In this document: positions 1 to 64,000 of the stretch, one piece after another
Position numbering within the stretch: the first letter of the stretch is position 1
Layout: each line of letters opens with the position of its first letter
From: a virus
Direction: 5' to 3' (one strand)
DNA length: 64,000 nucleotides
Virus record (IMG/VR): IMGVR_UViG_3300033145_000192
Location: 1 to 64,000 of that record
Notes under the pieces: generated by a model
Databases searched by the model: none
What the model was told of the DNA's origin: nothing
What the model saw: the letters and a program-made list of their open reading frames with translations, nothing else
Made by a program: the position numbers and the translations under genes

Positions 1-219
1 GAGGGCCATAGGAGCCAAAAGAATGAAACGCTACAAGGTCTTTGATATTCACTGGGACACGGACGGTTTCGACCGTGACGTGCTTGAACTACCCCAAGAG
101 GTTGCCGTCTCTATGGACGAGGAGGATGACCCCGAACAGTGCTTGGCTGATAAGCTAAGTGATATCTTCGGTTGGTGTGTCAATTCCCTCGACTATGAGC
201 AAGTAGAGTAAGGAACAAA

Positions 220-1329
220 ATGAACGAAATCAATGGCAAGAACTGGCCAACCCTTTTCAAATTCGCCAAGAGCGGAGCTATTCAACAGTGGGAAATCACT
301 GCAATCGAGTATTCTGACGGAACCGCCGCATACGAGGTTGAGTATGGCCAGAGTGGCGGAAAGGTCCAGGCTGCTCTCGTTGAGGTAAACGAGGGTAAGA
401 ATCTCGGCAAGGCAAACGAAACCACGCCATTCAAGCAGGCCACACTGGAAGCTGAGTCTAAGTGGAAGAAGCAGCTTGATAAGGGCTATGCCCAGGGTAA
501 GCCCAAGCCCCTTCCTAAGACTGACCCAATGCTTGCTCAGAAGTATTCAGACAGGGCTTCCACGGTCAAGTTTCCGTGTTTCTGGCAGCCAAAGCTGGAC
601 GGCGCTCGCTGTATTGCTCACCGAGATGGTGACAAAATCACGCTATTGAGTCGCCGTGGAAAGGTGCTCGATGCACTTGACCATATCACCGACGTTCTCC
701 TAGACATAATGGAGGATGGCGATGTTTTCGATGGCGAGCTTTATGTGCATGGTGTGCCGTTCCAGCGGGTTATGAGCTGGATTAAGCGCAAGCAGCCTGA
801 TACGGCAAAGGTCGTCTATAACGTCTACGACGTTGTTATCGACAAGCCGTTCAGTGAGCGGTTCAAGGTGTTCTGCGCTCGTATTGCCCTCAAGGGCAAG
901 GGTGTCGTAAGGACCGTTTACACCAAGATGCTTTCCTCTCACAAGGACGTAAAGACGATTCTCGCTAGGGCTGAGAAGCGTGGATATGAGGGCATCATGT
1001 TGCGCGTCGGGGATTGCACCTATCAGTGCGGTCGGCGCAGTAGCGAACTACTCAAGGTCAAGACTTTCTTGGACCAGGAGTTTGAGATTATCGGAGCAGA
1101 GGAAAACAAGGGTCGCCAGAAGGGCCAATGCACCTTTGTCTGCAAGACTGATACCGGGGCTACCTTCAAGGTAAAGCCTATGGGCACTGACGCCCAGCGG
1201 CGCAAATACTGGAAGGACCACAAAAGCCACGTTGGCGAGCAGCTTACAGTAAGGTTCTTTGAGTGGACTACGAGTAAGCCGCCTGTTCCTCGCTTCCCGA
1301 TTGGTGTTGCCATTAGAGACTACGAGTAG
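220..1329 (+). CDS. lig: ATP-dependent DNA ligase with N-terminal WGR-like extension
   Basis: Ligase motifs QPKLDG (I), FDGELY (III), YNVYDV (IIIa), EGIMLR (IV), LLKVK (V); OB-fold tail ending PRFPIGVAIRDYE. Confidence 0.93.
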   Translation: MNEINGKNWPTLFKFAKSGAIQQWEITAIEYSDGTAAYEVEYGQSGGKVQAALVEVNEGKNLGKANETTPFKQATLEAESKWKKQLDKGYAQGKPKPLPKTDPMLAQKYSDRASTVKFPCFWQPKLDGARCIAHRDGDKITLLSRRGKVLDALDHITDVLLDIMEDGDVFDGELYVHGVPFQRVMSWIKRKQPDTAKVVYNVYDVVIDKPFSERFKVFCARIALKGKGVVRTVYTKMLSSHKDVKTILARAEKRGYEGIMLRVGDCTYQCGRRSSELLKVKTFLDQEFEIIGAEENKGRQKGQCTFVCKTDTGATFKVKPMGTDAQRRKYWKDHKSHVGEQLTVRFFEWTTSKPPVPRFPIGVAIRDYE

Positions 1330-1432
1330 TGGACAAAAATGTCAGATGTCCTCGTTGTGATAATATCATTGACGTGGACTTTAGCTTTGACATTGAGGAC
1401 AATACTTATCTCTGCAACAGTGGCGCATATCC

Positions 1433-2649
1433 ATGTGGACACCTGTGGGAAAGAGACAGTTACGAATGAAACGAAGGGCAGTAGTCAAGAAACTACTTAT
1501 AGACGCTTATTCCTACATTGACACTTATGGTGATATCCAAACTGGTCTCATGCTTATCCGTAGGGCACTAGAAGAAGTGGATAAGGAAAAGCAATCCAAG
1601 TGGAAAGAGACACCCACAAAATGAATAGTGTCTTGGCTATGGGCTTTGGTCACGTTTTCTTTGAGGCTCCAAAAGATGCAACGCAGAGTGAAGTTATGAA
1701 CCTTGCCTGCGAAGCTATGAATACAACCGGAGAGGATGTTTCACTCATCATCGTATTTGATGGGTTACTTCCAAAGATTCTCTCCAAAACTCACTACTAT
1801 ACAGACTAGGAGGCATCATGCCTGAATTCGATATTGTTTACCAGTTTACGGTTACCGGCGTTCGAACTGTTGAGGGCGATACGCCCGAGGCGGCTGTCAC
1901 TGAGCACGCTCAGGATATCACCGATGGTATTTCGGATGAGCTTGGTCCTGGCGCTATGCTCGACAATCTGTCCTCAGCGGTCTATGAGCACGATGAGGAT
2001 ATGCTTGAGAACGATATCGCCTCAATCCAGCAGCGAATTGCCGATGGCCACGAAACCCTGACGCACAGCTATCCGAAGTCACGCTAGGTTCAAAAGCGAC
2101 TCACGAGAGACGAATTTGAAACGAACAGTGTCCATTTGGCGACACTGACACGAAGGAATAAGGACTTATGACTGGCACACGATTTGCTCCTGGTAGGCTA
2201 GGAGCCGCGCTAGTTCTGGCACTTTGCATATGGCTGTGGCCACTATGGCTGATATGCTCCTACTGTCATAACGACCTTGTTTACAAGCAGACGTTGTGTG
2301 AAGGGTGCTATATGCACCTGGTTCCACCCGAAAAGTAATCGCGGAAAGACAAATGAAAAGTAAACACATCAGCGGAGACAAGGTGCTTGTTAAGGTCCCG
2401 AGTCCCATGCCGCACCCATTCGACAAGTTTTCTTCAGAATGGATTACTTTCATTAGAAGCCGGGATGGAAGCGAAGTCACACTCGAAAGCTGGAAGCTAG
2501 TTAGCGGTCTTAATGGCCGACACTGGGGCTTTACTATCACAGAAAACAAGTCACGTTCATTTGTTAGTAACTGGATACCGAACGAATGGTTAATCAAACA
2601 CACTGACGCCGGACTATACAAGAGTCCATTCAGTGATAGGTGGGTATAG
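1433..2649 (+). other. Run of small hypothetical phage ORFs (1433-1624, 1600-1809, 1818-2087, 2305-2649)
   Basis: Abutting or overlapping + strand ORFs, some with GGAG-type RBS; no recognised motifs. Confidence 0.55.
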
Positions 2650-2650
2650 C

Positions 2651-3379
2651 ATGATACTGAAATTTGGCAAGGGAAACGCAAAGCTAGACAAAACCATTTA
2701 CACATTCAGCCTTCCGGCTGGGTATACTTGCCCCGGTGCAAGCGAGTGTAAGAGTAAGGTCATTGTGGTCAATGGACGCCATAAGGTCCAAGACGGTCCC
2801 AAAACCAAGTTTCGTTGCTTCGCTGCTTCTAGTGAAGTTTTGTATCCTGCGACCTATCGGGCCAGGCAGCATAATCTAACCTTGCTCAAGGCTGCCCGTG
2901 GGCCGAGAGCAATGGCACGGCTTATCAAAGAGAGTATGCCCGCAAAGGCTTCTCATATTCGCCTCCATGTTGCTGGAGATTTCTACAACCAGTCGTATTT
3001 CGACGCATGGCTGCTGGTCGCTAAGACTACTCCAGACGTGGTGTTCTACGCATACACAAAGTCAATCCCGTATTGGCTGAAGCGTAAGGATAGAATGCCC
3101 GACAACTTCGTCCTAACTGCCTCACTTGGCAGTAGGTTTGACAAAATGATTGAGCTTAATGGGCTCCGGTCGGCAAAGGTTGTTTTCACTGAGGCTGAGG
3201 CCGATAGGCTTGGGCTCGAAATCGACCACGACGACAGCCATGCGATATTCAATGGGCCGAGTTTTGCTCTGTTGCTGCATGGTATCCAGCCCGCTGGAAG
3301 CGAGGCAGCTAAGGCAAAGGTGGCCCTCAAGGGCAAGGGTTCATATCCTGTCAAAAAGGTAACAAATGCCTCAAAATAA
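2651..3379 (+). CDS. GP88-like phage protein (Cys-rich, radical-SAM-like fold)
   Basis: FSLPAGYTCPGA..CK, CFAA, IRLHVAGDFY, FYAYTKS pattern remembered from this family. Confidence 0.65.
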   Translation: MILKFGKGNAKLDKTIYTFSLPAGYTCPGASECKSKVIVVNGRHKVQDGPKTKFRCFAASSEVLYPATYRARQHNLTLLKAARGPRAMARLIKESMPAKASHIRLHVAGDFYNQSYFDAWLLVAKTTPDVVFYAYTKSIPYWLKRKDRMPDNFVLTASLGSRFDKMIELNGLRSAKVVFTEAEADRLGLEIDHDDSHAIFNGPSFALLLHGIQPAGSEAAKAKVALKGKGSYPVKKVTNASK

Positions 3380-5074
3380 GAAGTTGATTCGCTATTCGTC
3401 AAACAACTCTGGTGGTAATTGGTGGCTGAAGGACGACGATTGGAAACGCCTCGAACAAAACGGTTGGACCGTCGAATGGGCGAAGGATACGCCTTATCGA
3501 CGTGCTGATAGTGATGGTCGTTGGCTTGGTGCATTGGCTACTGCCTGCTCCAAGAAGTTTCATTCTCTCCTAGAAGCCGCTGCCGAGTTTTCTCGTATCA
3601 CTGGACAAAGCATGGACGAGGAAGGTTGTCCGTGTTGCGGCCCACCGCACTATTTCAGCGAGGAGCGAGAGGATGGAGTGGATTAACCTCCAAAAAGGAA
3701 CAAAGTATATCCTTGAGCCCAGGGGGATGAGAAGTAAAGAATTGCTTGCCGCACTAACTGAAGCTGTGGTGGAGCTAATCGAAGAACCGAGTATTCCCCC
3801 AGACCCAGGCGACTTTGCATACAAAGTCCAAATCATTGGTGAATGGCCAAAAGACCTGGCTTCCCAGATATGGGTGCCTGGAGAGTGGCTTCACCCATAC
3901 AGAGAACTGGAAACAAAGCAACTGGTCTGCGCTTGTCCACACTTGGTAGTAATGAATCGAGGGTGTCAATGTGGAGTCCAGAAACCTTATAGGAGTCCTA
4001 GATGAGCGATAAGAACGACAAACTGTCAGAGGGCTGCCTGGTCATGTTGACCGGATTGCTAATCTTCTGTGTTGGCTGGCCGTGGGGCGGCTATGCGTTT
4101 TCGTATAGCTGGAACACACTGATTGCGCCGTTTGGTCTGCCAGTCATCGGGATTTTGCAGGCTATGGGTATCGTCCTGGTAGGTCGCTATATCGCATGGC
4201 AGCCACAGCCCGAAAACGAGGACGAGGATTCTACTGTGAAGATAATCAAGGCTGCGGCAATCACTTTCCTTCGCCCGCTGTTCCTTATTCTCTTCACCTG
4301 GATTCTCACCTGCTTCATGACTTGAGGTGGGCAGAGGATACTGGCTCAGACAGTTCTGGAAGGATAAGGAAGTGGCAGACACAAAAGAGGATACTGTTCC
4401 GCTAAGTGACTCTAACGCCTTAGAACTGATTATCGCAGAAATCGAAGATATGCGCGACCGTTGGTGGAAGCGCCACAACAAGAGAGAATGGTCTCAAGTT
4501 GTAATGAAACTAACCACAGCCAAAGAATGGCTGGAAGCAGCACAAAAGAGTATCAAAGAGGAAACATAATGGACTTCTTCGCTTTTCATGGTGTCCTGTG
4601 GGGCATCCTACTTATCATCGCCTTGACCACGTTCCCACGGCTTTCAATGCTGGGAATGCTTATCTGGGGCGCACTCACGGGTGGTGGGGTGCTTTGGTGG
4701 CTAGGGTTTGTGTTCACTCCTGGTATTGTCGTGGCCTATGAGGCTACTTGCCATTATTGGGATACCAACCCCGTCCTTTGCGTTTTCGCATGGCTCGTGG
4801 CTTTCTGTAGCTTCGGCGGCGAGGCCAAGACCGTGCATAGCAAGAGTAGCAACTAATGATTGCCGCACTTGTTATCACTGGTGTCCTAGCAGTCGTCCTG
4901 TTCGGTGCAGCCATCTTCAATATGGCTCGCATGGGCAAGAACGTAATGGAGTTTCAGTTCGATGAATTCGGCGGCGGATTCTTCTGGCACTGTATTCTCG
5001 GGGGTTTTGCCGGTTTGTCGTTTACAGCATTTGTGGTGCTGCTAATCGTGCATCTACTCTCAATCTACGCTTGA
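3366..5074 (+). other. Cluster of small hypothetical and membrane proteins (3366-3686, 3673-4005, 4002-4325, 4327-4569, 4569-4856, 4856-5074)
   Basis: Translationally coupled ORFs; three have clear hydrophobic segments. Confidence 0.55.
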
Positions 5075-5099
5075 ACTTTGGGCACTTTCGAGCTATAAT
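5071..5099 (+). promoter_or_regulatory. Sigma70-like promoter upstream of PARP gene
   Basis: TTGAAC-N17-TATAAT. Confidence 0.7.
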
Positions 5100-5134
5100 C
5101 TAGGTATGCGAAAGACCTGCAAGGAGAGCGAAAG

Positions 5135-6403
5135 ATGACTGAAATCAATAGAGTTATGCTTATCAAGACCGACGCTGACGAGAACAATAACAAGTTCTGG
5201 GAAGCAATAGTCAACGACGATGGACGAGTAGACTGTCGATGGGGCCGAGTTGGCGCTAATGGACAGTCTAAGTCTTTTAATGGCGGTCAGACATATCTCG
5301 ACAAGAAGATGAGAGAAAAGGCCAAGAAGGGCTATCGTGAGGCAAAGGTAGTTACGGGTTCTAGCTCAACTACCACGACCGTAGCCGACTCCACCCTGAG
5401 AAATATCGCCAAGAAGCAGATTGAGCACAGTAGCCCCGAAACGGCCAAGCTCATCGAATATCTGGTGAAAGTCAATGCACATCAAATTACCAAGGCTTCT
5501 GGTGGTCAACTAAATGTTGATGCTGCCACTGGCATGATTAAGACTCCTCTTGGAGTGCTTACGCAGGAAGCTATTGACGACGCTCGTGACCTACTCATAG
5601 AGCTAAGTAAGTTGCGGGTTCCATCAAAACGAACGACGCCAAAGTTCAAAAGCAGCGTGCAGGATTACCTAATGTTGGTGCCGCAGGTTGTTGGGCGTAA
5701 GCGTGGCTGGCTCGAAACGATGTTTCCCGACACCGATAGCGTGCAGAAGCAGAATGCTTTGCTTGACTCACTTGAGGCAACGCTAGGCGCTATTGCGACT
5801 ACACCACAAGCGGCTGCTATTCCTGCCGACCAGGTGTTCAATGTTAAGTTGGTCCTCGTTGACGACAAGGCGACAAAGGCCAAGATTAACAGGCTCTACA
5901 CTCAGACTAGGAAAAGGATGCACACGAGCTATAAGCTCCAGCCCAAAAGAATCTTCATGGTGGATATCGCGAGGATGGCTGGTGCATTTGACAACGACGG
6001 TGCTAAGGTCGGAAATGTAAAGGAGTTGTGGCACGGCACGCGAGCCTCTAACCTCCTTAGTATTCTGAAGGGTGGCCTTATCATCCCGTCTAGCAATGCT
6101 GGACACGTTACGGGACGTATGTATGGTAATGGCGTCTACTTTAGCGACCAAAGCACCAAGGCATTGAACTATGCTCACGGTTACTGGGGTGGCGGCTATG
6201 ACAACACTTGCTATATGTTCCTAACGGACGTTGCTATGGGCAAGGAATATGTCCCATCTGGATATGGCGATAGACGAAGCCTCCCTCGAAAGGGATATGA
6301 CTCCACGTTTGCTAATGGCGGCCAGTCTGGCGTTGCAAACAACGAGATGATTGTCTATCGTGTTTCTCAATGTAACCTCAAGTTCCTAGTGGAGTTTAGC
6401 TAA
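5135..6403 (+). CDS. WGR-domain poly(ADP-ribose) polymerase-like ADP-ribosyltransferase
   Basis: N-terminal WGR (NNKFWE...WGRVG); helical middle region; catalytic H-Y-E triad in WHGT, G.MYGNGVYFSD..TKALNY, NNEMIVY. Confidence 0.9.
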   Translation: MTEINRVMLIKTDADENNNKFWEAIVNDDGRVDCRWGRVGANGQSKSFNGGQTYLDKKMREKAKKGYREAKVVTGSSSTTTTVADSTLRNIAKKQIEHSSPETAKLIEYLVKVNAHQITKASGGQLNVDAATGMIKTPLGVLTQEAIDDARDLLIELSKLRVPSKRTTPKFKSSVQDYLMLVPQVVGRKRGWLETMFPDTDSVQKQNALLDSLEATLGAIATTPQAAAIPADQVFNVKLVLVDDKATKAKINRLYTQTRKRMHTSYKLQPKRIFMVDIARMAGAFDNDGAKVGNVKELWHGTRASNLLSILKGGLIIPSSNAGHVTGRMYGNGVYFSDQSTKALNYAHGYWGGGYDNTCYMFLTDVAMGKEYVPSGYGDRRSLPRKGYDSTFANGGQSGVANNEMIVYRVSQCNLKFLVEFS

Positions 6404-7455
6404 TGAGTAAAAACCATAACACTCTCGTTCCCCAAATGCGCCTGGAGTTGCTCAAGCAACTTGGGTTCGATGCAAACAAGACCTATAGGTCAACCGTCGC
6501 ACCAATCGAGGGTAAAATCACAGCGTGTGATACTCGATGTGCGGCATGTAGTTCTGCTTACGACAAAACGAAGAATCAAAGAGATATCTGTTGTCCCATC
6601 TACCTGTATATCGGGACGACACCATTGAGAACGAATCAACTAAAGGAAGTAAAGGAGTCCGATATGTTTGGAGTTGGGTTGGCCCTAGAGGCCGTTTCTG
6701 TGATTGAGAATTTCGTCTCTGAGGACGAGATGTTTACCACCTTCGACGTTACGAAGGAGTTGAGGAACCGTGGGCATACGGTGTTCCATTCCGATGTTCG
6801 TAAGTTCACTCACGGTTTGAGTGGCGCTGGGTCGAGTATCTTCGGGGATTTCACCCGTAATACTCACACCTTCCAGTTGAGTAGCGGGCCGATGACGGCA
6901 GAGCTTTACGCTAACGCTGCTCACCTTGTCGGGACGTATGACCCGTATGCGATTACGAACGATTCGGACGACACTAAGGCCGACAATCCTGATTCTCAGC
7001 CAGCCGTTTCGGTTGTTGTTGATGACGGGAATGACGGTATTCCTGCTGTGCTCGCCCCTGCTGTTTACGTCGCTCCGACTAAGCAGACCCCTAAGCCGCC
7101 TGTCGTTTCCAGGTCGGTTCAGAGGCGTCTCGCTATTCAGAACAAGGCAAAGCCTGCAACTAACGCTCGAACCAATCGTGATGCTCGTGGTCGCCTTTGC
7201 GTTCCGAACGCTATGGTCCGCAAGATGGGCCTCAATCCTGGCGATGTTGCATACATCCACGGCGCAGGCTTTGGCGTCACCGTCAATGCTGCCACGGTTC
7301 CTGGCAACAAGTATATCGCGGCACTTAGGGTTGATAAGGACACCAACGTCCGAATTACCGAGCGTGCTCTCCGCAAGGCCGGTATCAACCGCTCTGAGCC
7401 GTCGCTTGTAGTTTCCTGTGACCAGGCTGGAACCAGCGTGGTCATTACTCGCTAA
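6403..7455 (+). CDS. Hypothetical protein with C-terminal tandem AbrB/SpoVT-like domains
   Basis: RDARGRLCVPNAMVRKMGLNPGD and VDKDTNVRIT motifs after a low-complexity linker. Confidence 0.6.
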   Translation: MSKNHNTLVPQMRLELLKQLGFDANKTYRSTVAPIEGKITACDTRCAACSSAYDKTKNQRDICCPIYLYIGTTPLRTNQLKEVKESDMFGVGLALEAVSVIENFVSEDEMFTTFDVTKELRNRGHTVFHSDVRKFTHGLSGAGSSIFGDFTRNTHTFQLSSGPMTAELYANAAHLVGTYDPYAITNDSDDTKADNPDSQPAVSVVVDDGNDGIPAVLAPAVYVAPTKQTPKPPVVSRSVQRRLAIQNKAKPATNARTNRDARGRLCVPNAMVRKMGLNPGDVAYIHGAGFGVTVNAATVPGNKYIAALRVDKDTNVRITERALRKAGINRSEPSLVVSCDQAGTSVVITR

Positions 7456-7507
7456 CCCTCTCATTGGCGAAGGAGCTTGGAGGTAAGCTCTTAAATCCCC
7501 TCCCCTT

Positions 7508-7659
7508 GCGAGAGTAGCTCAAGTTGGTAGAGCGGCGGGGTGATTCCCGTGTTAGTTCTTAGTGACTGACCCATTTAACTTTACCTAGGGAAAGTTGTGG
7601 AATCATGTGTTAGTCTAGACACATGCTAAGACGTGAAGGTTCAAATCCTTCTTCTCGCA
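7508..7659 (+). ncRNA. tRNA-like RNA with anticodon/variable region expanded to four hairpins
   Basis: Acceptor GCGAGAG/TTCTCGC, D arm GCTC/GAGC, T arm GAAGG-TTCAAAT-CCTTC; about 95 nt of hairpins between D and T arms. Confidence 0.7.
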
Positions 7660-7678
7660 TCACTCATAGGGAGAAATA

Positions 7679-8913
7679 ATGACTCAAGACCATGAGCCAA
7701 CTGATTCTGAGATGATTGAGAAACTACAGCGCCAGGAAGGTGAATATGCCAGGCGTCGAGAGTTTCTTGTCAGAAAGCGTAGTCAGAAGTTCAAGAAGAT
7801 AGCCAAGGAGGAAACCTTGCAGCTTCATAATGGTAAATACCTTATGTCGGAATATCCGATTGACCCAGCGGGCGTAAAGGTATATGGAGCAAAGTTCCCT
7901 ATCAATACCGTGGTCATTCATGGCAGAGAAATCCTGTGGACAGGCAGGGGAATGTCTAGGCCACCAGCCAGTGTAACGGTGGAGTATGAGGCATACGACA
8001 AGTAACATGTGGTTTATTTCCGTTGCTACGCTTGGCGAAGCAGCGGATTTCACTAACTGGCTGCGCGGCAAGCGCAAAATGTTCAATGACACAATGGAGT
8101 TTAGGGATTGGCTTGAGGCATACGAGGCATTTCCTCTTGAAATCTACCTAGACGGTGTTCATTACATATTCAAAACTCGCATGGAGGCGACATTTTTCCT
8201 CCTAGGATTTGAGGCGGCATTAAATGCAATTCGAGGAGCCTAGATTTCTGGACGACGAAACGGCGAAGAAGGCGAGAGAGCAAACGACGTTTCCGCTCGC
8301 CAAGCTGGATACTCCAGATAAGAACGAGCGCATCATCTCTAGTAGCTGCTTCGTTAAGCACAACGATATCGAAGAAGAGTTGGCCTTCTATTCTGCACAC
8401 GCCGATAGGCTTGAGGAATACAATCGCCAAACCGCACTAAGGTTGATGCACGTCAAGCAGGATATCAAAACGTCAGCCTTAGTAGACAAATACATAAACA
8501 GAAACAAGCGTCTTAGGGACCTTGACAACGGAGCAAAGAGTAAGTTCGAACTTGATTGGGGTAAAGTCTCTTACACGGGACTTCTGCAATTGATGAACCT
8601 ATTGATGTGCTCTGCGTGTATTATCAGTGGGGCATGGGCTGCTATCGTAGTGGTCTTTCCTGCAATGATGGCATTCAACTTCTATCTCTTGAAAAAAGAT
8701 AGTGAGCAAAAGGACGGTTAGGTGGATTTTGACAAGCTAAAGCGTCAGCAACGCTTCAGGAACAAGAACAAGAAGGATAAGAGGCGAAGGCAGTTGGCAA
8801 ACAGGGAAAAGGTTAGTGCTAAGGTGCATAGGCCGAAGTTCTATTTTACCCCAGAAACGCCTGCCGAAGATGTCTATGACGACTACGACGAAGAGTTGGA
8901 CATGGACCAGTAA
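7679..8913 (+). other. Hypothetical ORFs (7679-8005, ~8007-8243, 8224-8721 membrane protein, 8722-8913 basic protein)
   Basis: Coupled + strand ORFs, no recognised motifs. Confidence 0.55.
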
Positions 8914-9130
8914 ATCACCATAAACCGGCAACAAATCCCAAAACACACCGCATGAGACCCAGCACCAAGGCCCGCCAGGATGATTTCTGTGTGGGCCTCG
9001 TCGTTGTGCAATTGAATGCAGCATACGATTGCTGAATTTTTCCATGTTGACCGCCAAAGAACTCGCACTACAATACTACTAGGAGAACATGGGATAAAGC
9101 GGCTAGTTTGCAAACATACTGGAAGAGGCC

Positions 9131-10066
9131 ATGCAAGAAATGACATTCGACGATTTCGTCGGAAACAAAGGAGCGGTAGCATTTGTAAAGCTACTTGTGT
9201 CACGCGCTGAAGGGGATAAGTTTATTCGCATTCCAGACATGGCTTTCCTTGGACCATCGGGACACGGAAAGACAACGCTGGCTAGGATTGTTGCTAATCA
9301 CCTTGAACGAGGTTTCTGCGCAATCAATAGCACTGTAATCAAAGACCCGTTTCAATTTCGTGGCTATGTCACAAATCCAAAGTGGACAGGCAGCGGAGTA
9401 ATCATTCTCCTAGATGAATGTCATCAGCTAAAGCGCAAGATTCAGGACAATCTGCTATCAGCACTTGAGAGTCCTCGAAAGTTGCATACAGAGCATAGGA
9501 ACCAGATATTCATTGACAGCATTCCAGAGAACGTCAGTTTCGTTTTTGCGACTACTCACGCGGGCCAACTAAAGCCTGCTCTGCGTTCTAGGCTCCGGTC
9601 GATTGAACTTCTGGAGTATAATGAGGCAGAGAGACAAGAGATGACGGTAAAGTATCTGAACCGTCAGCATGGACTTTCTGGAACTCAGTTCGATGTGCAA
9701 GCCGTCTTGCAAATAGCCAAGCGGTCACGCGAAGGACGACATATCACTGTAAATTGCGACGACATAATTGAGCTTATGAAACAGAAGGGAATGACGAAAC
9801 TAACACTCGATGCAGTAGAACAGACCTTCAAAATCAAAGGAATTGATGTGAATGGTCTTTCTCGATTGGACAGGAAGCTCTTGGGATATATGGCAGAGAC
9901 CAAAACCTTTGTCGGCCTTGATACCTTAGAGGCGGCTATGAACATGACAAAGAAGGAGATTAAAGAAACACTTGAGCCTTGGCTGCTCAGGAACAGCTTT
10001 ATCACCCGTCATGCAGCAGGACGCCTTATCACACCGAAGGGCCAACGTGCTCTAAGGAGCAAATGA
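9131..10066 (+). CDS. ruvB: RuvB-like Holliday junction branch-migration AAA+ ATPase
   Basis: Walker A GPSGHGKTTLA, Walker B LLDECH, ATT..G.L..ALRSR, C-terminal E..LEP.LL...FI.R...GR.IT. Confidence 0.88.
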   Translation: MQEMTFDDFVGNKGAVAFVKLLVSRAEGDKFIRIPDMAFLGPSGHGKTTLARIVANHLERGFCAINSTVIKDPFQFRGYVTNPKWTGSGVIILLDECHQLKRKIQDNLLSALESPRKLHTEHRNQIFIDSIPENVSFVFATTHAGQLKPALRSRLRSIELLEYNEAERQEMTVKYLNRQHGLSGTQFDVQAVLQIAKRSREGRHITVNCDDIIELMKQKGMTKLTLDAVEQTFKIKGIDVNGLSRLDRKLLGYMAETKTFVGLDTLEAAMNMTKKEIKETLEPWLLRNSFITRHAAGRLITPKGQRALRSK

Positions 10067-10716
10067 TGGATTCACAAGAATATCTCGCTGAGAACAGAGG
10101 TCTAGTAGTTTCTCTCGCCTCCAAGTATTTCATGGAGACACCGAAGTTTGACTTCGATGACCTAGTTTCTGTTGGCAATAAAGCCGCGCTAAGAGCACTC
10201 GATACCTTCGACTACGACCGAGGAGAGGCTAAGGTCTCAACGTATGTCCACAAGGCAGTAGAGCACGACATTGCTAACTTCGTTCGCAAAAACAAGTTCG
10301 ACCTATATGTCTCACCATACCAACAGAAGAAAGCCCACAAGAGGCGCACTAGCGGAGAGGCTAATGTGGACTTGTCTAATTTTGGTGCGACCCATTCGCC
10401 TTTGGCTATTCCGCTATCGGGTAATGCCGACGAGAAGGGAGTTCCAATGGCAGAGACGATTCCTTCTGGGGCTCCACCGATTCCAGAGACGCTTATCAAG
10501 AAGGAGCAAATCGACATTCTAATGGAGGAGGTTGACTTGCTTCCAAATCGAGAGCGTGATGTAATCATGGCAAGGTTCTTTGATGGAGCAAGACTGCGTG
10601 ATATTGCGAGCGACTTTGGTGTCAGCAAGCAGAGAGTCCAGCAAATTCAAATGCAGGCACTAAATCGACTAAAGGGCAAGGTCATTCACAGGCTAGATGG
10701 AGCAATGGTCGATTAA
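10063..10716 (+). CDS. Sigma70-family RNA polymerase sigma factor
   Basis: Region 2 DDLVSVG..A.LRA..TFD.DRG.K.STY; region 4 LP.RERDVI.ARF...LRDIA..FGVSKQRVQQIQ..AL.RLK. Confidence 0.88.
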   Translation: MMDSQEYLAENRGLVVSLASKYFMETPKFDFDDLVSVGNKAALRALDTFDYDRGEAKVSTYVHKAVEHDIANFVRKNKFDLYVSPYQQKKAHKRRTSGEANVDLSNFGATHSPLAIPLSGNADEKGVPMAETIPSGAPPIPETLIKKEQIDILMEEVDLLPNRERDVIMARFFDGARLRDIASDFGVSKQRVQQIQMQALNRLKGKVIHRLDGAMVD

Positions 10717-11506
10717 ATGGATAGCTTCAGAGATTTCCTACGAAAAGTATTGGGGCCAGAGGCACACAAGGAAAATGAAACAAATCTATTTGATGAACCT
10801 CCTAAGTCCAACTGGAGACTTTTGCTAGATTGTGGTATCCTTGACCTAGTAAGAACTGAGCAGGCATTTAACCTGCTGAAATTGATGCCCGATATCAGCA
10901 ATGGACTAGAAGTAACTCCAGAACTGAACGCCTCTTTCGTTGAGGCACTTGAGGCAATTCGGAAAACCTACGAAATGAGACAGCGCGAGGCTAAGAACCT
11001 CATATTTTGGCTCAACGCATACATGAAGGAGTGCAGCAACTATGGCGAAACCAGAGAAGAAAAAAGACCCGAGACTCAAGGGAACCCAACAGAGTCACTG
11101 TAGAGCAACTAAGGGCGTGAATACCAGGAAGCGTGGTCCGGTGTGGGCCAAGCGTCAATACAAGAGGGCCGATGGAACCACTGCAATCCAGCAGATTCAG
11201 GTTCCGCCTGGCTCACAATGGAACCCTGAGCGAATGAGTAAGAAATCTCGTGAGAATGGACTCCCAGAGCCATTCGATGCCCTCCACCTTGAGTGGGATG
11301 AGGAGCTACGAGAGTATGCAGAGGAAGTTGATGGGAAGGTTGAACGAACTAATCTTCCTGGGGACCGATACAGCTACGCCTTGATTGTCAAGGATGCGGC
11401 TGGCGACGATAAGGTTCTGTTTGAGATTGAATCTTCAAAGAATCTCAACTTCGGACCACAGAAGAAATTCAAGAAGAAGGCAGGAAAACCTAGAAAGGAC
11501 TCCTGA
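10717..11506 (+). other. Two hypothetical ORFs (10717-11103, 11042-11506)
   Basis: Coupled ORFs in the same operon. Confidence 0.55.
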
Positions 11507-11898
11507 TGGAAATTCTCGTAATGGTTGGTAGCTGGCTTCTCCCTCTACTAGCGTCACTTTTGACCATCCTTGCTATCGCGGGTGTCAAGAAGTTGATGGA
11601 TAAGTGGAGCGTTGAGCGCAGCGACAAGATTGACGACATGATTGACAGATATGTCCGCATGGGCGTCAATGCTGCTGAGGTTGCTGGCACGAAATACCTT
11701 GAGATGCAAGGCGTCAAGATGGCCAGTGGCGATAAGAAGTCCACGGCTATTTCGGCTGTGCTACGCGAACTTGAGCAGAGCGGAGTCAAGGGTGTCGCAG
11801 AGGAGCTTATTGCTACTAGGATTGAGCATTGGCTAGAGGTCGATGGTAAGAATCCTGGCACGCCTTCGGACCCCACGGTGACTGGAGAGGACGCCTAG
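11506..11898 (+). CDS. Holin-like membrane protein
   Basis: N-terminal TM helix followed by a KK..A...V..EL...G...IE pattern seen in LL-H-type holins. Confidence 0.45.
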   Translation: MEILVMVGSWLLPLLASLLTILAIAGVKKLMDKWSVERSDKIDDMIDRYVRMGVNAAEVAGTKYLEMQGVKMASGDKKSTAISAVLRELEQSGVKGVAEELIATRIEHWLEVDGKNPGTPSDPTVTGEDA

Positions 11899-12251
11899 AA
11901 GGAGCATTAGCGACAATTGACGTTAAGGCTCTTACTGAGGCGGCAATCCTCTTGGCCAGTGAGAAGTTCAACTTGCGGAATCAACTAGATAATGATATGT
12001 TCAACCATGTCATTTATGTGACCAATAGAGTTCTTCTCCTGGCTAAGAGAGATGGTGTGGATAGAGAATCACTGATTCAGATGGGCAAGTATATTTGGCG
12101 ACTCATCCGTGTAATGCAGGCTTACAACGCAAAGCGCCGGGATGTTACCCTAGAAGAAATCATTGGCATCGTCACTGAGTTCAAAGCGGTATTCACCGGA
12201 GGATAGGCGCGGCAAGGTTGGACCTATTAAGGTCAAGAGGGTAGGGCAAAG

Positions 12252-13133
12252 GTGAATGAAATTCCCCAACGTGGATTCTATGTAGATACAAATGGACGCA
12301 TTTATCTTGACGGAGTGCGAACGACTCGCAGTTCGCTCTCTGGTCCAGCGTATCGTGGCCCATACAAGGCTGTAATCAAAAAGCCTGGTGAGCACATAAC
12401 AAAGCCAGACACCCCAGCAAAAGACAACTTCAAAGAACTGCAAGACAAAATGGTTGACGAGTTCCGCCATGCAGCTAAGGGTCTAGCTAAGGCTTGGGAT
12501 AGAGGGTGTCAAAACGGTGAGTGGGCTGATAAGGAAGATGATAAGGAATATGAGAAGGAGCGCGAGGCGGAAATGGGCGCGGTCTACGATGGTCGCCAGG
12601 TCACCTTTACTGCGAACGGCAGCCAGGCTATGCCACGTCTAGAGAAGGACTGTGTAGGTGACGAGGTTATCGAGCTTCAAGCCAATGTTGGTGAACTAAC
12701 TGACATTGTGACTGATATTGTTGAGACTGACCTGGGGCTTATCAAGGTCCAAACGGACAGTATGCAGAAGCAACTATCAGCACTCCAGAGCGTCGATATT
12801 GACGACGACTACGAAGGAGAAAAGCTGGATTCGTTCAAGACCAGAACCAAGGACGCAATTCAAGAGGCAGGCTTCGTTCTAGACGATATGGAGAATGCCG
12901 ACCGAATGCTTCAGGCTCGCGAAATGAAAAGGGCTTGCCTGGCAGAAAACAAACGACGCAACATTGGCGCACAGCTTACTGTGCAGGAACGTCTTGCAAA
13001 GTTGCGTGACACTCACGACGAAATTCGGAAGGAACGGGCTAACAAAGCCCCACTTTGGAAGACTTGTATGGTAGTGCTGTTTGGCGTGCTATTAGCAATC
13101 GCTATGCTCGTAGCTATCATCCTTGTCCTCTAG
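12252..13133 (+). CDS. Coiled-coil protein with C-terminal membrane anchor
   Basis: Heptad-rich middle; hydrophobic C-terminus. Confidence 0.55.
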   Translation: MNEIPQRGFYVDTNGRIYLDGVRTTRSSLSGPAYRGPYKAVIKKPGEHITKPDTPAKDNFKELQDKMVDEFRHAAKGLAKAWDRGCQNGEWADKEDDKEYEKEREAEMGAVYDGRQVTFTANGSQAMPRLEKDCVGDEVIELQANVGELTDIVTDIVETDLGLIKVQTDSMQKQLSALQSVDIDDDYEGEKLDSFKTRTKDAIQEAGFVLDDMENADRMLQAREMKRACLAENKRRNIGAQLTVQERLAKLRDTHDEIRKERANKAPLWKTCMVVLFGVLLAIAMLVAIILVL

Positions 13134-13519
13134 GAGAAACAAATGAATAACCAACAGATTCCTTGGGAGCTTGCACGAAGTCTTGAACAACAAAGGACAC
13201 GAACCCCTATGACCCCGGCTGAAAAGGCGCTAAGGCGTCAGTCAAATATCGAGGCAATTGCAGCCAGTTCTCTTGCTGCCGTGATTGATTCACGCCCCAA
13301 GTTTACTGCTGCACAGTGCGTCAACTTTGCTTTTGATGTGGCAACACTTGTTGTTGAAAAGGCAGAGGGTGCAAGGGCTGAACTGGATGAAATCGGTCAG
13401 TAGATGCACGACTGAGAGAGAAGCCTTAGACCGTGTAGCTCTATGGCTCACCGATAAAGATGGCTCCTATAGAAATATGAATCTATGGGAAGCCCTTGGT
13501 TGGACTATGGAGGAATACT

Positions 13520-14020
13520 ATGCGTGGGGCGAAAATAAGCAGAACGTGCCGGATAATCTCGATTCTTCTTAGCCTTCTCATGTGTTTCACCTTAATAGTC
13601 ACGCCTGGTTGCCGCGACTTTAAGCCCGGCTGGGTGAGTGAAGAGTCGTATGCGTCGTATGTTGTTGAAGGTGTAGACGGTCCACTCGGCGGTCACTTTG
13701 ACGGTGAAGAGTGGGTGCCAGATAATCCTGACATAGCGATGACATACAAGATTCCAGACATTGGCGCTGGATTCATCGTAGACTTCAATGACTGGTCAGT
13801 TAGTCCCGCTATACAAGTTGAGCTACTAGAGTTCAATACCTTCATACCATACGTAAACTTCATCAAGGTTGACCTCGGAGTCGCCTATCAGAGAACGTAT
13901 GTCTATGTTGGAAAGCTGTGGACAAGTATCTTTGAGATATCAACTGGCGGCTTTATTGGGTGGAACTATGAAGATGGCGAATTGTGCTATGGAGTGGGCT
14001 TCACCATCATCAAATTCTAA
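13520..14020 (+). CDS. Putative lipoprotein / beta-rich envelope protein
   Basis: Hydrophobic N-terminus ending VTPGC; alternating aromatic beta strands; terminal Phe. Confidence 0.5.
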   Translation: MRGAKISRTCRIISILLSLLMCFTLIVTPGCRDFKPGWVSEESYASYVVEGVDGPLGGHFDGEEWVPDNPDIAMTYKIPDIGAGFIVDFNDWSVSPAIQVELLEFNTFIPYVNFIKVDLGVAYQRTYVYVGKLWTSIFEISTGGFIGWNYEDGELCYGVGFTIIKF

Positions 14021-14021
14021 C

Positions 14022-14077
14022 GGGCACAATCTTGCCCCTTAGACCCGAATCAATCCACAATGGGCACAATCTTGCCC
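14022..14077. repeat. Two identical 16-bp palindromic direct repeats
   Basis: GGGCACAATCTTGCCC at 14022-14037 and 14062-14077. Confidence 0.85.
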
Positions 14078-14312
14078 TTTAGGAAAACATGAAAGCAAGC
14101 AAGCTAGAGAAAGAAACCCAGTGCTGGTGGGTAGTTGGTATCATGTCTCATACTCGTTGTAGAGATGAACAAACAGCCGGTAGTGGATATTGTCGCTATC
14201 ATCTAAGTGTGATGGAGCGCAACGAACAAGCCAGAAGAGATTACGAGAAAAGAAAAGCCGAGGGCAAGTTAAAGTTCGGTGAACTGAAACGAAGACCCTT
14301 CTAGGAGTAACT

Positions 14313-14933
14313 ATGCCAACAGGATATACAGCAGGAATTTACGAGGGCATTTCATTTGGCGATTTCATTCTCCATTGCGCCCGAAACTTCGGTGCCCTTA
14401 TCCACATGAGGGATGATTCGTTCAAAGCCGAGATTCAGGTGCGCGACGACGAGAACACATACTACATCGAGAGGCTGAAGGAGTGCAAAGAGGAGCTTGA
14501 GGAGCTTGAGAATATGGGCGGCGAGGAGGCCGCAAAGCGATGTGACGCTGAAAACGAGCGGCGCTACGCTGAATTTCTGAAGCGGGTTGGAGACAACCAA
14601 AGGAAGCTCACACAGCTAACTGAGATGAGAGCTAAGGCTGATGCCTGGACTCCTCCGTCAAAGGAACACGAGGGCCTAAAGAAGTTCATGCTGTCTCAAA
14701 TTGACGAAACCATTTCGTTCGATTGTGACATACCGAGCCTTCCTAAGCGAATCGGTCCTGCTGAGTGGCTTACGACTGAACTCGACTGCGCTAAAAGCAG
14801 CGTTGAATACAACGAGAAGCAGCTTCGTAAGAACAGGGAAAGAAACAAGGATACAAACGTATGGATTAAGCAGCTTTTCCAGTCCATTGGGAGAGAGGCT
14901 GAATTCAAGAAACTCAAATCTGTAAGTTGGTGA
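14313..14933 (+). CDS. Conserved phage hypothetical protein
   Basis: MPTGYTA...F.DF...CAR.FGA.IHMRD N-terminus recognised from other phage proteins. Confidence 0.6.
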   Translation: MPTGYTAGIYEGISFGDFILHCARNFGALIHMRDDSFKAEIQVRDDENTYYIERLKECKEELEELENMGGEEAAKRCDAENERRYAEFLKRVGDNQRKLTQLTEMRAKADAWTPPSKEHEGLKKFMLSQIDETISFDCDIPSLPKRIGPAEWLTTELDCAKSSVEYNEKQLRKNRERNKDTNVWIKQLFQSIGREAEFKKLKSVSW

Positions 14934-14934
14934 T

Positions 14935-15621
14935 ATGCGTATTGCGATAGCGTCAGACCTTCATGGTCGTTTCGGTAACATAAACTGGCCAAAGGACGCC
15001 GACATTCTTATTCTTGCGGGAGATGTTCTCAAGAACTTCGACCACAACAAAGAGACCGACGCGATAATTCAACTCGATTACATCGAGGAGAGCCTTGACC
15101 CACACTTGAGGCTATTGCGAGAGCTATACAAGCACATCATCTTTATCCCTGGAAATCACGATAGGGTTTTTGAGTTTCATCGGAAAGAGGCGACCAAACG
15201 GTTGTCATCTGCTACCGTGCTGGTTGATGAGTCATTGACAATCGACGGAATACGCTTCTATGGCGCTCCGTGGACTCCTTGGTTCTTTGGGCACCACTGG
15301 TGCTTTAACCTGCCTGAGCATCCGAATAGATACAAAGACAAGGCTAACTTGGTCTGGGGAAACATCCCAGAGAATGTGGACGTTCTGATAACTCATGGAC
15401 CACCGAGAGGAATCTTGGACGAAGCTGGTAAGGGCGTCAGAGTTGGCTGTCAATATCTTCTAGAGAGAGTGAGGGAGATTAAGCCTCCACTCCACGTATT
15501 TGGACACATCCATGAGAATCATGGGCGCGTTGAGAAGAACGGAACCACGTTCATAAATGCGTCAATCGTTACGGGAAACTATCAACCGACCAATCCAGTT
15601 CATGTAGTAGAAATACTTTGA
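14935..15621 (+). CDS. Calcineurin-like metallophosphoesterase
   Basis: SDLHG, LAGD, PGNHD, LITHGPP, HVFGHIHE. Confidence 0.9.
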   Translation: MRIAIASDLHGRFGNINWPKDADILILAGDVLKNFDHNKETDAIIQLDYIEESLDPHLRLLRELYKHIIFIPGNHDRVFEFHRKEATKRLSSATVLVDESLTIDGIRFYGAPWTPWFFGHHWCFNLPEHPNRYKDKANLVWGNIPENVDVLITHGPPRGILDEAGKGVRVGCQYLLERVREIKPPLHVFGHIHENHGRVEKNGTTFINASIVTGNYQPTNPVHVVEIL

Positions 15622-15628
15622 GGTTGTA

Positions 15629-16555
15629 ATGAGAGAAATCATAATGTTGATGGGCTTTCCGGCCAGCGGCAAGAGCACGCTAACCAAGCAGTATGTCCGC
15701 TCAGGCTATGTGCCTCTCAATCGTGATACGATGGGTGGAACTATTAGCGGACTACACGCAAAGCTGCGTAATCTACTCAGTGACGCTCGAATGGAGCGCG
15801 TCATTCTGGACAACACATACGGGACTGCTGAATCACGCAGCGGTGCGCTGAAGGTTGCAGCGTCGTTCGGTGTGCCAGTCAAGTGCATATGGATGAAAAC
15901 CTCGATTGAGGATGCACAGTTCAATGCCGCCTGGAGAATAAAGTCACTCACTGGAGACATTCTTGCTCCTAAGAGTTGCAACCCACAGATATTCCCGCCT
16001 GTCGTTCTCTTTGCGTATCGCAAGAGGTTCGAGAAGCCGGATATGAGTGAGGGCTTTGCCTCAATCGAAGAGGTTGAGTTTGACAGAGAGATGCCAGCGG
16101 GCTATGACAATGCTGCGACCATCTTCGACTATGATGGAACGCTTCGGGAAACAATCAGCGGCGAGAAGTATCCTCGCACAGCAGATGACGTAAGGCTTCT
16201 ACCAGGAAGAAAAGAGACAGTTGACAAACTGATTGCAAGTGGTGCTATAGTATTGGGTGCCAGCAATCAAAGTGGGATTCATAAGGGGAGTTTGAGTCTT
16301 GCCGACGCAGAACATGCGTTCGCACGAACAAACAGACTATTGGGCCATCAACTCGACGTTCGTTTTTGTCCACATAAGAGCAACCCACTTTCATGTTGGT
16401 GCCGTAAGCCTATGCCTGGTATGGGCGTTGGATTTGTCGTGGACTACAAATTGGACCCGAAAAAGGTTACAATGGTAGGAGACATGACAAGTGACAAAAC
16501 ATTCGCAAGGAGATGTGGATTCAATTTCATCCACGCAAATGACTACTTCTGCTAA
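15629..16555 (+). CDS. Polynucleotide 5'-kinase / 3'-phosphatase (P-loop kinase plus HAD)
   Basis: GFPASGKST, LNRD, ILDNT; HAD motifs FDYDGT, SNQSG, CRKP.PGM, VGDM..D. Confidence 0.85.
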   Translation: MREIIMLMGFPASGKSTLTKQYVRSGYVPLNRDTMGGTISGLHAKLRNLLSDARMERVILDNTYGTAESRSGALKVAASFGVPVKCIWMKTSIEDAQFNAAWRIKSLTGDILAPKSCNPQIFPPVVLFAYRKRFEKPDMSEGFASIEEVEFDREMPAGYDNAATIFDYDGTLRETISGEKYPRTADDVRLLPGRKETVDKLIASGAIVLGASNQSGIHKGSLSLADAEHAFARTNRLLGHQLDVRFCPHKSNPLSCWCRKPMPGMGVGFVVDYKLDPKKVTMVGDMTSDKTFARRCGFNFIHANDYFC

Positions 16556-17567
16556 AGCGCCTTTGCTTCCTGCGCTAAAGGAACACGACCTAAGTAAAGT
16601 GGGGCTCTCGCTCGGTGCGGGGGTTGACCCCGATGGTCTAGCTTGCCAAATGGCAATGAAAGCCATCATAAACACAATCAATCCTGATGCAGAAATCCAT
16701 GAGTTCTATCGAGGCGATTGGGACCGCCCACAGAATAGAACCATGAGAGAACTACTAGGACTAAGCCCTCAGTCTTACGACGAGGCGAATGGTCCAGACT
16801 TTACCTGCATCATTTCACTAGACGGCCCTCCCGGCGTTTGCTTCTCTGGTCCACACTTTGTTATCGACCACCACAAGCAAGATGGCACCGCTGCCCCTAA
16901 CACAGATGTTCGGCCCATTGGCGCGTGTTCGTCCATACTATGGGAATACTGCATGGAAGCCGGGGTTGATTTCACTACAGAAGAAGGCGCGAAACTTGCT
17001 ACTGCTCTTGCTATCGGCATATCAACCGACACAAGAGAGATGGAAGTGGATGCCACAAGTGACCTTGATTTTGAGGCAGCAGCGTTTTGCGGTATTCACC
17101 GAGACGCAAAGCTGTTCATGGGAATCAAGAACTATCCGAAGCCTCGCTACTACAAAGACCTGGAATGTCAGGCGTGGGGCAATGCGACCGTTGAGGGCAC
17201 TGTGCTCGTAACGGGCTTGGGCAATCTCCCGAAGGAGCGCAAAGGCGTAGTTTCCTCTCTAGCAGAGGAGTTTGTTGGATACGGTAGCGTGTCTACTGCT
17301 GTCGTCATTGCTATGATTGAAGCGAACATTGCGTTCAGCGTTAGGAGTTTCAACTCCTCAATCAACGTGGACGAATTTGTTAAGACCGTGTTCAGGCATG
17401 GTGGCGGTAAGAGTGGTGCTGGCGCTGGAACTATTCCAATGCCCGAGTTTCTCAAAGAGGGATTGACGGATGAGCTACAGCGTGGAGTGTTTGACGCTCT
17501 ATACAAAGCAATTGCTCATAGAACACTGAAGTATCTTGGTGATGGAGCCAGGTCTAACGGAGAGTAA
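16539..17567 (+). CDS. DHH/DHHA1 phosphoesterase
   Basis: DPDG..C, VIDHH, GI.TDT, GGGKSGAGAG. Confidence 0.85.
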   Translation: MTTSAKAPLLPALKEHDLSKVGLSLGAGVDPDGLACQMAMKAIINTINPDAEIHEFYRGDWDRPQNRTMRELLGLSPQSYDEANGPDFTCIISLDGPPGVCFSGPHFVIDHHKQDGTAAPNTDVRPIGACSSILWEYCMEAGVDFTTEEGAKLATALAIGISTDTREMEVDATSDLDFEAAAFCGIHRDAKLFMGIKNYPKPRYYKDLECQAWGNATVEGTVLVTGLGNLPKERKGVVSSLAEEFVGYGSVSTAVVIAMIEANIAFSVRSFNSSINVDEFVKTVFRHGGGKSGAGAGTIPMPEFLKEGLTDELQRGVFDALYKAIAHRTLKYLGDGARSNGE

Positions 17568-17568
17568 C

Positions 17569-17961
17569 ATGACCGGTCGTTTGAATCGCTTTAAGCGTTA
17601 CGGTGGAGATTGGGGACAGCGGGTGCCTATGGTCGATTGCATAAAAGGCAGGCTCTACCATATAGGCTGTCGCAATATGGACTATGGCGTTTATGACGGC
17701 AAGGAAGGATTCATCGGAATCCGCGAAAAGTTCGGACATGAATTCCTGTTTACTGAGTATCATTTTGACCAGGGAGCACCTTTCGGCACCGTTCACACGG
17801 TAATTGATACCGAAATCGACATTCCCGAAGGAATCGAACTCAAAACACTCGTCCACAACGACGACAAGAAAACATTTAGCACATATCAACCGCTGTTTGA
17901 GTGGCTACAGAAGCACGAAACAGTAGAGGAGGCTCAAAATGGGCTACAAGAAAATACCTAA
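17569..17961 (+). CDS. Hypothetical protein
   Basis: ORF coupled between DHH and RNA ligase genes. Confidence 0.6.
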   Translation: MTGRLNRFKRYGGDWGQRVPMVDCIKGRLYHIGCRNMDYGVYDGKEGFIGIREKFGHEFLFTEYHFDQGAPFGTVHTVIDTEIDIPEGIELKTLVHNDDKKTFSTYQPLFEWLQKHETVEEAQNGLQENT

Positions 17962-18907
17962 CCTATACAGACCAGCCTCATCGCAGGCTGTAATCGGACG
18001 TGAGGCCGTATGGGCTATGGAGAAAATCCATGGAACTTCGGCTCACGTAGGCTTTTCTATCGCTGAGGGACTTCGGTTGTTCGCCGGTGGAATTAAGCAC
18101 GTCACATTTGAACAGATGATTGATGCTCGAATAGGACTCGACGTTATCGACCACAACTTCCGTCACTACATGGAAAACAACGTAGATGAGGTAATCGTCT
18201 ATGGTGAAGCATATGGTGGCAAGTGCCAGGCAATGAGCAACACTTATGGAGACCTTAACTTCGTTGCATTCGAGGTCAAGGTTGATGGTAAGTGGCTAAC
18301 TGTTCCCAAGGCAGAGAAGTGGGCTCGTAAGCTAGGATTTGATTTCGTTCATTACGAGAAGGGTCCTGCTACTGTCGAGTGGCTTGATGCACAGCGAGAC
18401 GCACAGAGCGTTCAGGCCGTTAAGAATGGCTGTGGAGAGGGCAAGGTCCGAGAGGGCATTGTCGTCCGCACGCTTGATGACGAGGTTGACCGCTTTGGTG
18501 AGCGTATCATCGCAAAGCATAAGTGCGACAAATTCAGCGAGACAAGAACTCCTAGAGAAATTGACCCCGAGCAGCAGAAAGTTTGGTCTGACGCCAGAGA
18601 AACTGCTGAGGAGTGGGTTACGGAGATGCGACTTGAGCATGTGCTCGACAAGATGATAGCCAACAAATGGCTAGAGCATCCTCTTGAGCCACGCAATACG
18701 CCCAAGGTCATCGGTGAGATGATTAAGGACGTTCGCATTGAGTCTGGTGTCGGCGGGTCTGACCCAGAGATTGAGTGGAGCAAGCCGATACAAAAGGCAG
18801 TTGGCTCTCGCACAGCACGAGTATTCAAGGACTGGCTGAAAAAGAACATCTGCTTGATTTGTCACTATCCGAACGGGACTCACGAGTCCGAGTGTCCAGA
18901 CAAATGA
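17939..18907 (+). CDS. RNA ligase (Rnl2-like nucleotidyltransferase)
   Basis: Motif I MEKIHGTS, III VYGEAYG, IIIa FVAFEV, IV EGIVVR, V IAKHK. Confidence 0.85.
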   Translation: MGYKKIPNLYRPASSQAVIGREAVWAMEKIHGTSAHVGFSIAEGLRLFAGGIKHVTFEQMIDARIGLDVIDHNFRHYMENNVDEVIVYGEAYGGKCQAMSNTYGDLNFVAFEVKVDGKWLTVPKAEKWARKLGFDFVHYEKGPATVEWLDAQRDAQSVQAVKNGCGEGKVREGIVVRTLDDEVDRFGERIIAKHKCDKFSETRTPREIDPEQQKVWSDARETAEEWVTEMRLEHVLDKMIANKWLEHPLEPRNTPKVIGEMIKDVRIESGVGGSDPEIEWSKPIQKAVGSRTARVFKDWLKKNICLICHYPNGTHESECPDK

Positions 18908-19372
18908 GCGCCATTCCTAAGTGGAGTGAAGTCATTGACTCTATGAGTGATGACGAGAAGGAAGACTTTTTGAAGTGGTGGCGAGCAGTCCCGCCATACA
19001 ATTTCCAGTTTGATATGCAGGCCATCGTTGCGCTTGCATATCAAGCTGGTCGCAAAGATGGGAGCAAATAACGTGCCAATCTTTGAATCTGACGAGAAAG
19101 CAACAGACAAAGAGTTTAGGCGTCAACAATTAGCCTTGAACGACAAAGTTTTGCGCCTATCATGGAATAGGATGGTGGACGAGCAAGAGGAGCAGCCCGA
19201 TGGAGAGTTCGAAGCTGGAGATTGCTGGGAAACCGAAGAGGACAAACCTGAACCAAAGCCTAACTGAGTTCGTTAGGGAAAACTGTAAACATACGATTGC
19301 ACAATCACCACCGCCAAGGTTGGTATGCCGGACATGTGCTATTGCGTGGGCTAGGAAAATAAGCGAGGAACA

Positions 19373-21517
19373 ATGGAACTAAAGTTTCCTGAGATTAAGA
19401 TTGAAGCAAGTGAAAACTTCAAGACAAAGTCATTCGGATTTGGGGATAAGAGAGTAATCATCAATATCCTGCGCAGCAAGATGTATAGTGACCCCATCTA
19501 TATTATCTGCCAGGAAATCATGTCAAACTCCCGTGATGCTCATAGGGAAGTTGGTGAGGATAAGAAGCCTGTCAAGGTCATCCTGCCGACCAAGTTTGAC
19601 GAGACAATCCATTTCGTTGATTGGGGTCCTGGTATCAACAAGGACCGAATGGAAAACGTGTTTATTCTCTACGGAGAGAGCACTAAGCGTGGAGATAACG
19701 TCCAGACTGGTGGATTTGGTCTTGGTTGCAAGACTCCGTTCGCCTACACTGACTCATTCAATATCACCACCATCACCCAGGAGGGTGACAAGAGGTATCG
19801 TCGGCAGTATTCTGCATACATTGACGAGACCCAGATTGGTGCCATGTCACTCCTTATTGAGACGGAGACCGACGAACATACCGGAACCACCATCTCAATC
19901 CCAGTGAAAACTGCCGACATTCGGACATTTGAGGACAACATCCTTAAGGTCAGTAGGTTTTGGAAGGTTCGTCCAGAACTCAAGAACTCCAAGCGTAGCT
20001 GGCCTACCGAGCAGATTGAGTTTGAGGGAACTAACTGGACGCTCGCAAATGGTAACGGCGGCAGCAGTAGCTACCAATATTACGGCTACAACAGTGGTAA
20101 CCCACTCGTAATCATCGACGGAGTTCAGTATCCACTAAAGACTGACCTTGTTGCGAAAAAGGCAAATGGTGACGCAGCTACTCAGCTTGCTAGGCGCAGT
20201 ATTCGTTTGTTCTTCAACACTGGAGAGCTACAGGTAACTGCTAATAGAGAGGACTTGGACTATCAGCCCGAGGTTATCGACAAAATCGTGAAGCGTCTTA
20301 ACGAATGTGTTGAGGAGCTTCGTGAAAAGATGAATGCCACAGTTGTTAACGCGACCTGTTTGCGTGACGCTATTTCTTCTTGGGAGAAAGCAAAATCCAT
20401 GTATCGCCACCTTGGCATCACGCCGAAGTGGAAGGGACTGGATTTGGTGAGTGAGAAGTCATTTGGTGGCTATTCCAGTAGTCGCCAAGGCACAATCTAT
20501 GTCTATGAGAGACAGCCAACTGGAACAGGTGGAACTGTTAAGTTCAAGGCATACAGGCAGCGTCGTTACGGCAGTCACCCTATCAAGGTTCGCCATGACT
20601 GGGTTCTGGTCGAGCATGACACTGACTCTGAACGCCCTCATATCCGCAGAATTAGGACACTGTTCATTGACAATCCTATTGCGGCTTATGTTGGCATCGT
20701 CAAGTTCAAGGACGACGCAGCAAAGACGGCATGGGAGGGCACATTCAACTGGTCTATGTTGAAGCCTACTATGCTTTCTACTGTCGCCAAGGCAAAGATA
20801 GTCCGTTCTGGCCCACCGAAGGGTTCTAGAGCCAAGATTGTCCCAGTTAAGGAACTAACATCTCGTCGCTCTAGTAGAACTGGAACAGTGTTGGAATGGA
20901 AGAATGCGGACAATAAAGCCGTGACCGACGCTGGTATTTATGTTAAGCTGTATGGTGGTGACGCCTTCCTGGTCGATAAGGCTGGGAAGGAAACCATTGT
21001 CAGTAAGGATAATCTGGAAAGGATTTCCAAGACGCTGGACATTGAGGTTTGGGGTGTTCTTAGTCGGTCAGTGAAGAAGCTGGGCTCTCAGTGGGTCGAT
21101 GTGCATACGCATGTCTGTATTGAAATCGCCAAGCTGGAAGCTGACCAAGGTGTCAAAGATTACATCCTGCTTGGCAAGAAACACTCACTTAGGAACTATG
21201 GAGAGGATTTCTGGAAGTTCCTTCTTAAGCGTGAAGCAAATATCGCTGATGCTACTGGCGTTTTTGCTCAGTATCTTGCTGAGTCGAAGAAGTCTGATGC
21301 TGGTAAGGAAAAGTTGGAAAGATTGCACAAGCTACAGTCAGCTATAAACCTCGAAAGAGTTGCAATCAAATGCGCAGCCATGAAGAAGTTGAAAGAACAA
21401 TTTTGCCAGACATATCCTCTGGCTAATGCAGTAATCCGAGGATTCTACAACGATGTTCTATATGAGGATGTTGCTGATGGAATCATCGACTATGTGAATG
21501 CAAAGGACAAAGAATGA
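19373..21517 (+). CDS. rIIA: rIIA-like protein (GHKL ATPase N-domain)
   Basis: EIMSNSRDAH, DWGPGI, ESTKR..N..TGGFGLGCK.PFAY, SRE-like NREDL; adjacent to rIIB. Confidence 0.88.
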   Translation: MELKFPEIKIEASENFKTKSFGFGDKRVIINILRSKMYSDPIYIICQEIMSNSRDAHREVGEDKKPVKVILPTKFDETIHFVDWGPGINKDRMENVFILYGESTKRGDNVQTGGFGLGCKTPFAYTDSFNITTITQEGDKRYRRQYSAYIDETQIGAMSLLIETETDEHTGTTISIPVKTADIRTFEDNILKVSRFWKVRPELKNSKRSWPTEQIEFEGTNWTLANGNGGSSSYQYYGYNSGNPLVIIDGVQYPLKTDLVAKKANGDAATQLARRSIRLFFNTGELQVTANREDLDYQPEVIDKIVKRLNECVEELREKMNATVVNATCLRDAISSWEKAKSMYRHLGITPKWKGLDLVSEKSFGGYSSSRQGTIYVYERQPTGTGGTVKFKAYRQRRYGSHPIKVRHDWVLVEHDTDSERPHIRRIRTLFIDNPIAAYVGIVKFKDDAAKTAWEGTFNWSMLKPTMLSTVAKAKIVRSGPPKGSRAKIVPVKELTSRRSSRTGTVLEWKNADNKAVTDAGIYVKLYGGDAFLVDKAGKETIVSKDNLERISKTLDIEVWGVLSRSVKKLGSQWVDVHTHVCIEIAKLEADQGVKDYILLGKKHSLRNYGEDFWKFLLKREANIADATGVFAQYLAESKKSDAGKEKLERLHKLQSAINLERVAIKCAAMKKLKEQFCQTYPLANAVIRGFYNDVLYEDVADGIIDYVNAKDKE

Positions 21518-22611
21518 ATTACATCGAAAAGACATATGTTGCCCACCTTATCACTCCCAAGACCATTACGGTGGTATTGGACCAGGGTAATCCGGTCAGC
21601 ATCGTAAAGCACGAAGGAAATGCCGCGAGGTTCGATAACGTCGCAAAGCTGCTTAGGACTGGTCGATACGACGAGATTCCTAGTGCGATTGACCGAGCAC
21701 TCCAGGTTGTTGTTGCCAGCAAGGGCAAGTTCACCGTTTGTGAGGGTATCATCGTCATCGACGGAGAGGATTTGCCTGGCGCACTCAGCGATAAGCTCCT
21801 AGAGCTTGTTGATGCCAACGAGGATACGGTTGCTCTTGAGCATTTCTGGGATAACCTGCGGGAAAACCCCACGGACACTTCGGTTGAGGATTTGTATTCC
21901 TTCCTCGTGGCGAATAACGTGCCGATTACTCGGGACGGTTGCTTCGTCGTCTACAAGCGAGTGAAGGATGATTTCTGGGATAGCTATACCGGAAGGACTC
22001 ACCAGAGTAAGCCCGGTAGCGTCATCGAAATGCCGCGTGACCAGGTTGACAAGAACAGGAACAACACTTGTTCCACTGGCCTGCACGTTGCGGCCTTTGA
22101 GTATGCCTCGAATTTCTCGGGAACCAAGCTCCTAGAGTGCAAGGTTAACCCGAAGGATGTTGTCGCGGTGCCGCCGGATTACGAGAACCAGAAGATGCGT
22201 GTGTGTCGCTATGAGGTTCTGCGCGAAACGTCCGAGAAGTTCGTTGAGGCGATTTATGAGGAGGAGGCTCCTACGCCTCGCCTTGGTGGCGGAAAGTTCA
22301 AGCCGCTACGGCTCTCCCTGGACTCCAGGGGACGCCTCAGAATCCCCGGTAAAGCCGTGCGCCGAGTTGGTGCCGGTGTTGGCGGGTCTGTGACCGCTGT
22401 GGTCACTTCTGGCTCCAGCCGATTTATCCTCATTCAGCCTGACGATGAGTTCGATATCGCTGACCGCTATCGTGCGACTCGTGAGTATACTGTTGAGGAT
22501 GACAACTCTATCAGGATTTCGTCCTCTATGCTTGCTGAAGCCAAGATTGACGAATACGAGGAGTATGTCGTGAGGCTCAAGGGTAACAGCCTGGAGATTC
22601 GAGTAGGCTAA
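21514..22611 (+). CDS. rIIB: rIIB-like protein with C-terminal tandem AbrB-like domains
   Basis: YKRV..DF.DSYTG, MPRDQVD..RNNTCSTGLHV, KVNPKDVVAVP.DY...KMRVCRYEV; tail LDSRGRLRIP. Confidence 0.9.
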   Translation: MNYIEKTYVAHLITPKTITVVLDQGNPVSIVKHEGNAARFDNVAKLLRTGRYDEIPSAIDRALQVVVASKGKFTVCEGIIVIDGEDLPGALSDKLLELVDANEDTVALEHFWDNLRENPTDTSVEDLYSFLVANNVPITRDGCFVVYKRVKDDFWDSYTGRTHQSKPGSVIEMPRDQVDKNRNNTCSTGLHVAAFEYASNFSGTKLLECKVNPKDVVAVPPDYENQKMRVCRYEVLRETSEKFVEAIYEEEAPTPRLGGGKFKPLRLSLDSRGRLRIPGKAVRRVGAGVGGSVTAVVTSGSSRFILIQPDDEFDIADRYRATREYTVEDDNSIRISSSMLAEAKIDEYEEYVVRLKGNSLEIRVG

Positions 22612-23240
22612 TGACACTTACGGAACAACTTGGGGGAACGCGATACCACGGGGTTCAATTTCCCCTGAATCCGTATGATGCTTGGCAAGTTACAGGTGGG
22701 TGCTCGATACTGAGCCCAAAGTGGATGCGACTATGGATGGACGCTCGTAAGAACGACAGGTATGGTGGTGAACCGTGGCTGTGGGGTCTAACGTCCGGTG
22801 GATACGACCCAATCCATCCTGGTCACATCTCGTGTCTCATTGAGTCTGCTAGAGAGATACAAAAGGGGCACACGGGACCAGCGAGCTTGATTGTTGTTGT
22901 GAATGGTGATGAATTTCTCACACGGAAGAAAGGCACGCCATTCCAGCCACTAAAGGTGAGATGCCAAATTATCTCCACTATAAGGTCGGTAGATTACGTA
23001 ATTCCTTTTTCTGCAAGTGACCCAGATGATATGGGTGTAGGCGAAGCATTAGAACGAATACGTCCTCACGCCTTCTTGAAGGGTGGAGATAGATGCAATG
23101 CTGAGAATATCCCCGAGTGGGGTATTTGTAAGAGGCTCAATATAGACCTCATCACCGGCATGGGCGACAAGAAGTTTTGGAGTAGTTCCAATTTTCTTGA
23201 AGAATGGGGCAAGTTCTACCACAACGAAAAGGTCAGCTAA
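22611..23240 (+). CDS. Cytidylyltransferase-like (HIGH superfamily) protein
   Basis: SGGYDPIHPGH, VVVNGD.FL.RKKG.PF, KGGDR. Confidence 0.8.
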   Translation: MTLTEQLGGTRYHGVQFPLNPYDAWQVTGGCSILSPKWMRLWMDARKNDRYGGEPWLWGLTSGGYDPIHPGHISCLIESAREIQKGHTGPASLIVVVNGDEFLTRKKGTPFQPLKVRCQIISTIRSVDYVIPFSASDPDDMGVGEALERIRPHAFLKGGDRCNAENIPEWGICKRLNIDLITGMGDKKFWSSSNFLEEWGKFYHNEKVS

Positions 23241-23590
23241 TGGCGAAGCTAACGTGCTTATGGCAAGAAATGCAGATTGAGTTCATAGGTTTGACTGAAG
23301 TAAAGGAAGGAATCTTGCGTGTAGGTGGCAAGGTAAACCGCTCTAACTTCCTTGATGCAGGGAAGAAGAGTCTGATGCCTCTGTTTGCCACGAAGAAACT
23401 TGAGGGGCTGACAATCGGGGATGTCATTAAAATCACCCTATATACCCCGAAGGGTGAGACTGACTACAGAGATACAGAGGATGGCAGAACCACCGTAAGT
23501 TTCAAGGATTGCGGAACTCGATACGAGTTGTGGAATCGAGAAGCGCAGGGCTGGGACAAGATTTTCGAAATTCTCAAGCCAGAGGCTTGA
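23240..23590 (+). CDS. Hypothetical protein
   Basis: Coupled to upstream stop codon. Confidence 0.55.
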   Translation: MAKLTCLWQEMQIEFIGLTEVKEGILRVGGKVNRSNFLDAGKKSLMPLFATKKLEGLTIGDVIKITLYTPKGETDYRDTEDGRTTVSFKDCGTRYELWNREAQGWDKIFEILKPEA

Positions 23591-23614
23591 CATCTCAAGA
23601 ATTGGCCCTATAAT
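23587..23614 (+). promoter_or_regulatory. Sigma70-like promoter upstream of tmRNA
   Basis: TTGACA-N16-TATAAT. Confidence 0.7.
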
Positions 23615-23698
23615 TCAATCAGTGAGGCACAGTCATGGTTGAGGTTTTTTGTGCAGGTTTAATCGCAGGACTGTTGTTGGGGTATATTATCTACAGAA

Positions 23699-24065
23699 GG
23701 GGATGAAACGGCATCGACTCGCATGATGAAATGATGAATGCAGGCCGTGGAAGATACTCGGGCCACGTTAAAAAGGTATCGAAACTTTAATTGCCAAGAA
23801 CGTATTCAAGGCACGCCGTTACTACGGCATCCGCAGCACGGTTCGCCGTGCCGCAATCGTCGCTTAACCGATTGTAGTTAGGTCGTCTCCTAGACGAAAA
23901 TAGGACTCGTGCGGATATTCTCGTAAGCCGCAAGTTGTAAATAACGAGATAGTCGCTGGAACCAAGTAGCCAGATAGGTTGTTGGACCGATAAAACCAAC
24001 CAAGCCTGTGAAGAGTTTGTTGAAGATTGATGTAGAGGACTCGGGTTCGACTCCCGACATCTCCA
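23699..24065 (+). ncRNA. ssrA: tmRNA; tag reading frame 23793-23867 (AKNVFKARRYYGIRSTVRRAAIVA*)
   Basis: GGGGATG/CATCTCC-A acceptor with G3:U70, GGCATCGAC 5' motif, T arm TCGGG-TTCGACT-CCCGA, TAATT-GCC resume context. Confidence 0.92.
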
Positions 24066-24124
24066 TATTGGTTGTGGCCTCCTTTCGTAGCAGACCCCCG
24101 CTAGCATATCGGGTCATATATGCC

Positions 24125-24207
24125 AGGGATATACGCCACGCGGAGTAGAGCGGTCTTGTTTTCCGGCGCAGCAAGATGTGTGGTGGGTTCGACTCCCACT
24201 ATCCCCA
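24125..24207 (+). ncRNA. tRNA-like element with extended anticodon arm
   Basis: Acceptor GGGATA/TATCCC, T arm GTGGG-TTCGACT-CCCAC, 8-bp stem GTCTTGTT/AGCAAGAT with 9-nt loop; weak D arm. Confidence 0.55.
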
Positions 24208-24218
24208 TAGGAGTTTGC

Positions 24219-24698
24219 ATGGAACTTGTAACTTATCCGAACAGAAAGCTCAGAACTATAGCATATGAATTAGAGACTTTTCCACCAGGTTTCGATACTA
24301 TCGGAGAGATGTTTTTGCGAGTTATGCGTGAGCATGATGGTATTGCATTAGCATCGACCCAACTGGGTCATAACTTCAGGATGTTCGTTACCGACCTACC
24401 ATTCCCTCATAAAGTCATAATCAATCCGAAATGGGAACCAACCCCATCAGGGTTTCAGTATGCTCGAATGGAAGGATGTTTGAGTTTTCCAGGCTGGCTT
24501 GCGCCAGTTAAGAGGTATGACGCAATTCGTGCAACATACCAGATTCCAAGTGGAGAGAGCTTCAGGGTAGTGCTCAAAGAATTGTATGCCCAAGTATTTC
24601 AACACGAAACAGACCATTTAGATGGGGTCTTACTGATAGACCATCTAACGGAAGCCCAACAGGCAACTTTGGATACGGCCCTCGGTCGTAAGGAGTGA
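24219..24698 (+). CDS. def: Peptide deformylase
   Basis: GIALASTQLG, EGCLS, QHETDHLDG. Confidence 0.93.
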   Translation: MELVTYPNRKLRTIAYELETFPPGFDTIGEMFLRVMREHDGIALASTQLGHNFRMFVTDLPFPHKVIINPKWEPTPSGFQYARMEGCLSFPGWLAPVKRYDAIRATYQIPSGESFRVVLKELYAQVFQHETDHLDGVLLIDHLTEAQQATLDTALGRKE

Positions 24699-24702
24699 AA
24701 GA

Positions 24703-25065
24703 ATGTTTGACGATAGACTTAAGAAGGGTGTTGTGTTCCGTATTGATACGGACGCGGCTGCTGAGTTTGGCCTTGATGATGGAGCGGAGTTCGCTATTAG
24801 CAGGGATGCTACCGCAACTGAGATTAGGGCATCGCGTTTCAAGGATGGCAAGCCTGCCCGTGGTAGGCCGCGCAAGTTCCCCACGTCAGCCGTAGCTCGT
24901 ATGCTTGGCTTCGATGACCTTGCTTCCAGCGAGGTTGAAGAGGTTGAGGAGACGGATGAGGTTACGAGTGAGGAAGAGACCTCCGACGAGGAGGACGAAG
25001 CTCGCGTAGCCGACCTTATTGCTGGGACCGCTGCTCCGTCTGCGGATGATGGAGAGCCCTGGTAA
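24703..25065 (+). CDS. Hypothetical protein with acidic tail
   Basis: RGRP motif followed by a Glu/Asp-rich tract. Confidence 0.55.
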   Translation: MFDDRLKKGVVFRIDTDAAAEFGLDDGAEFAISRDATATEIRASRFKDGKPARGRPRKFPTSAVARMLGFDDLASSEVEEVEETDEVTSEEETSDEEDEARVADLIAGTAAPSADDGEPW

Positions 25066-25145
25066 TCTAACACAACCGCTGCCCGCTCAGGCATGATACC
25101 TCCAAGTCGTGCCTGAGTCGGTAGCACCACACGAAAGAGGCAGAA

Positions 25146-25832
25146 TTGAACAGAACTGCTCCTAAGAGGCGTAACAAGCCAAGGCATAATTTCCACGTTA
25201 CAGGGAAAACGCGGGGGCAAAAGCAATACATAGAATCAATTCTCAAGAATGAGGTCACACTTTGTAGTGGCTTTGCTGGAACTGGCAAGACACTCATAGC
25301 TGTGGGAATGGCGATGCATCTGTTTCATCAAGATGACAGCTATTCCAAGATTATTGTTGTTCGCCCTGCAATCGAAGCGTGTAATGAGAAAATAGGGTTC
25401 CTTCCAGGTGGCATCAACGACAAAATGAAGCCACTGGTCGCTCCAATTATGGATAGTCTCAGGTTTTTCATCTCAGATGAGGGATATATTGCGTCCATCA
25501 TGCCAAGTGATATGGGAGTGTCAATCATTGAGATTTGCACACTCGCCTACATGAGAGGCAGGACGTTCAATAACTGCGTCGTCGTCTTTGACGAGGCACA
25601 AAACTCCACACCTGACCAAATGAAACTGTTCCTAACCAGGATTGGAAAGAACTGCAAGGTAATCGTGGAAGGAGACGTAACTCAATCTGATGTGTCTCCT
25701 AACGTCGAAGAAAATGGGCTATTTGATGCAATAGGACGCCTTCACGACCTAGAAGGAATTGGCATCATTGCCCTAGAAAAAAGGGACATTGTCCGAAGTC
25801 GAATCGTGGCAAGGATTTTGGACAGATACTAA
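25146..25832 (+). CDS. phoH: PhoH-family ATPase
   Basis: GFAGTGKT, IVVRPAIE, GFLPG, AYMRGRTF, DEAQN, GDVTQSD. Confidence 0.95.
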   Translation: MNRTAPKRRNKPRHNFHVTGKTRGQKQYIESILKNEVTLCSGFAGTGKTLIAVGMAMHLFHQDDSYSKIIVVRPAIEACNEKIGFLPGGINDKMKPLVAPIMDSLRFFISDEGYIASIMPSDMGVSIIEICTLAYMRGRTFNNCVVVFDEAQNSTPDQMKLFLTRIGKNCKVIVEGDVTQSDVSPNVEENGLFDAIGRLHDLEGIGIIALEKRDIVRSRIVARILDRY

Positions 25833-25838
25833 AGCCCC

Positions 25839-25867
25839 TTGACTCTCGTGGGTCTTGGAGCTATAAT
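25839..25867 (+). promoter_or_regulatory. Sigma70-like promoter heading the tRNA array
   Basis: TTGACT-N17-TATAAT. Confidence 0.72.
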
Positions 25868-25927
25868 CTAAGCAGCACCAGAAAGTTCGTTTCGCGACGG
25901 ACTTTCGCGGTGTATTAAGAAATACGA

Positions 25928-26002
25928 CGCGTCGTGGAGCAGTCAGGAGTGCTCGCTGGGCTCATAACCCGGAGGCCGCAAGTTCGAATCTTGCCGACGC
26001 TA
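25928..26002 (+). tRNA. tRNA-fMet (CAT), initiator
   Basis: C1:U72 mismatch, GGG/CCC in anticodon stem, loop CT-CAT-AA. Confidence 0.9.
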
Positions 26003-26014
26003 TAGGAGACAAAG

Positions 26015-26177
26015 ATGACTCATAAATGTTCGATTACTACAATTACGTTTAGTGTGAGATTGGCACGACTATATGTCCCTGCCAATTGGGAAGATACTAC
26101 GTAAAAAGGGCTTATCGAACTTCGCATTTACTTGCACAAACTGATGAGCCCGCACAAGATGCGGGCTTCTTTCGTTT
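26015..26177 (+). promoter_or_regulatory. Leader peptide (26015-26104, 29 aa) with alternative antiterminator/terminator stems
   Basis: RBS AGGAG; GGGCTTATCG (26108-17) pairs with TGATGAGCCC (26142-51), overlapping terminator AGCCCGCA/TGCGGGCT plus TTCTTTCGTTT. Confidence 0.55.
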
Positions 26178-26342
26178 CTGGAGAAAATCATGACGGAACA
26201 GGAAAAGGGAACTAGGGCGAGCATTGATGAAAATGGCAACATTGTGTTGGAGATTTTTGGCAACATCTGTTGCAGTTGTTTCAAAGACCTTGTTCCAGAC
26301 GAAGATACTGGACGCCTAGTGTGTCCAGATAGATGTCCATAG

Positions 26343-26433
26343 GGGGCGGTAGCCAACTGGAAAGGCAGCAGGCTTATATCCTGTTTAGTGGCTGATAACC
26401 ACGAGATTCTAGGTTCGAATCCTAGTCGCCCTA
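26343..26433 (+). tRNA. tRNA-Ile (TAT) with long variable arm
   Basis: GCAGG-CT TAT AT-CCTGT; 24-nt variable arm; A73. Confidence 0.8.
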
Positions 26434-26501
26434 TGACCGCGTGAGTCATGACGCTATCGGAAATTCGGGGGTTAGCCGATACAAAATAATCCCTCCACCA
26501 T

Positions 26502-26572
26502 GCATCGTTGGGAAAATGGGAATCCGGGAAGCTGCAACCTTCCAGTCGCCAGTTCGATTCTGGCACGGTGCT
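26502..26572 (+). tRNA. tRNA-Cys (GCA)
   Basis: Full cloverleaf, U73. Confidence 0.88.
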
Positions 26573-26642
26573 TATAATGCCGCTTTATCAACATTCGTAG
26601 GGTAAAGCTAATTTCTGTTCATTAACAATTTAGGTTTCTCTT

Positions 26643-26727
26643 GAGTCATGCGTCTCGCTGGTGCGAGTGTCGGGTTGTAACCCCGGTCCCCTATTGGGGC
26701 AATTAGGTTCGAATCCTGAATGGCTCA
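26643..26727 (+). tRNA. tRNA-Tyr (GTA) with 5-bp D stem and 4-nt D loop
   Basis: Acceptor GAGTCAT/ATGGCTC; D arm CTCGC-TGGT-GCGAG; variable arm CCCC-TATT-GGGG. Confidence 0.75.
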
Positions 26728-26734
26728 TTCCGAA

Positions 26735-27350
26735 AAGATAACCAAAAGGCTGATTGAAAGGTCTGACGAAACGTCTGCGAAAGCACTTGAGTAACAAACG
26801 CATAGGCTCTAGAAACGTAGAACGGGTTAAATGCCCGACAGGCTCTTGAGCAAGTAGCACACGAAGTAGGACGACTAAGTAGATGCTGAGTAGGAAACCT
26901 CAGTAGGGAGTAAATTTGTAGTGTAATGGAAGCACACCGGCCAGCACATGCGTTAAGGAGCCGGTAGTTTGGGTTCGAATCCCAACGTGATTTGTAGTGG
27001 GTTGGCGAGGCTGGCAAGCTAAGTCAACTTAATCAAGGATTGCCACATAGAAGTGGAGAAAGCAGAATTGGGTGTTCTGCCTGCAAGGGGTCGCTACCTT
27101 TGTATTGCTTATCAAGCCCCACACGATACGGAGCGGTAGTGTAATAGTGAGACGTATAAATCCTAGCGGACCTTCACGTCGAGCACGTTGGGTAGACATA
27201 GGCCCAAAGGTGCTGGTGCAACTCCAGCCTGCCCCATTTCTAGTTCGGAAGAGTAGACTCGTTGTCTATTACGCCTCAAAGACTTGGCATTTACATGCGG
27301 CGTTCAGCAGTCAAGTCCGGTTCAGAGCCTAAATACGCCGCTCAGAGGGT
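26735..27350 (+). ncRNA. ROOL-like large ornate ncRNA containing two tRNA-like inserts (26912-26993, 27130-27236); boundaries approximate
   Basis: No credible ORF; many hairpins; long-range pair 26803-10/27324-31; remembered ROOL motifs CGTAGAA, GAGCAAGTAGCAC..AAGTAGG, GTAGTGGGTTGG, TTAATCAA, TTTGTAT, GAAGAGTAGAC, TACGCC..AAAGACTTGG in order. Confidence 0.7.
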
Positions 27351-27361
27351 AGCTAGAATAA

Positions 27362-27432
27362 GGGTCGTTGGTGTAATGGTAGCATGACGGATTCCAAACC
27401 CGTTGGTGAGGGTTCAAGTCCTTTACGGCCCG
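27362..27432 (+). tRNA. tRNA-Trp (CCA)
   Basis: Cloverleaf, loop TT-CCA-AA, G73. Confidence 0.88.
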
Positions 27433-27443
27433 TTTGATATAAG

Positions 27444-27519
27444 CGCGAGGTCGCCTAACCTGTGTATGGCACTGCATTTGGGGTGCAGAATAATCTGGGT
27501 TCGAATCCCAGTCTCGCGA
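27444..27519 (+). tRNA. tRNA-Pro (TGG)
   Basis: Cloverleaf, CTGCA-TT TGG GG-TGCAG. Confidence 0.85.
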
Positions 27520-27524
27520 TTCTT

Positions 27525-27597
27525 TCTGGAGAAGCACAATTGGAAGTGTGTCCCGTTGTTACCGGGAGGGTTGTGGGTTCGAGTCCCACCTCCAGAG
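27525..27597 (+). tRNA. tRNA-Asn (GTT)
   Basis: Cloverleaf, G73. Confidence 0.88.
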
Positions 27598-27599
27598 TC

Positions 27600-27674
27600 T
27601 TGCGTGAAGCTCAATGACGAGCACTCCGCTGTTAACGGAAAGGTTAGCGGGTTTGATTCCCGTCGCGTAAGCCA
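27600..27674 (+). tRNA. tRNA-Asn (GTT), CCA encoded
   Basis: Cloverleaf, T loop TTTGATT, G73-CCA. Confidence 0.8.
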
Positions 27675-27675
27675 A

Positions 27676-27747
27676 GTCCTGATAGGCTAATGGCAACGCC
27701 GCCGGTTTCAAACACCGGAGTTGAGGGTTCGAATCCCTCTCGGGACA
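27676..27747 (+). tRNA. tRNA-Leu (CAA), short variable loop
   Basis: CCGGT-TT CAA AC-ACCGG, variable region AGTT. Confidence 0.82.
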
Positions 27748-27759
27748 TAAGGAGACTGA

Positions 27760-28785
27760 ATGCCTACGAAACGAAAGCGGAAGAATAGAGGCCCGCAGAA
27801 GAAGCGGGTTCAACGAAAAGATAAAAGACCACGAGGGCATACAGGGCATCCTAACAACTTGGAAAGAAATGGCAACCAGTTGATACTACTCAATATGGGC
27901 CGAGTCGGAAGTATCTCAATATCGAGAAATGTGGGCTTCAAAAGCACATATGAACTACATGCCTGGGGTCCGAATGATAGTAGAGATTCCACTATCTGTG
28001 TTCCAGTTCCAGAACTTAAAGCAAAAAGAAACAAAAAGTTAATCGCACAACTGGCTAGGGCCAAGCCCAACAATCCACTTAAGGCACTAACGATAGTTAG
28101 AAACTTATGCGACAGGCTGGTTTCGGCATTCTTCTTTTCTCTTAGCTTAGGGAAAAGCGTAGCGCCATCCATACTAGACATACCTCACAGTGGAGAGACT
28201 CATAGTCCGCAAGACTTTCAGGACTACATGCTGAATAACTTTGACTGGAAGTGGACACTGGATTGGTTTGAAAAGAGCTTTGAACCCTTCCTTGGAATAA
28301 ACGTATACAACTATCCTTTTCCACACGAAAAGGGTTGGCTCTTAATTGAAAAGGACGATATCAGGCTGCTAATTCTAAGGACAGAAGAACTTAATAGTGT
28401 GTGGGAAGAAGCTGGACCAAAGCTACTAGGGCAAAAGGTTAAGCCGATGGGGCACACCAATAAAACCGGGACGACCTTCTATGACGAATTCAAAAAGCAT
28501 GGGCAGCTACCACAAGAAATAGTAGACACGTTGCTTGATAGTAAGCTAATGCGTCATTTCTATACTGAAACAGAACGTAAAGCGTTTAGAGCGAAATGGA
28601 CCAATCCTATGGATAAGTTGGCGCACGACATTGTTTTTGATATCATAGATGAGTTGACCGACCGCAGCGGCATTGGCAACGCCTGGTGGGAGATTGACGA
28701 AGATATCCGCGAGGAGATAATCTCCACGCTTGAAAGCAAGGTCAAGAAGAACCTGGAGCAAAACGATGAGACATTGGTGGTTTAG
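27760..28785 (+). CDS. Sulfotransferase-like putative capsular-polysaccharide synthesis protein with unrelated C-terminal extension
   Basis: MGRVGS.SI, IVRN..DRLVSAFF, SK.MRHFYT..ER..F..KW; then an acidic ~58-aa tail starting at Met 28609. Confidence 0.6.
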   Translation: MPTKRKRKNRGPQKKRVQRKDKRPRGHTGHPNNLERNGNQLILLNMGRVGSISISRNVGFKSTYELHAWGPNDSRDSTICVPVPELKAKRNKKLIAQLARAKPNNPLKALTIVRNLCDRLVSAFFFSLSLGKSVAPSILDIPHSGETHSPQDFQDYMLNNFDWKWTLDWFEKSFEPFLGINVYNYPFPHEKGWLLIEKDDIRLLILRTEELNSVWEEAGPKLLGQKVKPMGHTNKTGTTFYDEFKKHGQLPQEIVDTLLDSKLMRHFYTETERKAFRAKWTNPMDKLAHDIVFDIIDELTDRSGIGNAWWEIDEDIREEIISTLESKVKKNLEQNDETLVV

Positions 28786-28962
28786 CTGTAAGGTATTTAC
28801 TTGCCTAGTAGTGAGTGATGGTGAAAACCTGGTCACGCGAGAAAGCGCACCGATAGTGCGAAGATTTACTGGCCAACACATAAAGAATCTAGCTGACTGG
28901 TGCAGGAAGCTAGGCAATTTCAGGTGGGAGGAATACAAGGATATCTCTGCATGGAAAAACAC

Positions 28963-29038
28963 GGGGGCGTAAGTTCCAATTGGCAGAGACTACTGGCTTA
29001 AATCCAGTGCAGTGTGGGTTCGAACCCCACCGCCCCTA
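28963..29038 (+). tRNA. tRNA-Leu (TAA), short variable loop
   Basis: ACTGG-CT TAA AT-CCAGT, variable region GCAGT. Confidence 0.82.
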
Positions 29039-29039
29039 C

Positions 29040-29110
29040 GACTTCGTGATGTAACGGAAGCATAGTAGGCTGAAAACCTGCGAGAACCAGTTCGAATCTG
29101 GTCGAAGTCA
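29040..29110 (+). tRNA. tRNA-Phe (GAA)
   Basis: Cloverleaf. Confidence 0.88.
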
Positions 29111-29114
29111 ATAT

Positions 29115-29244
29115 GTGCTAGGGTGAAGGACCCCTAACCTCCGTGTATGCCAATGGCAGGATGTTCAGAAAGTTAGGCTATTCGTGAACGTCATGTGGAT
29201 GCTTTGGTTACGCGACCAAGGCGGATACTTACACACCTTAGCAC
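29115..29244 (+). ncRNA. Unclassified pseudoknotted structured RNA between two tRNA-Phe genes
   Basis: 11-bp closing stem GTGCTAGGGTG/CACCTTAGCAC; inner stems; CCTAAC/GTTAGG pseudoknot. Confidence 0.55.
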
Positions 29245-29254
29245 AGATATACAT

Positions 29255-29325
29255 GGGTCAATAGCTCAACGGTAGAGCGTTCGGCTGAAGACCGAATAAT
29301 CGTGGTTCAATTCCACGTTGGCCCA
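29255..29325 (+). tRNA. tRNA-Phe (GAA)
   Basis: Cloverleaf. Confidence 0.88.
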
Positions 29326-29327
29326 AA

Positions 29328-29414
29328 TGCGGAGAAGCGAGTGCAAGTCTCGTATTTGTCACATAACTACATCGCGAGTAGGTGGCAGATTGGTGCATAT
29401 AGTAGCACGCCGTA
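29328..29414 (+). ncRNA. Circularly permuted tRNA-like RNA (3' half precedes 5' half; open at anticodon loop)
   Basis: TGCGG/CCGTA anticodon stem; T arm GCGAG-TGCAAGT-CTCGT; acceptor ATTTGTC/GGCAGAT closed by linker; D arm GTGC/GCAC. Confidence 0.7.
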
Positions 29415-29450
29415 ACAAATTCATGATAGACACTTGACATTTCAGAACTT

Positions 29451-29524
29451 GGCCCTATCGTCTAGTTAGGTTAGGACAGCAGACTCTCAATCTGCAAACG
29501 GGGGTTCGAATCCCCCTAGGGTCA
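29451..29524 (+). tRNA. tRNA-Glu (CTC)
   Basis: Cloverleaf. Confidence 0.88.
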
Positions 29525-29546
29525 TTAAGTCAAGTGGAGGTAATGG

Positions 29547-30599
29547 ATGGCTACTATTCTCATCATTGGAACTGGAACGATTGGAGAACCTCTTATCGGA
29601 CTCTTTTGCACACATGCGAAAGACTTCGGTATAGATGAAATCCTCTTTCATAAAAGAACGCCGCTCAAAACGGATAGGTCAAAGGTCTTATCCCTTCAAA
29701 AAAGAGGAGCGTTGCTTTGTGTTGATAAGAGCACACGGACTTCCTTTCGTGCTCTTGGGATTGAACCGAAATACACACTCACAGAGGCAATGAATAAGGC
29801 AGATGTAGTTATCGACTGCACTCCATGTGGAAACAAAAATAAGGAGGCGTGGTATAGACATCAAGACTGGACCAAGGGATTTATTGCACAAGGCTCCGAA
29901 AAGGGCTTTGGCAAACCCTATGCTTTTGGAATAAACGATTCGGCGCTCATGCCAGAGATGGACAGGTATATTCAAGTCGTATCGTGCAACACGCATAACC
30001 TAGCAGCGATTATCCAAGTGTTGGCAGCAACTTCTACTGGATACAATGGGATACGAGAAGCGAACTTCCTATGTATCCGTCGTGCTAATGACATATCTCA
30101 AGTCAAGGGCTTTATGCCCAGTCCCACTGTCGGTGGACACAATGATAAGAAGTTTGGAACTCATCACGCTGCCGATGCACACAGACTGCTGTCTACTAAT
30201 GGACATGACGTAAAGATGTTCTCATCTGCACTGAAACTAAACACGCAATACATGCACACAATCTATTTCAACATTGAAATGAAAGACGCATTGGACCTGG
30301 AGTCCATACAAGACCAAATAGATTTGAGCCCTAGAATAGCTTGGACACACAAGAAGTCTGCAAACGAAGTGTTTTCTTTTGGTCGTGACCACGGACATTA
30401 CGGGCGTATACTGAACCAAACAGTATTCTGCCTACCATCACTAAGTGTTGTTGGCAACAAGGTCGTAGGATTTTGTTTCACTCCCCAGGATGGTAACTCA
30501 TTGGTATCGTCCGTAGCTAGTGCGCTGTGGCTACTAGACCCAGATGGCTATAAGAGTAAGCTGAGTGTTCTATACAACTACTTTTTCAACGAAATCTAA
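29547..30599 (+). CDS. Type II (archaeal-like) GAPDH-family dehydrogenase
   Basis: Rossmann IIGTGTIG, DVVIDCTP, AQGSEK, catalytic VVSCNTH, IRRANDISQ. Confidence 0.75.
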   Translation: MATILIIGTGTIGEPLIGLFCTHAKDFGIDEILFHKRTPLKTDRSKVLSLQKRGALLCVDKSTRTSFRALGIEPKYTLTEAMNKADVVIDCTPCGNKNKEAWYRHQDWTKGFIAQGSEKGFGKPYAFGINDSALMPEMDRYIQVVSCNTHNLAAIIQVLAATSTGYNGIREANFLCIRRANDISQVKGFMPSPTVGGHNDKKFGTHHAADAHRLLSTNGHDVKMFSSALKLNTQYMHTIYFNIEMKDALDLESIQDQIDLSPRIAWTHKKSANEVFSFGRDHGHYGRILNQTVFCLPSLSVVGNKVVGFCFTPQDGNSLVSSVASALWLLDPDGYKSKLSVLYNYFFNEI

Positions 30600-30610
30600 C
30601 AGGAATAAAA

Positions 30611-30874
30611 ATGCGAAACTACAAAGACGTATTGGGCGTGCTTGGTAAAAGACATACAGAGGTTTGGTATTCTGTGTGTAGCGGAGGCGATGGAGCACAA
30701 CAGTTAGTTTGGTTTCTGACTGAGGATGAGGCGAAGAAGGGTATGTTCGATGAAGACGATGACATGTGGGTATCATGTGTCGGTCGCACAGAGACATATT
30801 GTGGCTCCAACGTCCATAAGGAAGCCATCGAAAACAGTGAGTCAATTAGAACCACCAACGCACAGTTGGTATAA
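30611..30874 (+). CDS. Hypothetical protein
   Basis: ORF with AGGA RBS. Confidence 0.55.
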   Translation: MRNYKDVLGVLGKRHTEVWYSVCSGGDGAQQLVWFLTEDEAKKGMFDEDDDMWVSCVGRTETYCGSNVHKEAIENSESIRTTNAQLV

Positions 30875-30899
30875 CCATCTTTTTCAAAGGAGTATTGTC

Positions 30900-31176
30900 A
30901 TGACGAGGAGCAGCTTTTAGCAACAAAGAGCTTAGGTCCAAGGAAATTCGTTTCAAGCCATCAACGGCAGAGAATGACCTGAAGACTAAGCGCAAACAAG
31001 TAAAGAAGTTTCTAGCAAAGGGCCACAAGGTCAAAATCACAGTCGTCTTTAGGCGCTGGCAGAAGAAAACAATGCTAGAGATTGCCAAAGAGAAGATGGA
31101 GCAGTTTGCCGCTCTAGGGCGCGTTACTACGCCAGCCAGATGGCAGGGCAACAAACTGACACTAACCATGAATTAA
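30900..31176 (+). CDS. infC: Translation initiation factor IF3 C-terminal domain; ATG frame joined to the main frame by a +1 shift at TTT-TAG-C (or a 1-nt sequence error)
   Basis: KEIRFKPSTAENDLKTKRKQVKKFLAKGHKVKITVVFR matches IF3-C; missing from the ORF track; ATG 30900 has RBS AAAGGAG but stops at TAG 30918-20. Confidence 0.8.
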
Positions 31177-31187
31177 CACATGGTTAA

Positions 31188-31274
31188 GGACGCGGGTCCG
31201 GTTGGTCGAGGAGCATGTCCGGAAAACATGTATAGCGCGGAAGCGTTACAAGGGTTCGAATCCCTTCCCGTCCG
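31188..31274 (+). tRNA. tRNA-Ser (GGA)
   Basis: Class II cloverleaf, G73. Confidence 0.85.
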
Positions 31275-31288
31275 TAATAGGAGGCAGC

Positions 31289-32425
31289 ATGAAAGTAGTA
31301 ATACTTGGCGCAGCAGGAATGCAAGCAAGAGCGATTTATCAGGACCTTCTAGTGCAGGATGACGTTGAGGCAATACATCTCGTTGATTTGTCGTTTCCAC
31401 AACTTACTGCACTATCGAATGAGTTTCCGCACAACGGGAAAATCGTTCAAGTTCATGCAGCAGACCTCAGAAATGTAAGTTCAGTGGCCACAATAATGGG
31501 GTGGTGTGACGTAGCGATTAGCTGTGCGCCATACGACTTCAACTATGCTCTAGCAGTTCAGGCAATCGACAGCAAATGCTCGTTCGTTGACCTGGGTGGC
31601 AACAATGACATAGTTAGGTTGCAACTGGAGTTGAGCCACAAAGCAAGTGAAGCAGGAGTCCTAATCGTTCCTGACTGTGGACTAGCGCCAGGGGTGCCGT
31701 CAATTCTCACGGCGCAAGTTGTGAGAGACTTTGATACCGTTGACACGGTAGAGATTCTGTGCGGCGGATTGCCACAGCCCAAGTATCGTGATGGTTACCT
31801 GGACTACTCGTTGGTCTTTAGCGTGCAAGGATTGATTAACGAGTATACCGAAGACGCAATGACAATCGTTGATGGAAAGAAGGTGCAAATACCTTCACTT
31901 CTAGGAGATGTTGAGCCATTCGGGCACGACAACCTAGAGCTAGAAGCGGCTGTTACATCTGGCGGGATTTCTACATTGCCAGATACATTTGAGAGCGAAA
32001 TAAAGAACTTGGGCTACAAGACGCTCAGGTATCCTGGGCACTGGAATACTTTCAAGTTGCTTAAACAGCTTGGTGTGTTCTCTGTAAGCTCTCTCAGGCC
32101 GATATTTGAGAGACAACTCAAGGCGATACTAGATAAGAAACTGCCGGATATGGTTGTGTTTGCGCTAAGAGCAGACGGTCATACCGATGGAAAATTCTGC
32201 TACAGAGACTTCTACTTTAGGTTTGACCAGCCAAACGATGACACTACGGCAATGGCCGCAGCAACAGGCTGGTCGGCTTCGATTGTGGCCTTGATGATTG
32301 GACGCGGACAGACTATAATTGAGTGTGGAGCGATTCCACAAGAGATTTGTGTGGACCCAGAGCTTTTTATTGAAGAGTATGCTGCAAGGGGAATCAACAT
32401 AGAGGTAACAGACAATGACTCATAG
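31289..32425 (+). CDS. Saccharopine dehydrogenase-like oxidoreductase
   Basis: VILGAAGMQA, ISCAPYDFN, FVDLGG, PDCGLAPG, FS..GLINEY, YKTLRYPGH, MAAATG. Confidence 0.85.
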   Translation: MKVVILGAAGMQARAIYQDLLVQDDVEAIHLVDLSFPQLTALSNEFPHNGKIVQVHAADLRNVSSVATIMGWCDVAISCAPYDFNYALAVQAIDSKCSFVDLGGNNDIVRLQLELSHKASEAGVLIVPDCGLAPGVPSILTAQVVRDFDTVDTVEILCGGLPQPKYRDGYLDYSLVFSVQGLINEYTEDAMTIVDGKKVQIPSLLGDVEPFGHDNLELEAAVTSGGISTLPDTFESEIKNLGYKTLRYPGHWNTFKLLKQLGVFSVSSLRPIFERQLKAILDKKLPDMVVFALRADGHTDGKFCYRDFYFRFDQPNDDTTAMAAATGWSASIVALMIGRGQTIIECGAIPQEICVDPELFIEEYAARGINIEVTDNDS

Positions 32426-32696
32426 AGGCGAACCTAACCCTGAAGATTTGGACCTGACGTGGCCACAGCGAATTGTGAAGTCGATGATGACAGGCAGTCT
32501 GATGCTTGTCGGTGGCATTGTTCTGATTCTTCTATCGCCAATCTTTTCGATTAAAGCAGTGCTAACTGCAAAGAGAACTGATTGGGAAGCGACCAAGAAG
32601 TGGCTTGATGATGCAACAAAGAAGATAGAGGATATGGGCAACCCAGATTCCGATGCGGACTGGAAGAAAGACCACGATGACCAGTATGGCCCATAA
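32415..32696 (+). CDS. Small membrane protein
   Basis: One hydrophobic segment. Confidence 0.5.
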   Translation: MTHRGEPNPEDLDLTWPQRIVKSMMTGSLMLVGGIVLILLSPIFSIKAVLTAKRTDWEATKKWLDDATKKIEDMGNPDSDADWKKDHDDQYGP

Positions 32697-32845
32697 CTGT
32701 AGCTTTACCGTATACTTGAAAGAACCTGTCTATGTTGTGTTTGAGTGCTACATCTGTAAAGACGTAGAGATGTGCTACGAAGACATTACGATTGAGGATT
32801 CTGAAACAGCGTATGAACTATTCAAATCAAGGCACGAACACTAAC

Positions 32846-32934
32846 GGAAGGTATCCGGCTGGATGAGGAACTGGTTTTGAAAACCAGCAAAGCGGCGTCA
32901 AACCGTTTTATGGGTTCGAGTCCCATACCTTCCT
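32846..32934 (+). tRNA. tRNA-Ser (TGA)
   Basis: Class II cloverleaf, CTGGT-TT TGA AA-ACCAG. Confidence 0.85.
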
Positions 32935-32944
32935 TCGATAACCC

Positions 32945-33081
32945 GTGTGAGCTAAGGTCCATCGTAAGATGGGGCGAGGTGTTCATTTGATGCCTGCTCC
33001 TGGCCAACCGTAAGTGCAAGATACGGCCAAGCCATGAAACAGGAGGGACATCGGGGAAGCAAAAGGTCAAACGGCTTACAC
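32945..33081 (+). ncRNA. Unclassified multi-stem structured RNA between tRNA-Ser and tRNA-Ala
   Basis: Closing stem GTGTGAGCT/GGCTTACAC; CCATC-GTAA-GATGG; CTCCTG/CAGGAG; CCGTA-AGTGCAAGA-TACGG. Confidence 0.5.
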
Positions 33082-33086
33082 ATTTC

Positions 33087-33158
33087 GGGGGCTTAGTGAT
33101 AATGGGAGCACACTGCGCTTGCAACGCGGAAGTAGGGGTTCGATTCCCCTAGCCTCCA
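33087..33158 (+). tRNA. tRNA-Ala (TGC)
   Basis: Cloverleaf, G3:U70. Confidence 0.9.
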
Positions 33159-33217
33159 ATGAGATGTCATCAATACTAGTTGGAAACATCTCTGATAATT
33201 AGTTCATGGCTAGTTAT

Positions 33218-33284
33218 CGCTCGTTAGTTTAATAGAAAAACGCCAGGAACACTGGAGACCGTGGTGCAATTCCATGACGGGCCA
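33218..33284 (+). pseudogene. tRNA-like element with shrunken anticodon arm
   Basis: D arm GTTT/AAAC; stem CCAG/CTGG with 5-nt loop GAACA; T loop TGCAATT. Confidence 0.55.
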
Positions 33285-33553
33285 TTAGATAAGGAGCTAT
33301 AGTGATTTACTTTGCAATCAAAGACGAAGACACTGGAAAGTATTTCAGATGGGGCGGATGGAGTAACATCTGGCGTGACCAGGCATACTCTAGTGACATA
33401 GACGAAGCACATCTCTATGCTACTGAGTGTGGTGCTCGCACACAGATTACCACCGCAAAAAACAAGGCTAAGAATCGGTCATGGATAGTGAATATCCCGA
33501 CCAACTTGAAAGTAGTGCCCATTGGGCAATACAGGATTGAAAATCCAAAATAG

Positions 33554-33625
33554 GCCCCCTTCGTTCAACGGACAGGACTACTGGCTTCTAACCAGTGAAT
33601 GAGGGTTCGATTCCTTCAGGGGGTA
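33554..33625 (+). tRNA. tRNA-Arg (TCT)
   Basis: Cloverleaf. Confidence 0.88.
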
Positions 33626-33642
33626 TTAAAGGAGTAAGGCGC

Positions 33643-33864
33643 ATGACTGCAAAAAAAAGAGATAGCACTGTTGAACTCACTGCGACATTTGAAGCATGGC
33701 AAATAGCAGAGGCACTAAAGGCATACTACAAGTTGCCCGAGGATGCAACTGTTGATTTCAGACTCAAGGACCAGCACGACAACGACCCTAGAGGTGGTAG
33801 TAGCTGGAAGGTGTTTGGAAATGCTGTGGTCAAGTTCAAGAAGAAACTGGGGGAAGTATTGTGA
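33643..33864 (+). CDS. Hypothetical protein
   Basis: ORF with AGGAG RBS. Confidence 0.55.
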   Translation: MTAKKRDSTVELTATFEAWQIAEALKAYYKLPEDATVDFRLKDQHDNDPRGGSSWKVFGNAVVKFKKKLGEVL

Positions 33865-33929
33865 GTCTTGCTTCGGTGTTGGGGTTCATTATCCTAACAC
33901 TAATTGCAATATGGATTCTCAAAGTTATT

Positions 33930-34000
33930 GCCGAGTTCGTATAACGGAATTATGACTGTTTCGTAATCAGTAAACAGGGGTTCGACTCCCCTACTCGGCT
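33930..34000 (+). tRNA. tRNA-Thr (CGT)
   Basis: Cloverleaf, loop TT-CGT-AA, U73. Confidence 0.8.
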
Positions 34001-34066
34001 TCCAATCCATGGGCGGGTTTAGACATTCCACACAAAGATGTCCGAATAGGGTGACGAGGCCCTTAT

Positions 34067-34140
34067 GGTGGCGTAGCTCAATTTGGTAGAGTAGCGGCCT
34101 GTCGAGCCGAAGGTTGCGGGTTCGAGTCCCGTCGTCACCG
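34067..34140 (+). tRNA. tRNA-Asp (GTC)
   Basis: Cloverleaf, G73. Confidence 0.9.
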
Positions 34141-34143
34141 TTT

Positions 34144-34218
34144 GGAGATGTAGAGAGGCAGCGGATGCCCTTCACCCTGTCACGGTGAGTTGCGCGGGTT
34201 CGAGTCCCGTCATCTCCG
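34144..34218 (+). tRNA. tRNA-Asp (GTC), atypical D arm
   Basis: TCACC-CT GTC AC-GGTGA, G73. Confidence 0.78.
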
Positions 34219-34492
34219 TATGAAGGTCTATTTGGGATTGGTAAGGATACCCTTGGTTCCCAATAACGAGGTATCACCTTCAGATTCTAAAGCGAGGTTG
34301 AAATGAAACTATTAGCACTTTATGCGATATACAAGATTGCTTCTCGCACACATCCCAGGATTTATGTAAGAAGCACTCAGTATAACGAAGACCATGTTCC
34401 GTGGGCAAGACTTTGCGTGGATATGGCACCTTTCGCTGAAGACTTTGAAATAATACACGGTCCACCGGTATTCAAGGACCGTTCATAACATT

Positions 34493-34563
34493 GCCCCTCT
34501 AGTATAGTGGCATTATGCTGGTTTTGTAATCCAAGGACGTGGGTTCGATTCCCACGGGGGGCT
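34493..34563 (+). tRNA. tRNA-Thr (TGT)
   Basis: Cloverleaf with imperfect anticodon stem, U73. Confidence 0.8.
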
Positions 34564-34658
34564 TTGATGGAATCATTGCTGTGGTTTGTAGCTGTCGTTG
34601 TTTGGGTTGGCGGAACACTCAGTTGGTTCGAATGGAAATACAACAAAGGGCGTGAACA

Positions 34659-35012
34659 ATGCACGACTTTGAAATCTTCTACGACGCAGACTGTCCAGTC
34701 TGTAGACGAATCGCGGAGTGGGTAGAAAGAGTCGATACCAGAGGAGCGATTTGCCTCTCCGATATCAACGAAGAGGGCTACATGCTAGAACTTCTAGGTG
34801 TAGAGATGAGCGAGGCTTACAGAGTAGTTCATGCGTTGCGGCAAACTACCACGATAAACTACGTCGTCACTAAGGGTCCGAATGTGGCGAGGATTACCTT
34901 CGACATACTCGGATACCGAAGACTACATCGGTTCATCAGTATGCCGGTAGTCCGACACATATTTGACGCAGGGTTTAACTTTGTAAGCAGATACAGACGA
35001 TTTGGATGGTGA
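34659..35012 (+). CDS. DCC1-like thiol-disulfide oxidoreductase
   Basis: IFYDADCPVC motif. Confidence 0.75.
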   Translation: MHDFEIFYDADCPVCRRIAEWVERVDTRGAICLSDINEEGYMLELLGVEMSEAYRVVHALRQTTTINYVVTKGPNVARITFDILGYRRLHRFISMPVVRHIFDAGFNFVSRYRRFGW

Positions 35013-35090
35013 AACGGACAGGGTGCCGTAGCGGTCTGCTAAACCGACTGGCCATATAAAGTGGTCGTGGTTCGAGTCCACCTCCATCCG
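35004..35090 (+). tRNA. tRNA-Ser (GCT)
   Basis: Class II cloverleaf, G73. Confidence 0.82.
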
Positions 35091-35327
35091 TGAAAGGAAT
35101 CCGCAAAATGGACGCAAAGAAGATTGAGAATGCTGGTAACTATCTCGCACTATACGAAGAGTATACGGAAATCACTGAGGCAATTGCCGTAATGCTTGAT
35201 AAGCAAACTGATATCCACCAAAGACTCTGTGGTGCATCGAAAGAGTTTCTTGAACTAAACGATGAGGAACTTACCAGACTTCTTTTCTACTTTGATTCTA
35301 TTGCGCAGGACGCAAGGAGAGTGCTAG

Positions 35328-35534
35328 ATGGCAACACTTAACGTAACACATGACGGGCAATCTCAGGACATTTGTGAGCTTGACTATGCTACCTCCGATG
35401 AGGACGTAAGGAGAATAGCAGTTGAGGCACTCAGCTTGAGACCAAACATTTTCATCAACTTCGTCGTTGACAGGTTCAGCGTCGAACAAGGAGAGCGCAT
35501 CTATCTACGTCCAAAGGTTCCGTTCGGCTGCTAG
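35328..35534 (+). CDS. Putative ubiquitin-like (beta-grasp) small protein
   Basis: LNVTHDGQS..., NFVVDRF, IYLRPKVPFG-C C-terminus. Confidence 0.5.
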   Translation: MATLNVTHDGQSQDICELDYATSDEDVRRIAVEALSLRPNIFINFVVDRFSVEQGERIYLRPKVPFGC

Positions 35535-35551
35535 CAGCGGCGGGACCACTC

Positions 35552-35623
35552 GGGGCTATAGTGTAATGGATAACACGAGACGCTACGAACGTTTTAATCT
35601 AGGTTCGAATCCTAGTAGTCCTA
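35552..35623 (+). tRNA. tRNA-Arg (ACG)
   Basis: Cloverleaf. Confidence 0.88.
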
Positions 35624-35652
35624 TCAAGTATCTGGCCGACTAGTGCTCACAC

Positions 35653-35723
35653 GCAAACCACTCTTAATGGATAAGAATTTGGCTTAAAACCAAGCATAGC
35701 GGGTTCGATTCCCGCACCTTTAT
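35653..35723 (+). pseudogene. Degenerate tRNA-Leu (TAA) lacking acceptor pairing
   Basis: D, anticodon and T arms intact; 5' and 3' strands do not pair. Confidence 0.55.
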
Positions 35724-35749
35724 AGCATTATTCACTCGGATACTTACTT

Positions 35750-35821
35750 GGCCCTATCCTCCAACGGTTAGGAGACGAGGTTTTCACCCTCGCAATCGGG
35801 GTTCGATTCCCCGTAGGGTCA
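35750..35821 (+). tRNA. tRNA-Glu (TTC)
   Basis: Cloverleaf. Confidence 0.88.
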
Positions 35822-35914
35822 TTACGCCTCCTGGTGTGCCAGGAACAAAGAGTATGCACACTGCTTACAATTTGCATTGACATCATCAAACATGGACTTG
35901 CAGGCGTAAAACTT

Positions 35915-35985
35915 GGGGCTATCGTTCAACGGTAGGACATTACTCTGATAAGGTAAAGATGAAAGTTCGATTCTTTCTAGCCCTA
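35915..35985 (+). tRNA. tRNA-Ile (GAT)
   Basis: Cloverleaf. Confidence 0.88.
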
Positions 35986-36213
35986 TATTAAGGAGGCTTC
36001 AATGCCAGATGCAGAACAGCAGAATCTTATCGTTGAGTTAAGATTGAAGCTGGCAACACCAAGAATATCAGCGGTATCGTTGGCCAACGGGATACGAAAA
36101 ATTATCCTGGCAAAGTGGCCAGAATGCCAAGTAGAACTCAAGGGAATTGCCATCAACTGGATAGCTGATGCAGATATTCAAGATGATAGTGATGAAGAAT
36201 GTGATTGTGACCA

Positions 36214-36287
36214 CGGGGAGTAGCGCAGCCTGGTAGCGCACCTGGTTTGGGACCAGGGGGTCGCAGGTTCAAATCCTGTCTCCCCGA
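36214..36287 (+). tRNA. tRNA-Pro (TGG)
   Basis: Canonical cloverleaf. Confidence 0.92.
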
Positions 36288-36609
36288 TAGAAGGGTGGCG
36301 AATATGTTGAGTAATAGCGAACTGTTTTGGAAACACGTAGAATGCTGTAAGGTATGCAACCAGCACCCACAAAGCGTTGCAAGTTTCTTCTATGAGCCGA
36401 TGTGCAACATCGGGAAGGCGTATCACAAAGCAACAGAATTGCCAAATCAAGATGATAAAGATTCACAAAAAGACTTGGCGCAAGCAACAGTCGAAGTTGG
36501 ATAAGCTAAAGCGCATAGAGCGCCTAGTAGATAGGCACCTTTACAAAGGTGTTCCACTTAAAGACGCTATGCGTGAGATTGTGAATATCTTGTATGAACC
36601 GGACAAGTC

Positions 36610-37068
36610 CTAGTAGGTGTGATATCCAAGTGAGATGGTAAGCGTTCCGCCACCAACGGAGTCTGCAACCTTGGCTTGAACCTGTGTGCCACTAGCCATG
36701 AGCGGAGTTATGACTGGGATAGAGGCCAATACTTGTGCTGGTGGACCAGCTTCTTGCTGTGTTCTTAGTCTTGCAATTTCAACAGTTTCGGCATATAGGA
36801 CCAATTCATAGATACCATCTGCGGTAACACCTTCGACATTGACATAGTGAATATCAAAGATGTCACCCACTACGCCTGCCGGAATAATCTCTGTATAAAC
36901 TCCAAGAGTCCAAGCACTACCATTGGAAACAACTCCAGAGCCCGCACTCAAGGTAGGACATACCTTTGCGACACCATGAATGTGGTCGCTGATAATTTCT
37001 AGTTCTTCAGCATTTTCGGCTATGATGCTGTTAGCTTGGCCAGCTAGGGGATTTAGAGATGTAGACAT
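36610..37068 (-). CDS. Hypothetical beta-rich protein (possible virion component), isolated on - strand
   Basis: 152-aa ORF, Gly/Val/Thr-rich, no competing long + strand ORF. Confidence 0.6.
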   Translation of the reverse strand: MSTSLNPLAGQANSIIAENAEELEIISDHIHGVAKVCPTLSAGSGVVSNGSAWTLGVYTEIIPAGVVGDIFDIHYVNVEGVTADGIYELVLYAETVEIARLRTQQEAGPPAQVLASIPVITPLMASGTQVQAKVADSVGGGTLTISLGYHTY

Positions 37069-37134
37069 GATTCAAACTCCTGTTTCAGATGGTCTGTTAC
37101 AGGTATTTATACACCGAACGCAGAAAGGAAAAAA

Positions 37135-37650
37135 ATGTCGAGCAATACATGGTTTACGTCTGATACTCACTTCGGACACGCGAACATTGTTCGCTATTGC
37201 AATCGACCTTTTGCAAATGTTCGAGAAATGGACGAGGCACTCATTTCCAATTGGAATGAATGCGTTAAACCAAAAGACACGATATATCACCTAGGAGACT
37301 TTGCTTTTCGTGGAGACCCATCGCCTATATTCAGGCGACTCAACGGAGAGAAGTTTCTACTACTAGGAAACCATGATGTTCGTAAAGTAGTCAACAAGCT
37401 ATTTGGCTGGGTAAAGAGCACATACAAATTGCGCTACAATAACCAGCGGATTTGGCTTAGTCACTACGCCCATCTAAGGTGGCCGAATAGCCACCACGGT
37501 TCGTTCCACCTATACGGTCATTCACACGGCCAGCTAGAGGGAATGGGACGTAGCATGGATGTGGGAGTCGATGTCTGGAATTACAGACCAGTGCATATCG
37601 ACGTTGTTCTCGGAACTTTGAAGGGTCTAGACGCAACAGAGCATCATTAA
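37135..37650 (+). CDS. Calcineurin-like metallophosphoesterase
   Basis: FTSDTHFGH, YHLGDF, LGNHD, LSHY, LYGHSH. Confidence 0.9.
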   Translation: MSSNTWFTSDTHFGHANIVRYCNRPFANVREMDEALISNWNECVKPKDTIYHLGDFAFRGDPSPIFRRLNGEKFLLLGNHDVRKVVNKLFGWVKSTYKLRYNNQRIWLSHYAHLRWPNSHHGSFHLYGHSHGQLEGMGRSMDVGVDVWNYRPVHIDVVLGTLKGLDATEHH

Positions 37651-37665
37651 GGGTGCTCAAACCAT

Positions 37666-37736
37666 GGGTCTGTAGTGTTGGGGAACACCTCTGGCTTTTA
37701 ACCAGATACAAGCAGGTTCGACTCCTGTCAGGCCCA
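37666..37736 (+). tRNA. tRNA-Lys (TTT)
   Basis: Cloverleaf with short D loop. Confidence 0.83.
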
Positions 37737-37764
37737 TTGACTTCCCGAGAAGTCGCCCTATAAT
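37737..37764 (+). promoter_or_regulatory. Sigma70-like promoter
   Basis: TTGACT-N16-TATAAT. Confidence 0.7.
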
Positions 37765-37769
37765 TTACA

Positions 37770-37814
37770 CAACAGCCTTGTTGCGCAACAACTTTGTTGT
37801 CAACAGATTTGTTG
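37770..37814. repeat. Three tandem palindromes CAACA-N4-TGTTG
   Basis: 37770-83, 37786-99, 37801-14. Confidence 0.85.
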
Positions 37815-37819
37815 AATAG

Positions 37820-37892
37820 GGGTCCGTAGCAAAATTGGATTGCCCCCGGCTCTTAACCGGAACAAAAGCGGGTTCGAATCCCGCCGGGCCCA
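37820..37892 (+). tRNA. tRNA-Lys (CTT)
   Basis: Cloverleaf. Confidence 0.85.
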
Positions 37893-37915
37893 TAACCTGT
37901 AACTAAGGAGATGTC

Positions 37916-38676
37916 ATGAAGGAAACTGAAACTAAGGTTGACTGGAAGATTCTGGCTACTATCATCGCTGTTGTGGTCGCTGTGTGTTTCACAGTTGGTT
38001 CAGTCTGTATTGACAACAATGTTCGCCAAGAGCGAGTTGAGTCGATTAGGGTTGAGAAGCAGCACGAGATTGAGGTAACTAGGCAGAAGCTCATTGAGTT
38101 TGACAAGTCTCGCAAGCGTAAGATTTGGGAACGAGAAATGTCCCCGAAGGATGGCGGTAAATGAGGGATAAGAACTATCCCGTCGAAATTCCATCCTTGC
38201 CTCATATGCGTGTCGATATTAGTCCATATGGAGGTGACGTGTTGCTCATAGTGGAAAGAGGTATTCCGTGTGAATCCCATGCGGAAGTATTCTCTGCCCA
38301 TGTGACCAACTGTCCCGACCTTGAGGACATTAGAGATGCACTGAAGGGGCTGGACGCGAGCATCAAGGCCAGCTATGATAGCTTCATTGCATTAGTCAAC
38401 TCAATCCCAAAACGAGTAAGGTTCAACGAAAGAAAGTTGAGATTCAAGAATTGGGACGTTGTCAATAGAATTGGAGAAGCATACTTCAAGGAACTCGTGA
38501 TGGTCATTGCTATGGAGGGCGAGGACATCGGGATACAGAAGCATGAAGCACACATAAGGGAGATACTAGACCCAGCGGTTGAACATACCCACGACATACG
38601 AGACGCCTGCTATGGATGCGGCTCTGCTGGACGCTGTGGGACTTGTTGCCCTGAGTGTAACCCTCCAAAAGATTGA
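37916..38676 (+). other. Two hypothetical ORFs (37916-38164 membrane-anchored; 38161-38676 with Cys-rich C-terminus)
   Basis: RBS-preceded coupled ORFs. Confidence 0.55.
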
Positions 38677-38746
38677 GTCGCGTAGTGTAAGGGTAGCACG
38701 TCAGTTCGACATACTGATATTGAGAGTTCGAATCTCTCCGTGACTA
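38676..38746 (+). tRNA. tRNA-Val (GAC)
   Basis: Cloverleaf; C at position 33. Confidence 0.8.
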
Positions 38747-38748
38747 AA

Positions 38749-38821
38749 ACATATTGCCAGGGCCCATAGAGGCATCCGCCAAATGACCGTGCGGAAGTGA
38801 GTGCAAGTTTCACAATATGTT
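38749..38821 (+). pseudogene. Degenerate tRNA-like element with 11-nt anticodon-position loop
   Basis: ACATATT/AATATGT, TCCGC/GCGGA, GTGAG-TGCAAGT-TTCAC. Confidence 0.45.
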
Positions 38822-38862
38822 AGGGTGAGCCGTTCCACCGAGGTTCAGTTCACCCGGCGCTT

Positions 38863-38949
38863 GGGCGCGTAGCTCAGTCAGGTCAGAGCACTTGTCTTAC
38901 ACACAAGGGGCCGAATAGGTTTACGCAGGTTCAAATCCTGCCGTGCCCA
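38863..38949 (+). tRNA. tRNA-Val (TAC) with 17-nt variable arm
   Basis: CTTGT-CT TAC AC-ACAAG; variable region GGGCCGAATAGGTTTAC. Confidence 0.82.
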
Positions 38950-38962
38950 TAGGAGTTTGCGA

Positions 38963-39970
38963 ATGCATATGCGGGAATGTTTGACGTTCGACGATGTATC
39001 ACTTCAACCTCAGTATTCTGAGATATCTTCTAGAGAAGATGTTGTGTTGCATTGCGGCGAGGAACTCAAAAGGTTCTTAAATGTGCCGATTCTTTCGGCA
39101 AACATGAAAAGCATTACCGGCGTAAGTATGTGCCACGCTATGCAGAAGTCTGGTGGCGTGGGAGTTTTACACAGGTTCCATAAGAATGAACACTTCCTGC
39201 GCTCAGACTTGTCTGTTCTAGCAGATACCGGATGTTTCTTTATTCCATCTATCGGAGTGAATGAAACTGAGCTTTGGAAGCTAGAACACTATGCTCAGGC
39301 GGGTTGCAAAGCAATTTGCATTGACGTTGCTCACGGACACCACAAGAAGGTGTGCGAAATGATTCTCAGTGCCAGGCAGGCGATGCCTGAAGCGGTAATA
39401 ATAGCTGGGAATGTCGCCACAAAGGGAGCTACGAGACTTTTGTGTATTGCTGGGGCTGATATCATAAAGGTAGGTATCGGGCCTGGCAGTCATTGCACGA
39501 CTAGAATTGTAACTGGCCACGGGATACCGCAACTAACTGCAATCCTCGACTGTTCGCTAGAAGCGTCCTATCACGAGAAATGCACCATAGCTGATGGAGG
39601 GCTTAGAAATTCAGGAGATATGGCAAAGGCCCTAGCGGCTGGAGCTAGATACCTAATGGTTGGACGCCTGCTTGCGCCAGCTACGGAATCAAATGCAAAG
39701 CTGGTTTACAGAAACGGACGGGCATTTAAGGTCTACATGGGCAGTGCTTCGCATGAAGCGAGAAAGCGAAGTAAATACATAGAGGGTGTCCACTCAGAGG
39801 TTCCATACAACGGTCAGTCTGTTAGCGACATCATTGATGAGCTTTCCGCTGGCTTGAGAAGCTCACTCAGCTACAGTGGCACGCAGAACCTTGAAGAATT
39901 TAGGAAGCATAGAATCTTTGTTAGAATCACTCACAACAGCTACATAGAAGGAACACCACATGGACTCTGA
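38963..39970 (+). CDS. IMP dehydrogenase / GMP reductase family enzyme (no CBS domains)
   Basis: LTFDDV.L.P, IDVAHGH, AGNVAT, IKVGIGPGSHCTTR..TG.G.PQ, IADGGL..SGD..KALAAGA, Y.GSAS. Confidence 0.92.
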   Translation: MHMRECLTFDDVSLQPQYSEISSREDVVLHCGEELKRFLNVPILSANMKSITGVSMCHAMQKSGGVGVLHRFHKNEHFLRSDLSVLADTGCFFIPSIGVNETELWKLEHYAQAGCKAICIDVAHGHHKKVCEMILSARQAMPEAVIIAGNVATKGATRLLCIAGADIIKVGIGPGSHCTTRIVTGHGIPQLTAILDCSLEASYHEKCTIADGGLRNSGDMAKALAAGARYLMVGRLLAPATESNAKLVYRNGRAFKVYMGSASHEARKRSKYIEGVHSEVPYNGQSVSDIIDELSAGLRSSLSYSGTQNLEEFRKHRIFVRITHNSYIEGTPHGL

Positions 39971-40111
39971 CATTGAAGTGAACCTGACTATGGACAATGA
40001 AGGAAACCTTGTAGTTGAGTTCGATGGAGAAGTTGCAGCAAAGTGGTCTAAGAAAGACATGCAGCTTGTCTGGGTAAATCCAGCTTACATGGGTAACTGG
40101 AGAGAAGCGAA

Positions 40112-40549
40112 GTGAGCGAAGCCAGTAAACATAGCGCAATGTCACGAACTAAGCCGAGTGCGCCATTCACATGGCTCGCCAAACATGGAGAACTCGTAGG
40201 ACGAATTTTGGATTACGGATGCGGATACGGCATGGACGTTAAGTCTTTCGGCGTAGAGGGCTACGACCCAAATTGGGACGTTCCTCTTCCAGACGGAGAC
40301 TTCGATACCATCGTATGCAACTACGTCCTGAATGTTGTCGATGAAGACGAGCAGAAAGAAATACTGACACACATTAAATCATTGCTATCAGCCGTAGGTA
40401 GAGCGTTTATTGTCGCAAGACGTGACCTTAAGGTCGAAGGCCAAGATGGACGCAAGGGCTATAAGCAGCGAATGGTCTATCTTCCATTCGAAAAGGTTCA
40501 TCATACTTCTGGATATCAAATCTACAGGATGCATAAACATGACATTTGA
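40112..40549 (+). CDS. Class I SAM-dependent methyltransferase
   Basis: ILDYGCGYG, YDP, FDTIVCNYVLNV. Confidence 0.82.
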   Translation: MSEASKHSAMSRTKPSAPFTWLAKHGELVGRILDYGCGYGMDVKSFGVEGYDPNWDVPLPDGDFDTIVCNYVLNVVDEDEQKEILTHIKSLLSAVGRAFIVARRDLKVEGQDGRKGYKQRMVYLPFEKVHHTSGYQIYRMHKHDI

Positions 40550-40694
40550 TGAATTCTACGAAGACAATAAAGAGCGACTAACTACACATATGACGCAATC
40601 GAAGTTGCGAGTCGCCTTTGAGGCTGGTGTCGAAGAAGGACTAAAGCAAGCTGAAACTGAAGAGTTGGATAAGCTGAAAAACGGAGAAAATTAA

Positions 40695-40767
40695 CCCGGA
40701 TTGGTGTCAATGGTAGCACGCTTGGCTGTGGACCAGGAGGTGTGAGGTTCAATTCCTCCATCCGGGA
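40695..40767 (+). tRNA. tRNA-His (GTG), A73, no genomic G-1
   Basis: CTTGG-CT GTG GA-CCAGG. Confidence 0.82.
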
Positions 40768-40779
40768 TAGAGGTGTAAC

Positions 40780-41424
40780 ATGAAAACATATCCGTCAATA
40801 GAGTCTGCAAATTGTGCCAACAAGAGCATAAGCATCATAGCCTTTGACAAGCTAGATGGGTCGAATATCCGTGCCGAATGGAGCGCCAAGCGGGGCTTCT
40901 ACAAATTCGGAACAAGACGAAGGATGATTGACCACACTGACCCTCACCTTGGCCGAGCCGTATTGCTAATCAAAGCTAAGTTCGAGAAAGACTTGGACAA
41001 GGTTTTTCGTCGCGCAAAGCCCATACAACGATTTCAGAAAGGCGCAGTTTGCTTCTTTGAGTTCTTCGGTCCTAGGAGTTTTGCTGGGCAACATGCAAAA
41101 GATGACGAGCACGACATTGTTCTCATTGATGTTGCACCAAACAAGGCTGGACTGATACCTCCAAGAGAGTTCATCAAACTGTTCGGCCATTTGCACATCC
41201 CAGAGATTGTATACGAGGGGCGAGCCGGAAAAGAATTCATTGAGAAAGTTCAGCGTGGCGAGCTTAAAGGCATGACGTTTGAAGGCGTTGTGTGTAAGGC
41301 TCCCAATCCCAATAGGAAAAAGACATCCCAGCCAGTGATGTTCAAGGTAAAGTCTCACGCCTGGCTTGAGCGACTCCGAACATTCTGTGCCGATGACGCA
41401 AAACAGTTTGAGAGATTAGCATGA
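40780..41424 (+). CDS. RNA ligase-like nucleotidyltransferase (adenylation domain only)
   Basis: FDKLDGSNIR, FFEFFG, VLIDV, EGVVCK, MFKVK. Confidence 0.75.
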   Translation: MKTYPSIESANCANKSISIIAFDKLDGSNIRAEWSAKRGFYKFGTRRRMIDHTDPHLGRAVLLIKAKFEKDLDKVFRRAKPIQRFQKGAVCFFEFFGPRSFAGQHAKDDEHDIVLIDVAPNKAGLIPPREFIKLFGHLHIPEIVYEGRAGKEFIEKVQRGELKGMTFEGVVCKAPNPNRKKTSQPVMFKVKSHAWLERLRTFCADDAKQFERLA

Positions 41425-41648
41425 AAGAGAACCCATTGCCGTGTCCGCGTTGTAACTCCAAGATGGAAGAGTTGTCTATCCCAGGAAACATGCGCAGCTT
41501 CCCTTCAGTAGCCTTGGCGTGCATTAGCAAGGATTGTCTTTGGAACATCCAAGTGACATATGACGAACTAGCTGGTAAGCGTCCAGAAGACGTAATGGAG
41601 AAACTGATAAAGCAATGGAATGAAGGCATCAACGCAAAATAGAGACAA

Positions 41649-41722
41649 GTCCACGTAGCCCAATTGGCAGAGGCATCACGCTGAGGGCGTGAAGGTTGGT
41701 GGTTCGAATCCACTCGTGGACA
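41649..41722 (+). tRNA. tRNA-Leu (GAG), short variable loop
   Basis: TCACG-CT GAG GG-CGTGA, variable region AGGTT. Confidence 0.83.
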
Positions 41723-41831
41723 TAGCAACTAGAAGGTGAACCATGACAACTTTTATCGTTTCGTTTGTGCTATTCTTTGCCGTATATCAAGTTGGATTTT
41801 GGTTCGGCAAGCAGCAGGAAAGATACTATTC

Positions 41832-41904
41832 GGGGGATTAGCTCAGTTGGGAGAGCGTCTGAATGGCATTCAGAAGGCCAAGGGTTCAAGTCCCTTATCC
41901 TCCA
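41832..41904 (+). tRNA. tRNA-Ala (GGC)
   Basis: Cloverleaf, G3:U70. Confidence 0.9.
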
Positions 41905-41921
41905 TTGAGAAAGGACATAGC

Positions 41922-42287
41922 ATGAGAAAAACTAGAGTCGGAGATATGGTTTGGGTCCAAAACGAAGCTAGGACCATAACTCGCTTGTTTCAAAATAAGC
42001 ATGGTGGTGGTATAGTAGAGTGGGAATCCAGACATAACATGGGCGCATGTATGGCGTCAATCTGGCAAGAATGGGTCGATGGAGTTGACCTAGAAGAAAA
42101 CAGAGCACGAGCCGCATGTGTTTGCACAAAGAACTTCATCGTGGAAATAATCCGCCCAACGCGGAGTCACTTCGAAGCTGTTGCTGCAAGGATACCGCTC
42201 AAGGCAGTTACAAAGGCAGAAGCACTTGAGAAGGTGCGGAAAAAGTATCCCAACGAGAAACTAAGAGTCTTCTACGCAAGGCGATAG
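41922..42287 (+). CDS. Hypothetical protein
   Basis: ORF with AAGGA RBS. Confidence 0.55.
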   Translation: MRKTRVGDMVWVQNEARTITRLFQNKHGGGIVEWESRHNMGACMASIWQEWVDGVDLEENRARAACVCTKNFIVEIIRPTRSHFEAVAARIPLKAVTKAEALEKVRKKYPNEKLRVFYARR

Positions 42288-42352
42288 GCAGGCTGGAGTC
42301 TGAGGCTATCTCATAAGTAGTCATAAGATGGGTTCAATTCCCATTATCGCTA
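42280..42352 (+). tRNA. tRNA-Met or Ile2 (CAT), elongator type
   Basis: Loop CT-CAT-AA; lacks initiator features. Confidence 0.78.
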
Positions 42353-42356
42353 TCGA

Positions 42357-42430
42357 GCCCCGGTATTTCTAATTGGCAACGATGCCTGGCTTAGACCCAG
42401 GAGTTGCGGGTTCAAATCCCGCCTGGGGCA
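42357..42430 (+). tRNA. tRNA-Leu (TAG), short variable loop
   Basis: CCTGG-CT TAG AC-CCAGG, variable region AGTT. Confidence 0.8.
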
Positions 42431-42452
42431 TAACTCACACGGGAAGAGGTGA

Positions 42453-43055
42453 ATGAAACTCGTCGCCTTGTTTATACTATTGATTGCTTTATGTGGTTGT
42501 CATACTCAGCATGACTATATTGCTGGAATGTTACCAAGTAGCATTTGTAATCAACCAGAGCATAGAACAATTGAGACTGTAAAGCGGCACTACTTTGTGC
42601 CAAAGGCGTATGAGAGTATCAGAGACATCCCAGCTTTCTCTGGTCCGAATACGTTGCACTGTCAAGCACTTGGCGTGAATGGATGGACGCATATCGCATC
42701 ATTGTTCACGGGACATTTACCAGGTCGCAGGGTGGTGATAACCAACGATTCGTTTAGTGTTGGGATAACTGGAATCATCCATGAGTATATCCACCAGTTA
42801 GACGATATGGATAGAGACGGGGAGGGTGAATTCTTCGACCACGATGAACTGCCCACCGTTATTTTCCTATTGCGTCGAGACCTAGCCTGGAAGCATCTAC
42901 TAGAGTATGCTGAGGATGGTGCAGACTGGTGGGTAACTGACCTGTTTGGAATAGGCGAGAATTCGGAAATCATCGCATATCTTGCCACGAGAATGACGAC
43001 CAAAGGTGGGCCTGAGTATCTGTGGCGTTTCTTTAGAAAGACACTGAGGCATTAA
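42453..43055 (+). CDS. Putative lipoprotein with HEXXH zinc-peptidase motif
   Basis: Signal peptide ending LCGC; IIHEYIHQLD. Confidence 0.55.
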   Translation: MKLVALFILLIALCGCHTQHDYIAGMLPSSICNQPEHRTIETVKRHYFVPKAYESIRDIPAFSGPNTLHCQALGVNGWTHIASLFTGHLPGRRVVITNDSFSVGITGIIHEYIHQLDDMDRDGEGEFFDHDELPTVIFLLRRDLAWKHLLEYAEDGADWWVTDLFGIGENSEIIAYLATRMTTKGGPEYLWRFFRKTLRH

Positions 43056-43056
43056 C

Positions 43057-43545
43057 TTGAAGTATGCAAGACACAAAAGTATCTGTCTGATATCAATGTA
43101 TATTGTGGACGTTGATGCGAATATGGTCCTAGACCATCTGTTTGAAACATCTACCTCAATTCCTCCTACGGTCAAAAAGAAGGATATGATTATTGAGGAA
43201 GAGGAAGTATGTCGCCTAGACCCAGGTGGAATGCTATTCCTCGATGACCCATGGTTCCAGTTTGAGATTGAAGAACACAAGTTCGAAGTTCAACTTTCAA
43301 AGATAGGATGGGTTGTCAACAAGGTGGAAAGAGCCAAGGAGCGTATACCTGGCTGTATGCGTATTGGCATGTGGATGTGGAACATCATCTGTTCAGTGCA
43401 TCTTAGGACTGCACTCCTAGTGAAACTAAACGAGATGGCCCGTAGCGATGCGGCCCTTCACGCACAAATGGATGACTATGCCCGCAAGGCCGAAATGGAG
43501 AAAACCATTCCGATATTCTTTCCAGAGATACCGAGAGAGAAATAA
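43057..43545 (+). CDS. Hypothetical protein
   Basis: Coupled ORF; start uncertain. Confidence 0.5.
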   Translation: MKYARHKSICLISMYIVDVDANMVLDHLFETSTSIPPTVKKKDMIIEEEEVCRLDPGGMLFLDDPWFQFEIEEHKFEVQLSKIGWVVNKVERAKERIPGCMRIGMWMWNIICSVHLRTALLVKLNEMARSDAALHAQMDDYARKAEMEKTIPIFFPEIPREK

Positions 43546-43617
43546 TCCGACATAGCTCAATGGTAGAGTAGGTGGCTGTTAACCACTTGGTTCTAGGTTC
43601 GAGTCCTAGTGTCGGAG
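43546..43617 (+). tRNA. tRNA-Asn (GTT)
   Basis: Canonical cloverleaf, G73. Confidence 0.92.
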
Positions 43618-43633
43618 TTAAAGGAGTGAGGAC

Positions 43634-43843
43634 ATGCCAACGTATGACTATCGGTGTAGACACTGCCAGTTTGAATTTGATAACTTTCAGTCAATGACAT
43701 CGGAACCACTACGAACATGTCCAAACTGCAACCTAGAGATGCTTGAGCGGAAGATAGGACCAGGTGGGGCCTTCATATTTAGGGGGCCTGGGTTCTACTG
43801 TAACGACTACAAGAAAAAGAAGCGAGAGAAGAATGAACCCTGA
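43634..43843 (+). CDS. FmdB-family zinc-ribbon protein
   Basis: MPTYDYRC..C, CPNC, F.G.GFY.NDY. Confidence 0.85.
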   Translation: MPTYDYRCRHCQFEFDNFQSMTSEPLRTCPNCNLEMLERKIGPGGAFIFRGPGFYCNDYKKKKREKNEP

Positions 43844-44186
43844 GCAAGAACTTTCACTATTCAATGGTGTCATAAAGCTACTCGGCACATACTCTCACCC
43901 AAGAGATGTCATAAAGAGATTAGCATACTTCTATAAGGAAGAAACAGTGTTGTATGAGCAAGACCTCAGAATTAAGAGGCTTGTCGATGCAATGGATAGC
44001 GCGGTCAAAGAGTGGGATGTTCCACTCGGTTGTCCATCAATACGCAAAGTTGACCTAACAGAACAAGAGAAGAAGCTGATTCGCGGCAGCAAGTTCATTG
44101 CAGCTATCAAGCTGGTTCGTCAGAGAACTGGCTTCAATCTCAAAGACTCCAAGATGATAGTAGACAACTATCGCTTTGGCAGATAG
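43833..44186 (+). CDS. Hypothetical protein with C-terminal ribosomal L7/L12 CTD-like motif
   Basis: KFIAAIKLVRQRTGFNLKDSKMIVD resembles L7/L12 KI.VIK.VR..TGLGLKEAK..VE. Confidence 0.6.
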   Translation: MNPEQELSLFNGVIKLLGTYSHPRDVIKRLAYFYKEETVLYEQDLRIKRLVDAMDSAVKEWDVPLGCPSIRKVDLTEQEKKLIRGSKFIAAIKLVRQRTGFNLKDSKMIVDNYRFGR

Positions 44187-44191
44187 TCACC

Positions 44192-44275
44192 GGGCCGGTG
44201 GCGGAATTGGCAGACGCGCAGGGTTTAGGACCCTGTTCCCTTCGGGGAGTGAGGGTTCGAGTCCCTCTCGGCCCA
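44192..44275 (+). tRNA. tRNA-Leu (TAG), canonical long variable arm
   Basis: Class II cloverleaf with TTCG variable loop. Confidence 0.92.
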
Positions 44276-44500
44276 TAAGGAGAATGATATGAAGTATGCG
44301 AATGAAATCAAGTTCACAATTGCATTCCTGGTATTTGGCGTATTGTTCGCTATTGCCTGCGGAGTAGTAGGAACACTTTTGCCAGCCAGTCCAATTCAAA
44401 TCGCATTGGGCATCATAGCTGCGGCATTGGGACTACCTGGCCTAATCGGCACACTCGTTTGTCTGATGGGCTAGGCTGCAAGAACAAATAAATTCAGCCC

Positions 44501-44528
44501 TTGAATGTCAGGGGCATCGACCTATAAT
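44501..44528 (+). promoter_or_regulatory. Sigma70-like promoter
   Basis: TTGAAT-N16-TATAAT. Confidence 0.65.
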
Positions 44529-44576
44529 CTGATGGACAGGACAAAAAATTCCCCACAGGGGAGGAGAGGTATTGTT

Positions 44577-45320
44577 ATGACGAAGAAGGAAACCAAGCTC
44601 AACCAGGTTCTCGCAATCGAAAAGGGCGTCAAGGCACGCACCAGCGGAACTGTCACCAAGCTCTATCACATGGTCCAGAAGCCAGTTTTGCTGGTCGGAC
44701 TAGCGAAGAACTATCAGCCTCTAAACGAGGATGGCCAGCACTATCCACCTGAGCGTCAGAGGGTTCAGGTCAGGGCAGAGGATACTCTCAAGGATACCCG
44801 AAAGGCTCTTGCAGAGTTGTTTGATATCACAGCCAGGAAGGACTGGGCAAACTGTGAGGCTAGGGCTGCGGTCGTGGTCAATGGCCAGGAGCTTGTTTCC
44901 AACGTCCCAGTAACGTATCTGCTCTTCCTCGAAAAGCAGCTTACCGACCTTCGCACCCTAGTCTCCAAGATTCCGGTCTTGGATGGTTCCGAGGAATGGA
45001 AGATGGACCTGGCAACAGGGCTCCATAAGACAGACCCAACCAAGACTACTAGGACTCAAAAGGTCCAGAAGCCAATCGTCCTTTATGATGCGACCGAGGA
45101 GCATCCAGCACAAACTCAGCTAATCACTGAGGACATTGTTGTAGGACATTGGACCACGGTGAAGCAGTCAGGTGCGCTACAGGCCGACCGAAAGGTTGAT
45201 GTGCTTGAGCGTATTGAGACTCTGCTAGAGGCAGTCAAGTTTGCCCGTGAAACGGCGAACAGCAATGATGCGCCAAAGCAGCAGGTTGCTGACGCTTTGT
45301 TCGGATACATCTTGGGCTAA
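44577..45320 (+). CDS. Conserved-looking helical/coiled-coil protein of unknown function
   Basis: KLNQVLAIEKGVK, VPVTYLLFLEKQL.DL, VLYDATEEHPAQ, AVKFARE.AN; I recall similar proteins from bacteria and phages but did not verify this. Confidence 0.8.
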   Translation: MTKKETKLNQVLAIEKGVKARTSGTVTKLYHMVQKPVLLVGLAKNYQPLNEDGQHYPPERQRVQVRAEDTLKDTRKALAELFDITARKDWANCEARAAVVVNGQELVSNVPVTYLLFLEKQLTDLRTLVSKIPVLDGSEEWKMDLATGLHKTDPTKTTRTQKVQKPIVLYDATEEHPAQTQLITEDIVVGHWTTVKQSGALQADRKVDVLERIETLLEAVKFARETANSNDAPKQQVADALFGYILG

Positions 45321-45331
45321 GGCTCAAGTAA

Positions 45332-45403
45332 GGCTCGGTCGTCTAAATAAAAAGACTCCCCTCATAGGGAGGGGCAATGTAGGTGAAAGTCCTACCTGAG
45401 TCA
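45332..45403 (+). ncRNA. tRNA-like element (TAG at anticodon position, non-canonical loops)
   Basis: All four stems pair; A33, T loop TGAAAGT, D loop lacks GG. Confidence 0.6.
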
Positions 45404-45405
45404 TA

Positions 45406-45572
45406 AGGATAACAGACTGAATCTTAGATTTAGACTGAATGGCGATATGTCATTGGAGGTTCGAATCCTTCCCTGCCCAATACGTGGGCGGGTTCCCAAA
45501 CTGGCAAAGGGAACGGCGGTAACTAACCCGTCGTTGACAAAATATCGTGCTTTAGACTTAGCTTATTATCCT
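45406..45572 (+). ncRNA. Permuted tRNA-mimic module 1 (Y-RNA-like; long stem at variable-arm position)
   Basis: T arm 45455-71, closed acceptor CCTGCCC/GGGCGGG, D arm, hairpin 45514-33, bulged terminal stem. Confidence 0.75.
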
Positions 45573-45574
45573 AA

Positions 45575-45820
45575 GTTGAGTATCGCAGGAGGTAGCTATA
45601 TCAAATGTAACTGACAAACCAAGCCTGAGACACGGGTTCGAATCCCGTCTGGTCGATTGGACTGACAGCTTGTCTGTCGGACTGAACAGTGAGTAAGGGG
45701 AAACACACAAAACTTCCTATAACGACCGGTAGCTTAGTGGCAAAGCGTAGGTTTTCAGATTAACGCAGTTACTTAAACGTCGATAGTTACGTAATGTGCC
45801 TGTAACCAATATTGACTAAC
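45575..45820 (+). ncRNA. Permuted tRNA-mimic module 2 (YrlA-like; long stem replaces anticodon loop)
   Basis: T arm 45632-48, acceptor CTGGTCG/CGACCGG with 66-nt linker, D arm GCTT/AAGC, extended stems. Confidence 0.75.
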
Positions 45821-45874
45821 ATCATAATTGTTAAAGGGGGCGGCGAACACGGTTAGGTTTCTCGCCCCCATTTC

Positions 45875-45946
45875 GACCTTATCGTCCAACGGATAGGACA
45901 GGAGTTTCCTAAACTTCAAATCTGGGTTCGAATCCCAGTAGGGTCA
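45875..45946 (+). tRNA. tRNA-Arg (CCT)
   Basis: Cloverleaf. Confidence 0.88.
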
Positions 45947-46016
45947 TTTCAAAACTAGCTGATTGAAACCATTTGTCCTAGGCAACATTTGGAAGTAGAT
46001 GTTACGGTTTGGGAGT

Positions 46017-46087
46017 AGGGTCGTAGTGTAATAGCAACATACCCGTCGTTGAGGCGGGAGATGCGGGTGCAACTCCCGTCGAGTCTG
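46017..46087 (+). pseudogene. Atypical tRNA-Gln-like (TTG) element
   Basis: G33, T loop TGCAACT, G:G mismatch in acceptor. Confidence 0.55.
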
Positions 46088-46249
46088 TAGGAGTAATCAT
46101 GGCAATTGATATTGAGCACTGGTTTAAGAAAGTAAAGAGGTCTAAGGGACACCACGTAAGCAGAATGCAAGTTCCCCCAAATACAATGCAAGAACTCCTA
46201 GAAGAACTAAAAGCACTGAGACCGGCACCAAAGCCAGTGGAAGAAGAGT

Positions 46250-46558
46250 ATGAAGAAGACGACACCTAAGCTCTATACGGGCTTTAGAGAAAACGAAAGA
46301 ATCTATAGGCATGTCTGTGACGAATCGAAGGCCGCAGGGGCACAGAGGAATCACAGAAACGAGTCTCGCGTAATGCTTGGGCCATTTGGTCTTGGTGTCC
46401 TCAATATGGACATTGATGCTGATTGGGCTGGAGACCAAAAGAACAAAAGCATCTATCTCCCAGGAGCAACATGTTGCCCTTATTGTGGAATAGACATTGC
46501 GAACCTATTGAAACAGGCGAATGAGGCGGCAAGACACGCCTCGACATTGCCCCATTAG
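46250..46558 (+). CDS. Hypothetical protein with CxxC pairs
   Basis: HVC...CPYCG. Confidence 0.5.
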   Translation: MKKTTPKLYTGFRENERIYRHVCDESKAAGAQRNHRNESRVMLGPFGLGVLNMDIDADWAGDQKNKSIYLPGATCCPYCGIDIANLLKQANEAARHASTLPH

Positions 46559-46619
46559 CTCAATGGTAGAGCTTATCCTTGGTATGGATATGAACAGGGT
46601 TCGATTCCCTGATGGGGCT
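46549..46619 (+). tRNA. tRNA-Thr (GGT)
   Basis: Cloverleaf, U73. Confidence 0.9.
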
Positions 46620-46630
46620 TGAGGTGAACC

Positions 46631-47275
46631 ATGGACACGAGATTCAGAAGATTGCAAAGAAGCCACGCACAAGAACCCAGTGATATTCAAACACACGCGA
46701 GGCTTCTCTCATCTGCGATTCGCTCAGGATTTTTGAATTTTCATCACGTCCTCCTCTGCGCTTTTTTGGGGCACCACGCGGCACGGCTCACGATGATAAA
46801 TGAGGCGAAGCATGACGGGGTCATCTATAACGGCAAGAAGATTCCGAACATGGAAATTACGCACTTGATAGGTAACATTCCTCAATGGGGAAGAGAACCT
46901 GCAAGGAGAGCGGGCCTTGCTGTCACGAGAATGTGCATAGAACACCTAAAATCGGTCGGCCAAACTGGCTCGTTCTACACCCTGGCGATACAAGGAGCCG
47001 ATGAAGCAGAGCGCGTAATCAAACACGATACTCCAGACAAAGAGCTATGGGCAATAATCCGCCGCATTCAAGGCCAGCGGGCCAGCCCTATGCCTACTAG
47101 GAGAGAGAAGGTGGGTGCGTGTGAACGCATGATAGCGAACTTTCTCATTGATTGTGCCGCATCAGGAAAACACACTGGACTACTAAAGGCATCGACTGCC
47201 TGGTTTGATGATAACAAACTTGAGGCAGCGGTAAGAGCAGAGCTATATCCATGGGCTCTAGGAGAATACATATGA
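46631..47275 (+). CDS. Hypothetical protein
   Basis: 214-aa ORF with GAGG RBS. Confidence 0.6.
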   Translation: MDTRFRRLQRSHAQEPSDIQTHARLLSSAIRSGFLNFHHVLLCAFLGHHAARLTMINEAKHDGVIYNGKKIPNMEITHLIGNIPQWGREPARRAGLAVTRMCIEHLKSVGQTGSFYTLAIQGADEAERVIKHDTPDKELWAIIRRIQGQRASPMPTRREKVGACERMIANFLIDCAASGKHTGLLKASTAWFDDNKLEAAVRAELYPWALGEYI

Positions 47276-47700
47276 GGGTCATCATTTGCGGCAGTCGTGG
47301 CATTAAGGGACCAGAGGGCATGAAGCACGTAATGGACGCCATCAAGGCGAGCGGCTTTGTAGTGACCGAAGTTGTTACTGGTCAGGCCGAAGGTGTCGAT
47401 GAACTAGCTGATGCTTGGGCTAAAGAGGCTGGAATAGACAGAGTTGTTTTCCCAGGAAACTGGAAAGGCAAGGGCAAGTCTGCTGGCTATAAGCGCAATC
47501 AGAAAATGGCATGGTATGTGTCACTATTCATGGACCAGGACAATCCCCCAGAGAACCTCAAGGGTGGGTGCATTGCGGTCTGGAATGGTTCTTCTAGAGG
47601 AACTGGACACATGATTGACATAGCGACGGAGAATTGTCTTCCGCTATACGTTCACACCGTTAAGAAAGATGTGGAGGAAGCTGCTCCAGCGAGTTCCTAA
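47272..47700 (+). CDS. SLOG-superfamily (YspA/DUF2493-like) protein
   Basis: MRVIICGSR, VVTGQAEGVD.LA..WA, SAGYKRN..MA, WNGSSRGT.HMI. Confidence 0.8.
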   Translation: MRVIICGSRGIKGPEGMKHVMDAIKASGFVVTEVVTGQAEGVDELADAWAKEAGIDRVVFPGNWKGKGKSAGYKRNQKMAWYVSLFMDQDNPPENLKGGCIAVWNGSSRGTGHMIDIATENCLPLYVHTVKKDVEEAAPASS

Positions 47701-47980
47701 TATCACCAGGACCTTCGGTGACTTCTTTCACAACAGTATTTATCTTCACTTCACTACAATCAGACTTTTTAATGTATTCCGACATATGCTGGGTGAATAC
47801 CCTTCTTGTCCTATAGTCGAGACGATTCTTCGCCTCTTCTACCGACTGAATGGTATGAGACAACATATCTTCGATATCATCGGCACGCTTGGCTTCAGCC
47901 CTGGCCTTCCTCCATTCGAAGTATGCCTTCACCGCAGCCGCAATTGTCGTTAGAAGTAGGATAATTCCCTCTATACTCAT
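47660..47980 (-). CDS. Membrane-anchored (holin-like) protein, isolated on - strand
   Basis: N-terminal TM helix followed by helical region. Confidence 0.55.
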   Translation of the reverse strand: MSIEGIILLLTTIAAAVKAYFEWRKARAEAKRADDIEDMLSHTIQSVEEAKNRLDYRTRRVFTQHMSEYIKKSDCSEVKINTVVKEVTEGPGDIRNSLEQLPPHLS

Positions 47981-48011
47981 GAGCTTTCCTCCGAAAGTTA
48001 ATACACACATG

Positions 48012-48039
48012 TTGACTTTCATAGAAGTCGCCCTATATT
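48012..48039 (+). promoter_or_regulatory. Sigma70-like promoter
   Basis: TTGACT-N16-TATATT; shares AGAAGTCGCCCTATA with the 37737 promoter. Confidence 0.6.
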
Positions 48040-48588
48040 CAGAATGGCACAACAAGAAAGGTTACTCTCGGAGACTCCTTGTCAATCTCCAAAGCGTTAG
48101 ACTAAAATCAAACAATCAACCACGGGAGTTTTGATGAGTTACATTGACCATCCTGTTCTTTATACCGATGATTTTACTGACGACACTTGGCTATTGCTAA
48201 TGGAAAGGGCGAATGGTCGAGACGGATTCTGGAGACGGTATGCTAGGCGTAAAATGCGCCGTGCGGTTCGAGAACTTCTCAGAGGAGTTAGACCGCGAAT
48301 AGCAATGGGGTGGTGTAACTAAGAAATAAGAGAGCTTTGCGCTCTAGCTTTGCAAACTTTGTCATAAAAGGTGTTATACGCCTAGACCCGGCACGCTTGA
48401 CGCGCCCGTCTGCTTAACAACACAAACAACACATTAAAGAGAGCACTAAAGCGCGAAGCACTCATCCAAAATCGGAGGTTCGGTGTATAGAATTATCAGA
48501 TGGATACATACGAAATCGGGACGTTAAGACAGGTCGTAATGCGACAACGGGGTTTGTAGGTGCCCCTCGTGATTCCAAAACCTACTTT

Positions 48589-48661
48589 GCAGCCATGGTG
48601 TTTAACGGTAGCATGTGAGGCTTCCAACCTCTTGGTTCGGGTTCGAATCCCGATGGCTGCT
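48589..48661 (+). tRNA. tRNA-Gly (TCC)
   Basis: Cloverleaf, U73. Confidence 0.9.
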
Positions 48662-48799
48662 TATCGAATTGAGTCATCTATCACGTTACGGATGTCTCCG
48701 TCCTAGGTATTCTTGCCAAAAGACGTTCTCTTAGAAAGAAAATGAATTCGATGGGTTGGCGGCATTGTTCCAAGCAACTCCCTATCCAAGCCGCTATTT

Positions 48800-48871
48800 T
48801 GCTCTATGGTGTAACCGGCAGCACGGAAGACTCTGAATCTTTTAGTCTTGGTTCGAATCCAAGTAGAGCAG
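48800..48871 (+). tRNA. tRNA-Gln (CTG)
   Basis: Cloverleaf, U1-A72, G73. Confidence 0.9.
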
Positions 48872-49026
48872 TAATATGGAGGTGAGACGTGGAAGCATTC
48901 CTAGTGATTGTTGGATTGGTATTTATCGTTTGTCTTGTGGCCAACAGGGGACAAGAGAAAAGTGACGAAAAATACGAGAAGTATCTTGAAGAACTTGAAG
49001 CAGAACATGGTAAGTGGGATTAACAT

Positions 49027-49097
49027 TGCCTCATGATGTAAGGGCAGCATAGCAGACTTTGAATCTGTTTGTCTTGGTTCGAATCCAAGTGGGGCAG
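49027..49097 (+). tRNA. tRNA-Gln (TTG)
   Basis: Cloverleaf, U1-A72, G73. Confidence 0.9.
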
Positions 49098-49180
49098 TAG
49101 TGTGGTCCAGTCTAAATAAGTCACAGAAGCAGCGGGCAATTTCATGCATCAAGCACCACTGGTAAGTGACAGCCACACAT

Positions 49181-49252
49181 GCGGACGTAGCTCAACGGTA
49201 GAGCATCACGTTGCCAACGTGAAGGTTGCCGGTTCGAATCCGGTCGTCCGCT
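49181..49252 (+). tRNA. tRNA-Gly (GCC)
   Basis: Cloverleaf, U73. Confidence 0.92.
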
Positions 49253-49270
49253 TCACAAGGGAGTATAGCA

Positions 49271-50055
49271 ATGGCGCGGATTAGCTTAGTGGTTTGTGAC
49301 TTGTGCAAAGAAAACATAGAGGGTGCTGCTGTTTACGGCATCGCCCTCATTCGCTATAATGACACAGGTGAGGAGTATAAGGAGAACAAGGGAGAGATTT
49401 GTCCGAATTGCTACCGCTCTCTGGTCAGCAGATTAAATAAAGAAGTGGAGCCTGCATCCTGGCTTCCTCCTCGCGCCCAGCAAGCCCCCAGCAATTCACG
49501 ACAATCCCTTCGCTGCGTCGGAGTGCAGGACGATGGGTCAGGAGTCGTCGGCGTGTCAGACGCCGTGGAGCGCCCGCCAGGTTCAAAAAAACTGTGCGAG
49601 GGCGAGTTCAAAGTGCCATCACAGGCGCATATAGTTCCAAGAGAGAAACCTAATTGTAAGCACGACCGCAAGAGTTTTGCGGATAACGGTGAACTCATTT
49701 GCTTAGAGTGTTCAGAGCTACTGGGGAAAGTGGAGAGTGCATGACAGAATACGAAGAATCCGACGAACCAGTCCTGTCTGAAGAAGATAGAGAATTCTTG
49801 ATAAAAGCAATGAAGGACATGGAAGTTTTGATAGAGTCTACCAGAGAACCGATGGACTCTAAAGTGCTAGGACTACTAGAGATAGCACACGATATGCTGT
49901 TTGAGCAAATCGAACTTGACAAATTCTATACATGGGGACCGGCGCTTGAAGTAGAGCACGCCAGCACTCACCAACCGGAAGGGAAGAAATTCCTTTTCAT
50001 CAAAGAAGAAGAGGAACCACCTTCAGCGGAGGAGCTAGAGAACTGGTTCAAATAG
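49271..50055 (+). other. Two hypothetical ORFs (49271-49744 with CxxC pairs; 49741-50055 acidic)
   Basis: Coupled ORFs. Confidence 0.55.
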
Positions 50056-50063
50056 GAGATGAT

Positions 50064-50609
50064 ATGAATACTGCCCAAACTACAGATACCGTAACTAACG
50101 CACATAGAGCATTGGTGCTTAACACAGCATGGATGCCAATTGAGACTGTTACTTGGGAGGATGCATTCAAGATGGTCTTTAATGGTCGAGCAAAGGCCAT
50201 TGATTACTACGATGTTATCGTTCGCACTCCTAACGACGAGTTCTTCGTTCCTGCCGTATTGGTATTGAACGACTACTTCCAGGTTCCAAAGCGCACAGTC
50301 ATCTACTCCAAGAGGCTCGTTTGTGAGCGTGACAACTGGACGTGTCAATACTGCCGCAAGAAGCTAACGACCAAGTCAGCGACAATTGACCACGTTCGTC
50401 CTAGATGTCTTGGAGGCCGTAGTAATTTCGAGAACTGTGTTGCTAGCTGTGAGCCCTGTAACTCTCGTAAGGCAAACAAGCCTTTGAGCAGGACAAAGTT
50501 CAAGCTAATTAAGCAACCTCGTAGGCCATTCATCCATCCACTCCAGGGTAAAATCAAACAAGTCAGGCCAGAGTGGGAGCCTTACTTGGAGGCTATTCTG
50601 AAGCGATGA
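50064..50609 (+). CDS. HNH endonuclease (McrA-like)
   Basis: LVLN..WMP, RDNWTCQYC, TIDHV.PR..GG.S.FENCVASC..CN.RK. Confidence 0.92.
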   Translation: MNTAQTTDTVTNAHRALVLNTAWMPIETVTWEDAFKMVFNGRAKAIDYYDVIVRTPNDEFFVPAVLVLNDYFQVPKRTVIYSKRLVCERDNWTCQYCRKKLTTKSATIDHVRPRCLGGRSNFENCVASCEPCNSRKANKPLSRTKFKLIKQPRRPFIHPLQGKIKQVRPEWEPYLEAILKR

Positions 50610-51684
50610 AATGTAAACTGACGGTCACAATAGGTGACGACAATTCTCTGTTGGTAGCACTAGATAACCCCGGTGAGGTGTCCCCCATGACTCTCGCCGG
50701 GGCTCTAGATTTGGTCAAATTGAGCTTGCATCAGCAAAGCCTTGATGCTATCGTAGAAGTCGATAAGGAGGTTGGAGATGACAGTTAAGCATATTCCATC
50801 AAACGCGGGGAAAAAGCCGCTTTCATATGACCCGGTAGAACTCGTGAAGAAGAGGCTTACCAAGGCTCTACGTCCTCATTTCAAAGGAAAGACTGCTGAA
50901 AAGCGTTTAGAAAAAGCCGTAAAGGATTCTATTGAAGCTATAGCGCCACTAATTACGACACAAGAAGTAACAGGCCAAAAGCTGGGTGGAACGGTTATGA
51001 CTGAAGCCGCTTCTTCCCGAAACCCCCACACAGGCAACTTCGGAGTTGCACCGAGGAATATATGAGCGACGAGAGCCACGAGTCGATTGACCAAGAGGCA
51101 TTGGATAAGCTAGAAGCCATGCGCGGTCAACTTCAAGAAACGGTTGATGAGTCGGGTGTTCCAGAGAAGCAAGGTGAGGTATTCCCGCTGGACATTGAGG
51201 ACCAACTCAGACTTGAGAATATGATGCTCAAGGAGTCACAATCCAAGATGGCAATTCAACTTGCGAATATGTCTGCCAAGGAGGCACGAGATGTATTCCA
51301 ACGACACATACTTGCAAAGCATGGAATTGACCCAACTATGTTCACATTCCAGATAGACCCAGGCGACAAGACGCTAATCATCTCGCCCAAGTAATGCCCG
51401 CAGAGTGCGCCGCAAACGAGTGTTCTTCCAAAAATGACAATACCGCCCACTATTCTAAGGATTGGGGCGGTGTTCGTTATTACTGCGTTGACTGTTGGCC
51501 CAATGCAATGGCTTTCTTTACCCAAGTCAGCCGATGTAAGGAGTGCGTGATAAATCACCACGCAGCCTATGACCCCGACACGCGCACGAAGCACACCGTC
51601 AAATTCCTAGGCAAATTCTACGAATTGTGCGCTGAACATCTAGGGGTATATGATGAGGCGGTGGATTATTTTAACGCCTCTTGA
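50606..51684 (+). other. Four small hypothetical ORFs ending the + strand block (50606-50788, ~50778-51065, 51062-51394, 51394-51684)
   Basis: Coupled ORFs; the last is Cys-rich. Confidence 0.55.
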
Positions 51685-52273
51685 CTCGCTTGATATGTGT
51701 GCTGCACAGGCGCTTCTCGCTAGAAGTTAGCGGGGCAAATAGCTTCTTTTGATTTAGGAAGCGTGGGTTCTTGAGCGTGATATGGGTTGGTTGGATTGAC
51801 ATTCTCCAATCATTCCTGTTTTCCCAACTCCACTTAATACTCATCATGTAGCCTAGAGCGCCTTTCAAATACGACTTCTTGTCGAATTTCACCCCAAGCT
51901 CTGTGCCAGCGATGTATCCCCTGACCTCTGCATCCCATTCAATCCACAACATCGAATTACGTGCGGCCTTCCATTCGTTGTCTGTAAGCTCACAGCGTCC
52001 GTGAATCCATTCCCAGTGGATATCGTAGGTTTGACACACAGCCTCTATTGCTGGAAGGAATCCATCCAGCCATTGAAGGTAATGTCCGTATTCATGGAGA
52101 AGTGTAGCGGTCTTTTTCTTAATAGTATCCCGCCTGGTGGCCATAACGATGATAGGCCCCGCCTCGGTCACTGTGAACGTGCCTGCGGAGCCCTCAACGT
52201 AGTCGCGGTTTTTGTATATTCGAATTCTACACCCCTCGCTTTTAACATGAGCGATGAGTTCATCGAATGTCAT
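51671..52273 (-). CDS. HEXXH zinc-metallopeptidase-like protein
   Basis: TLLHEYGHYLQ, later EWDAE. Confidence 0.6.
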   Translation of the reverse strand: MTFDELIAHVKSEGCRIRIYKNRDYVEGSAGTFTVTEAGPIIVMATRRDTIKKKTATLLHEYGHYLQWLDGFLPAIEAVCQTYDIHWEWIHGRCELTDNEWKAARNSMLWIEWDAEVRGYIAGTELGVKFDKKSYLKGALGYMMSIKWSWENRNDWRMSIQPTHITLKNPRFLNQKKLFAPLTSSEKRLCSTHIKRVKRR

Positions 52274-52698
52274 TAGCTCTCCTGTTGACCACCCATCCTA
52301 TTAGGTGCGCGAGTTGCTGTGTCAGTCCCATATGGAATGTATGTTTGCTTCCTAGCAATATACTTCAAAAGTGGGGTTCTTTCATCATCTAGGTTATAGT
52401 AGGCGGTAACAGATACGTCTCCCGCCACATCTACATACCCATTCAGCCCGCTGCCAATCGTGAGTCTCAAACCATCCTTGCCACCAACGTCATCCCAAAC
52501 GAATGTTCCAGAACCAGGAATTGGAATTGGGGAACAAATCGGTGCAGCATTGTCTCTGAGCGTAAGAACTCGGACTCCAGCCTCTTGGTTGACGGCTACA
52601 ATCTGAGTAAGCACTGGAGCAAATCCGCTCGCAGCAACGATGATAGGAGTTCCAGAAGGAAAGAGAGTATTTACTGTCGCAATTGCAGTGTTTGTCAT
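52273..52698 (-). CDS. Hypothetical beta-rich protein (possible virion protein)
   Basis: 141-aa ORF in - strand operon. Confidence 0.6.
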   Translation of the reverse strand: MTNTAIATVNTLFPSGTPIIVAASGFAPVLTQIVAVNQEAGVRVLTLRDNAAPICSPIPIPGSGTFVWDDVGGKDGLRLTIGSGLNGYVDVAGDVSVTAYYNLDDERTPLLKYIARKQTYIPYGTDTATRAPNRMGGQQES

Positions 52699-52728
52699 GT
52701 GTCCACCTCTTAACTATTGATTAGCGGA

Positions 52729-53172
52729 CTATACCCTGTCAATTAGTCCAGCATCGCCTGCGCCATCGCTGGCACTGTTGCGTCTGACAATCCTTCTACC
52801 AGTGTTTACTGTGTGTTCCTGTGGCTTGTCTGGGGATAGAGCCGTTGGGACTACTGGATTTGTCTTGTTACCTGCTAGGTCAACCTTGAGCGAACGAGCC
52901 TGGACCAAGTCCTCTCGTGGTGCTCTCGCGTCAACAACTCTACCAGGCAATGTCATTCCGACGACCTTCTCTTCGTAATACGTGACTACGCCACTTTGCG
53001 TAACAATACTACCAGACCCAATTGCTCTAACTGGGGCAGCGGTTACGATGCGGTTAGGAATGTCATCATTGGCAGCAGTCTTAACGATATGTCTGCCCTG
53101 ATTACGGAATGCATAGTTAGCCGTAGCATACTTGTTAACTACAGCAATACCATTTCCACTTAATGAACCCAT
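52729..53172 (-). CDS. MGS-start hypothetical protein (paralog 3)
   Basis: MGSLSGNG..., IVRRNSASDG. Confidence 0.65.
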   Translation of the reverse strand: MGSLSGNGIAVVNKYATANYAFRNQGRHIVKTAANDDIPNRIVTAAPVRAIGSGSIVTQSGVVTYYEEKVVGMTLPGRVVDARAPREDLVQARSLKVDLAGNKTNPVVPTALSPDKPQEHTVNTGRRIVRRNSASDGAGDAGLIDRV

Positions 53173-53184
53173 TTTTCACTCTCC

Positions 53185-53709
53185 TTATTCGGTGTCGTAT
53201 GGTGTGATGTCAGTATCGGTTGTGCCATCAGCACCACCAACTGCAATACCAGTGGCATCAAAAATATCTGGGTCTGACTGGTTAGCAGCCGCAAGATTTC
53301 TGTCATTGTCGTTGAAGAACACCTTGCGCTCCAAGACAGTTCTCATAGGTGCAGTTGATACTACGCCGCTTTGTGCTACACCAGCAACCCTGTCACTAAT
53401 GGATGTATGAACACCCAAAGCTCTTGTTACCTTATGCACCGGCTGTGCCGCAAAATCACCATCTGGGTCGGTAAACTTCAAATACTCTTGGCTATGGTCA
53501 GCAGTTCTCTGTGCATTCGTCATGTCATCAGGGCAAAACCTGAGTGGGTCAGTCAACGGAGTTGTGCTGATAATACCCGTGCTAGGAACACTGGCCGTTT
53601 GCTCATCGACTTGCGAATTTCTCGTCTTGACGACATTGGCACGGCTATAGTTCCACAGGATGTTATTCGCCTGTGTAATGCGAGTTCCATCTGAATTTCG
53701 GCTACCCAT
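53185..53709 (-). CDS. MGS-start hypothetical protein (paralog 2)
   Basis: MGSRNSDG..., VFFNDND. Confidence 0.65.
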   Translation of the reverse strand: MGSRNSDGTRITQANNILWNYSRANVVKTRNSQVDEQTASVPSTGIISTTPLTDPLRFCPDDMTNAQRTADHSQEYLKFTDPDGDFAAQPVHKVTRALGVHTSISDRVAGVAQSGVVSTAPMRTVLERKVFFNDNDRNLAAANQSDPDIFDATGIAVGGADGTTDTDITPYDTE

Positions 53710-53717
53710 GATGTCTC

Positions 53718-54125
53718 CTAGCTGTTTTTTCTAGCGACCAGGCCATCATTATCACTGTTTCTGATAACGACACGAGCGCCGGTTTGCATAGCCCTGTATT
53801 GGCTTACACCCTTATTGGCAATTTCTTCCTCAATGGCTGAGGTGGGCACGTATCTCGCACCCACTCTTCCATGGAGTCCATCATTATCACTCTGCGCAAC
53901 CTTTTGCTTATGAGCAAGGCCGATAGTAGAGCGTTGAACAACCTGAACGTCGGGTTGGGTTCCTAATGCAGCGGAATCTCTAGCGTGCAGAGGCGTGTCT
54001 GCCTTGGTGCTTTGTGACCTTGAAAAAGGCACACCAGAGGCAATAACCTGCCTTTGCCCAATGTTATACACACTGGCATTATGTTTTGGAACTACTGAAA
54101 CCCCAGTGGCATTTCTAGAACCCAT
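53718..54125 (-). CDS. MGS-start hypothetical protein (paralog 1)
   Basis: MGSRNATG..., SDNDGL twice. Confidence 0.65.
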   Translation of the reverse strand: MGSRNATGVSVVPKHNASVYNIGQRQVIASGVPFSRSQSTKADTPLHARDSAALGTQPDVQVVQRSTIGLAHKQKVAQSDNDGLHGRVGARYVPTSAIEEEIANKGVSQYRAMQTGARVVIRNSDNDGLVARKNS

Positions 54126-54139
54126 AAATCACCCCTATC

Positions 54140-54685
54140 TTAGCTATATAGAGGAATGTGGTAAACGCCGCCGTTAACAGTTACTTCTAGCCAATCACCA
54201 CAGTCAACGGAGCCAACTCCGGATGGACCGTTAGGGATAGGTGCAACTGGGCCAGCGCCAGATTCCGTAATTCTATTGTAGGTTGCGGACTGCGTAACTA
54301 CTAGACCGGACATCTGTGCGATATTGGAAATGTCTGCGGTGACCGCATCGACAGAACCAGTAACGTCTACACCGGACATAGTTGCCTGGTTTGTTACGGC
54401 TAGCGTGACGAGTGAAGCGCCACCAGTTACGGACAAACCGGATGCAGTTGCTAGGTTAGCAATAACTGCTGTTGGTGTGCCGAGATAGGCTGGCGTGATT
54501 GCTCCAAGACCAATCTCAATCGCTCCACCGCCAGCGTTAACAACCGTTACGCCTTGGGCTCCAGAGATATCGCCAGAAATACTGGCAACTCCATAACCCT
54601 TGGTTAGTAGGTCGTTATCTTCATCAGGTGCAGTCGTTGTCTTGTTTAGCAACCTTTTGATGTTTTCCTTTGAAATCTTACTCAT
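54140..54685 (-). CDS. Fibre-like low-complexity virion protein
   Basis: Ala/Gly/Val/Thr-rich repeats SGLSVT, SGVDVT, SGLVVT; C-terminal WLEVTVNG..Y.IPLY. Confidence 0.6.
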   Translation of the reverse strand: MSKISKENIKRLLNKTTTAPDEDNDLLTKGYGVASISGDISGAQGVTVVNAGGGAIEIGLGAITPAYLGTPTAVIANLATASGLSVTGGASLVTLAVTNQATMSGVDVTGSVDAVTADISNIAQMSGLVVTQSATYNRITESGAGPVAPIPNGPSGVGSVDCGDWLEVTVNGGVYHIPLYS

Positions 54686-54686
54686 T

Positions 54687-55019
54687 TTAACCCTCCGAAG
54701 GTAGTCTTTCGAGGCGTCTTTCAAGCCTCTCGATTATGGACAAAGTCTTATTCTGGGTTTCACCCATAGCATACAACTTATCGGTAACTTCCTTTTGTGT
54801 CTCCGCCCAACTTCGGGGCACATACCACAAGGGCACTCCATCCATATCATAATGCGTATGGAGGTCATATAGGGTTTTAAGCATCATCTGTTGTTCTTCG
54901 CTAAGGTAATTCTTATCCTTTTCGGAGAACTTGTTGATGAGAAGCTTAACTAGCCCTATAAGCCCTTCCACGACACATACGACAATTGCTACTATAGCAG
55001 CGATAATCCCTGTTGACAT
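54687..55019 (-). CDS. Membrane-anchored (holin-like) protein
   Basis: N-terminal TM helix. Confidence 0.5.
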   Translation of the reverse strand: MSTGIIAAIVAIVVCVVEGLIGLVKLLINKFSEKDKNYLSEEQQMMLKTLYDLHTHYDMDGVPLWYVPRSWAETQKEVTDKLYAMGETQNKTLSIIERLERRLERLPSEG

Positions 55020-55103
55020 GGCAACTCCTCTGTTTTATACACCAGAGATTGAAAATCACCACCCAAGAAGATTTTTCGGTGGCTACTATTTATACACCGA
55101 ACA

Positions 55104-55553
55104 CTACCATCTTAGAATAATTTCTAGTGCGCGAGTGAATGCGACCATAAGAAGCTCTACTTCATCTAACCCAATTGGGAGTGATGCTCGCTTAAGCTCT
55201 TCACCTTCTTTCGAACTTATGGATAGATAGTAGCTTCGATAGTCAGTCTGCCACTTTAGCTCGATTGTTTTCGTGCCTCTGTCATTCTTGTGAAACAACT
55301 TGAGTGGGGCACCTGGGCTATCGAGGCGGAAATATGCCATCATCTTAGTGATGTCAGCAATTCCGAGCTTTACGACGATTTTCGTATTTACCCAGTCATA
55401 TGGCTTGTCGCTTGCCATTGGGGCGGTCTGCTTTGCGACTTCCAGAAACATGCAATCATTTCGATTTCCTAGCTTAAATTGCGCAACTCCTCCGGTTTGC
55501 TTCTTGTTAGGCTTGTAAATCGCAACATCACGTCTTCTCTCGTTTTCTTCCAT
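55104..55553 (-). CDS. Putative ssDNA-binding protein (Whirly/PC4-like fold)
   Basis: IYKP...GG.AQF.L, YDW..KI.VKLG..DI, C-terminal helix L..DEVE.L. Confidence 0.5.
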   Translation of the reverse strand: MEENERRRDVAIYKPNKKQTGGVAQFKLGNRNDCMFLEVAKQTAPMASDKPYDWVNTKIVVKLGIADITKMMAYFRLDSPGAPLKLFHKNDRGTKTIELKWQTDYRSYYLSISSKEGEELKRASLPIGLDEVELLMVAFTRALEIILRW

Positions 55554-55635
55554 TTTTAACTCCTTATAAACTGCGAGGTTACAGACTTTTACGTCCACAG
55601 GTAGTATAGCAGGAAGTTGACCGAGCGGCAAGGCC

Positions 55636-55663
55636 AAAAAAAAAGGCCGCCGAAGCGACCTTT
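55636..55663 (-). terminator. Intrinsic terminator
   Basis: On - strand AGGTCGC-TTCG-GCGGCCT followed by a T run. Confidence 0.85.
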
Positions 55664-55665
55664 CT

Positions 55666-56199
55666 TTATATCTCCAGTATTCTCACGCACTTACAAGGTC
55701 GATGTTGAGTCAGTTCGACCTTCAGAGACATTGGCTCAGGGTGACACGTATTCCACACCTCCCCAAGTTTGTTACCCTCAAGCTCGACCGTGCTGCGGGC
55801 TCTCTTGGGCGTAGGGAGATTCTTCATCTTTCCCTTAACCTTGACCCGCCTACTGGCACGCTGCGAGTTCTTGAACTCCTTACTGGGCTCAACCTTCAGC
55901 TTCTTTGGCCTACATGGCGATGGCAAAAAGGTAACTACCCCTCTACCAAAGCAATTCTTGCAGTTCTTCCTGGCATAAAGCACATTGCGGGGCTTTTTGA
56001 TATCAACTGAATCGGGGTCAACACCCAGAGCTTCCGCTGCTTGTTTCAAACCATCTGCGGCCTCATCGGACGTAAAGATACCATCCCCATCAAGAGCCTC
56101 AACAAATGCGGCCTCCAGGGCTTCTATCTTCCTACGGTCCTCTTCCGTTAGTTCCTTCTTAGCCTTCTCAGGCTTCTCTACGTTCTTATTCATTTCCAT
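55666..56199 (-). CDS. Hypothetical protein with CxxCxGxG zinc motif
   Basis: CKNCFGRG and C-terminal CKC. Confidence 0.6.
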   Translation of the reverse strand: MEMNKNVEKPEKAKKELTEEDRRKIEALEAAFVEALDGDGIFTSDEAADGLKQAAEALGVDPDSVDIKKPRNVLYARKNCKNCFGRGVVTFLPSPCRPKKLKVEPSKEFKNSQRASRRVKVKGKMKNLPTPKRARSTVELEGNKLGEVWNTCHPEPMSLKVELTQHRPCKCVRILEI

Positions 56200-56465
56200 T
56201 CCTAAAACTCCCTTGTTTCAGTAGACGTTTTATTCTGTCTATCTGCTCCCTATACCCCATGATATCCTCAATGACCTCGTTATAGGCCACCTCGGCATCT
56301 TCAGCTATCCAAGAACCTTCGGTCTTCCATTCGTCCCCGCGCACGGTATTTCGATAAGCAAGAACTTCACGATACCATCTAACAGCAGCGCGGTAGTTCT
56401 TTTTCGTTTGCATCAAAGTTCCGAGCAACTTTTCTCTCGATGGCTTTGTGGACATCAATCCTCAC

Positions 56466-57059
56466 TTATTTGGCCACCTTTTTTGAATTTAGTTTCTTCA
56501 TAAGGGTGCGACCTTCTGCCTGGGTTAGTTCTGACAAGTCCGCAACCGCCCTCTTAACGAGCTTTAGCACCTGTCCAGCATCGACGTTCTTACGCTTTGC
56601 TACAACTCTAATACCCTGAATGGTCTCATCCTTGATAGGGTCGTTGTCAGTGTCTCCACCCGCAACTGGAGCACTACCAACCTCTTCCGCACTCACACGA
56701 CTGATATTGAAGGCACGACGAAGTGCGCGAGCTTCAGCTTTCGCTTCAGCAACAGCTACTAGGTGTAGTGAATATGGCTTGTCATGTGCGGCGGGCGTTG
56801 CGTCTGCGCTACCAGAAAACCTTGTCCCGTCATGGAACTCATACTGAATTGTGACGGATGCGATGGGATTGTCGCGTGCTGGAGTGTGCCTGATGTCCGA
56901 ATGCACAGCCCTAACGCCACCACGGTTATTGTGAGCCAAACGCTGTAGGCCCCTCAACAAAACGCATGGAGTTCCACCCTTCTCGAATGTTTCACTTGGC
57001 TTCAGGTCATCGGTGTAATCGTGGCCTGGGTTGAATGGGTTCAATAGTTCATCCATCAT
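56466..57059 (-). CDS. Putative single-strand annealing protein (Rad52/Sak-like)
   Basis: F.GSADAT, AVAEAKAEARALRRAFNI..VSAEE. Confidence 0.5.
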   Translation of the reverse strand: MMDELLNPFNPGHDYTDDLKPSETFEKGGTPCVLLRGLQRLAHNNRGGVRAVHSDIRHTPARDNPIASVTIQYEFHDGTRFSGSADATPAAHDKPYSLHLVAVAEAKAEARALRRAFNISRVSAEEVGSAPVAGGDTDNDPIKDETIQGIRVVAKRKNVDAGQVLKLVKRAVADLSELTQAEGRTLMKKLNSKKVAK

Positions 57060-57065
57060 ATTCTC

Positions 57066-57752
57066 CTAATAGTTAATTCCATCGTAAATTGTTGAAGGCA
57101 CCGAGCCACTGTCGAACTTCTCTACATAGGCGTCCATCATCTCAAGAGAGTGAATGATGTATGCCTCAACAAACTGTGGCAAAACTGGGCTACTCCACGC
57201 CTTTCGTCCATGATGACTAAGGATGATGTGAAGCAACTTGTCAATTTTCTTCTGGGTAAGCCTATGGTCTGGCTTTTCTCTTGTTGTATTGAAGGTATCT
57301 GCGAGTCTCTGAATGTCTAGTATACCAAATGGTATATGGTGATACAGTGACGCTCTTGGCGAATGGTGATACTCGCTTTTTGGGTCACAGTAACAGACTC
57401 CATGAGCCTCTGTGCTTTTTCCATTTGGACAGGTCTTGGTGTAGCAGTGAATCTTTCCTATATCATGGATTAGGGCTCCAGCTACTACCAACTCCTCATT
57501 CACACGCACTCCAAGCATATTGTAGTGTCTGGCGGTCTGTATACCCAGCTTTGCTACACTAATTGAGTGAAATGCCAAGCCACCCTCATAGGCGTGATGT
57601 ATTTTGCGAGACGACGGAGATGCGAGAAATTCATTCAGAAGCCCTTGGCGTCTGCTAAAAACAAACCGCATGAATTGTCTCATCGGGTTGTCGCGCATCG
57701 CGTCAAAGAGCTTGGTCAAGTCCTGCATCGGGTCAAAATCGGGTGCGTTCAT
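57066..57752 (-). CDS. HD-domain hydrolase (YhaM/Cbf1-like)
   Basis: HHAYEGGL..HS, ALIHDIGK, ILSHHG, P...EA.IIH..EMMDA. Confidence 0.85.
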   Translation of the reverse strand: MNAPDFDPMQDLTKLFDAMRDNPMRQFMRFVFSRRQGLLNEFLASPSSRKIHHAYEGGLAFHSISVAKLGIQTARHYNMLGVRVNEELVVAGALIHDIGKIHCYTKTCPNGKSTEAHGVCYCDPKSEYHHSPRASLYHHIPFGILDIQRLADTFNTTREKPDHRLTQKKIDKLLHIILSHHGRKAWSSPVLPQFVEAYIIHSLEMMDAYVEKFDSGSVPSTIYDGINY

Positions 57753-57984
57753 GCTAATCCTCCACGGTTTGACTATAGTGCGAAGGCGCTACTCGTCAAG
57801 GCGCGTGCTTTCTTTGAGGGCCTCCTCTACGAGCACCCCCAAATCATGTATAAACTCGTGGAATCTATCCCCTGGAATGACTATATCGTCTCCATCAGAG
57901 ACCTCAAGTATACCGGTATGGCGATACAACTTTTCATAAAGTGAAGCAAGCAGGGCTTTTTTGCTTACTCTGATGTTGTGTTTG

Positions 57985-58755
57985 CTATTCGGCATCTAAG
58001 TGATGAACCACCCCTCGTTTACCTGTTTTGATGACCTCGATAATTTGGTTCACAGCCCTACGGCAAAAGGCAAGCGAGTGTGCCGTAGAATGGTCGCGAC
58101 ATCTAATTACTGTCCAGCCAAATCTAGCGAGTGCGTCCTCTTTGCGCTTGTCCTTAGCCATTACTCGTCTCAAGTTTTCTTCTCCATAAATGGGCTCAAA
58201 GTGCGCTGCTCCATCCCACTCAACAGCAACCGATTCGCTAGGAATGGCGATGTCGATTTCCCATTGGTTTCTGGGGCTAAAGTCCGTTGAACGCTGGACG
58301 GTCTTGTATCCTGCTTCAACTAGCAGTTGAGAAACCATGTTCTCATTCTTACTGCCCATTCCACTGTTTTCTCTATTCGCCCTGTGCATCTTGTTGATGT
58401 TCTTTTTCTTTTCTTCTTCGCTCAAGGCTTCCCATTTCTTGATGGCTCGGTCGGCCTGGGCTTGCTTCTTCGCTGCAAGTTGCTCTGGCGTAAGGGCATC
58501 GAGGTGGTCCTGTATTCCTTCAGAAATCCTACGACGCTCTGCTTCGCTGCGCTCCTTACCAGTCATAGGGTGGCCGTGGCGCTCTAGGAAGTTTTTCTGA
58601 GCGGCGCTTTTGCTACGTAGCGGTATTTTGTGCTTGATTAGAGCGCGTCTAACTGTATTTGGATACGTTCCGTGCTCCACACCAATACTACGTGTGCTGC
58701 GGCCTTTGTCCGTATACTCTTCGTCTAGATATTCGTATGTATTCCACTCGCTCAT
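57985..58755 (-). mobile_element. Free-standing homing-endonuclease-like gene (HTH/NUMOD-like repeats plus Vsr-like/DUF559 nuclease)
   Basis: VRRALIKH.I.LRS.S.AQ, HPMTGKERSE..RRRIS, EIDIAIP...VAVEWDG..HF, D.RK...L...GWTVIR. Confidence 0.7.
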
Positions 58756-59376
58756 TTGCCAAGCCTATTCATATGCGGAGCAATGCGTTTTGCCTCATCA
58801 ACAATCTCATCTTCTGTTACTCCATACTTGTCACAGCAGAATTTGAGACCGAAGCGAAGGTCTTTCATGAACATGCTCCTCTGCTCGTCCTTAATTCCAA
58901 ACACTTCCGGAGCTACTTCCGGAACTTCCGGACTCTTTCCGGTGGCTTCCACTAGATATTCTTGAATCTCTAGTTCAGAAAACTTGTTCGCTCTACGCCT
59001 GGTAACAAAGACAAACTTGACGCCATCAATCGTGCGCTCTTGTGTATTAAACTTCATTGATATCAGAACTCCTCCACATTATCTTACGCAAGCGTTTGAT
59101 TTCCGCCTTGTTGTCTTCTGTCAACTCTGCTCCATCTTTTGCAGCAGCGACAATAAGGCCAATCTTGTTAGCAGCCCGCGATACAACGCGATACAACTGA
59201 ATTTTTTTACGATGCCGGTCTATATCCTCTACGTCAAATCCAAACGCACGCTTATAGTCTGCAACTGTAGCATTCTGCTCTACCATGCTGAGAAAGGCTT
59301 GGACGGCTGTAACCGATTTTAGAGCACGTTGAAAGTGTGGATTAGTTCCACAACATCCCCTTGGCTTAAACGGCAT
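58752..59376 (-). other. Two hypothetical ORFs (58752-59057, 59047-59376)
   Basis: Coupled - strand ORFs. Confidence 0.55.
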
Positions 59377-60349
59377 TTGATACCCTCTTTAGGTCAGCCT
59401 CCACCATCTCCTTAATCATGGCTTCAAAGGTATACTTAGAACTCCATTCTAACACATTCTTAGCCTTAGTGGGGTCACCAAGGAGAATGTCAACCTCTGC
59501 TGGTCTGTAGAACTGGGGGTCAACATATACATGTTGCCATGGGTCTAGGTCTAGCTCACCAAATGCAATCTCAAGCAATTCTCTGATACTAAAAGCCTTG
59601 CCAGTGGATACGACAAAGTCGTCTGGCGTGTCTTGTTGTAGCATCAGCCACGCTGCCGTCATGTAGTCATAAGCGTGGCCCCAGTCTCTCTTCGCATCAA
59701 GGTTACCAAGGCCCAGTTTATCCTGAAGCCCCAGCTTGATTCGCGCCGCACCATCAGTAATCTTGCGCGTTACAAACTCAATCCCTCTGCGTGGAGACTC
59801 ATGGTTGAACAATATCCCATTGCACGTAAACATATCGTGTGATTCACGATAGTTGCGTGTCATCCAATAGCCGTATACCTTAGCTACTCCGTATGGACTT
59901 CTAGGATGAAATGGGGTCGTTTCCTTCTGCGGCATTTCCTTGACTAGTCCGAACATTTCCGAACTGCTCGCCTGATAATAGCGCGTGTCTGGCTTGACAT
60001 TTCTGAGAGCCTCCAGACAATTCGTCACGCCGATGGCGGTCACCATGCCAGTGTGGACGGGTTCGCGCCAAGACAAAGCCACGAAGGATTGTGCGGCAAG
60101 GTTGTAGAACTCGTCAGGCTCGTGGGCCTCGACCAGTCTGTGCAGGCTGCCTGAATCTGTTACGTCGGCAAACTCAAGCTCAAAGTCTGGATTCTCAAGT
60201 AAATGCTTGATTCTCCAGTCACCTCCACCCGAGCGCCTTCGCGACATTCCAACAACCTTGTAACCCTTCTCTAGAAGGATATCTGCCAAATAACTGCCAT
60301 CCTGACCAGTTATTCCTGTGATGATTGCGACTTTTCTAGCCATCCCCAC
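59366..60349 (-). CDS. gmd: GDP-mannose 4,6-dehydratase
   Basis: ITGITGQDGSYLA, YNLAAQSFV, YQASSSEMFG, PRSPYGVAK, LFNHESPRRG.EFVTRKI, LGNLDAKRDWGHA. Confidence 0.96.
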   Translation of the reverse strand: MGMARKVAIITGITGQDGSYLADILLEKGYKVVGMSRRRSGGGDWRIKHLLENPDFELEFADVTDSGSLHRLVEAHEPDEFYNLAAQSFVALSWREPVHTGMVTAIGVTNCLEALRNVKPDTRYYQASSSEMFGLVKEMPQKETTPFHPRSPYGVAKVYGYWMTRNYRESHDMFTCNGILFNHESPRRGIEFVTRKITDGAARIKLGLQDKLGLGNLDAKRDWGHAYDYMTAAWLMLQQDTPDDFVVSTGKAFSIRELLEIAFGELDLDPWQHVYVDPQFYRPAEVDILLGDPTKAKNVLEWSSKYTFEAMIKEMVEADLKRVSNAV

Positions 60350-60427
60350 TCCTCATACTGCTTATTTCTAACAACCTCTGCATGCCTCATGAATCTCTTC
60401 CTGGCATCTCCAGTATATCCGTAATAG

Positions 60428-60841
60428 TCAGCTATCTTCTTTAGGTCTACGGTCGTGTTCTTCACACACTTCAATGCTCTCATGGCAGTTTCTTTCGGGC
60501 TCACATTCCTTCCGGCCATAGTCGTCCTCCATTCTCACAACATCTTCAAGTTCAGTAGAGCTGATTTCTACAATTAGCGCATCCGAAGTTGGCGGCGCTT
60601 CTAGTCTATGGACCATCAATGGGGCAATAAGGTATGGAACAAGTTCCTTCATCTTATACTTTACGCTTTCACGAAGCAGAATAGCACATCCGGAGACCAA
60701 GAACATTGTCTCAGTCTTCTTTTCGTGGTATTGCTTTGACAGCCTGCACCCAGATTTTACGTATATCTCTTTTACGACATACCTATCGGTCTTACTAATG
60801 ATTCGTTCATAGCCCCATGGCTTATGAATCACATTCTCCAT
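60428..60841 (-). CDS. Cupin (mannose-6-phosphate isomerase-like)
   Basis: KPWGYE, LSKQYHEKKTETM, HRLEA, EISSTEL.DVVR.EDDYGR. Confidence 0.85.
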   Translation of the reverse strand: MENVIHKPWGYERIISKTDRYVVKEIYVKSGCRLSKQYHEKKTETMFLVSGCAILLRESVKYKMKELVPYLIAPLMVHRLEAPPTSDALIVEISSTELEDVVRMEDDYGRKECEPERNCHESIEVCEEHDRRPKEDS

Positions 60842-61142
60842 TTTCGGTGCTTCCATCTGCTGCCTTGGCATCTTCGGAATCCCGCTCGGCCTTCTCCACA
60901 ATGGCCAACCTTTTGATTTCTTCATCGCGCCTCCTGCGACGTGCGGCTTCTAGCCGTCTTTTTTGGGCCTTTTCTACAATGTATATCGTCTTTAGCTCGT
61001 CACGATATGCTTCAATTTTCACCAGATGCTTTTTCAGTGTTGGGACGCGAATACCAATCCTTGCGAATTCATTCGCTGGCCTGTTTCTGTCACATAGCCA
61101 CAAGAATCTCTCCAGCCAATCTGTTCTGGTCATAACGACCTC

Positions 61143-61808
61143 CTATATCTGTATTTTAAGACCTTCAAGCCTAATCGTCAGGTTCTTGACAGAGAGGTCT
61201 TCAAATCGCTTCAAATGCCAGGTCCTACACCCTGCCTCTACGGCAGAAATAATACCCTTAGTCATCGAGTCATCTATGGCTAGACACTGCTTAGAGCGCA
61301 GTTTCAGTTCAAGATATGCCTTAATGAAAGGCCATGGGTGTGGCTTTATCCTATCGTGCTTCACATCCGAATTCGTAACCAATACATCGAACTCATCTGA
61401 CAAACCAACCATATTAAGCATCATAGTTGCTGTTGGATAGCTACAGTTCGTAACAATGCCAATCTTCATGCCAATACTCTTGGCATATACTAATACATCA
61501 GTAACGCGCTTCGTAGGCTTACACTTTTCACGAATCAGTTCAACTGTCTTTGTCTGCTTGAATGTGTGGAGTTTGTCTAAAACCCCTTGGTCATCAGGCA
61601 ATCTCTCTAGCTTAACTAGCATAGCTAACTTCTTACGAGAACTCAAGCCGTTAAAGTCTATGTCGTGTTCTTTGTCGGTTAAGGGCTCATAGCCATGCTC
61701 AGTAAGCATCAAGTTGAATGCTTCCTTGTGCCAATCGGCAGCATCGACCAGAACACCGTCCAAATCAAAAAGAATTGCACGGATTCCATGGTCTAGTTTA
61801 TCTTCCAT
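61143..61808 (-). CDS. HAD-superfamily phosphatase
   Basis: LFDLDGVLVD..DWH..AFN, VTN, KPHP, AIDDS. Confidence 0.9.
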   Translation of the reverse strand: MEDKLDHGIRAILFDLDGVLVDAADWHKEAFNLMLTEHGYEPLTDKEHDIDFNGLSSRKKLAMLVKLERLPDDQGVLDKLHTFKQTKTVELIREKCKPTKRVTDVLVYAKSIGMKIGIVTNCSYPTATMMLNMVGLSDEFDVLVTNSDVKHDRIKPHPWPFIKAYLELKLRSKQCLAIDDSMTKGIISAVEAGCRTWHLKRFEDLSVKNLTIRLEGLKIQI

Positions 61809-62203
61809 ACTGCTTTACCTCATCTATCACGTCAACCTCCCCTGCGATTATAGCGTGACTTATCGCTCGGTCAATGGCAGTTTTTAATTGTGCCCGCTGT
61901 TTGCAAAGCTCTACATCTCTGCTGGCATTTTCAACAATTTCGCTCTTTGTGAAATCTCCTGGTGCTTTGACAATCTCAGCCTTCTTGTCACATACGTTAA
62001 ACAGCTTGATATTAGCGATGCACAGTTCCTCTATGAGTTGGCCAATCTTCATTTGAACTCCAATTTACAAATACGACACCAATTTGGTCTCTCGATGGGG
62101 TAGTTTTCCCATTTCATGTATAAATGACCACATAACGGACATTGGTTATGGGGCCCTGGCGCTGAATGCCAGACAGCCCCACACTTCATGCACTTGTTAT
62201 GGG

Positions 62204-63094
62204 CTACGTATATTTCACGTTGTCCCACGTTGCTAGGTCCAATCCATATCTTTGCAGAACTACCCTATTGCGCTCCTCACACTGAGCCCTCGTGAACTTC
62301 AGTGTGTTTCCGAAGTGCGTAAATCCGCCCCAATGCTGGTGTAGGCCCCACTGTTGCCTACGACTCTTGACGACATGGACACACTCATCAAATGCGCGGC
62401 CATATGGTCCCATCTTGTCTTTGTAAACATCGACCTGTGGGATTAGGGCTTCCCCACTTCCCTCTTCGTGCGTTGCCCTATGAATGTTGCCGATAAGCGC
62501 CCACTCAGTCGCTTTGACTTCTAGGTCACCTATGACGGGCATATCATACATGTAGCCGGTGTGCTTGCAGAAGTGGTGGTCTACGGCAAATAGCTGCGGC
62601 ATAAGCTCATGGCCAAACCACTTGAGGTGATAGTCCTTGCCAAGCCCGCAGGGATTTTCAATGTGCCACGGGCCTCCCGCGCCGAGTTGGTCTGCCGCTA
62701 CTGGCTTGCCGGTTTTCTTCCAGCGCCTAAGCTCGTCAAACAGGCCATCCTCTCCTAGTAGCAAAATGTCTCCGTGCATGTGGAAGATGCTGTCAATTAG
62801 CCCATGCTCTCGTTCCATATCCTTCATCTCAAGCATACCGTGCTCAATCTGTTTCATGATAGAAATGGAGACAAGCACCTTGAAATAAGGTCCAACGATA
62901 TCATCAAGATGCACGACGCGGGTATAAGGGTCGTTATTGTAAGTAATACTACGGTCAGTATCCCCGCTAATAACGAGAACAATAGGAGCGGTGGCAGTAT
63001 TCTTCCACTTAGTCCGTAGCATATCAATTGTAAACTGAACCTCGCGCAATTGGTCAAATGCCGTGATAAGAAACCCAACCTCATTTTTTACCAT
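62204..63094 (-). CDS. Putative glycosyltransferase-like protein
   Basis: N-terminal GFLITAFD strand and MHGDI (DXD-like); nucleotide-sugar cluster context. Confidence 0.5.
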   Translation of the reverse strand: MVKNEVGFLITAFDQLREVQFTIDMLRTKWKNTATAPIVLVISGDTDRSITYNNDPYTRVVHLDDIVGPYFKVLVSISIMKQIEHGMLEMKDMEREHGLIDSIFHMHGDILLLGEDGLFDELRRWKKTGKPVAADQLGAGGPWHIENPCGLGKDYHLKWFGHELMPQLFAVDHHFCKHTGYMYDMPVIGDLEVKATEWALIGNIHRATHEEGSGEALIPQVDVYKDKMGPYGRAFDECVHVVKSRRQQWGLHQHWGGFTHFGNTLKFTRAQCEERNRVVLQRYGLDLATWDNVKYT

Positions 63095-63882
63095 TCCCAG
63101 CCTTCCTTCTTGCACTTCTTTACGAAGGCATCCAAATCCTCCGGTGTCCCCAATCCATGCATTACGTGAATAGGGTAAACACCAATTCGCTTCTGTAGTT
63201 CAATCATTTCGTTGAACACAGGACAAACGTAGAACTCATCGTTGACGCGGATATTCTTGCCCATCATGCGGTGCGCGGCCTCAACAAAGTCCTTTCCGTG
63301 CCTATACCAATAGATGCCAACGGTTGCACGATTGCTGATGACCTTCTTTTCTGCGACCGCAGTCACATATCCACTGCATGAGTCTACCTTTGCGTAGCTC
63401 CACTTTGGATGTGTAGCGTGGAAGGTGGCCATCGTTGCGTCCAATCCGCGAATTGCGGCATCGTTAATCATGTCCTGTATGTTGTCGCTCTCCTGCCACC
63501 TCACACCGATGTTTTCGAAGTTTCGCAACCAGACAACCTTCGACATGTCATTCCACACAGTCATTTGGTCACTGTTGGCAATGATAAGCGGCTCGTCTGT
63601 GTTGATTCTATCCTCTGCCAACAGAACGGTGCAAGCTGCCCCTTCAGTGATTTCATCTACGTAAATCACATTGGTCGCAAAGCTCATGTGTTGTTTTATG
63701 TAGCTTTCATGCTCTCGTCTGGCCAAGAAAATGAAGCGATATGGCTCATAGGGCGAGAGATTCTCTGTTACGTGCTCAATCATACTGCGGCCACACACGT
63801 CGATAAATGGCTTGGGCACCAGATATCCGGCGTCCGCAAAGCGACTGCCTCTGCCAGCCATAGGTATTACGATATTAAGCAC
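63088..63882 (-). CDS. Sugar-phosphate nucleotidyltransferase (dTDP-glucose pyrophosphorylase-like)
   Basis: IVIPMAGRGSRF..AGY..PKPFI, TEGAACTVL, IANSDQ, KWSYAK, AEKK.IS..ATVGIY, GLGTPEDL. Confidence 0.9.
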   Translation of the reverse strand: MLNIVIPMAGRGSRFADAGYLVPKPFIDVCGRSMIEHVTENLSPYEPYRFIFLARREHESYIKQHMSFATNVIYVDEITEGAACTVLLAEDRINTDEPLIIANSDQMTVWNDMSKVVWLRNFENIGVRWQESDNIQDMINDAAIRGLDATMATFHATHPKWSYAKVDSCSGYVTAVAEKKVISNRATVGIYWYRHGKDFVEAAHRMMGKNIRVNDEFYVCPVFNEMIELQKRIGVYPIHVMHGLGTPEDLDAFVKKCKKEGWEW

Positions 63883-64000
63883 AGCACACCTCCATTAGAT
63901 ATTTCGTTATCTGATATGGGTCCGCATTTGCTCCTGGGCGACGGTCTTCGATGTATCCACCGTCACTTTGCTCCACATGCACAGGAATCCTAACAGATGC

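What the first reader, a model, noticed from the sequence alone, without database searches (positions are those of the whole stretch)
26735..27350. ROOL-like giant structured RNA with two tRNA-like domains built into it
Seen: about 600 nt without a credible ORF, dense hairpins (several GNRA loops) and a long-range helix TAGGCTCT/AGAGCCTA. Motifs I remember from ROOL RNAs appear in order. Two cloverleaf inserts interrupt them. Insert 1 (26912-26993) has D arm GTGT/GCAC, stem CCGGC/GCCGG with an 18-nt loop and a perfect T arm. Insert 2 (27130-27236) has a hairpin inserted in its D loop and T loop TGCAACT. Established: ROOL RNAs occur near phage tRNA genes and form RNA-only cage-like multimers. 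Inference: a natural cage RNA displaying non-decoding tRNA mimics as covalent cargo. I know of no description of this arrangement.
Basis: partly seen in the sequence, partly recalled or inferred. Interest (0 to 1): 0.9.

Follow-up and report, generated by a model that had tools for sequence, protein, structure and literature searches.

The report
Modular phage RNA with tRNA-like domains
The gap between two tRNA genes of this uncultured 177-kb phage holds a conserved, folded non-coding RNA of a kind not in Rfam, in which a tRNA look-alike has its enlarged "anticodon" loop base-paired to an upstream domain; it is not a ROOL or GOLLD RNA, and its function is unknown.

Summary
Window 26729-27236 lies between tRNA-Tyr and tRNA-Trp and is conserved in eight other distinct metagenomic phage sequences. 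Neighbouring spacers are not.

No ROOL, GOLLD or other large-RNA model of Rfam 15 matches it, even at E<=10, here or in four relatives.

It is built from four modules:
- A: purine-rich repeats around a small closed core.
- B: tRNA-like 1.
- C: a closed multi-helix domain.
- D: tRNA-like 2.

A+B is the constant unit (9 of 9 sequences). C and D come and go.

The key new feature is a 9-12-bp helix between the strand that starts within the invariant TAACAA (26796-26808) and the 18-nt "anticodon" loop of tRNA-like 1 (26943-26955). Eight of its 12 pairs show compensatory changes.

tRNAs built into a large phage RNA are already described for GOLLD.

Function is inferred only. My best guess is a stable RNA processed out of the tRNA array that offers repeat motifs and tRNA mimics to some partner.

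This scan has noted other uncatalogued RNAs in phage tRNA arrays. None resembles this one in sequence.

The parts
26642..26728 (+). tRNA-Tyr (GTA). Its 3' end sets the 5' border of the element.
   Evidence: ARAGORN. The same neighbour is present upstream in L004, L005, L008, L010, L014 and L018; L015 and L017 are short contigs with no tRNA-Tyr call.
26729..26782 (+). Module A, 5' tail. Purine-rich and C-poor, with GAAAR motifs at about a 12-nt period. No conserved pairing was found.
   Evidence: Alignment A1. Motif positions and base composition in 9 homologues.
26783..26791 (+). Helix Px, 5' strand. It pairs with 26843-26851 and closes the core of module A.
   Evidence: Anchored pair count in 9 sequences: 66 of 81 cells paired against 35-51% when shifted, with several pair types per position.
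26792..26797 (+). Invariant hexamer TAACAA.
   Evidence: Invariant in 9 of 9 sequences.
26796..26808 (+). Pseudoknot 5' strand. It pairs with the loop of tRNA-like 1 (26943-26955).
   Evidence: 12 pairs, 8 with compensatory change, 93.5% of cells paired. RNAalifold picks this helix unprompted. RNAduplex puts the best loop-to-A duplex at this site in 9 of 9 sequences.
26823..26837 (+). Core hairpin: 4-5 bp stem with a conserved 7-nt loop TTAAATG.
   Evidence: The closing pair changes from C-G to G-C in two sequences, and one pair shows a G-C to G-U change.
26843..26851 (+). Helix Px, 3' strand.
26852..26911 (+). Module A, 3' linker. AGTAR motifs at an 11-13-nt period. The last two copies (TTAGTAGAT-type) are the best conserved.
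26912..26993 (+). Module B, tRNA-like 1: acceptor 26912-18/26986-92, D arm 26921-24/26932-35, stem 26937-41/26960-64, 18-nt loop 26942-59, T arm 26969-73/26981-85.
   Evidence: Rfam tRNA 39.8 bits. Not called by ARAGORN. All four stems covary.
26943..26955 (+). Pseudoknot 3' strand, inside the enlarged 'anticodon' loop.
26994..27129 (+). Module C. A domain of about 135 nt, closed by its own ends, with at least four internal hairpins. Present in the window, L004, L005 and L010 only.
   Evidence: RNAalifold on 4 sequences: 36 pairs, 14 with compensatory change. 92.4% of cells paired against 30-44% when slid.
27130..27236 (+). Module D, tRNA-like 2: acceptor 27130-36/27229-35, A at 27236, D stem 27139-42/27183-86 with an inserted hairpin 27151-55/27176-80, stem 27188-93/27202-07 with the 8-nt loop AGACATAG, and T arm 27212-16/27224-28 with loop TGCAACT.
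   Evidence: Sequence. Alignment A5 of the window, L004, L005 and L018. The L005 copy lacks the D-loop hairpin and scores 29.2 bits on Rfam tRNA.
27237..27361 (+). Non-conserved tail, not part of the element.
   Evidence: Absent in L004, where tRNA-Trp follows D after 3 nt. Unrelated sequence in L005.
27362..27432 (+). tRNA-Trp (CCA), the downstream neighbour.
   Evidence: ARAGORN and Rfam.

Best explanation
Shown:
- Window 26729-27236 (+ strand) encodes a conserved structured non-coding RNA locus of a family that is not in Rfam.
- It sits in the tRNA array of an uncultured 177-kb phage that has rIIA/rIIB genes.
- It is a chain of independently folding modules. The constant unit is A+B, about 265 nt.
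- In A+B, a purine-rich upstream domain has a small core closed by helix Px. A strand that starts within the invariant TAACAA pairs over 9-12 bp with the enlarged 17-25-nt 'anticodon' loop of a cloverleaf tRNA mimic. That mimic keeps a canonical D loop and T loop.
- In this phage two optional modules follow: a closed 135-nt domain (C), and a second tRNA mimic (D) with a normal G+C-rich acceptor stem and A73.

Inferred:
- The locus is transcribed with the tRNA genes and cut out by the tRNA-processing enzymes. The 3' end of tRNA-Tyr sets its 5' end. RNase P cleavage of tRNA-Trp and trimming back to the acceptor end of D set its 3' end.
- The tRNA-like bodies serve as folding, stability and processing handles. 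They cannot decode, because the loop of B is occupied and oversized and D has an 8-nt loop.
- The single-stranded periodic repeats (GAAAR and UAGUAG-type, about 12-nt spacing) offer several binding sites for a host or phage factor of translation or RNA metabolism. On this reading the RNA acts as a stable decoy or sponge during infection.

Odds:
- Real structured RNA family, not ROOL or GOLLD: about 0.9.
- A+B folds as one unit through the pseudoknot: about 0.8.
- The sponge or decoy role: about 0.3.
- The overall confidence given (0.55) is for the statement as a whole, weighing the shown and the inferred parts together.
For: Conservation:
- blastn and nhmmer find the element between tRNA-Tyr and tRNA-Trp in L004 (83% identity) and in L005/L006 (66-67% identity, E 2.6e-45).
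- They also find it in L008/9, L010-12, L014, L015, L017 and L018.
- Between the window and L005, only ORFs, tRNAs, tmRNA and this element align. Other spacers do not.

Structure of A+B:
- 39 pairs, 96.3% of cells paired against 31-41% when the partner is slid.
- 26 pairs have compensatory changes, and 0 of 500 shuffles reach the observed values.

Pseudoknot:
- 12 pairs, 8 of them compensatory.
- RNAalifold chooses it unprompted.
- It is the best loop-to-A duplex, at the same site, in 9 of 9 sequences.

Other parts:
- Px: 66 of 81 cells paired.
- C: 14 of 36 pairs compensatory in only 4 sequences.
- D: the acceptor and the hairpin covary.

Strand:
- Conserved G-U pairs (for example U-G in 8 of 9 and G-U in 9 of 9 sequences) would be A-C mismatches on the other strand.
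- All tRNA genes lie on the + strand.

Other points:
- No conserved ORF.
- The repeats and purine richness are found in all homologues.
- Precedent for tRNA-like modules that are cut by RNase P and receive CCA: YrlA (PMC4201824).
Against: - No expression data. No RNA run was listed for this stretch, so transcript ends, processing and stability are all inferred.
- The function rests on anatomy alone. No partner protein was found: there is no Ro/TROVE and no reverse transcriptase in the genome.
- No complementary target for the repeats was found in the genome.
- The MFE of the whole stretch is ordinary (z = -0.38).
- Only nine distinct sequences are known, all from one phage clade. The shuffle controls therefore overstate significance for related sequences. 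The slide controls and the number of pair types are the sounder evidence.
- An 18-nt loop cannot easily form all 12 pairs while its own 5-bp stem is closed. Either about 9 pairs form, or the two helices alternate.
Confidence: 0.55

Rival explanations
1. One reading: one giant ROOL/GOLLD-type RNA that multimerises into an RNA-only cage and displays tRNA mimics as covalent cargo. A weaker form: an unrelated third family that does the same. In that form the A-strand to B-loop pairing would be made between molecules.
For: - Context is like that of ROOL and GOLLD: phage, next to tRNA genes (PMC5737381; Kretsch et al.).
- GOLLD can carry tRNAs in its linker.
- Covariation cannot tell pairing within a molecule from pairing between molecules.
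- In L008, L010 and L018 the pairing strand is a palindrome.
Against: - No ROOL or GOLLD covariance-model match at E<=10 here, or at E<=1 in four relatives.
- The conserved unit is only about 265 nt. C and D are optional.
- The claimed closing helix is at chance level and is not conserved.
- About half of module A looks single-stranded, unlike the densely paired ROOL.
Confidence: 0.07
2. Punctuation model. The tRNA mimics B and D are simply processing signals. RNase P and RNase Z cut at them and release A and C as separate small stable RNAs, as with the non-tRNA stable RNAs of the T4 and T5 tRNA regions. A would then stay bound to B in trans through the 9-12-bp helix, or leave it.
For: - B has a canonical elbow (GG in the D loop, TTCGAAT T loop), and D has a 7-bp acceptor with A73.
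- C is closed by its own ends and flanked directly by B and D.
- The modules are gained and lost singly.
- M. smegmatis YrlA is cut by RNase P at its tRNA-like module (PMC4201824).
Against: - The helix between A and the B loop argues that A and B work together.
- The acceptor stem of B is weak in the window: two mismatches and two G-U pairs.
- In all 9 sequences the acceptor is preceded by an invariant GU that can extend the helix by two pairs. That is unlike the real tRNAs of the array, where G at -2 occurs in 2 of 41.
Confidence: 0.25
3. Defence decoy. The tRNA mimics are bait for host tRNA-directed defences such as anticodon nucleases or tRNA-sensing systems, and so spare the real tRNAs.
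For: The phage carries a polynucleotide kinase-phosphatase (15629-16555) and an RNA ligase (17939-18907), the T4-type tRNA repair pair. It also has about 42 tRNAs and a tmRNA. This suggests pressure on its tRNA pool.
Against: - The loop of B is 17-25 nt and base-paired, and D has an 8-nt loop. Neither resembles a natural anticodon loop that a nuclease would recognise.
- This model does not explain modules A and C.
Confidence: 0.1
4. No function: decayed tRNA gene copies plus neutral spacer.
For: - tRNA arrays breed pseudogenes.
- The acceptor stem of B is poor in the window.
- The MFE is ordinary.
Against: - The element is alignable at 66-67% identity where neighbouring spacers are not.
- Compensatory changes occur in every stem, in a long-range helix, and in the non-tRNA modules.
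- B and D are not close to any tRNA of the array or to each other.
Confidence: 0.03

Closest known systems
GOLLD RNA (Rfam RF01998) and ROOL RNA (RF03087)
   Same: Large structured non-coding RNAs of phages and prophages, often beside tRNA islands. GOLLD sometimes has tRNAs inside its linker (Kretsch et al., bioRxiv 10.1101/2024.12.08.627333; PMC5737381).
   Different: No covariance-model similarity. The constant unit here is about 265 nt, with long repeat-bearing stretches that look unpaired. The tRNA-like domain is tied into the fold by its loop, rather than sitting in a variable linker. Multimer formation is unknown.
YrlA / bacterial and phage Y RNAs (Rfam RF02553; Chen et al. 2014, PMC4201824)
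   Same: A non-coding RNA with a built-in tRNA-like module (D and T arms, acceptor-like stem). It is recognised by tRNA enzymes and is also found in phages.
   Different: No YrlA model hit in the element. No Ro/TROVE gene in the genome. Here the full cloverleaf is kept and its loop is paired to an upstream strand. In YrlA the protein-binding stem replaces an arm.
tmRNA (RF00023)
   Same: A tRNA-like domain joined to pseudoknotted RNA. The phage and its relatives carry a true tmRNA 3 kb upstream.
   Different: The element has no tmRNA model match, no tag reading frame, and a complete local cloverleaf instead of an acceptor stem formed by the two ends of the RNA.
T-box Stem I bound to tRNA
   Same: An RNA domain that holds a tRNA by base-pairing to its anticodon loop. 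The core hairpin loop TTAAATG has the U...A spacing of a T-loop motif; that is my inference from the sequence.
   Different: Here the pairing is in cis, 9-12 bp rather than a codon. There is no antiterminator and no downstream gene. No T-box model matched.
Stable non-tRNA RNAs of the T4 (species 1 and 2) and T5 tRNA regions
   Same: Non-tRNA stable RNAs encoded inside phage tRNA clusters and made by the tRNA-processing pathway. This rests on my own knowledge and on earlier notes of this scan.
   Different: No sequence similarity to any record of the phage collection by blastn. Their structures were not compared here.

Membership tests
ROOL (RF03087) | Match to the family covariance model | tested here: not met
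   No hit at gathering score on the window, none at E<=10 on 26600-27450, none at E<=1 in L004, L005, L008 and L010.
ROOL (RF03087) | [quoted passage not shown] | tested here: not met
   The conserved unit is about 265 nt with one long-range helix. The further modules are optional.
ROOL / GOLLD | Phage or prophage location near tRNA genes | tested here: met
   Inside an array of about 42 tRNA genes in a 177-kb phage.
ROOL / GOLLD | Self-assembly into a closed homo-oligomeric cage | not testable with these tools
   Needs cryo-EM, mass photometry or native gels.
GOLLD (RF01998) | Match to the family covariance model, with its conserved 3' domain | tested here: not met
tRNA (RF00005), for insert 1 | Cloverleaf that scores above the family cut-off | tested here: met
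   39.8 bits against a cut-off of 29. L004 copy: 33.6 bits.
tRNA (RF00005), for insert 1 | 7-nt anticodon loop able to decode | tested here: not met
   The loop columns of alignment A1 (254-278, which can include a flanking stem pair) hold 19-25 nt in all nine homologues, 18 nt in the window counted directly. Its sequence pairs with 26796-26808. ARAGORN does not call it here, and calls it Pro, Cys, Arg or Ala in relatives only by allowing an intron.
tRNA (RF00005), for insert 2 | Cloverleaf that scores above the cut-off, with a 7-nt anticodon loop | tested here: not met
   No tRNA hit in the window. It has a hairpin in the D loop, an 8-nt loop, and G in place of U55 in the T loop. The L005 copy, without the D-loop hairpin, scores 29.2 bits.
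YrlA / Y RNA (RF02553) | Model match and a neighbouring Ro (TROVE) gene | tested here: not met
   No YrlA hit in the element. PF05731 is absent from the whole phage genome.
Retron or RT-primed RNA | An associated reverse transcriptase | tested here: not met
   PF00078 is absent from the genome.

The most novel reading that the evidence does not exclude
Module A is an RNA receptor for a tRNA anticodon loop, and its pairing with tRNA-like 1 is made between molecules as well as within one. The RNA would then chain or close into a multimeric RNA-only assembly studded with tRNA mimics. That would be a third family of phage RNA architecture, unrelated to ROOL and GOLLD.
Probability: 0.08. Interest if true: 0.9.

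Novelty: new variant of a known kind. Interest (0 to 1): 0.6.

Why it matters
Large phages with tRNA arrays keep yielding conserved RNAs of unknown role, such as GOLLD, ROOL, the T4 and T5 stable RNAs and Y RNAs.

This one adds a defined architecture supported by covariation. A complete tRNA cloverleaf has its anticodon loop captured by an upstream RNA domain, and that domain is flanked by periodic single-stranded repeats. This gives a concrete, testable object for asking what non-decoding tRNA mimics do in phage infection. It also shows that the tRNA-likes in such arrays can be integral parts of larger folds rather than pseudogenes.

For annotation, gene finders mislabel the mimic in relatives as tRNA-Pro, tRNA-Cys, tRNA-Arg or tRNA-Ala.

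Tried and rejected
- Expression: no RNA holder was listed for the stretch. The one run listed was a DNA run holding a 0.05 share of the words.
- Phage GenBank collection: no blastn match.
- IMG/VR:
  - PhoH relatives are only 38-41% identical and lack the element.
  - The neighbouring 341-aa protein gave no relative.
  - Two DNA patterns gave no hit.
- GTDB genomes: one pattern gave nothing. The looser one gave one chance match inside a coding region of a Desulfamplus MAG (L025).
- Metagenome pattern scan: L013 was a chance match.
- Relatives that lack the element by nhmmer: L007, L020, L021 and L022. L023/L024 (Tara, marine) have ORFs, not a tRNA array, after PhoH.
- Look-ups that gave no DNA: P0008 and P0009.
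- Partner searches that found nothing:
  - a partner for the 8-nt loop of tRNA-like 2;
  - a complementary target of the UAGUAG-type repeat in the genome.
- Origin of the mimics: no tRNA of the array stands out as a parent of either one.
- ORFs 27072-27332 (+) and 26703-27017 (-): rejected as genes. Their translations are of odd composition and the frames are not kept in relatives.
It was redone from alignment columns.
- No covariance model of the family was built.
- Earlier notes of this scan hold no look-alike sequence.

Full report
**Setting.**
- The window is the first 64 kb of a 177,375-bp IMG/VR phage record with direct terminal repeats.
- It carries rIIA/rIIB-like genes, PhoH, peptide deformylase, a polynucleotide kinase-phosphatase, an RNA ligase and a PARP-like protein.
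- It also carries a tmRNA and about 42 tRNA genes, all on the + strand.
- The finding is the 633-nt gap between tRNA-Tyr (26642-26728) and tRNA-Trp (27362-27432).

**The observation.**
- The sequence details of the two cloverleaf inserts are correct.
- Insert 1 scores 39.8 bits on the Rfam tRNA model, but ARAGORN does not call it.
- No credible ORF exists. The longest + frame (27072-27332, 86 aa) has an odd composition and is not kept in relatives.
- The ROOL resemblance fails its own proposed test. cmscan against all 4227 Rfam 15 families finds only tRNA-type hits, both at gathering score on the window and at E<=10 with permissive filters on 26600-27450.
- The same holds at E<=1 for four related loci.
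- The stretch is not unusually stable (MFE z = -0.38).
- The proposed closing helix is present (26803-26810 with 27324-27331). Perfect 8-nt complements are expected by chance in a stretch of this size: 4 seen, shuffles average 2.4.

**Relatives.**
- Nothing similar is in the GenBank phage collection or in IMG/VR.
- Using the neighbouring PhoH protein, I fetched syntenic metagenomic contigs.
- The element is found at the same place in L004 (PhoH 91% identical; DNA 83% identical over query positions 17-509) and in L005/L006 (PhoH 75%; DNA 66-67%, nhmmer E 2.6e-45).
- It is also in L008/L009 and L010-L012.
- A pattern matched by all five then recovered L014, L015, L017 and L018 from JGI metagenomes. 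That gives nine distinct sequences.
- Homology ends at window 27236-27238.
- Between the window and L005, only ORFs, tRNAs, tmRNA and this element align. Other spacers do not.
- Relatives L007, L020, L021 and L022 lack the element. It is single-copy in this genome.

**Anatomy.** The locus is modular.
- Module A (26729-26911) has three parts:
  - A 5' tail with GAAAR motifs at a period of about 12 nt.
  - A core closed by helix Px (26783-91 with 26843-51).
  - A linker with AGTAR motifs at a period of 11-13 nt.
  - It is purine-rich (A+G 59-67%) and C-poor in all homologues.
- The core holds the invariant TAACAA, a small variable hairpin, and a hairpin with the conserved loop TTAAATG (26823-37).
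- Module B is tRNA-like 1.
- Module C (26994-27129) is a domain closed by its own ends.
- Module D is tRNA-like 2.
- A+B is present in all nine sequences. C is only in the window, L004, L005 and L010. D is only in the window, L004, L005 and L018, where it follows B directly.

**The key result.**
- The strand that starts within TAACAA (26796-26808) pairs with the enlarged loop of tRNA-like 1 (26943-26955).
- The paired sequences differ between homologues and stay complementary. Four different versions of the 7-9-nt core are seen.
- RNAalifold chooses this helix on its own.
- Of its 12 pairs, 8 carry compensatory changes and 93.5% of cells pair.
- Independently of the alignment, the most stable duplex between the loop and the whole of module A falls at this site in 9 of 9 sequences.
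- For the whole A+B structure (39 pairs), 96.3% of cells pair, against 31-41% when the 3' partners are slid by 1-3 columns. 26 pairs show compensatory change.
- Px pairs in 66 of 81 cells, against 35-51% when shifted.
- Module C has 36 predicted pairs, 14 of them compensatory in only four sequences. 92.4% of cells pair against 30-44% when slid.
- In module D the acceptor and the hairpin stem covary, while the T arm and the 8-nt loop are invariant.
- Conserved G-U pairs fix the + strand as the RNA strand.
Only the pseudoknot is supported.

**What it is.**
- It is a structured non-coding RNA locus of a family that is not in Rfam.
- The tRNA-likes are not decoding tRNAs. B has a 17-25-nt loop that is occupied. 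D has an 8-nt loop, a hairpin in its D loop, and G where U55 should be.
- They are also not recent pseudogenes. Neither is close to any tRNA of the array or to the other, and their stems covary.
- ARAGORN mislabels B in relatives as tRNA-Pro (L010-L012), tRNA-Cys (L008, L009, L016, L019), tRNA-Arg (L014) or tRNA-Ala (L015).

**How it may work (inferred).**
- There is a strong promoter-like site just after PhoH (25839-25867) and no convincing terminator inside the element. The element is probably transcribed with the tRNAs.
- Its 5' end abuts the 3' end of tRNA-Tyr. Its 3' end is the acceptor end of D, a few nucleotides from tRNA-Trp in L004. Both ends can therefore be made by the tRNA-processing enzymes.
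- B keeps a canonical elbow (GG in the D loop, TTCGAAT T loop), so it may be seen by the enzymes that recognise tRNA.
- The invariant GU before the acceptor of B can extend that helix by two pairs. It is unlike the context of the real tRNAs. This weakly favours B staying joined to A.
- Geometry: an 18-nt loop closed by a 5-bp stem can hardly form all 12 pairs at once. Either about 9 pairs form, or the stem and the long-range helix alternate.
- The periodic purine-rich repeats show no conserved pairing, and I found no complementary target in the genome. They look like multivalent single-stranded binding sites.
- My best guess is a stable decoy or sponge RNA for a factor of translation or RNA metabolism, stabilised by tRNA-like handles (about 0.3).
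- The main rival is that B and D are only punctuation that releases A and C as separate small RNAs (0.25).
- A defence decoy (0.1) and a cage-forming RNA (0.07) cannot be excluded.
- Neutral decay is contradicted by the covariation.

**Comparison with known families.**
- ROOL and GOLLD share the context, and for GOLLD also the presence of tRNAs within the RNA. There is no model similarity.
- YrlA shares the built-in tRNA-like module. The element has no YrlA match, and the phage has no Ro gene.
- There is no reverse transcriptase.
- The pairing of an RNA domain to a tRNA anticodon loop recalls T-box Stem I. Here it is in cis, much longer, and without a regulated gene.

**Earlier notes of this scan.**
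- They describe other uncatalogued structured RNAs in phage tRNA arrays on other DNA.
- None shares sequence with this element.
- I treat them as context only.

**Verdict.**
- The ROOL label, the extent and the closing helix are wrong. A conserved structured RNA with two integral tRNA-like domains is right.
- The covarying capture of the tRNA-like loop by the upstream domain is a new and testable feature.

Noticed in passing
window 23699-24068; L004 3699-4088; L005 7865-8235; L008 8119-8501; L010 8648-9025: A phage-encoded tmRNA (Rfam 108 bits) with a long, basic 24-residue tag. It is conserved with similar tags in all syntenic relatives, always just upstream of peptide deformylase and PhoH.
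   Followed up: partly
window 15629-16555 and 17939-18907: A polynucleotide kinase-phosphatase-like gene (AAA_33 + PNK3P) and an RNA ligase (PF09414). This is the T4-type tRNA repair pair, and it suggests the host attacks tRNAs.
   Followed up: partly
L008 about 11860-11984; L010 about 12540-12687; L014 about 2220-2320 (minus strand): Relatives carry further odd tRNA-like elements whose T loops read TGCAANT (G in place of U55), like tRNA-like 2 of the window. Some lie directly upstream of module A. This looks like a recurring sub-class of tRNA mimic in this phage clade.
   Followed up: no
window 46017-46087, 33218-33284, 35662-35715, 48591-48658: Weak Rfam tRNA hits (34-39 bits). Three of them (46017-46087, 33218-33284, 35662-35715) are not called by ARAGORN, so the array holds more tRNA-like elements. 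48591-48658 coincides with ARAGORN's tRNA-Gly(tcc) at 48589-48661. nhmmer with the A+B profile also touches 45993-46086 (E 9e-5).
   Followed up: no
window 7508-7659: An Rfam tRNA hit (35.8 bits) that spans 152 nt, that is, a cloverleaf with an insertion of about 80 nt. It lies far from the main array.
   Followed up: no
window 25839-25867 and 26146-26168: A near-consensus sigma-70-type promoter (TTGACT-17-TATAAT, 11 of 12) right after PhoH. There is also a terminator-like hairpin (9 bp, 6 G-C, T-rich tail) between tRNA-Met and tRNA-Ile.
   Followed up: no
window 5135-6403: A protein with WGR, PARP regulatory and PARP catalytic domains. WGR-domain genes are also present in the relatives.
   Followed up: no
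window 24125-24207; L004 4146-4228; L005 8952-9034: ARAGORN calls a conserved tRNA-like gene with an abnormal anticodon loop (4-base or 2-base 'anticodon'). It overlaps the start of the peptide deformylase ORF.
   Followed up: no

Follow-up and report, generated by a model that had tools for sequence, protein, structure and literature searches.

A phage gene for the C-terminal domain of initiation factor IF3 lies behind a mini-leader and a probable prfB-type +1 frameshift site

Organization of the IF3-C locus and identity of its product

The virus record analyzed here is complete (177,375 bp, with direct terminal repeats), and the phage genome carries 42 tRNA genes and a tmRNA; the window, that is, the whole stretch of DNA under analysis, comprises its first 64 kb. 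On the plus strand of the window, a Shine-Dalgarno (SD) sequence (AAAGGAG, 30887..30893; anti-SD duplex of -8.2 kcal/mol) is followed, after a 6-nt spacer, by the ATG of a short leader ORF in the 0 frame (30900..30920), which reads ATG ACG AGG AGC AGC TTT TAG and encodes MTRSSF. Within the leader, an internal SD-like element (GAGGAG, 30905..30910, plus strand; -8.1 kcal/mol) is located 4 nt (CAGC) from the TTT codon, or 3 nt if read as AGGAGc. The leader ends in the putative shift site UUU_UAG_C (30915..30921, plus strand), formed by TTT at 30915-17, TAG at 30918-20, and C at 30921.

The +1 frame is closed on its upstream side by a TGA (30901..30903, plus strand) that overlaps the start codon as ATGA. 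Opened after this TGA, the frame translates as RGAAF-SNKELRSKEIRFKP... and is closed by TAA at 31174-76. The portion lying downstream of the shift (30919..31176, plus strand; 85 codons plus TAA) encodes ...SNKELRSKEIRFKPSTAENDLKTK..., and the IF3_C domain proper, with the order β-α-β-α-β-β, occupies 30937..31173 according to the PF00707 match and the structural model. Reading TTTT in one step would join the leader to the IF3 C-terminal domain (IF3-C) in a 91-aa product, MTRSSF-SNKELRSKEIRF.... The first ATG, GTG, or TTG of the IF3 frame appears only at codon 52 (ATG 31072), which is the start of a 34-aa ORF. A first-pass annotation of this DNA had described the ribosome-binding site, the ATG, the TTT TAG C sequence, the TGA at 30901, the internal GAGGAG, and the 91-aa product, and each of these details agreed with the sequence.

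Several neighboring features were recorded. An antisense ORF of 107 codons (30846-31169, minus strand) spans the whole IF3-C gene and has no family match; it probably owes its existence to the Lys/Glu-rich sense strand, and a gene caller could annotate it instead of IF3-C. On one side of IF3-C, at 29547-30599, lies a type II GAPDH-like gene with a weak family match (NF003251, E 2e-28, below the cut-off), and on the other, at 31289-32425, a saccharopine-dehydrogenase-family gene (Sacchrp_dh_C, E 2e-28); both sit in the tRNA island. The flanking saccharopine-dehydrogenase-family genes raised the idea of a connection to polyamines, which was dropped because no specific family could be assigned. 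Scans for promoters and terminators around the IF3-C gene gave counts that did not exceed those of shuffled sequences.

The assignment of the product to the C-terminal domain of IF3, already proposed in the first-pass annotation, was borne out by profile and structure comparisons. The window protein matched PF00707 (IF3_C) with 58.2 bits (cut-off 34.8, E 8.2e-16) over profile positions 3-83 of 86, and the domain was recovered with 57.7 bits in the profile scan of the whole genome. Its top NCBIfam match was infC, confined to the C-terminal half: the full-length InfC model (TIGR00168) gave 46.6 bits, below its cut-off of 60, over profile positions 81-161 of 170. A family search revealed no IF3_N domain upstream of IF3-C, where the adjacent ORF encodes an unrelated 87-aa protein. 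The AlphaFold2 model (pLDDT 90.8) contained the elements E-H-E-H-E-E, and its comparison using Foldseek with 1TIG (TM 0.82/0.79, rmsd 1.9) and with the 30S-bound E. coli IF3 9fco_J (TMq 0.86) revealed the same fold. As modeled, the product is a complete stand-alone IF3 C-terminal domain. In E. coli, growth is sustained by the IF3 C-terminal domain alone, and the anti-association activity resides in this domain, while fidelity comes from the N-terminal domain (PMC9723500). For these reasons, an active but less discriminating factor would be expected, and we infer that the phage protein is an anti-association IF3 of relaxed fidelity whose target is the 30S subunit.

Conservation of the shift site among diverged phage IF3-C genes

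Homologues were sought in several collections. In a HMMER search of 1.8 billion representatives, the matches were short calls whose starts lay within the domain, and a profile built from these yielded 17 proteins. When the DNA behind the short calls was examined, including that of the 81-87-aa proteins of ordinary appearance, the called starts proved to be internal GTG, TTG, or ATG codons, and the device was present upstream in each case. Every shifted IF3-C gene had thus been missed or truncated (34-87 aa) by gene callers. Searches by other routes were less productive: no relatives were found among GenBank phages using megablast, a metagenome scan with peptide patterns and a near-length protein search with the window protein both returned nothing, and a pattern scan of 185,579 species genomes gave 38 matches, none of them IF3-C. 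In the first motif-only scan of IMG/VR, 19 of the 21 matches were ordinary in-frame 'FN' codons.

Ten independent IF3-C genes were compared (the window, L001, L030/31, L033/L112, L041/L098, L162, L163-5, L166, L167, and L168), with pairwise identities of 34-68% (median 47%). All ten share an SD sequence (-5.6 to -12.5 kcal/mol), an ATGA start, a leader of 3-6 codons ending in Phe-stop, a UUU codon followed by a stop, and the IF3-C domain in the +1 frame, which is closed by a TGA 2-5 codons upstream of the shift site. For example, L001 from IMG/VR, 53-57% identical, reads ATG AGG AGA AGT TTT TAA C with IF3-C at +1, and L041, found by pattern scan, reads ATG AGA TTT TAA C. The triplet AGC directly precedes UUU in half of the shifted loci (5/10), and at least seven loci (L001, L030, L032, L041, L162, L163, and L166) are closely preceded by a tRNA or tRNA-like T-arm.

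L032 was not counted among the ten. This gene (L032:215-462, on the 525-bp contig ENA ERZ23491063) retains the SD, the sequence ATG AAG GTT GAT TTT TAA C, and the upstream tRNA; its IF3-C frame is +2 relative to the ATG, and it has no strand β1 (KEIRxxP). Decay of the copy, a second recoding event, and an error in a low-coverage assembly are all possible explanations.

Differences between homologues were concentrated at third codon positions (0.66-0.78, versus 0.25-0.41 at second positions), and synonymous sites were near saturation. The former contrast indicates that the +1 frame is under purifying selection at the protein level, and the latter that the conserved 7-nt site is no relic of recent ancestry. 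These values also bear on the idea that the run of four T at the site reflects a homopolymer error in sequencing or assembly, the true sequence being TTT AGC, or that the gene is a decaying pseudogene. A pseudogene would not be expected to keep an intact +1 frame under purifying selection. An error would have to insert the same extra base in ten diverged genes across JGI, ENA, NCBI, and Logan assemblies, and in four release-factor genes as well (see below), always with a stop right after the slippery codon. Identical sites were seen in separate assemblies (L041 and L098; L033 and L112), with L163, L164, and L165 coming from three different runs, and none of the relatives had TTT AGC in frame, the arrangement that, according to the first-pass annotation, would betray such an error. 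We therefore regard this explanation as hardly credible.

The conservation likewise weighs on two readings in which the ribosome enters the IF3 frame by initiation. In the first, translation would start internally, at AUU 30946 or at a near-cognate codon, and the MTRSSF mini-ORF would be a separate regulatory upstream ORF. An AUU start is used by host infC, an Ile codon (ATT, ATC, or ATA) occurs in the KEIR motif of all homologues, and a distant phage gene does begin at this point of the domain: L122:601-846 (IMGVR_UViG_3300037067_001739) encodes a stand-alone IF3 C-domain with a TTG start placed directly on KEIRLRP, behind AGGAG. From this gene it follows that C-domain-only IF3 genes also exist without a frameshift. 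However, ATT 30946 has no SD (the best upstream duplex reaches -3.7 kcal/mol), the relatives often have ATC or ATA instead, and a product begun there would lose half of the β1 strand (model residues 7-12). Conservation of the Ile codon is explained by the place of this residue in that strand. In 7 of the 10 genes, the IF3 frame contains no ATG, GTG, or TTG before β1, and the candidate starts in the remaining three lack an SD (-0.6 to -2.7 kcal/mol). Internal initiation also leaves unexplained why UUU plus a stop and the exact +1 frame are invariant in 10/10 genes while the surrounding codons drift. A start at ATT 30946, which the first-pass annotation had named as a competing possibility, is accordingly improbable.

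In the second reading, ribosomes would terminate at the UAG and restart nearby in the IF3 frame. The mini-ORF overlaps the IF3 frame, as is the case with coupled genes, and reinitiation in E. coli is reported to be affected by IF3 (PMC2268962). Nevertheless, the same seven genes offer no ATG, GTG, or TTG within reach, and the slippery Phe codon is conserved although reinitiation needs none, making this pathway very unlikely.

On these comparative grounds, the gene is very probably expressed by a real programmed +1 ribosomal frameshift on UUU-U that yields the 91-aa IF3-C protein, as the first-pass annotation had suggested by analogy to prfB. Of the conserved TTT-TAG that it had proposed to look for, UUU plus a stop was found in 10/10 genes, and TAG itself in the window only. 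The stop at the shift site was UAA-C in six genes, UGA-G in three, and UAG-C in the window alone. Since the stop identity varies among homologues, the logic of the family is "UUU plus any stop" and not RF1 sensing. UGA followed by G is not the weakest context; together with the varying stops, this makes the RF1-specific and the 'weak stop' readings less convincing for the family. The internal SD-like element was strong in three genes, moderate in two, and weak in five; with a strong stimulator in only 3/10, the element does not define the site of this family, and the mechanism is no simple copy of that of prfB. No shared downstream RNA structure was found: the folds of five sites differed (z -0.2 to -2.1), and a neat 7-bp hairpin was present at the site of L001 alone.

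A second +1 cassette in the release-factor gene of the same phage

The entire 177-kb genome was scanned for an SD-like element followed at 3-5 nt by NTT, a stop, and a long +1 frame. Only two sites had a +1 frame devoid of its own start, and these belong to two shift-dependent genes, IF3-C and a gene for an RF1-type release factor, a result that points beyond chance; the other matches to the motif fell inside ordinary ORFs. The RF1-type gene, located outside the window on the minus strand (G000:C1 ~146723-147416, L025:1441-2134) and identified in a release-factor domain search, encodes the sole class-I release factor of the phage and has an open frame of 222 codons. The beginning, MNVTIEIRAAAGG...AAKEHL, runs up to AAG GAG CAT CTT TAG C, and the remainder is read in +1. 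The product contains VPPTE (PxT) and GGQ and is devoid of domain 1. Among NCBIfam models, prfA scored best (203 bits), ahead of prfB (142) and prfH (84). The device is kept in relatives of this gene (L027, AAGGAG-CAT-CTT-TAG-C; L028, GGAGG-TCA-TTT-TAG-C; L116, GGAGG-TCT-CTT-TAG-C), so that UAG occupies the shift site in 4/4 diverged phage release-factor genes. We found no paper on frameshift-gated phage RF1-type genes in a literature search.

The window IF3-C gene and the phage RF1-type genes (SD-N3-YUU_UAG_C) thus share a genome, a cassette design, and a stop codon, and the release-factor gene of L028 even has the same UUU_UAG_C heptamer. They differ in that the shift occurs 37-41 codons into the RF1-type genes, as opposed to a mini-leader of 3-6 codons for IF3-C, and in that the RF1-type product is itself RF1-like, which would make true autoregulation possible there, unlike in IF3-C. 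The pairing of release-factor and IF3-C genes through UAG is no rule, since the genome of L041 has its release-factor gene at UAG and its IF3-C gene at UAA.

Other ways of decoding the site were considered using the gene content of the phage. A quadruplet-reading tRNA was rejected: the anticodon loops of the two phage tRNA-Phe genes are of the normal 7 nt, and the ARAGORN prediction 'tRNA-??? tccg' (24125-24207), which has a 4-base anticodon and adjoins the tmRNA, showed no cloverleaf and no Rfam support. An ARAGORN tRNA-Ser(GGA) right after IF3-C (31195-31274) is also below the Rfam tRNA threshold and without a cloverleaf; both predictions look like tRNA-like T-arm elements, not tRNAs. The anticodon loop of the second phage tRNA-Phe(GAA) (29254-29326) is CUGAAGA, with G37, and that of the first copy is CUGAAAA, with A37. 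Frame maintenance on UUU is affected by the modification at position 37, and the phage tRNA-Phe could influence the shift. An alternative genetic code was rejected as well, given that all three stops are in use (TAA 96, TGA 81, and TAG 73 of 250 ORFs), no suppressor tRNA was found in the genome, and readthrough of TAG would leave the frame unrestored. Transcriptional slippage was set aside because it requires longer runs than 4-5 T.

Proposed mechanism and relation to known recoding systems

The full explanation that we consider likely is a prfB-type +1 frameshift operating on a gene that does not encode a release factor, behind a mini-leader. Ribosomes would initiate from the SD at ATG 30900 and, after decoding five further codons, pause: the P site would hold peptidyl-tRNA-Phe on UUU 30915-17, and the A site would present UAG-C, a weak stop read only by RF1. 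If RF1 arrives first, the hexapeptide MTRSSF would be released and IF3-C would not be made. Otherwise, tRNA-Phe would slip by one base and re-pair on UUU 30916-18, aided by AGGAG at the spacing known from prfB; AGC would become the new A-site codon and be decoded, and the 91-aa protein would be completed. Shifting would compete with termination, and the output should rise when release-factor activity is limiting, the limiting factor being RF1 in this phage and RF1 plus RF2, or RF2, in its relatives. The conservation of UUU plus a stop thus points to a response to whichever release factors read that stop.

The first-pass annotation had gone further, proposing an RF1 (UAG)-sensing switch. For this phage the proposal stands as plausible: its own RF1-type gene has a matching cassette, and TAG ends ~22-29% of ORFs across the genome (20/93 of those of at least 200 aa and 73/250 of those of at least 60 aa), a high share from which a high demand for RF1 follows. 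For the family it does not hold, the stops being UAA in six genes and UGA in three, and RF1 specificity would be at most a feature of this phage. A meaningful response of the output to RF1 in this phage is, in our estimation, slightly favored. Termination status may also be coupled to initiation and ribosome recycling, as that annotation put forward.

The same frameshift might instead serve as a fixed-ratio attenuator that is no sensor, holding IF3-C at a low, constant level because an excess would be harmful, with the stop acting as a slow A-site codon. The lack of conservation of the stop (UAA, UGA, or UAG) would suit this role, as would the missing SD-like stimulator in half of the family and the lack of an obvious feedback loop, the product not being a release factor. 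On the other hand, the window site copies the design of the phage's own RF1-type gene, with an SD-like element, a 3-nt spacer, and YUU-UAG-C, and whenever a stop occupies the A site, the outcome inevitably depends on release-factor activity, as shown for prfB (PMC12421855). We consider the attenuator a rather unlikely account, with perhaps a minority share of the probability.

Building on the release-factor-responsive frameshift, a 'termination-status regulon' can be envisaged in which the RF1-type factor and the IF3 C-domain are both gated by SD-N3-YUU-UAG-C. Phage mRNAs ending in TAG would titrate RF1, and this would switch on extra RF1 together with a fidelity-relaxed, subunit-splitting half of IF3. 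In a second loop acting on the leader, IF3-type activity could destabilize ribosomes carrying very short peptidyl-tRNAs and so make IF3-C self-limiting. We offer this scheme, its leader loop included, as a speculative one that is more doubtful than the frameshift on which it builds.

With prfB (RF2; SD-N3-CUU_UGA_C), the window gene shares a 0-frame stop after a slippery YUU codon, a main ORF in the +1 frame, and a C after the stop. The registers are also comparable: AGGGGG-UAU-CUU-UGA-C in prfB and AGGAGc-AGC-UUU-UAG-C in the window both place the SD-like element 3 nt upstream of the slippery codon. The differences concern the leader, which has about 25 codons in E. coli prfB and 3-6 in the IF3-C genes, and the SD-like stimulator, which is held essential in prfB and appears dispensable in half of the IF3-C family. 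Moreover, prfB encodes the factor that reads its own stop, whereas IF3-C is an initiation-factor domain, and the autoregulatory logic of prfB is not directly applicable because the product is no release factor. UAG, the stop of the window site, is never seen in prfB, and the IF3-C relatives use UAA or UGA. In a 2025 survey of >12,000 genomes, TAG was never present at the prfB frameshift site and no convincing prfA case was reported, while TTTT slippery sites read by tRNA-Phe were documented in natural prfB genes (PMC12421855).

Eukaryotic antizyme, a polyamine sensor (UCC_UGA_U), likewise combines a regulatory +1 shift at a stop with a product that is not a release factor (PMC1874602). Apart from being eukaryotic, it differs in having no simple P-site re-pairing, a downstream pseudoknot, and a polyamine effector, none of which was seen at IF3-C.

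Host infC is autoregulated through its AUU start codon, which is discriminated by IF3 itself. It resembles the phage gene in that an IF3 gene is controlled translationally at the extreme 5' end of the coding region; however, host control consists of start-codon discrimination, whereas the phage gene has a normal SD and ATG with a frameshift gate, and its ATT 30946 does not qualify as a start.

Huge phages have been reported to carry IF3 and release factors, with no mention of frameshifting (Al-Shayeb 2020, PMC7162821). As in the window, these are phage copies of IF3 in tRNA-rich genomes (PMC7162821), but they are ordinary ORFs, whereas the clade described here is limited to the C-domain and dependent on the frameshift. 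The phage IF3 genes of L002, L120, and L123 are full-length with ATG starts. A 2016 recoding review includes neither IF3 nor infC and refers to the UAG/RF1 counterpart of the early in-frame stop as 'unknown' (PMC5009743), and our full-text literature search returned no description of a phage IF3 made by frameshifting.

In bacteria, prfB is, to our knowledge, essentially the only gene for which a programmed +1 shift at a stop codon has been documented. The clade described here would place a prfB-type device in control of another gene class, a phage initiation-factor fragment, and it brings new properties: UUU combined with any of the three stops, leaders of down to three codons, and often no SD stimulator. 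It thereby provides a natural series of minimal +1 sites that recoding research can dissect. It also exposes a systematic annotation gap, and phage IF3-C genes are under-counted because gene callers truncated or missed every member of the clade. For the biology of these phages, the arrangement suggests that they tie the supply of an initiation factor to the capacity for termination.

What the first reader, a model, noticed from the sequence alone, without database searches (positions are those of the whole stretch)
45575..45820. YrlA-like module with a 66-nt insert closing the acceptor stem
The anticodon stem (AAGCCTG/TAGGTTT) continues into GTAACTG/CAGTTAC, GTAGCTAT/ATAGTTAC and GCAGG/CCTGT. 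The acceptor CTGGTCG-A...CGACCGG is bridged by 66 nt containing hairpin CTGACAG/CTGTCGG. RNase P and 3' processing could open the acceptor and give a two-piece, CCA-addable tRNA mimic without an anticodon.
Basis: partly seen in the sequence, partly recalled or inferred. Interest (0 to 1): 0.72.

Follow-up and report, generated by a model that had tools for sequence, protein, structure and literature searches.

The report
Phage tRNA mimic, expanded acceptor loop
This stretch of an uncultured 177-kb phage is a real, conserved RNA shaped like a transfer RNA read back to front and without an anticodon; it is the second of two such domains that follow an unknown gene (DUF7873) in many phages and bacteria, and here the loop that closes its acceptor stem has grown to 67 bases and is probably cut out to leave a two-piece tRNA look-alike.

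Summary
Window 45580-45808 (+) is a circularly permuted tRNA-like RNA: four rod helices, T arm, 7-bp acceptor stem, D arm, no anticodon loop. A covariance model built from 35 relatives without the window scores it at 106 bits (E 2e-26), with the extra 66 nt placed in the acceptor loop. On 119 distinct aligned rows, 95% of cells pair and 30 of 31 pairs show compensatory changes.

It is the second domain of a roughly 0.5-kb RNA that follows the DUF7873 gene in nearly all 100 sources searched with the model. The scan has met this gene-RNA pair more than 100 times on other DNA.

It resembles YrlA Y RNAs but fails Rfam's threshold, and no Ro60 gene is in the phage. In bacteria the locus co-occurs with an unlinked Ro60 gene.

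The insert is lineage-specific: close relatives have loops of 6, 7, 25 and about 81 nt, and the family median is 14.5. Its hairpin is no better than chance.

Opening by RNase P and 3' processing is not shown. It is supported indirectly: half of the relatives encode N-CCA exactly after the acceptor 3' strand, and Mycobacterium smegmatis YrlA is processed this way. Verdict: a new variant of a known kind.

The parts
44501..44528 (+). Sigma-70-like promoter TTGAAT-16-TATAAT in front of the DUF7873 gene. It is the only promoter-like site in 44300-46100.
   Evidence: pattern match only
44577..45320 (+). DUF7873 gene (247 aa, ATG at 44577 after GGAGGAG). It is the conserved upstream neighbour of the RNA.
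   Evidence: Pfam PF25283, E 7e-100; start from P0001 and the sequence; AF2 pLDDT 84 with no PDB match
45455..45511 (+). Module 1 core: T arm 45455-45471, acceptor 3' strand CCTGCCC, 7-nt loop AATACGT, acceptor 5' strand GGGCGGG, and a 3-bp D stem with an 11-nt loop. Its flanking rod reaches about 45406-45572.
   Evidence: scanner; Rfam YrlA 15.5 bits, E 3.8; R1 core hit 23.6 bits
45580..45808 (+). Module 2, the finding: full-length match to family model R1.
   Evidence: 106.4 bits, E 1.9e-26, model positions 1-172
45585..45627 (+). 5' strands of the rod: P1 45585-45589, P2 45592-45599, P3 45607-45613 and P4 ('anticodon' stem) 45621-45627. The conserved AUCAAAUG motif lies between P2 and P3.
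45632..45648 (+). T arm: ACGGG / UUCGAAU / CCCGU.
45649..45656 (+). Acceptor 3' strand CUGGUCG plus discriminator A45656. No CCA is encoded; the next bases are UUGG.
45657..45722 (+). 66-nt lineage-specific insert in the acceptor loop: hairpin 45662-45680, then a mostly unpaired A/C-rich tail (ACACACAAAACUUCCUAUAA).
   Evidence: unique in the genome
45723..45746 (+). Acceptor 5' strand CGACCGG (C1-G72), then U8 A9, then D arm GCUU / AGUGGCA / AAGC.
45748..45803 (+). 3' strands of the rod: P4 45748-45754, internal loop UCAGAUUAACG, P3 45766-45772, conserved UUAAACGUCG 45773-45782, P2 45783-45790 and P1 45799-45803.
45836..45869 (+). GC-rich hairpin that closes the unit just before tRNA-Arg(CCU) at 45875. 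Relatives have hairpins with similar loops at the same place.
   Evidence: -20.8 kcal/mol, z -3.9; sequences

Best explanation
Window 45580-45808 is the second tRNA-like domain of a roughly 0.5-kb non-coding RNA. It is probably co-transcribed with the DUF7873 gene from the promoter at 44501.

Shown: it belongs to a large family found in phages and several bacterial phyla. The family is a circularly permuted tRNA, with T arm, 7-bp acceptor stem and D arm, and with the nucleotides expected for the usual tertiary contacts present. In place of an anticodon loop it has a conserved four-helix rod with sequence-conserved internal loops. The 66 nt are an expansion of the acceptor loop. This loop is the family's variable site, and the expansion is specific to this phage lineage.

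Inferred: the RNA works like a YrlA-type Y RNA, as a tRNA-shaped scaffold bound by a protein partner. That partner would be DUF7873 and possibly host Ro60.

Inferred, about even odds: the acceptor loop is opened. RNase P would cut 5' of C45723. RNase Z or exonucleases would trim back to A45656. The host CCA-adding enzyme would add CCA. The 66-nt piece would be released, leaving a nicked two-piece tRNA mimic held together by the acceptor stem and the rod.

The confidence given (0.6) is for the whole statement including the opening step. Family membership and fold alone I put at about 0.95.
For: Family membership: R1 was built without the window and scores it at 106.4 bits, E 2e-26. 86 rows spanning the whole model came from 100 sources, almost all just 3' of the DUF7873 match.

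Structure: 95.1% of cells pair, against 56% shuffled and 40-46% slid, and 30 of 31 pairs have compensatory changes. RNAalifold finds P2, T, acceptor and D on its own and P3 as well. P1 and P4 are supported by the partner-swap test and by the anchor test, 68% against 7%.

Linkage to DUF7873: the same gene-then-module-1-then-module-2 order is seen in Arthrobacter phage Racecar, Gordonia phages Phendrix and Ronaldo, Rhodococcus phage NiceHouse, an IMG/VR provirus and a Myxococcales MAG. My scanner finds both modules in 101 of 155 loci, with 347 plus-strand against 51 minus-strand hits.

Insert as variable site: loops range from 5 to 118 nt with a median of 14.5, and 5 of 86 are 60 nt or longer. 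In the close clade the loops are 6, 7, 25, about 81 and 67 nt.

Opening: N-CCA lies at offset 1 in 50 of 88 loci and at no other offset. G1-C72 occurs in 80 of 88 and U-1 in 58 of 88. The module's CCA status tracks that of neighbouring tRNA genes, 68% against 10%. Only 1 of 39 tRNA genes in this window encodes CCA, so the absence of CCA here fits the phage's own tRNA genes. M. smegmatis YrlA is cut by RNase P and receives CCA in vivo (PMC4201824).

YrlA likeness: Rfam YrlA aligns full length to short-loop relatives at 27-38 bits. Ro60-linked YrlA-like RNAs in the same bacterial genomes reach only 36-45 bits.
Against: There are no transcript, end-mapping or binding data for this phage or any relative.

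The window has C1-G72, A at -1 and no encoded CCA, which is less typical of a good RNase P substrate than the family norm.

Several relatives with long loops pair the insert into a coaxial extension of the acceptor stem. That should resist RNase P, so opening cannot be required for the family's function.

The acceptor-stem sequence beyond pair 1:72 is not conserved, so no specific aminoacylation identity is visible.

DUF7873 has a neutral pI, no recognisable RNA-binding fold and no annotated function. Its role as partner rests on gene order alone.

An earlier check in this scan (e1-2703945) priced the DUF7873-binding claim at only 22 in 100.
Confidence: 0.6

Rival explanations
1. Same family and same fold, but the acceptor loop stays closed. 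The 66 nt would be an expansion segment, a hairpin plus a single-stranded C/A-rich platform, that recruits a further protein or RNA or is simply tolerated. The RNA would then act as one piece, as most YrlA RNAs are thought to do.
For: Most YrlA RNAs are considered closed, and S. Typhimurium and D. radiodurans Y RNAs are not cut (PMC4201824; 10.1101/312249). About a third of long-loop relatives extend the acceptor helix through the insert. The window lacks CCA, G1 and U-1. A/C-rich tails recur in about 9 of 25 long loops and in the close relatives L162 and L163, which could mark a binding platform rather than a leader.
Against: An exact N-CCA in half of the family, tracking the CCA habit of neighbouring tRNA genes, is hard to explain for a loop that is never opened. 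The window keeps a tRNA-length 7-bp acceptor stem with an unpaired stretch 5' of position 1, which is the determinant the authors named for RNase P cleavage of M. smegmatis YrlA. The insert is not conserved even within the close clade, and its hairpin is no better than chance.
Confidence: 0.3
2. A permuted tRNA gene of the Cyanidioschyzon or archaeal kind. The rod would be excised, the ends ligated into an anticodon loop, and the acceptor opened, giving a true decoding tRNA.
For: The gene order is identical to permuted tRNA genes, and Wang et al. raise the idea for YrlA (10.1101/312249). The bases after the stem, UUUCAGA, could be read as an anticodon loop with UCA (sequence).
Against: The rod is not a disposable leader and trailer. 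P1-P3 and their internal loops (AUCGA / UUAAACGCCG, AGAUCUAA) are conserved with covariation across phyla. No bulge-helix-bulge motif is apparent, and bacterial splicing endonucleases of that kind are unreported. The would-be anticodon region is not conserved as a 7-nt loop.
Confidence: 0.02
3. A second, two-piece (permuted) tmRNA-like gene. The insert would be the excised intervening segment and the downstream piece would carry a tag reading frame.
For: It has the same permuted order and the same logic of an excised segment. There is a weak Rfam beta_tmRNA hit over the T arm, acceptor strand and start of the insert (12.7 bits, E 0.13).
Against: It has a full D stem, which tmRNA lacks. No pseudoknots or conserved tag frame were seen. 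The score is far below the gathering score of 84. The 3' piece is a conserved rod strand rather than an mRNA-like domain. The phage already has a standard one-piece tmRNA at 23699-24068.
Confidence: 0.01
4. Debris of the tRNA island: the 3' half of one decayed tRNA gene followed by the 5' half of another.
For: It lies inside a 43-gene tRNA cluster. MFE folding of the stretch is no better than shuffles.
Against: The two acceptor halves are complementary. The whole unit is conserved with compensatory changes in phages and bacteria, including bacterial loci outside any tRNA cluster.
Confidence: 0.01

Closest known systems
YrlA (Y RNA-like A, Rfam RF02553), especially Mycobacterium smegmatis YrlA (Chen et al. 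2014, PMC4201824; Wang et al. 2018, bioRxiv 10.1101/312249)
   Same: The permuted order is the same: T arm, acceptor-like stem-loop, D arm. The tRNA tertiary nucleotides are kept, and the anticodon stem is replaced by a stem formed from the 5' and 3' parts. The RNAs sit in tandem with a second tRNA-like RNA, as YrlA does with YrlB. The 7-bp acceptor stem matches M. smegmatis YrlA, which is opened by RNase P and receives CCA. The 5'-strand motif AUCGAAUG of relatives (AUCAAAUG in the window) resembles the Ro60-binding GNCGAAN0-1G.
   Different: It is encoded after DUF7873, not beside Ro60, and no Ro60 gene is in this phage or in five relatives. It scores below Rfam's gathering threshold. The rod is longer, with four helices and its own conserved internal loops that R1 does not find in Ro60-linked YrlA-like RNAs. 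N-CCA is encoded in half of the family. Here the acceptor loop is 67 nt.
Circularly permuted tRNA genes of Cyanidioschyzon merolae and some archaea (Soma et al. 2007, as cited in 10.1101/312249)
   Same: The 3' half is encoded before the 5' half, the acceptor is closed by an intervening sequence that RNase P and RNase Z remove, and the ends pair.
   Different: Those precursors are circularised at a bulge-helix-bulge motif to make a real anticodon loop and a decoding tRNA. Here the paired ends are a conserved functional rod and no anticodon exists.
Two-piece tmRNA from permuted ssrA genes (alpha-proteobacteria, cyanobacteria, some beta-proteobacteria; Rfam RF01850 for the beta form). The biology is stated from my own knowledge.
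   Same: The T arm and acceptor 3' strand lie upstream, an intervening segment is excised, the acceptor 5' strand lies downstream, and the product is held together by base pairing.
   Different: tmRNA has a reduced D arm, pseudoknots, a tag reading frame and alanine identity (G3:U70). None of these is present here.

Membership tests
YrlA (Rfam RF02553 / Chen et al. 2014) | T-arm-like and D-arm-like stem-loops with tRNA-invariant nucleotides, in the order T, then acceptor-like stem-loop, then D | tested here: met
   UUCGAAU T loop with G53-C61; A14, G15, G18, G19 and A21 in the D loop; U8; C48 available for a G15-C48 Levitt pair. Stems covary.
YrlA (Rfam RF02553 / Chen et al. 2014) | 5' and 3' parts pair into a long stem in place of the anticodon arm, with no anticodon loop | tested here: met
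   P1-P4:
YrlA (Rfam RF02553 / Chen et al. 2014) | Score at or above Rfam's gathering threshold (69 bits) | tested here: not met
   Module 2 of the window gives no hit at E<=10. Short-loop relatives score 27-38 bits. However, Ro60-linked YrlA-like RNAs in three bacterial genomes also reach only 36-45 bits.
YrlA (Rfam RF02553 / Chen et al. 2014) | Encoded next to a Ro60/Rsr (TROVE) gene | tested here: not met
   There is no TROVE gene in the 177-kb phage or in five related phage or provirus records. In bacteria TROVE is present in 27 of 37 genomes that carry the locus, but never adjacent to it.
YrlA (Rfam RF02553 / Chen et al. 2014) | Ro60-binding motif GNCGAAN0-1G in the 5' strand | tested here: inconclusive
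   The window has AUCAAAUG, two mismatches. Many relatives have AUCGAAUG, one mismatch. Myxococcota relatives have CUCUCU instead.
YrlA (Rfam RF02553 / Chen et al. 2014) | Bound by Ro60/Rsr in vivo | not testable with these tools
   Needs immunoprecipitation.
   106.4 bits, E 1.9e-26, positions 1-172; the window was not in the seed.
   Gene 44577-45320; module 1 at 45455-45511 and module 2 at 45632-45746, 177 nt apart, against a family spacing of 142-368 nt.
Permuted tRNA gene giving a decoding tRNA | Ends form a bulge-helix-bulge or similar motif whose excision and ligation creates a 7-nt anticodon loop | tested here: not met
   The ends form a conserved 4-helix rod with conserved internal loops. 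No conserved anticodon loop is seen.
Two-piece tmRNA | Tag reading frame, pseudoknots, reduced D arm, G3:U70 | tested here: not met
   The D stem is a full 4 bp. Pair 3:70 is A-U here and is not conserved in the family. beta_tmRNA scores 12.7 bits against a gathering score of 84.

The most novel reading that the evidence does not exclude
The acceptor loop is a programmed excision site. RNase P and RNase Z would release two products. One is a nicked, CCA-ended tRNA mimic that tRNA-binding factors can take for a tRNA, such as the CCA-adding enzyme, an aminoacyl-tRNA synthetase, EF-Tu, or host toxins and defence nucleases aimed at the acceptor end. The other is a free RNA of about 66 nt, a hairpin with a C/A-rich tail, that acts as a small RNA cargo. 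On this reading, the expansions of the loop seen in different phage lineages would be payloads exchanged on a common tRNA-processing chassis.
Probability: 0.1. Interest if true: 0.8.

Novelty: new variant of a known kind. Interest (0 to 1): 0.6.

Why it matters
Bacterial Y RNAs of the YrlA type are the only described RNAs with this inside-out tRNA shape. They are known only as neighbours and partners of Ro60.

This element belongs to a second, widespread lineage of such RNAs. It travels with a different, uncharacterised protein (DUF7873), it occurs in phages that have no Ro60 gene, and it often encodes a ready-made CCA end.

That turns an isolated observation in M. smegmatis, a Y RNA opened by RNase P and given CCA, into a testable property of a whole family. 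It also gives cultured actinophages (Phendrix, Ronaldo, NiceHouse, Racecar) as systems for the test.

In bacteria the locus is strongly enriched in genomes that also have Ro60: 9 of 13 against 15 of 439 in two phylum samples. This suggests a link to Ro60-based RNA surveillance that earlier notes of this scan had discounted.

The 66-nt insert itself is a minor, lineage-specific feature. Its value is that it marks the acceptor loop as the family's expansion site.

Tried and rejected
- **Sequencing runs:** the search for public runs holding 44400-46200 listed none, so no end mapping was possible.
- **blastn:** 45300-46150 against 50,697 phage records gave no match.
- **Energy-only folding:** the 246 nt gave z +0.17, and the MFE misses the rod. 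The insert alone gave z -0.31. Energy alone therefore supports nothing here.
- **DUF7873 function:**
  - Foldseek against PDB gave only very weak Cas7-like rows, TM about 0.12.
  - VIA-align wide gave generic helical matches with Z of 9.2 or less.
  - PHROGs gave nothing, and PADLOC gave one stray 18-bit row.
  - The ESM Atlas returned only DUF7873 clusters.
  - No paper mentions DUF7873 or PF25283.
- **C/A-rich unpaired tail as a general feature of long loops:** not significant over 25 loops (A+C 0.56 against 0.52, p 0.47; unpaired 0.51 against 0.46, p 0.56). It holds for a subset only.
- **P1 and P4 as fixed alignment columns:** not recovered in the MAFFT or CM alignments. They are supported only by the alignment-free partner-swap test.
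- **Module 1 as a complete tRNA with its own anticodon arm:** a closed hairpin directly after the D arm occurs in only 38 of 88 loci, and its loops are not conserved.
- **Closest relatives:** contigs of P0003 and P0004 (75-77% identity) returned no DNA.
- **Literature:** I could not check it.
- **CCA-adding enzyme in the phage (PF01743):** none found.
- **Not attempted:** a protein-complex prediction for DUF7873 with Ro60. I do not claim direct binding.

Full report
**Setting.** The window is the first 64 kb of a 177,375-bp IMG/VR phage record with direct terminal repeats, rated 100% complete. Its GC content is about 48%. It carries a tmRNA and 42 tRNA genes by ARAGORN. The finding lies inside this tRNA island, between a 247-aa gene and tRNA-Arg(CCU).

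**The observation.** Read 5' to 3', the stretch has:
- four 5' strands of a rod (GCAGG, GUAGCUAU, GUAACUG, AAGCCUG);
- a 4-nt variable region;
- a canonical T arm (ACGGG / UUCGAAU / CCCGU);
- an acceptor 3' strand (CUGGUCG) and discriminator A45656;
- 66 nt of insert;
- the acceptor 5' strand (CGACCGG), then UA;
- a canonical D arm (GCUU / AGUGGCA / AAGC), then G;
- the four 3' strands of the rod in reverse order.

The nucleotides that make the tRNA tertiary contacts are present: U8, A14, G15 with C48, G18, G19, G53-C61 and U54-U55-C56. There is no anticodon loop.

Energy-based folding alone does not single the region out. The 246 nt give z +0.17 and the insert alone gives z -0.31. The case rests on comparison with relatives.

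**Relatives.** The gene upstream (44577-45320) is DUF7873, PF25283, E 7e-100. tblastn finds it in 75 phage records. In Arthrobacter phage Racecar, Gordonia phages Phendrix and Ronaldo, Rhodococcus phage NiceHouse and an IMG/VR provirus, the gene is followed by an unannotated 400-700-nt gap. That gap holds the same two permuted tRNA-like modules in the same order. The same is true of the closest metagenomic relatives (79% protein identity) and of a Myxococcales MAG chromosome.

I fetched 64 viral and 80 bacterial loci. A simple scanner looked for a T arm, a 7-nt acceptor 3' strand, a loop, a complementary 5' strand and a D arm. It finds both modules after the gene in 101 of 155 loci and one module in 47. 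There are 347 hits on the gene's strand against 51 on the other.

**Structure by covariation.**
- RNAalifold on 87 module-2 sequences predicts P2, T, acceptor and D unaided, each with many double changes. On a cleaner 35-sequence seed it also predicts P3.
- A covariance model built from that seed, without the window, matches window 45580-45808 at 106.4 bits, E 1.9e-26, over all 172 positions. It places a 69-nt insertion where the model has 13.
- The same model gives 86 rows spanning the whole model from 100 sources.
- On that alignment 95.1% of cells pair, against 56% after shuffling and 40-46% after sliding. 30 of 31 pairs show compensatory changes.
- P1 and P4 are not in the model and do not align as fixed columns. 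Their own-partner duplex energies beat swapped partners: -10.8 against -8.3 kcal/mol, p 2e-9, and -7.7 against -4.7, p 9e-19. A perfect 5-bp anticodon-type stem at the tRNA register occurs in 68% of loci against 7% of controls.

The rod also carries sequence-conserved internal loops: AUCGA opposite UUAAACGCCG, and AGAUCUAA after P4. A disposable leader and trailer would not be conserved in this way.

**The insert.** Across 86 full-length module-2 RNAs the acceptor loop ranges from 5 to 118 nt with a median of 14.5. Five are 60 nt or longer, and the window's is the third longest. Within the window's own clade (DUF7873 70-79% identical) the loops are 6, 7, 25, about 81 and 67 nt, with no alignable sequence apart from a short ACAAAACU-like tail. 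The insert occurs nowhere else in the phage genome.

It is therefore a lineage-specific expansion at the family's variable site. Its hairpin (45662-45680) appears in the MFE fold but is no better than chance.

Long loops in the family fall into two kinds. One has a hairpin followed by an unpaired C/A-rich tail; the window, Racecar, NiceHouse, Ronaldo and others are of this kind. The other folds the insert into a coaxial extension of the acceptor stem. The C/A-rich tail is not a general property.

**Is the loop opened?** This is not shown, because no RNA run could be listed. Three comparative facts support it.
1. N-CCA follows the acceptor 3' strand exactly in 50 of 88 non-redundant module-2 loci and at no other offset. 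For module 1 the count is 21 of 88. The CM alignment gives 45 of 86.
2. Position 1:72 is G-C in 80 of 88 loci, and the base before position 1 is U in 58 of 88.
3. Where tRNA genes lie nearby, the module's CCA status follows theirs. In loci whose module 2 encodes CCA, 68% of tRNA genes do too, against 10% otherwise. The sample is small, 6 against 11 loci.

In this window only 1 of 39 tRNA genes encodes CCA, and the phage has no CCA-adding enzyme. The lack of CCA after A45656 therefore matches the phage's own tRNA genes, which must rely on the host enzyme.

The published precedent is M. smegmatis YrlA. It has a 7-bp acceptor stem, is cut by RNase P in vitro and in vivo, is nibbled and receives CCA, and its two halves stay bound to Rsr (PMC4201824; 10.1101/312249).

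Against a universal rule stand the relatives with coaxially extended stems. The window also has atypical features: C1-G72, A at -1 and no encoded CCA.

**Relation to YrlA and Ro60.**
- Rfam's YrlA model gives nothing on the window's module 2, and 15.5 bits on module 1. It aligns full length to module 2 of short-loop relatives at 27-38 bits, E 6e-5 to 0.1, below the gathering score of 69.
- TROVE is absent from this phage and from five related records.
- In bacteria that carry the locus, TROVE is present in 27 of 37 genomes but never adjacent.
- In even samples of two phyla, TROVE is found in 6 of 9 and 3 of 4 genomes with a strong DUF7873 hit. It is found in 10 of 192 and 5 of 247 genomes without one. 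One of those 5 is the unpublished genome G285, and dropping it changes nothing. In each sample the seed genome counts among the positives. These counts are not corrected for phylogeny.
- The TROVE loci of three such genomes carry their own tandem YrlA-like RNAs at 36-45 bits. R1 matches these only in the T, acceptor and D core.

The DUF7873-linked RNAs are thus a sister lineage of Ro60-linked YrlA with its own rod. They are not the missing Y RNAs of those genomes. The co-occurrence points to a shared pathway.

**DUF7873.** AlphaFold gives a confident model (pLDDT 84) of long helices packed against beta hairpins. Foldseek, VIA-align, PHROGs, PADLOC, the ESM Atlas and the literature give no function. 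Its pI is near neutral. Its role as the RNA's partner is inferred from gene order only.

**Transcription.** The one promoter-like site (TTGAAT-16-TATAAT, 44501-44528) precedes the gene. The pattern scan finds no promoter-like site, and no plus-strand terminator-like site, between the gene's stop and the RNA. A GC-rich hairpin (45836-45869, z -3.9) follows module 2. Gene and RNA are therefore probably one transcription unit.

**Verdict.** The YrlA-like reading is right in architecture and wrong in formal membership. The two-piece reading is plausible, with family-wide indirect support, and remains unproven. The scan has reported the DUF7873 plus double tRNA-mimic pair more than 100 times on other DNA.
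- the loop-length spectrum;
- the N-CCA statistics and their tie to the CCA habit of neighbouring tRNA genes;
- the two classes of long loops;
- the co-occurrence with Ro60.

Noticed in passing
window 45406-45572: Module 1 of the same RNA is compact, with a 7-nt acceptor loop. Across the family it has discriminator A in 86 of 88 loci and a class-II-like D arm (3-bp stem, 10-11-nt loop). N-CCA follows in 19 of 36 viral but only 2 of 52 bacterial loci. In the window a 6-bp hairpin with an 8-nt loop follows the D arm, but such a hairpin is found in only 38 of 88 loci.
   Followed up: partly
window 45836-45869: A GC-rich hairpin (z -3.9) with loop ACGGUUAG lies after module 2. Relatives have hairpins with similar loops (CGGAUAUG, ACGGUUAC) at the same place, so it may be a third conserved element rather than a plain terminator.
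   Followed up: partly
window 45350-45403: Two hairpins (CUCCCCUCAUAGGGAGGGG and GUAGGUGAAAGUCCUAC) lie between the DUF7873 stop and module 1. The second is nearly identical in the closest relative, L009.
   Followed up: no
window 35069-35079, 27215-27225, 35662-35715: T-loop motifs (GGTTCGAGTCC, GGTGCAACTCC) and a partial Rfam tRNA hit lie outside any full tRNA prediction. They may be further tRNA-like fragments or mimics in the island.
   Followed up: no
window 7508-7659: An Rfam tRNA hit (35.8 bits) spans 152 nt, which implies a large insertion in a tRNA-like gene. It lies far from the main tRNA island.
   Followed up: no
window 24125-24207: ARAGORN calls a tRNA of unknown identity with a four-base anticodon (tccg), 57 nt after the tmRNA gene.
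   Followed up: no
window, all tRNA genes: Only 1 of 39 tRNA genes is followed by CCA, the tmRNA gene also lacks CCA, and the phage has no PF01743 enzyme. All of its tRNAs must depend on the host CCA-adding enzyme.
   Followed up: yes
L158 235-644 (TROVE locus of a Streptosporangium genome): Three tandem YrlA-like core modules lie upstream of the Ro60 gene, all below Rfam's gathering score (up to 44.7 bits). Rfam's YrlA threshold therefore misses Ro60-linked RNAs in this phylum.
   Followed up: partly
L077 3148-3312 (minus strand): In one delta-proteobacterial MAG the module-2 RNA (104 bits) lies on the strand opposite to the DUF7873 match. This is an exception to the usual co-orientation.
   Followed up: no
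window 47251-47700 and 43764-44186: Two nearby genes have Pfam hits. One is a YAcAr/SLOG-family protein (E 1e-12), also present downstream in the closest relative. The other is an ORF with a weak match to the ribosomal L7/L12 C-terminal domain, below the cut-off.
   Followed up: no
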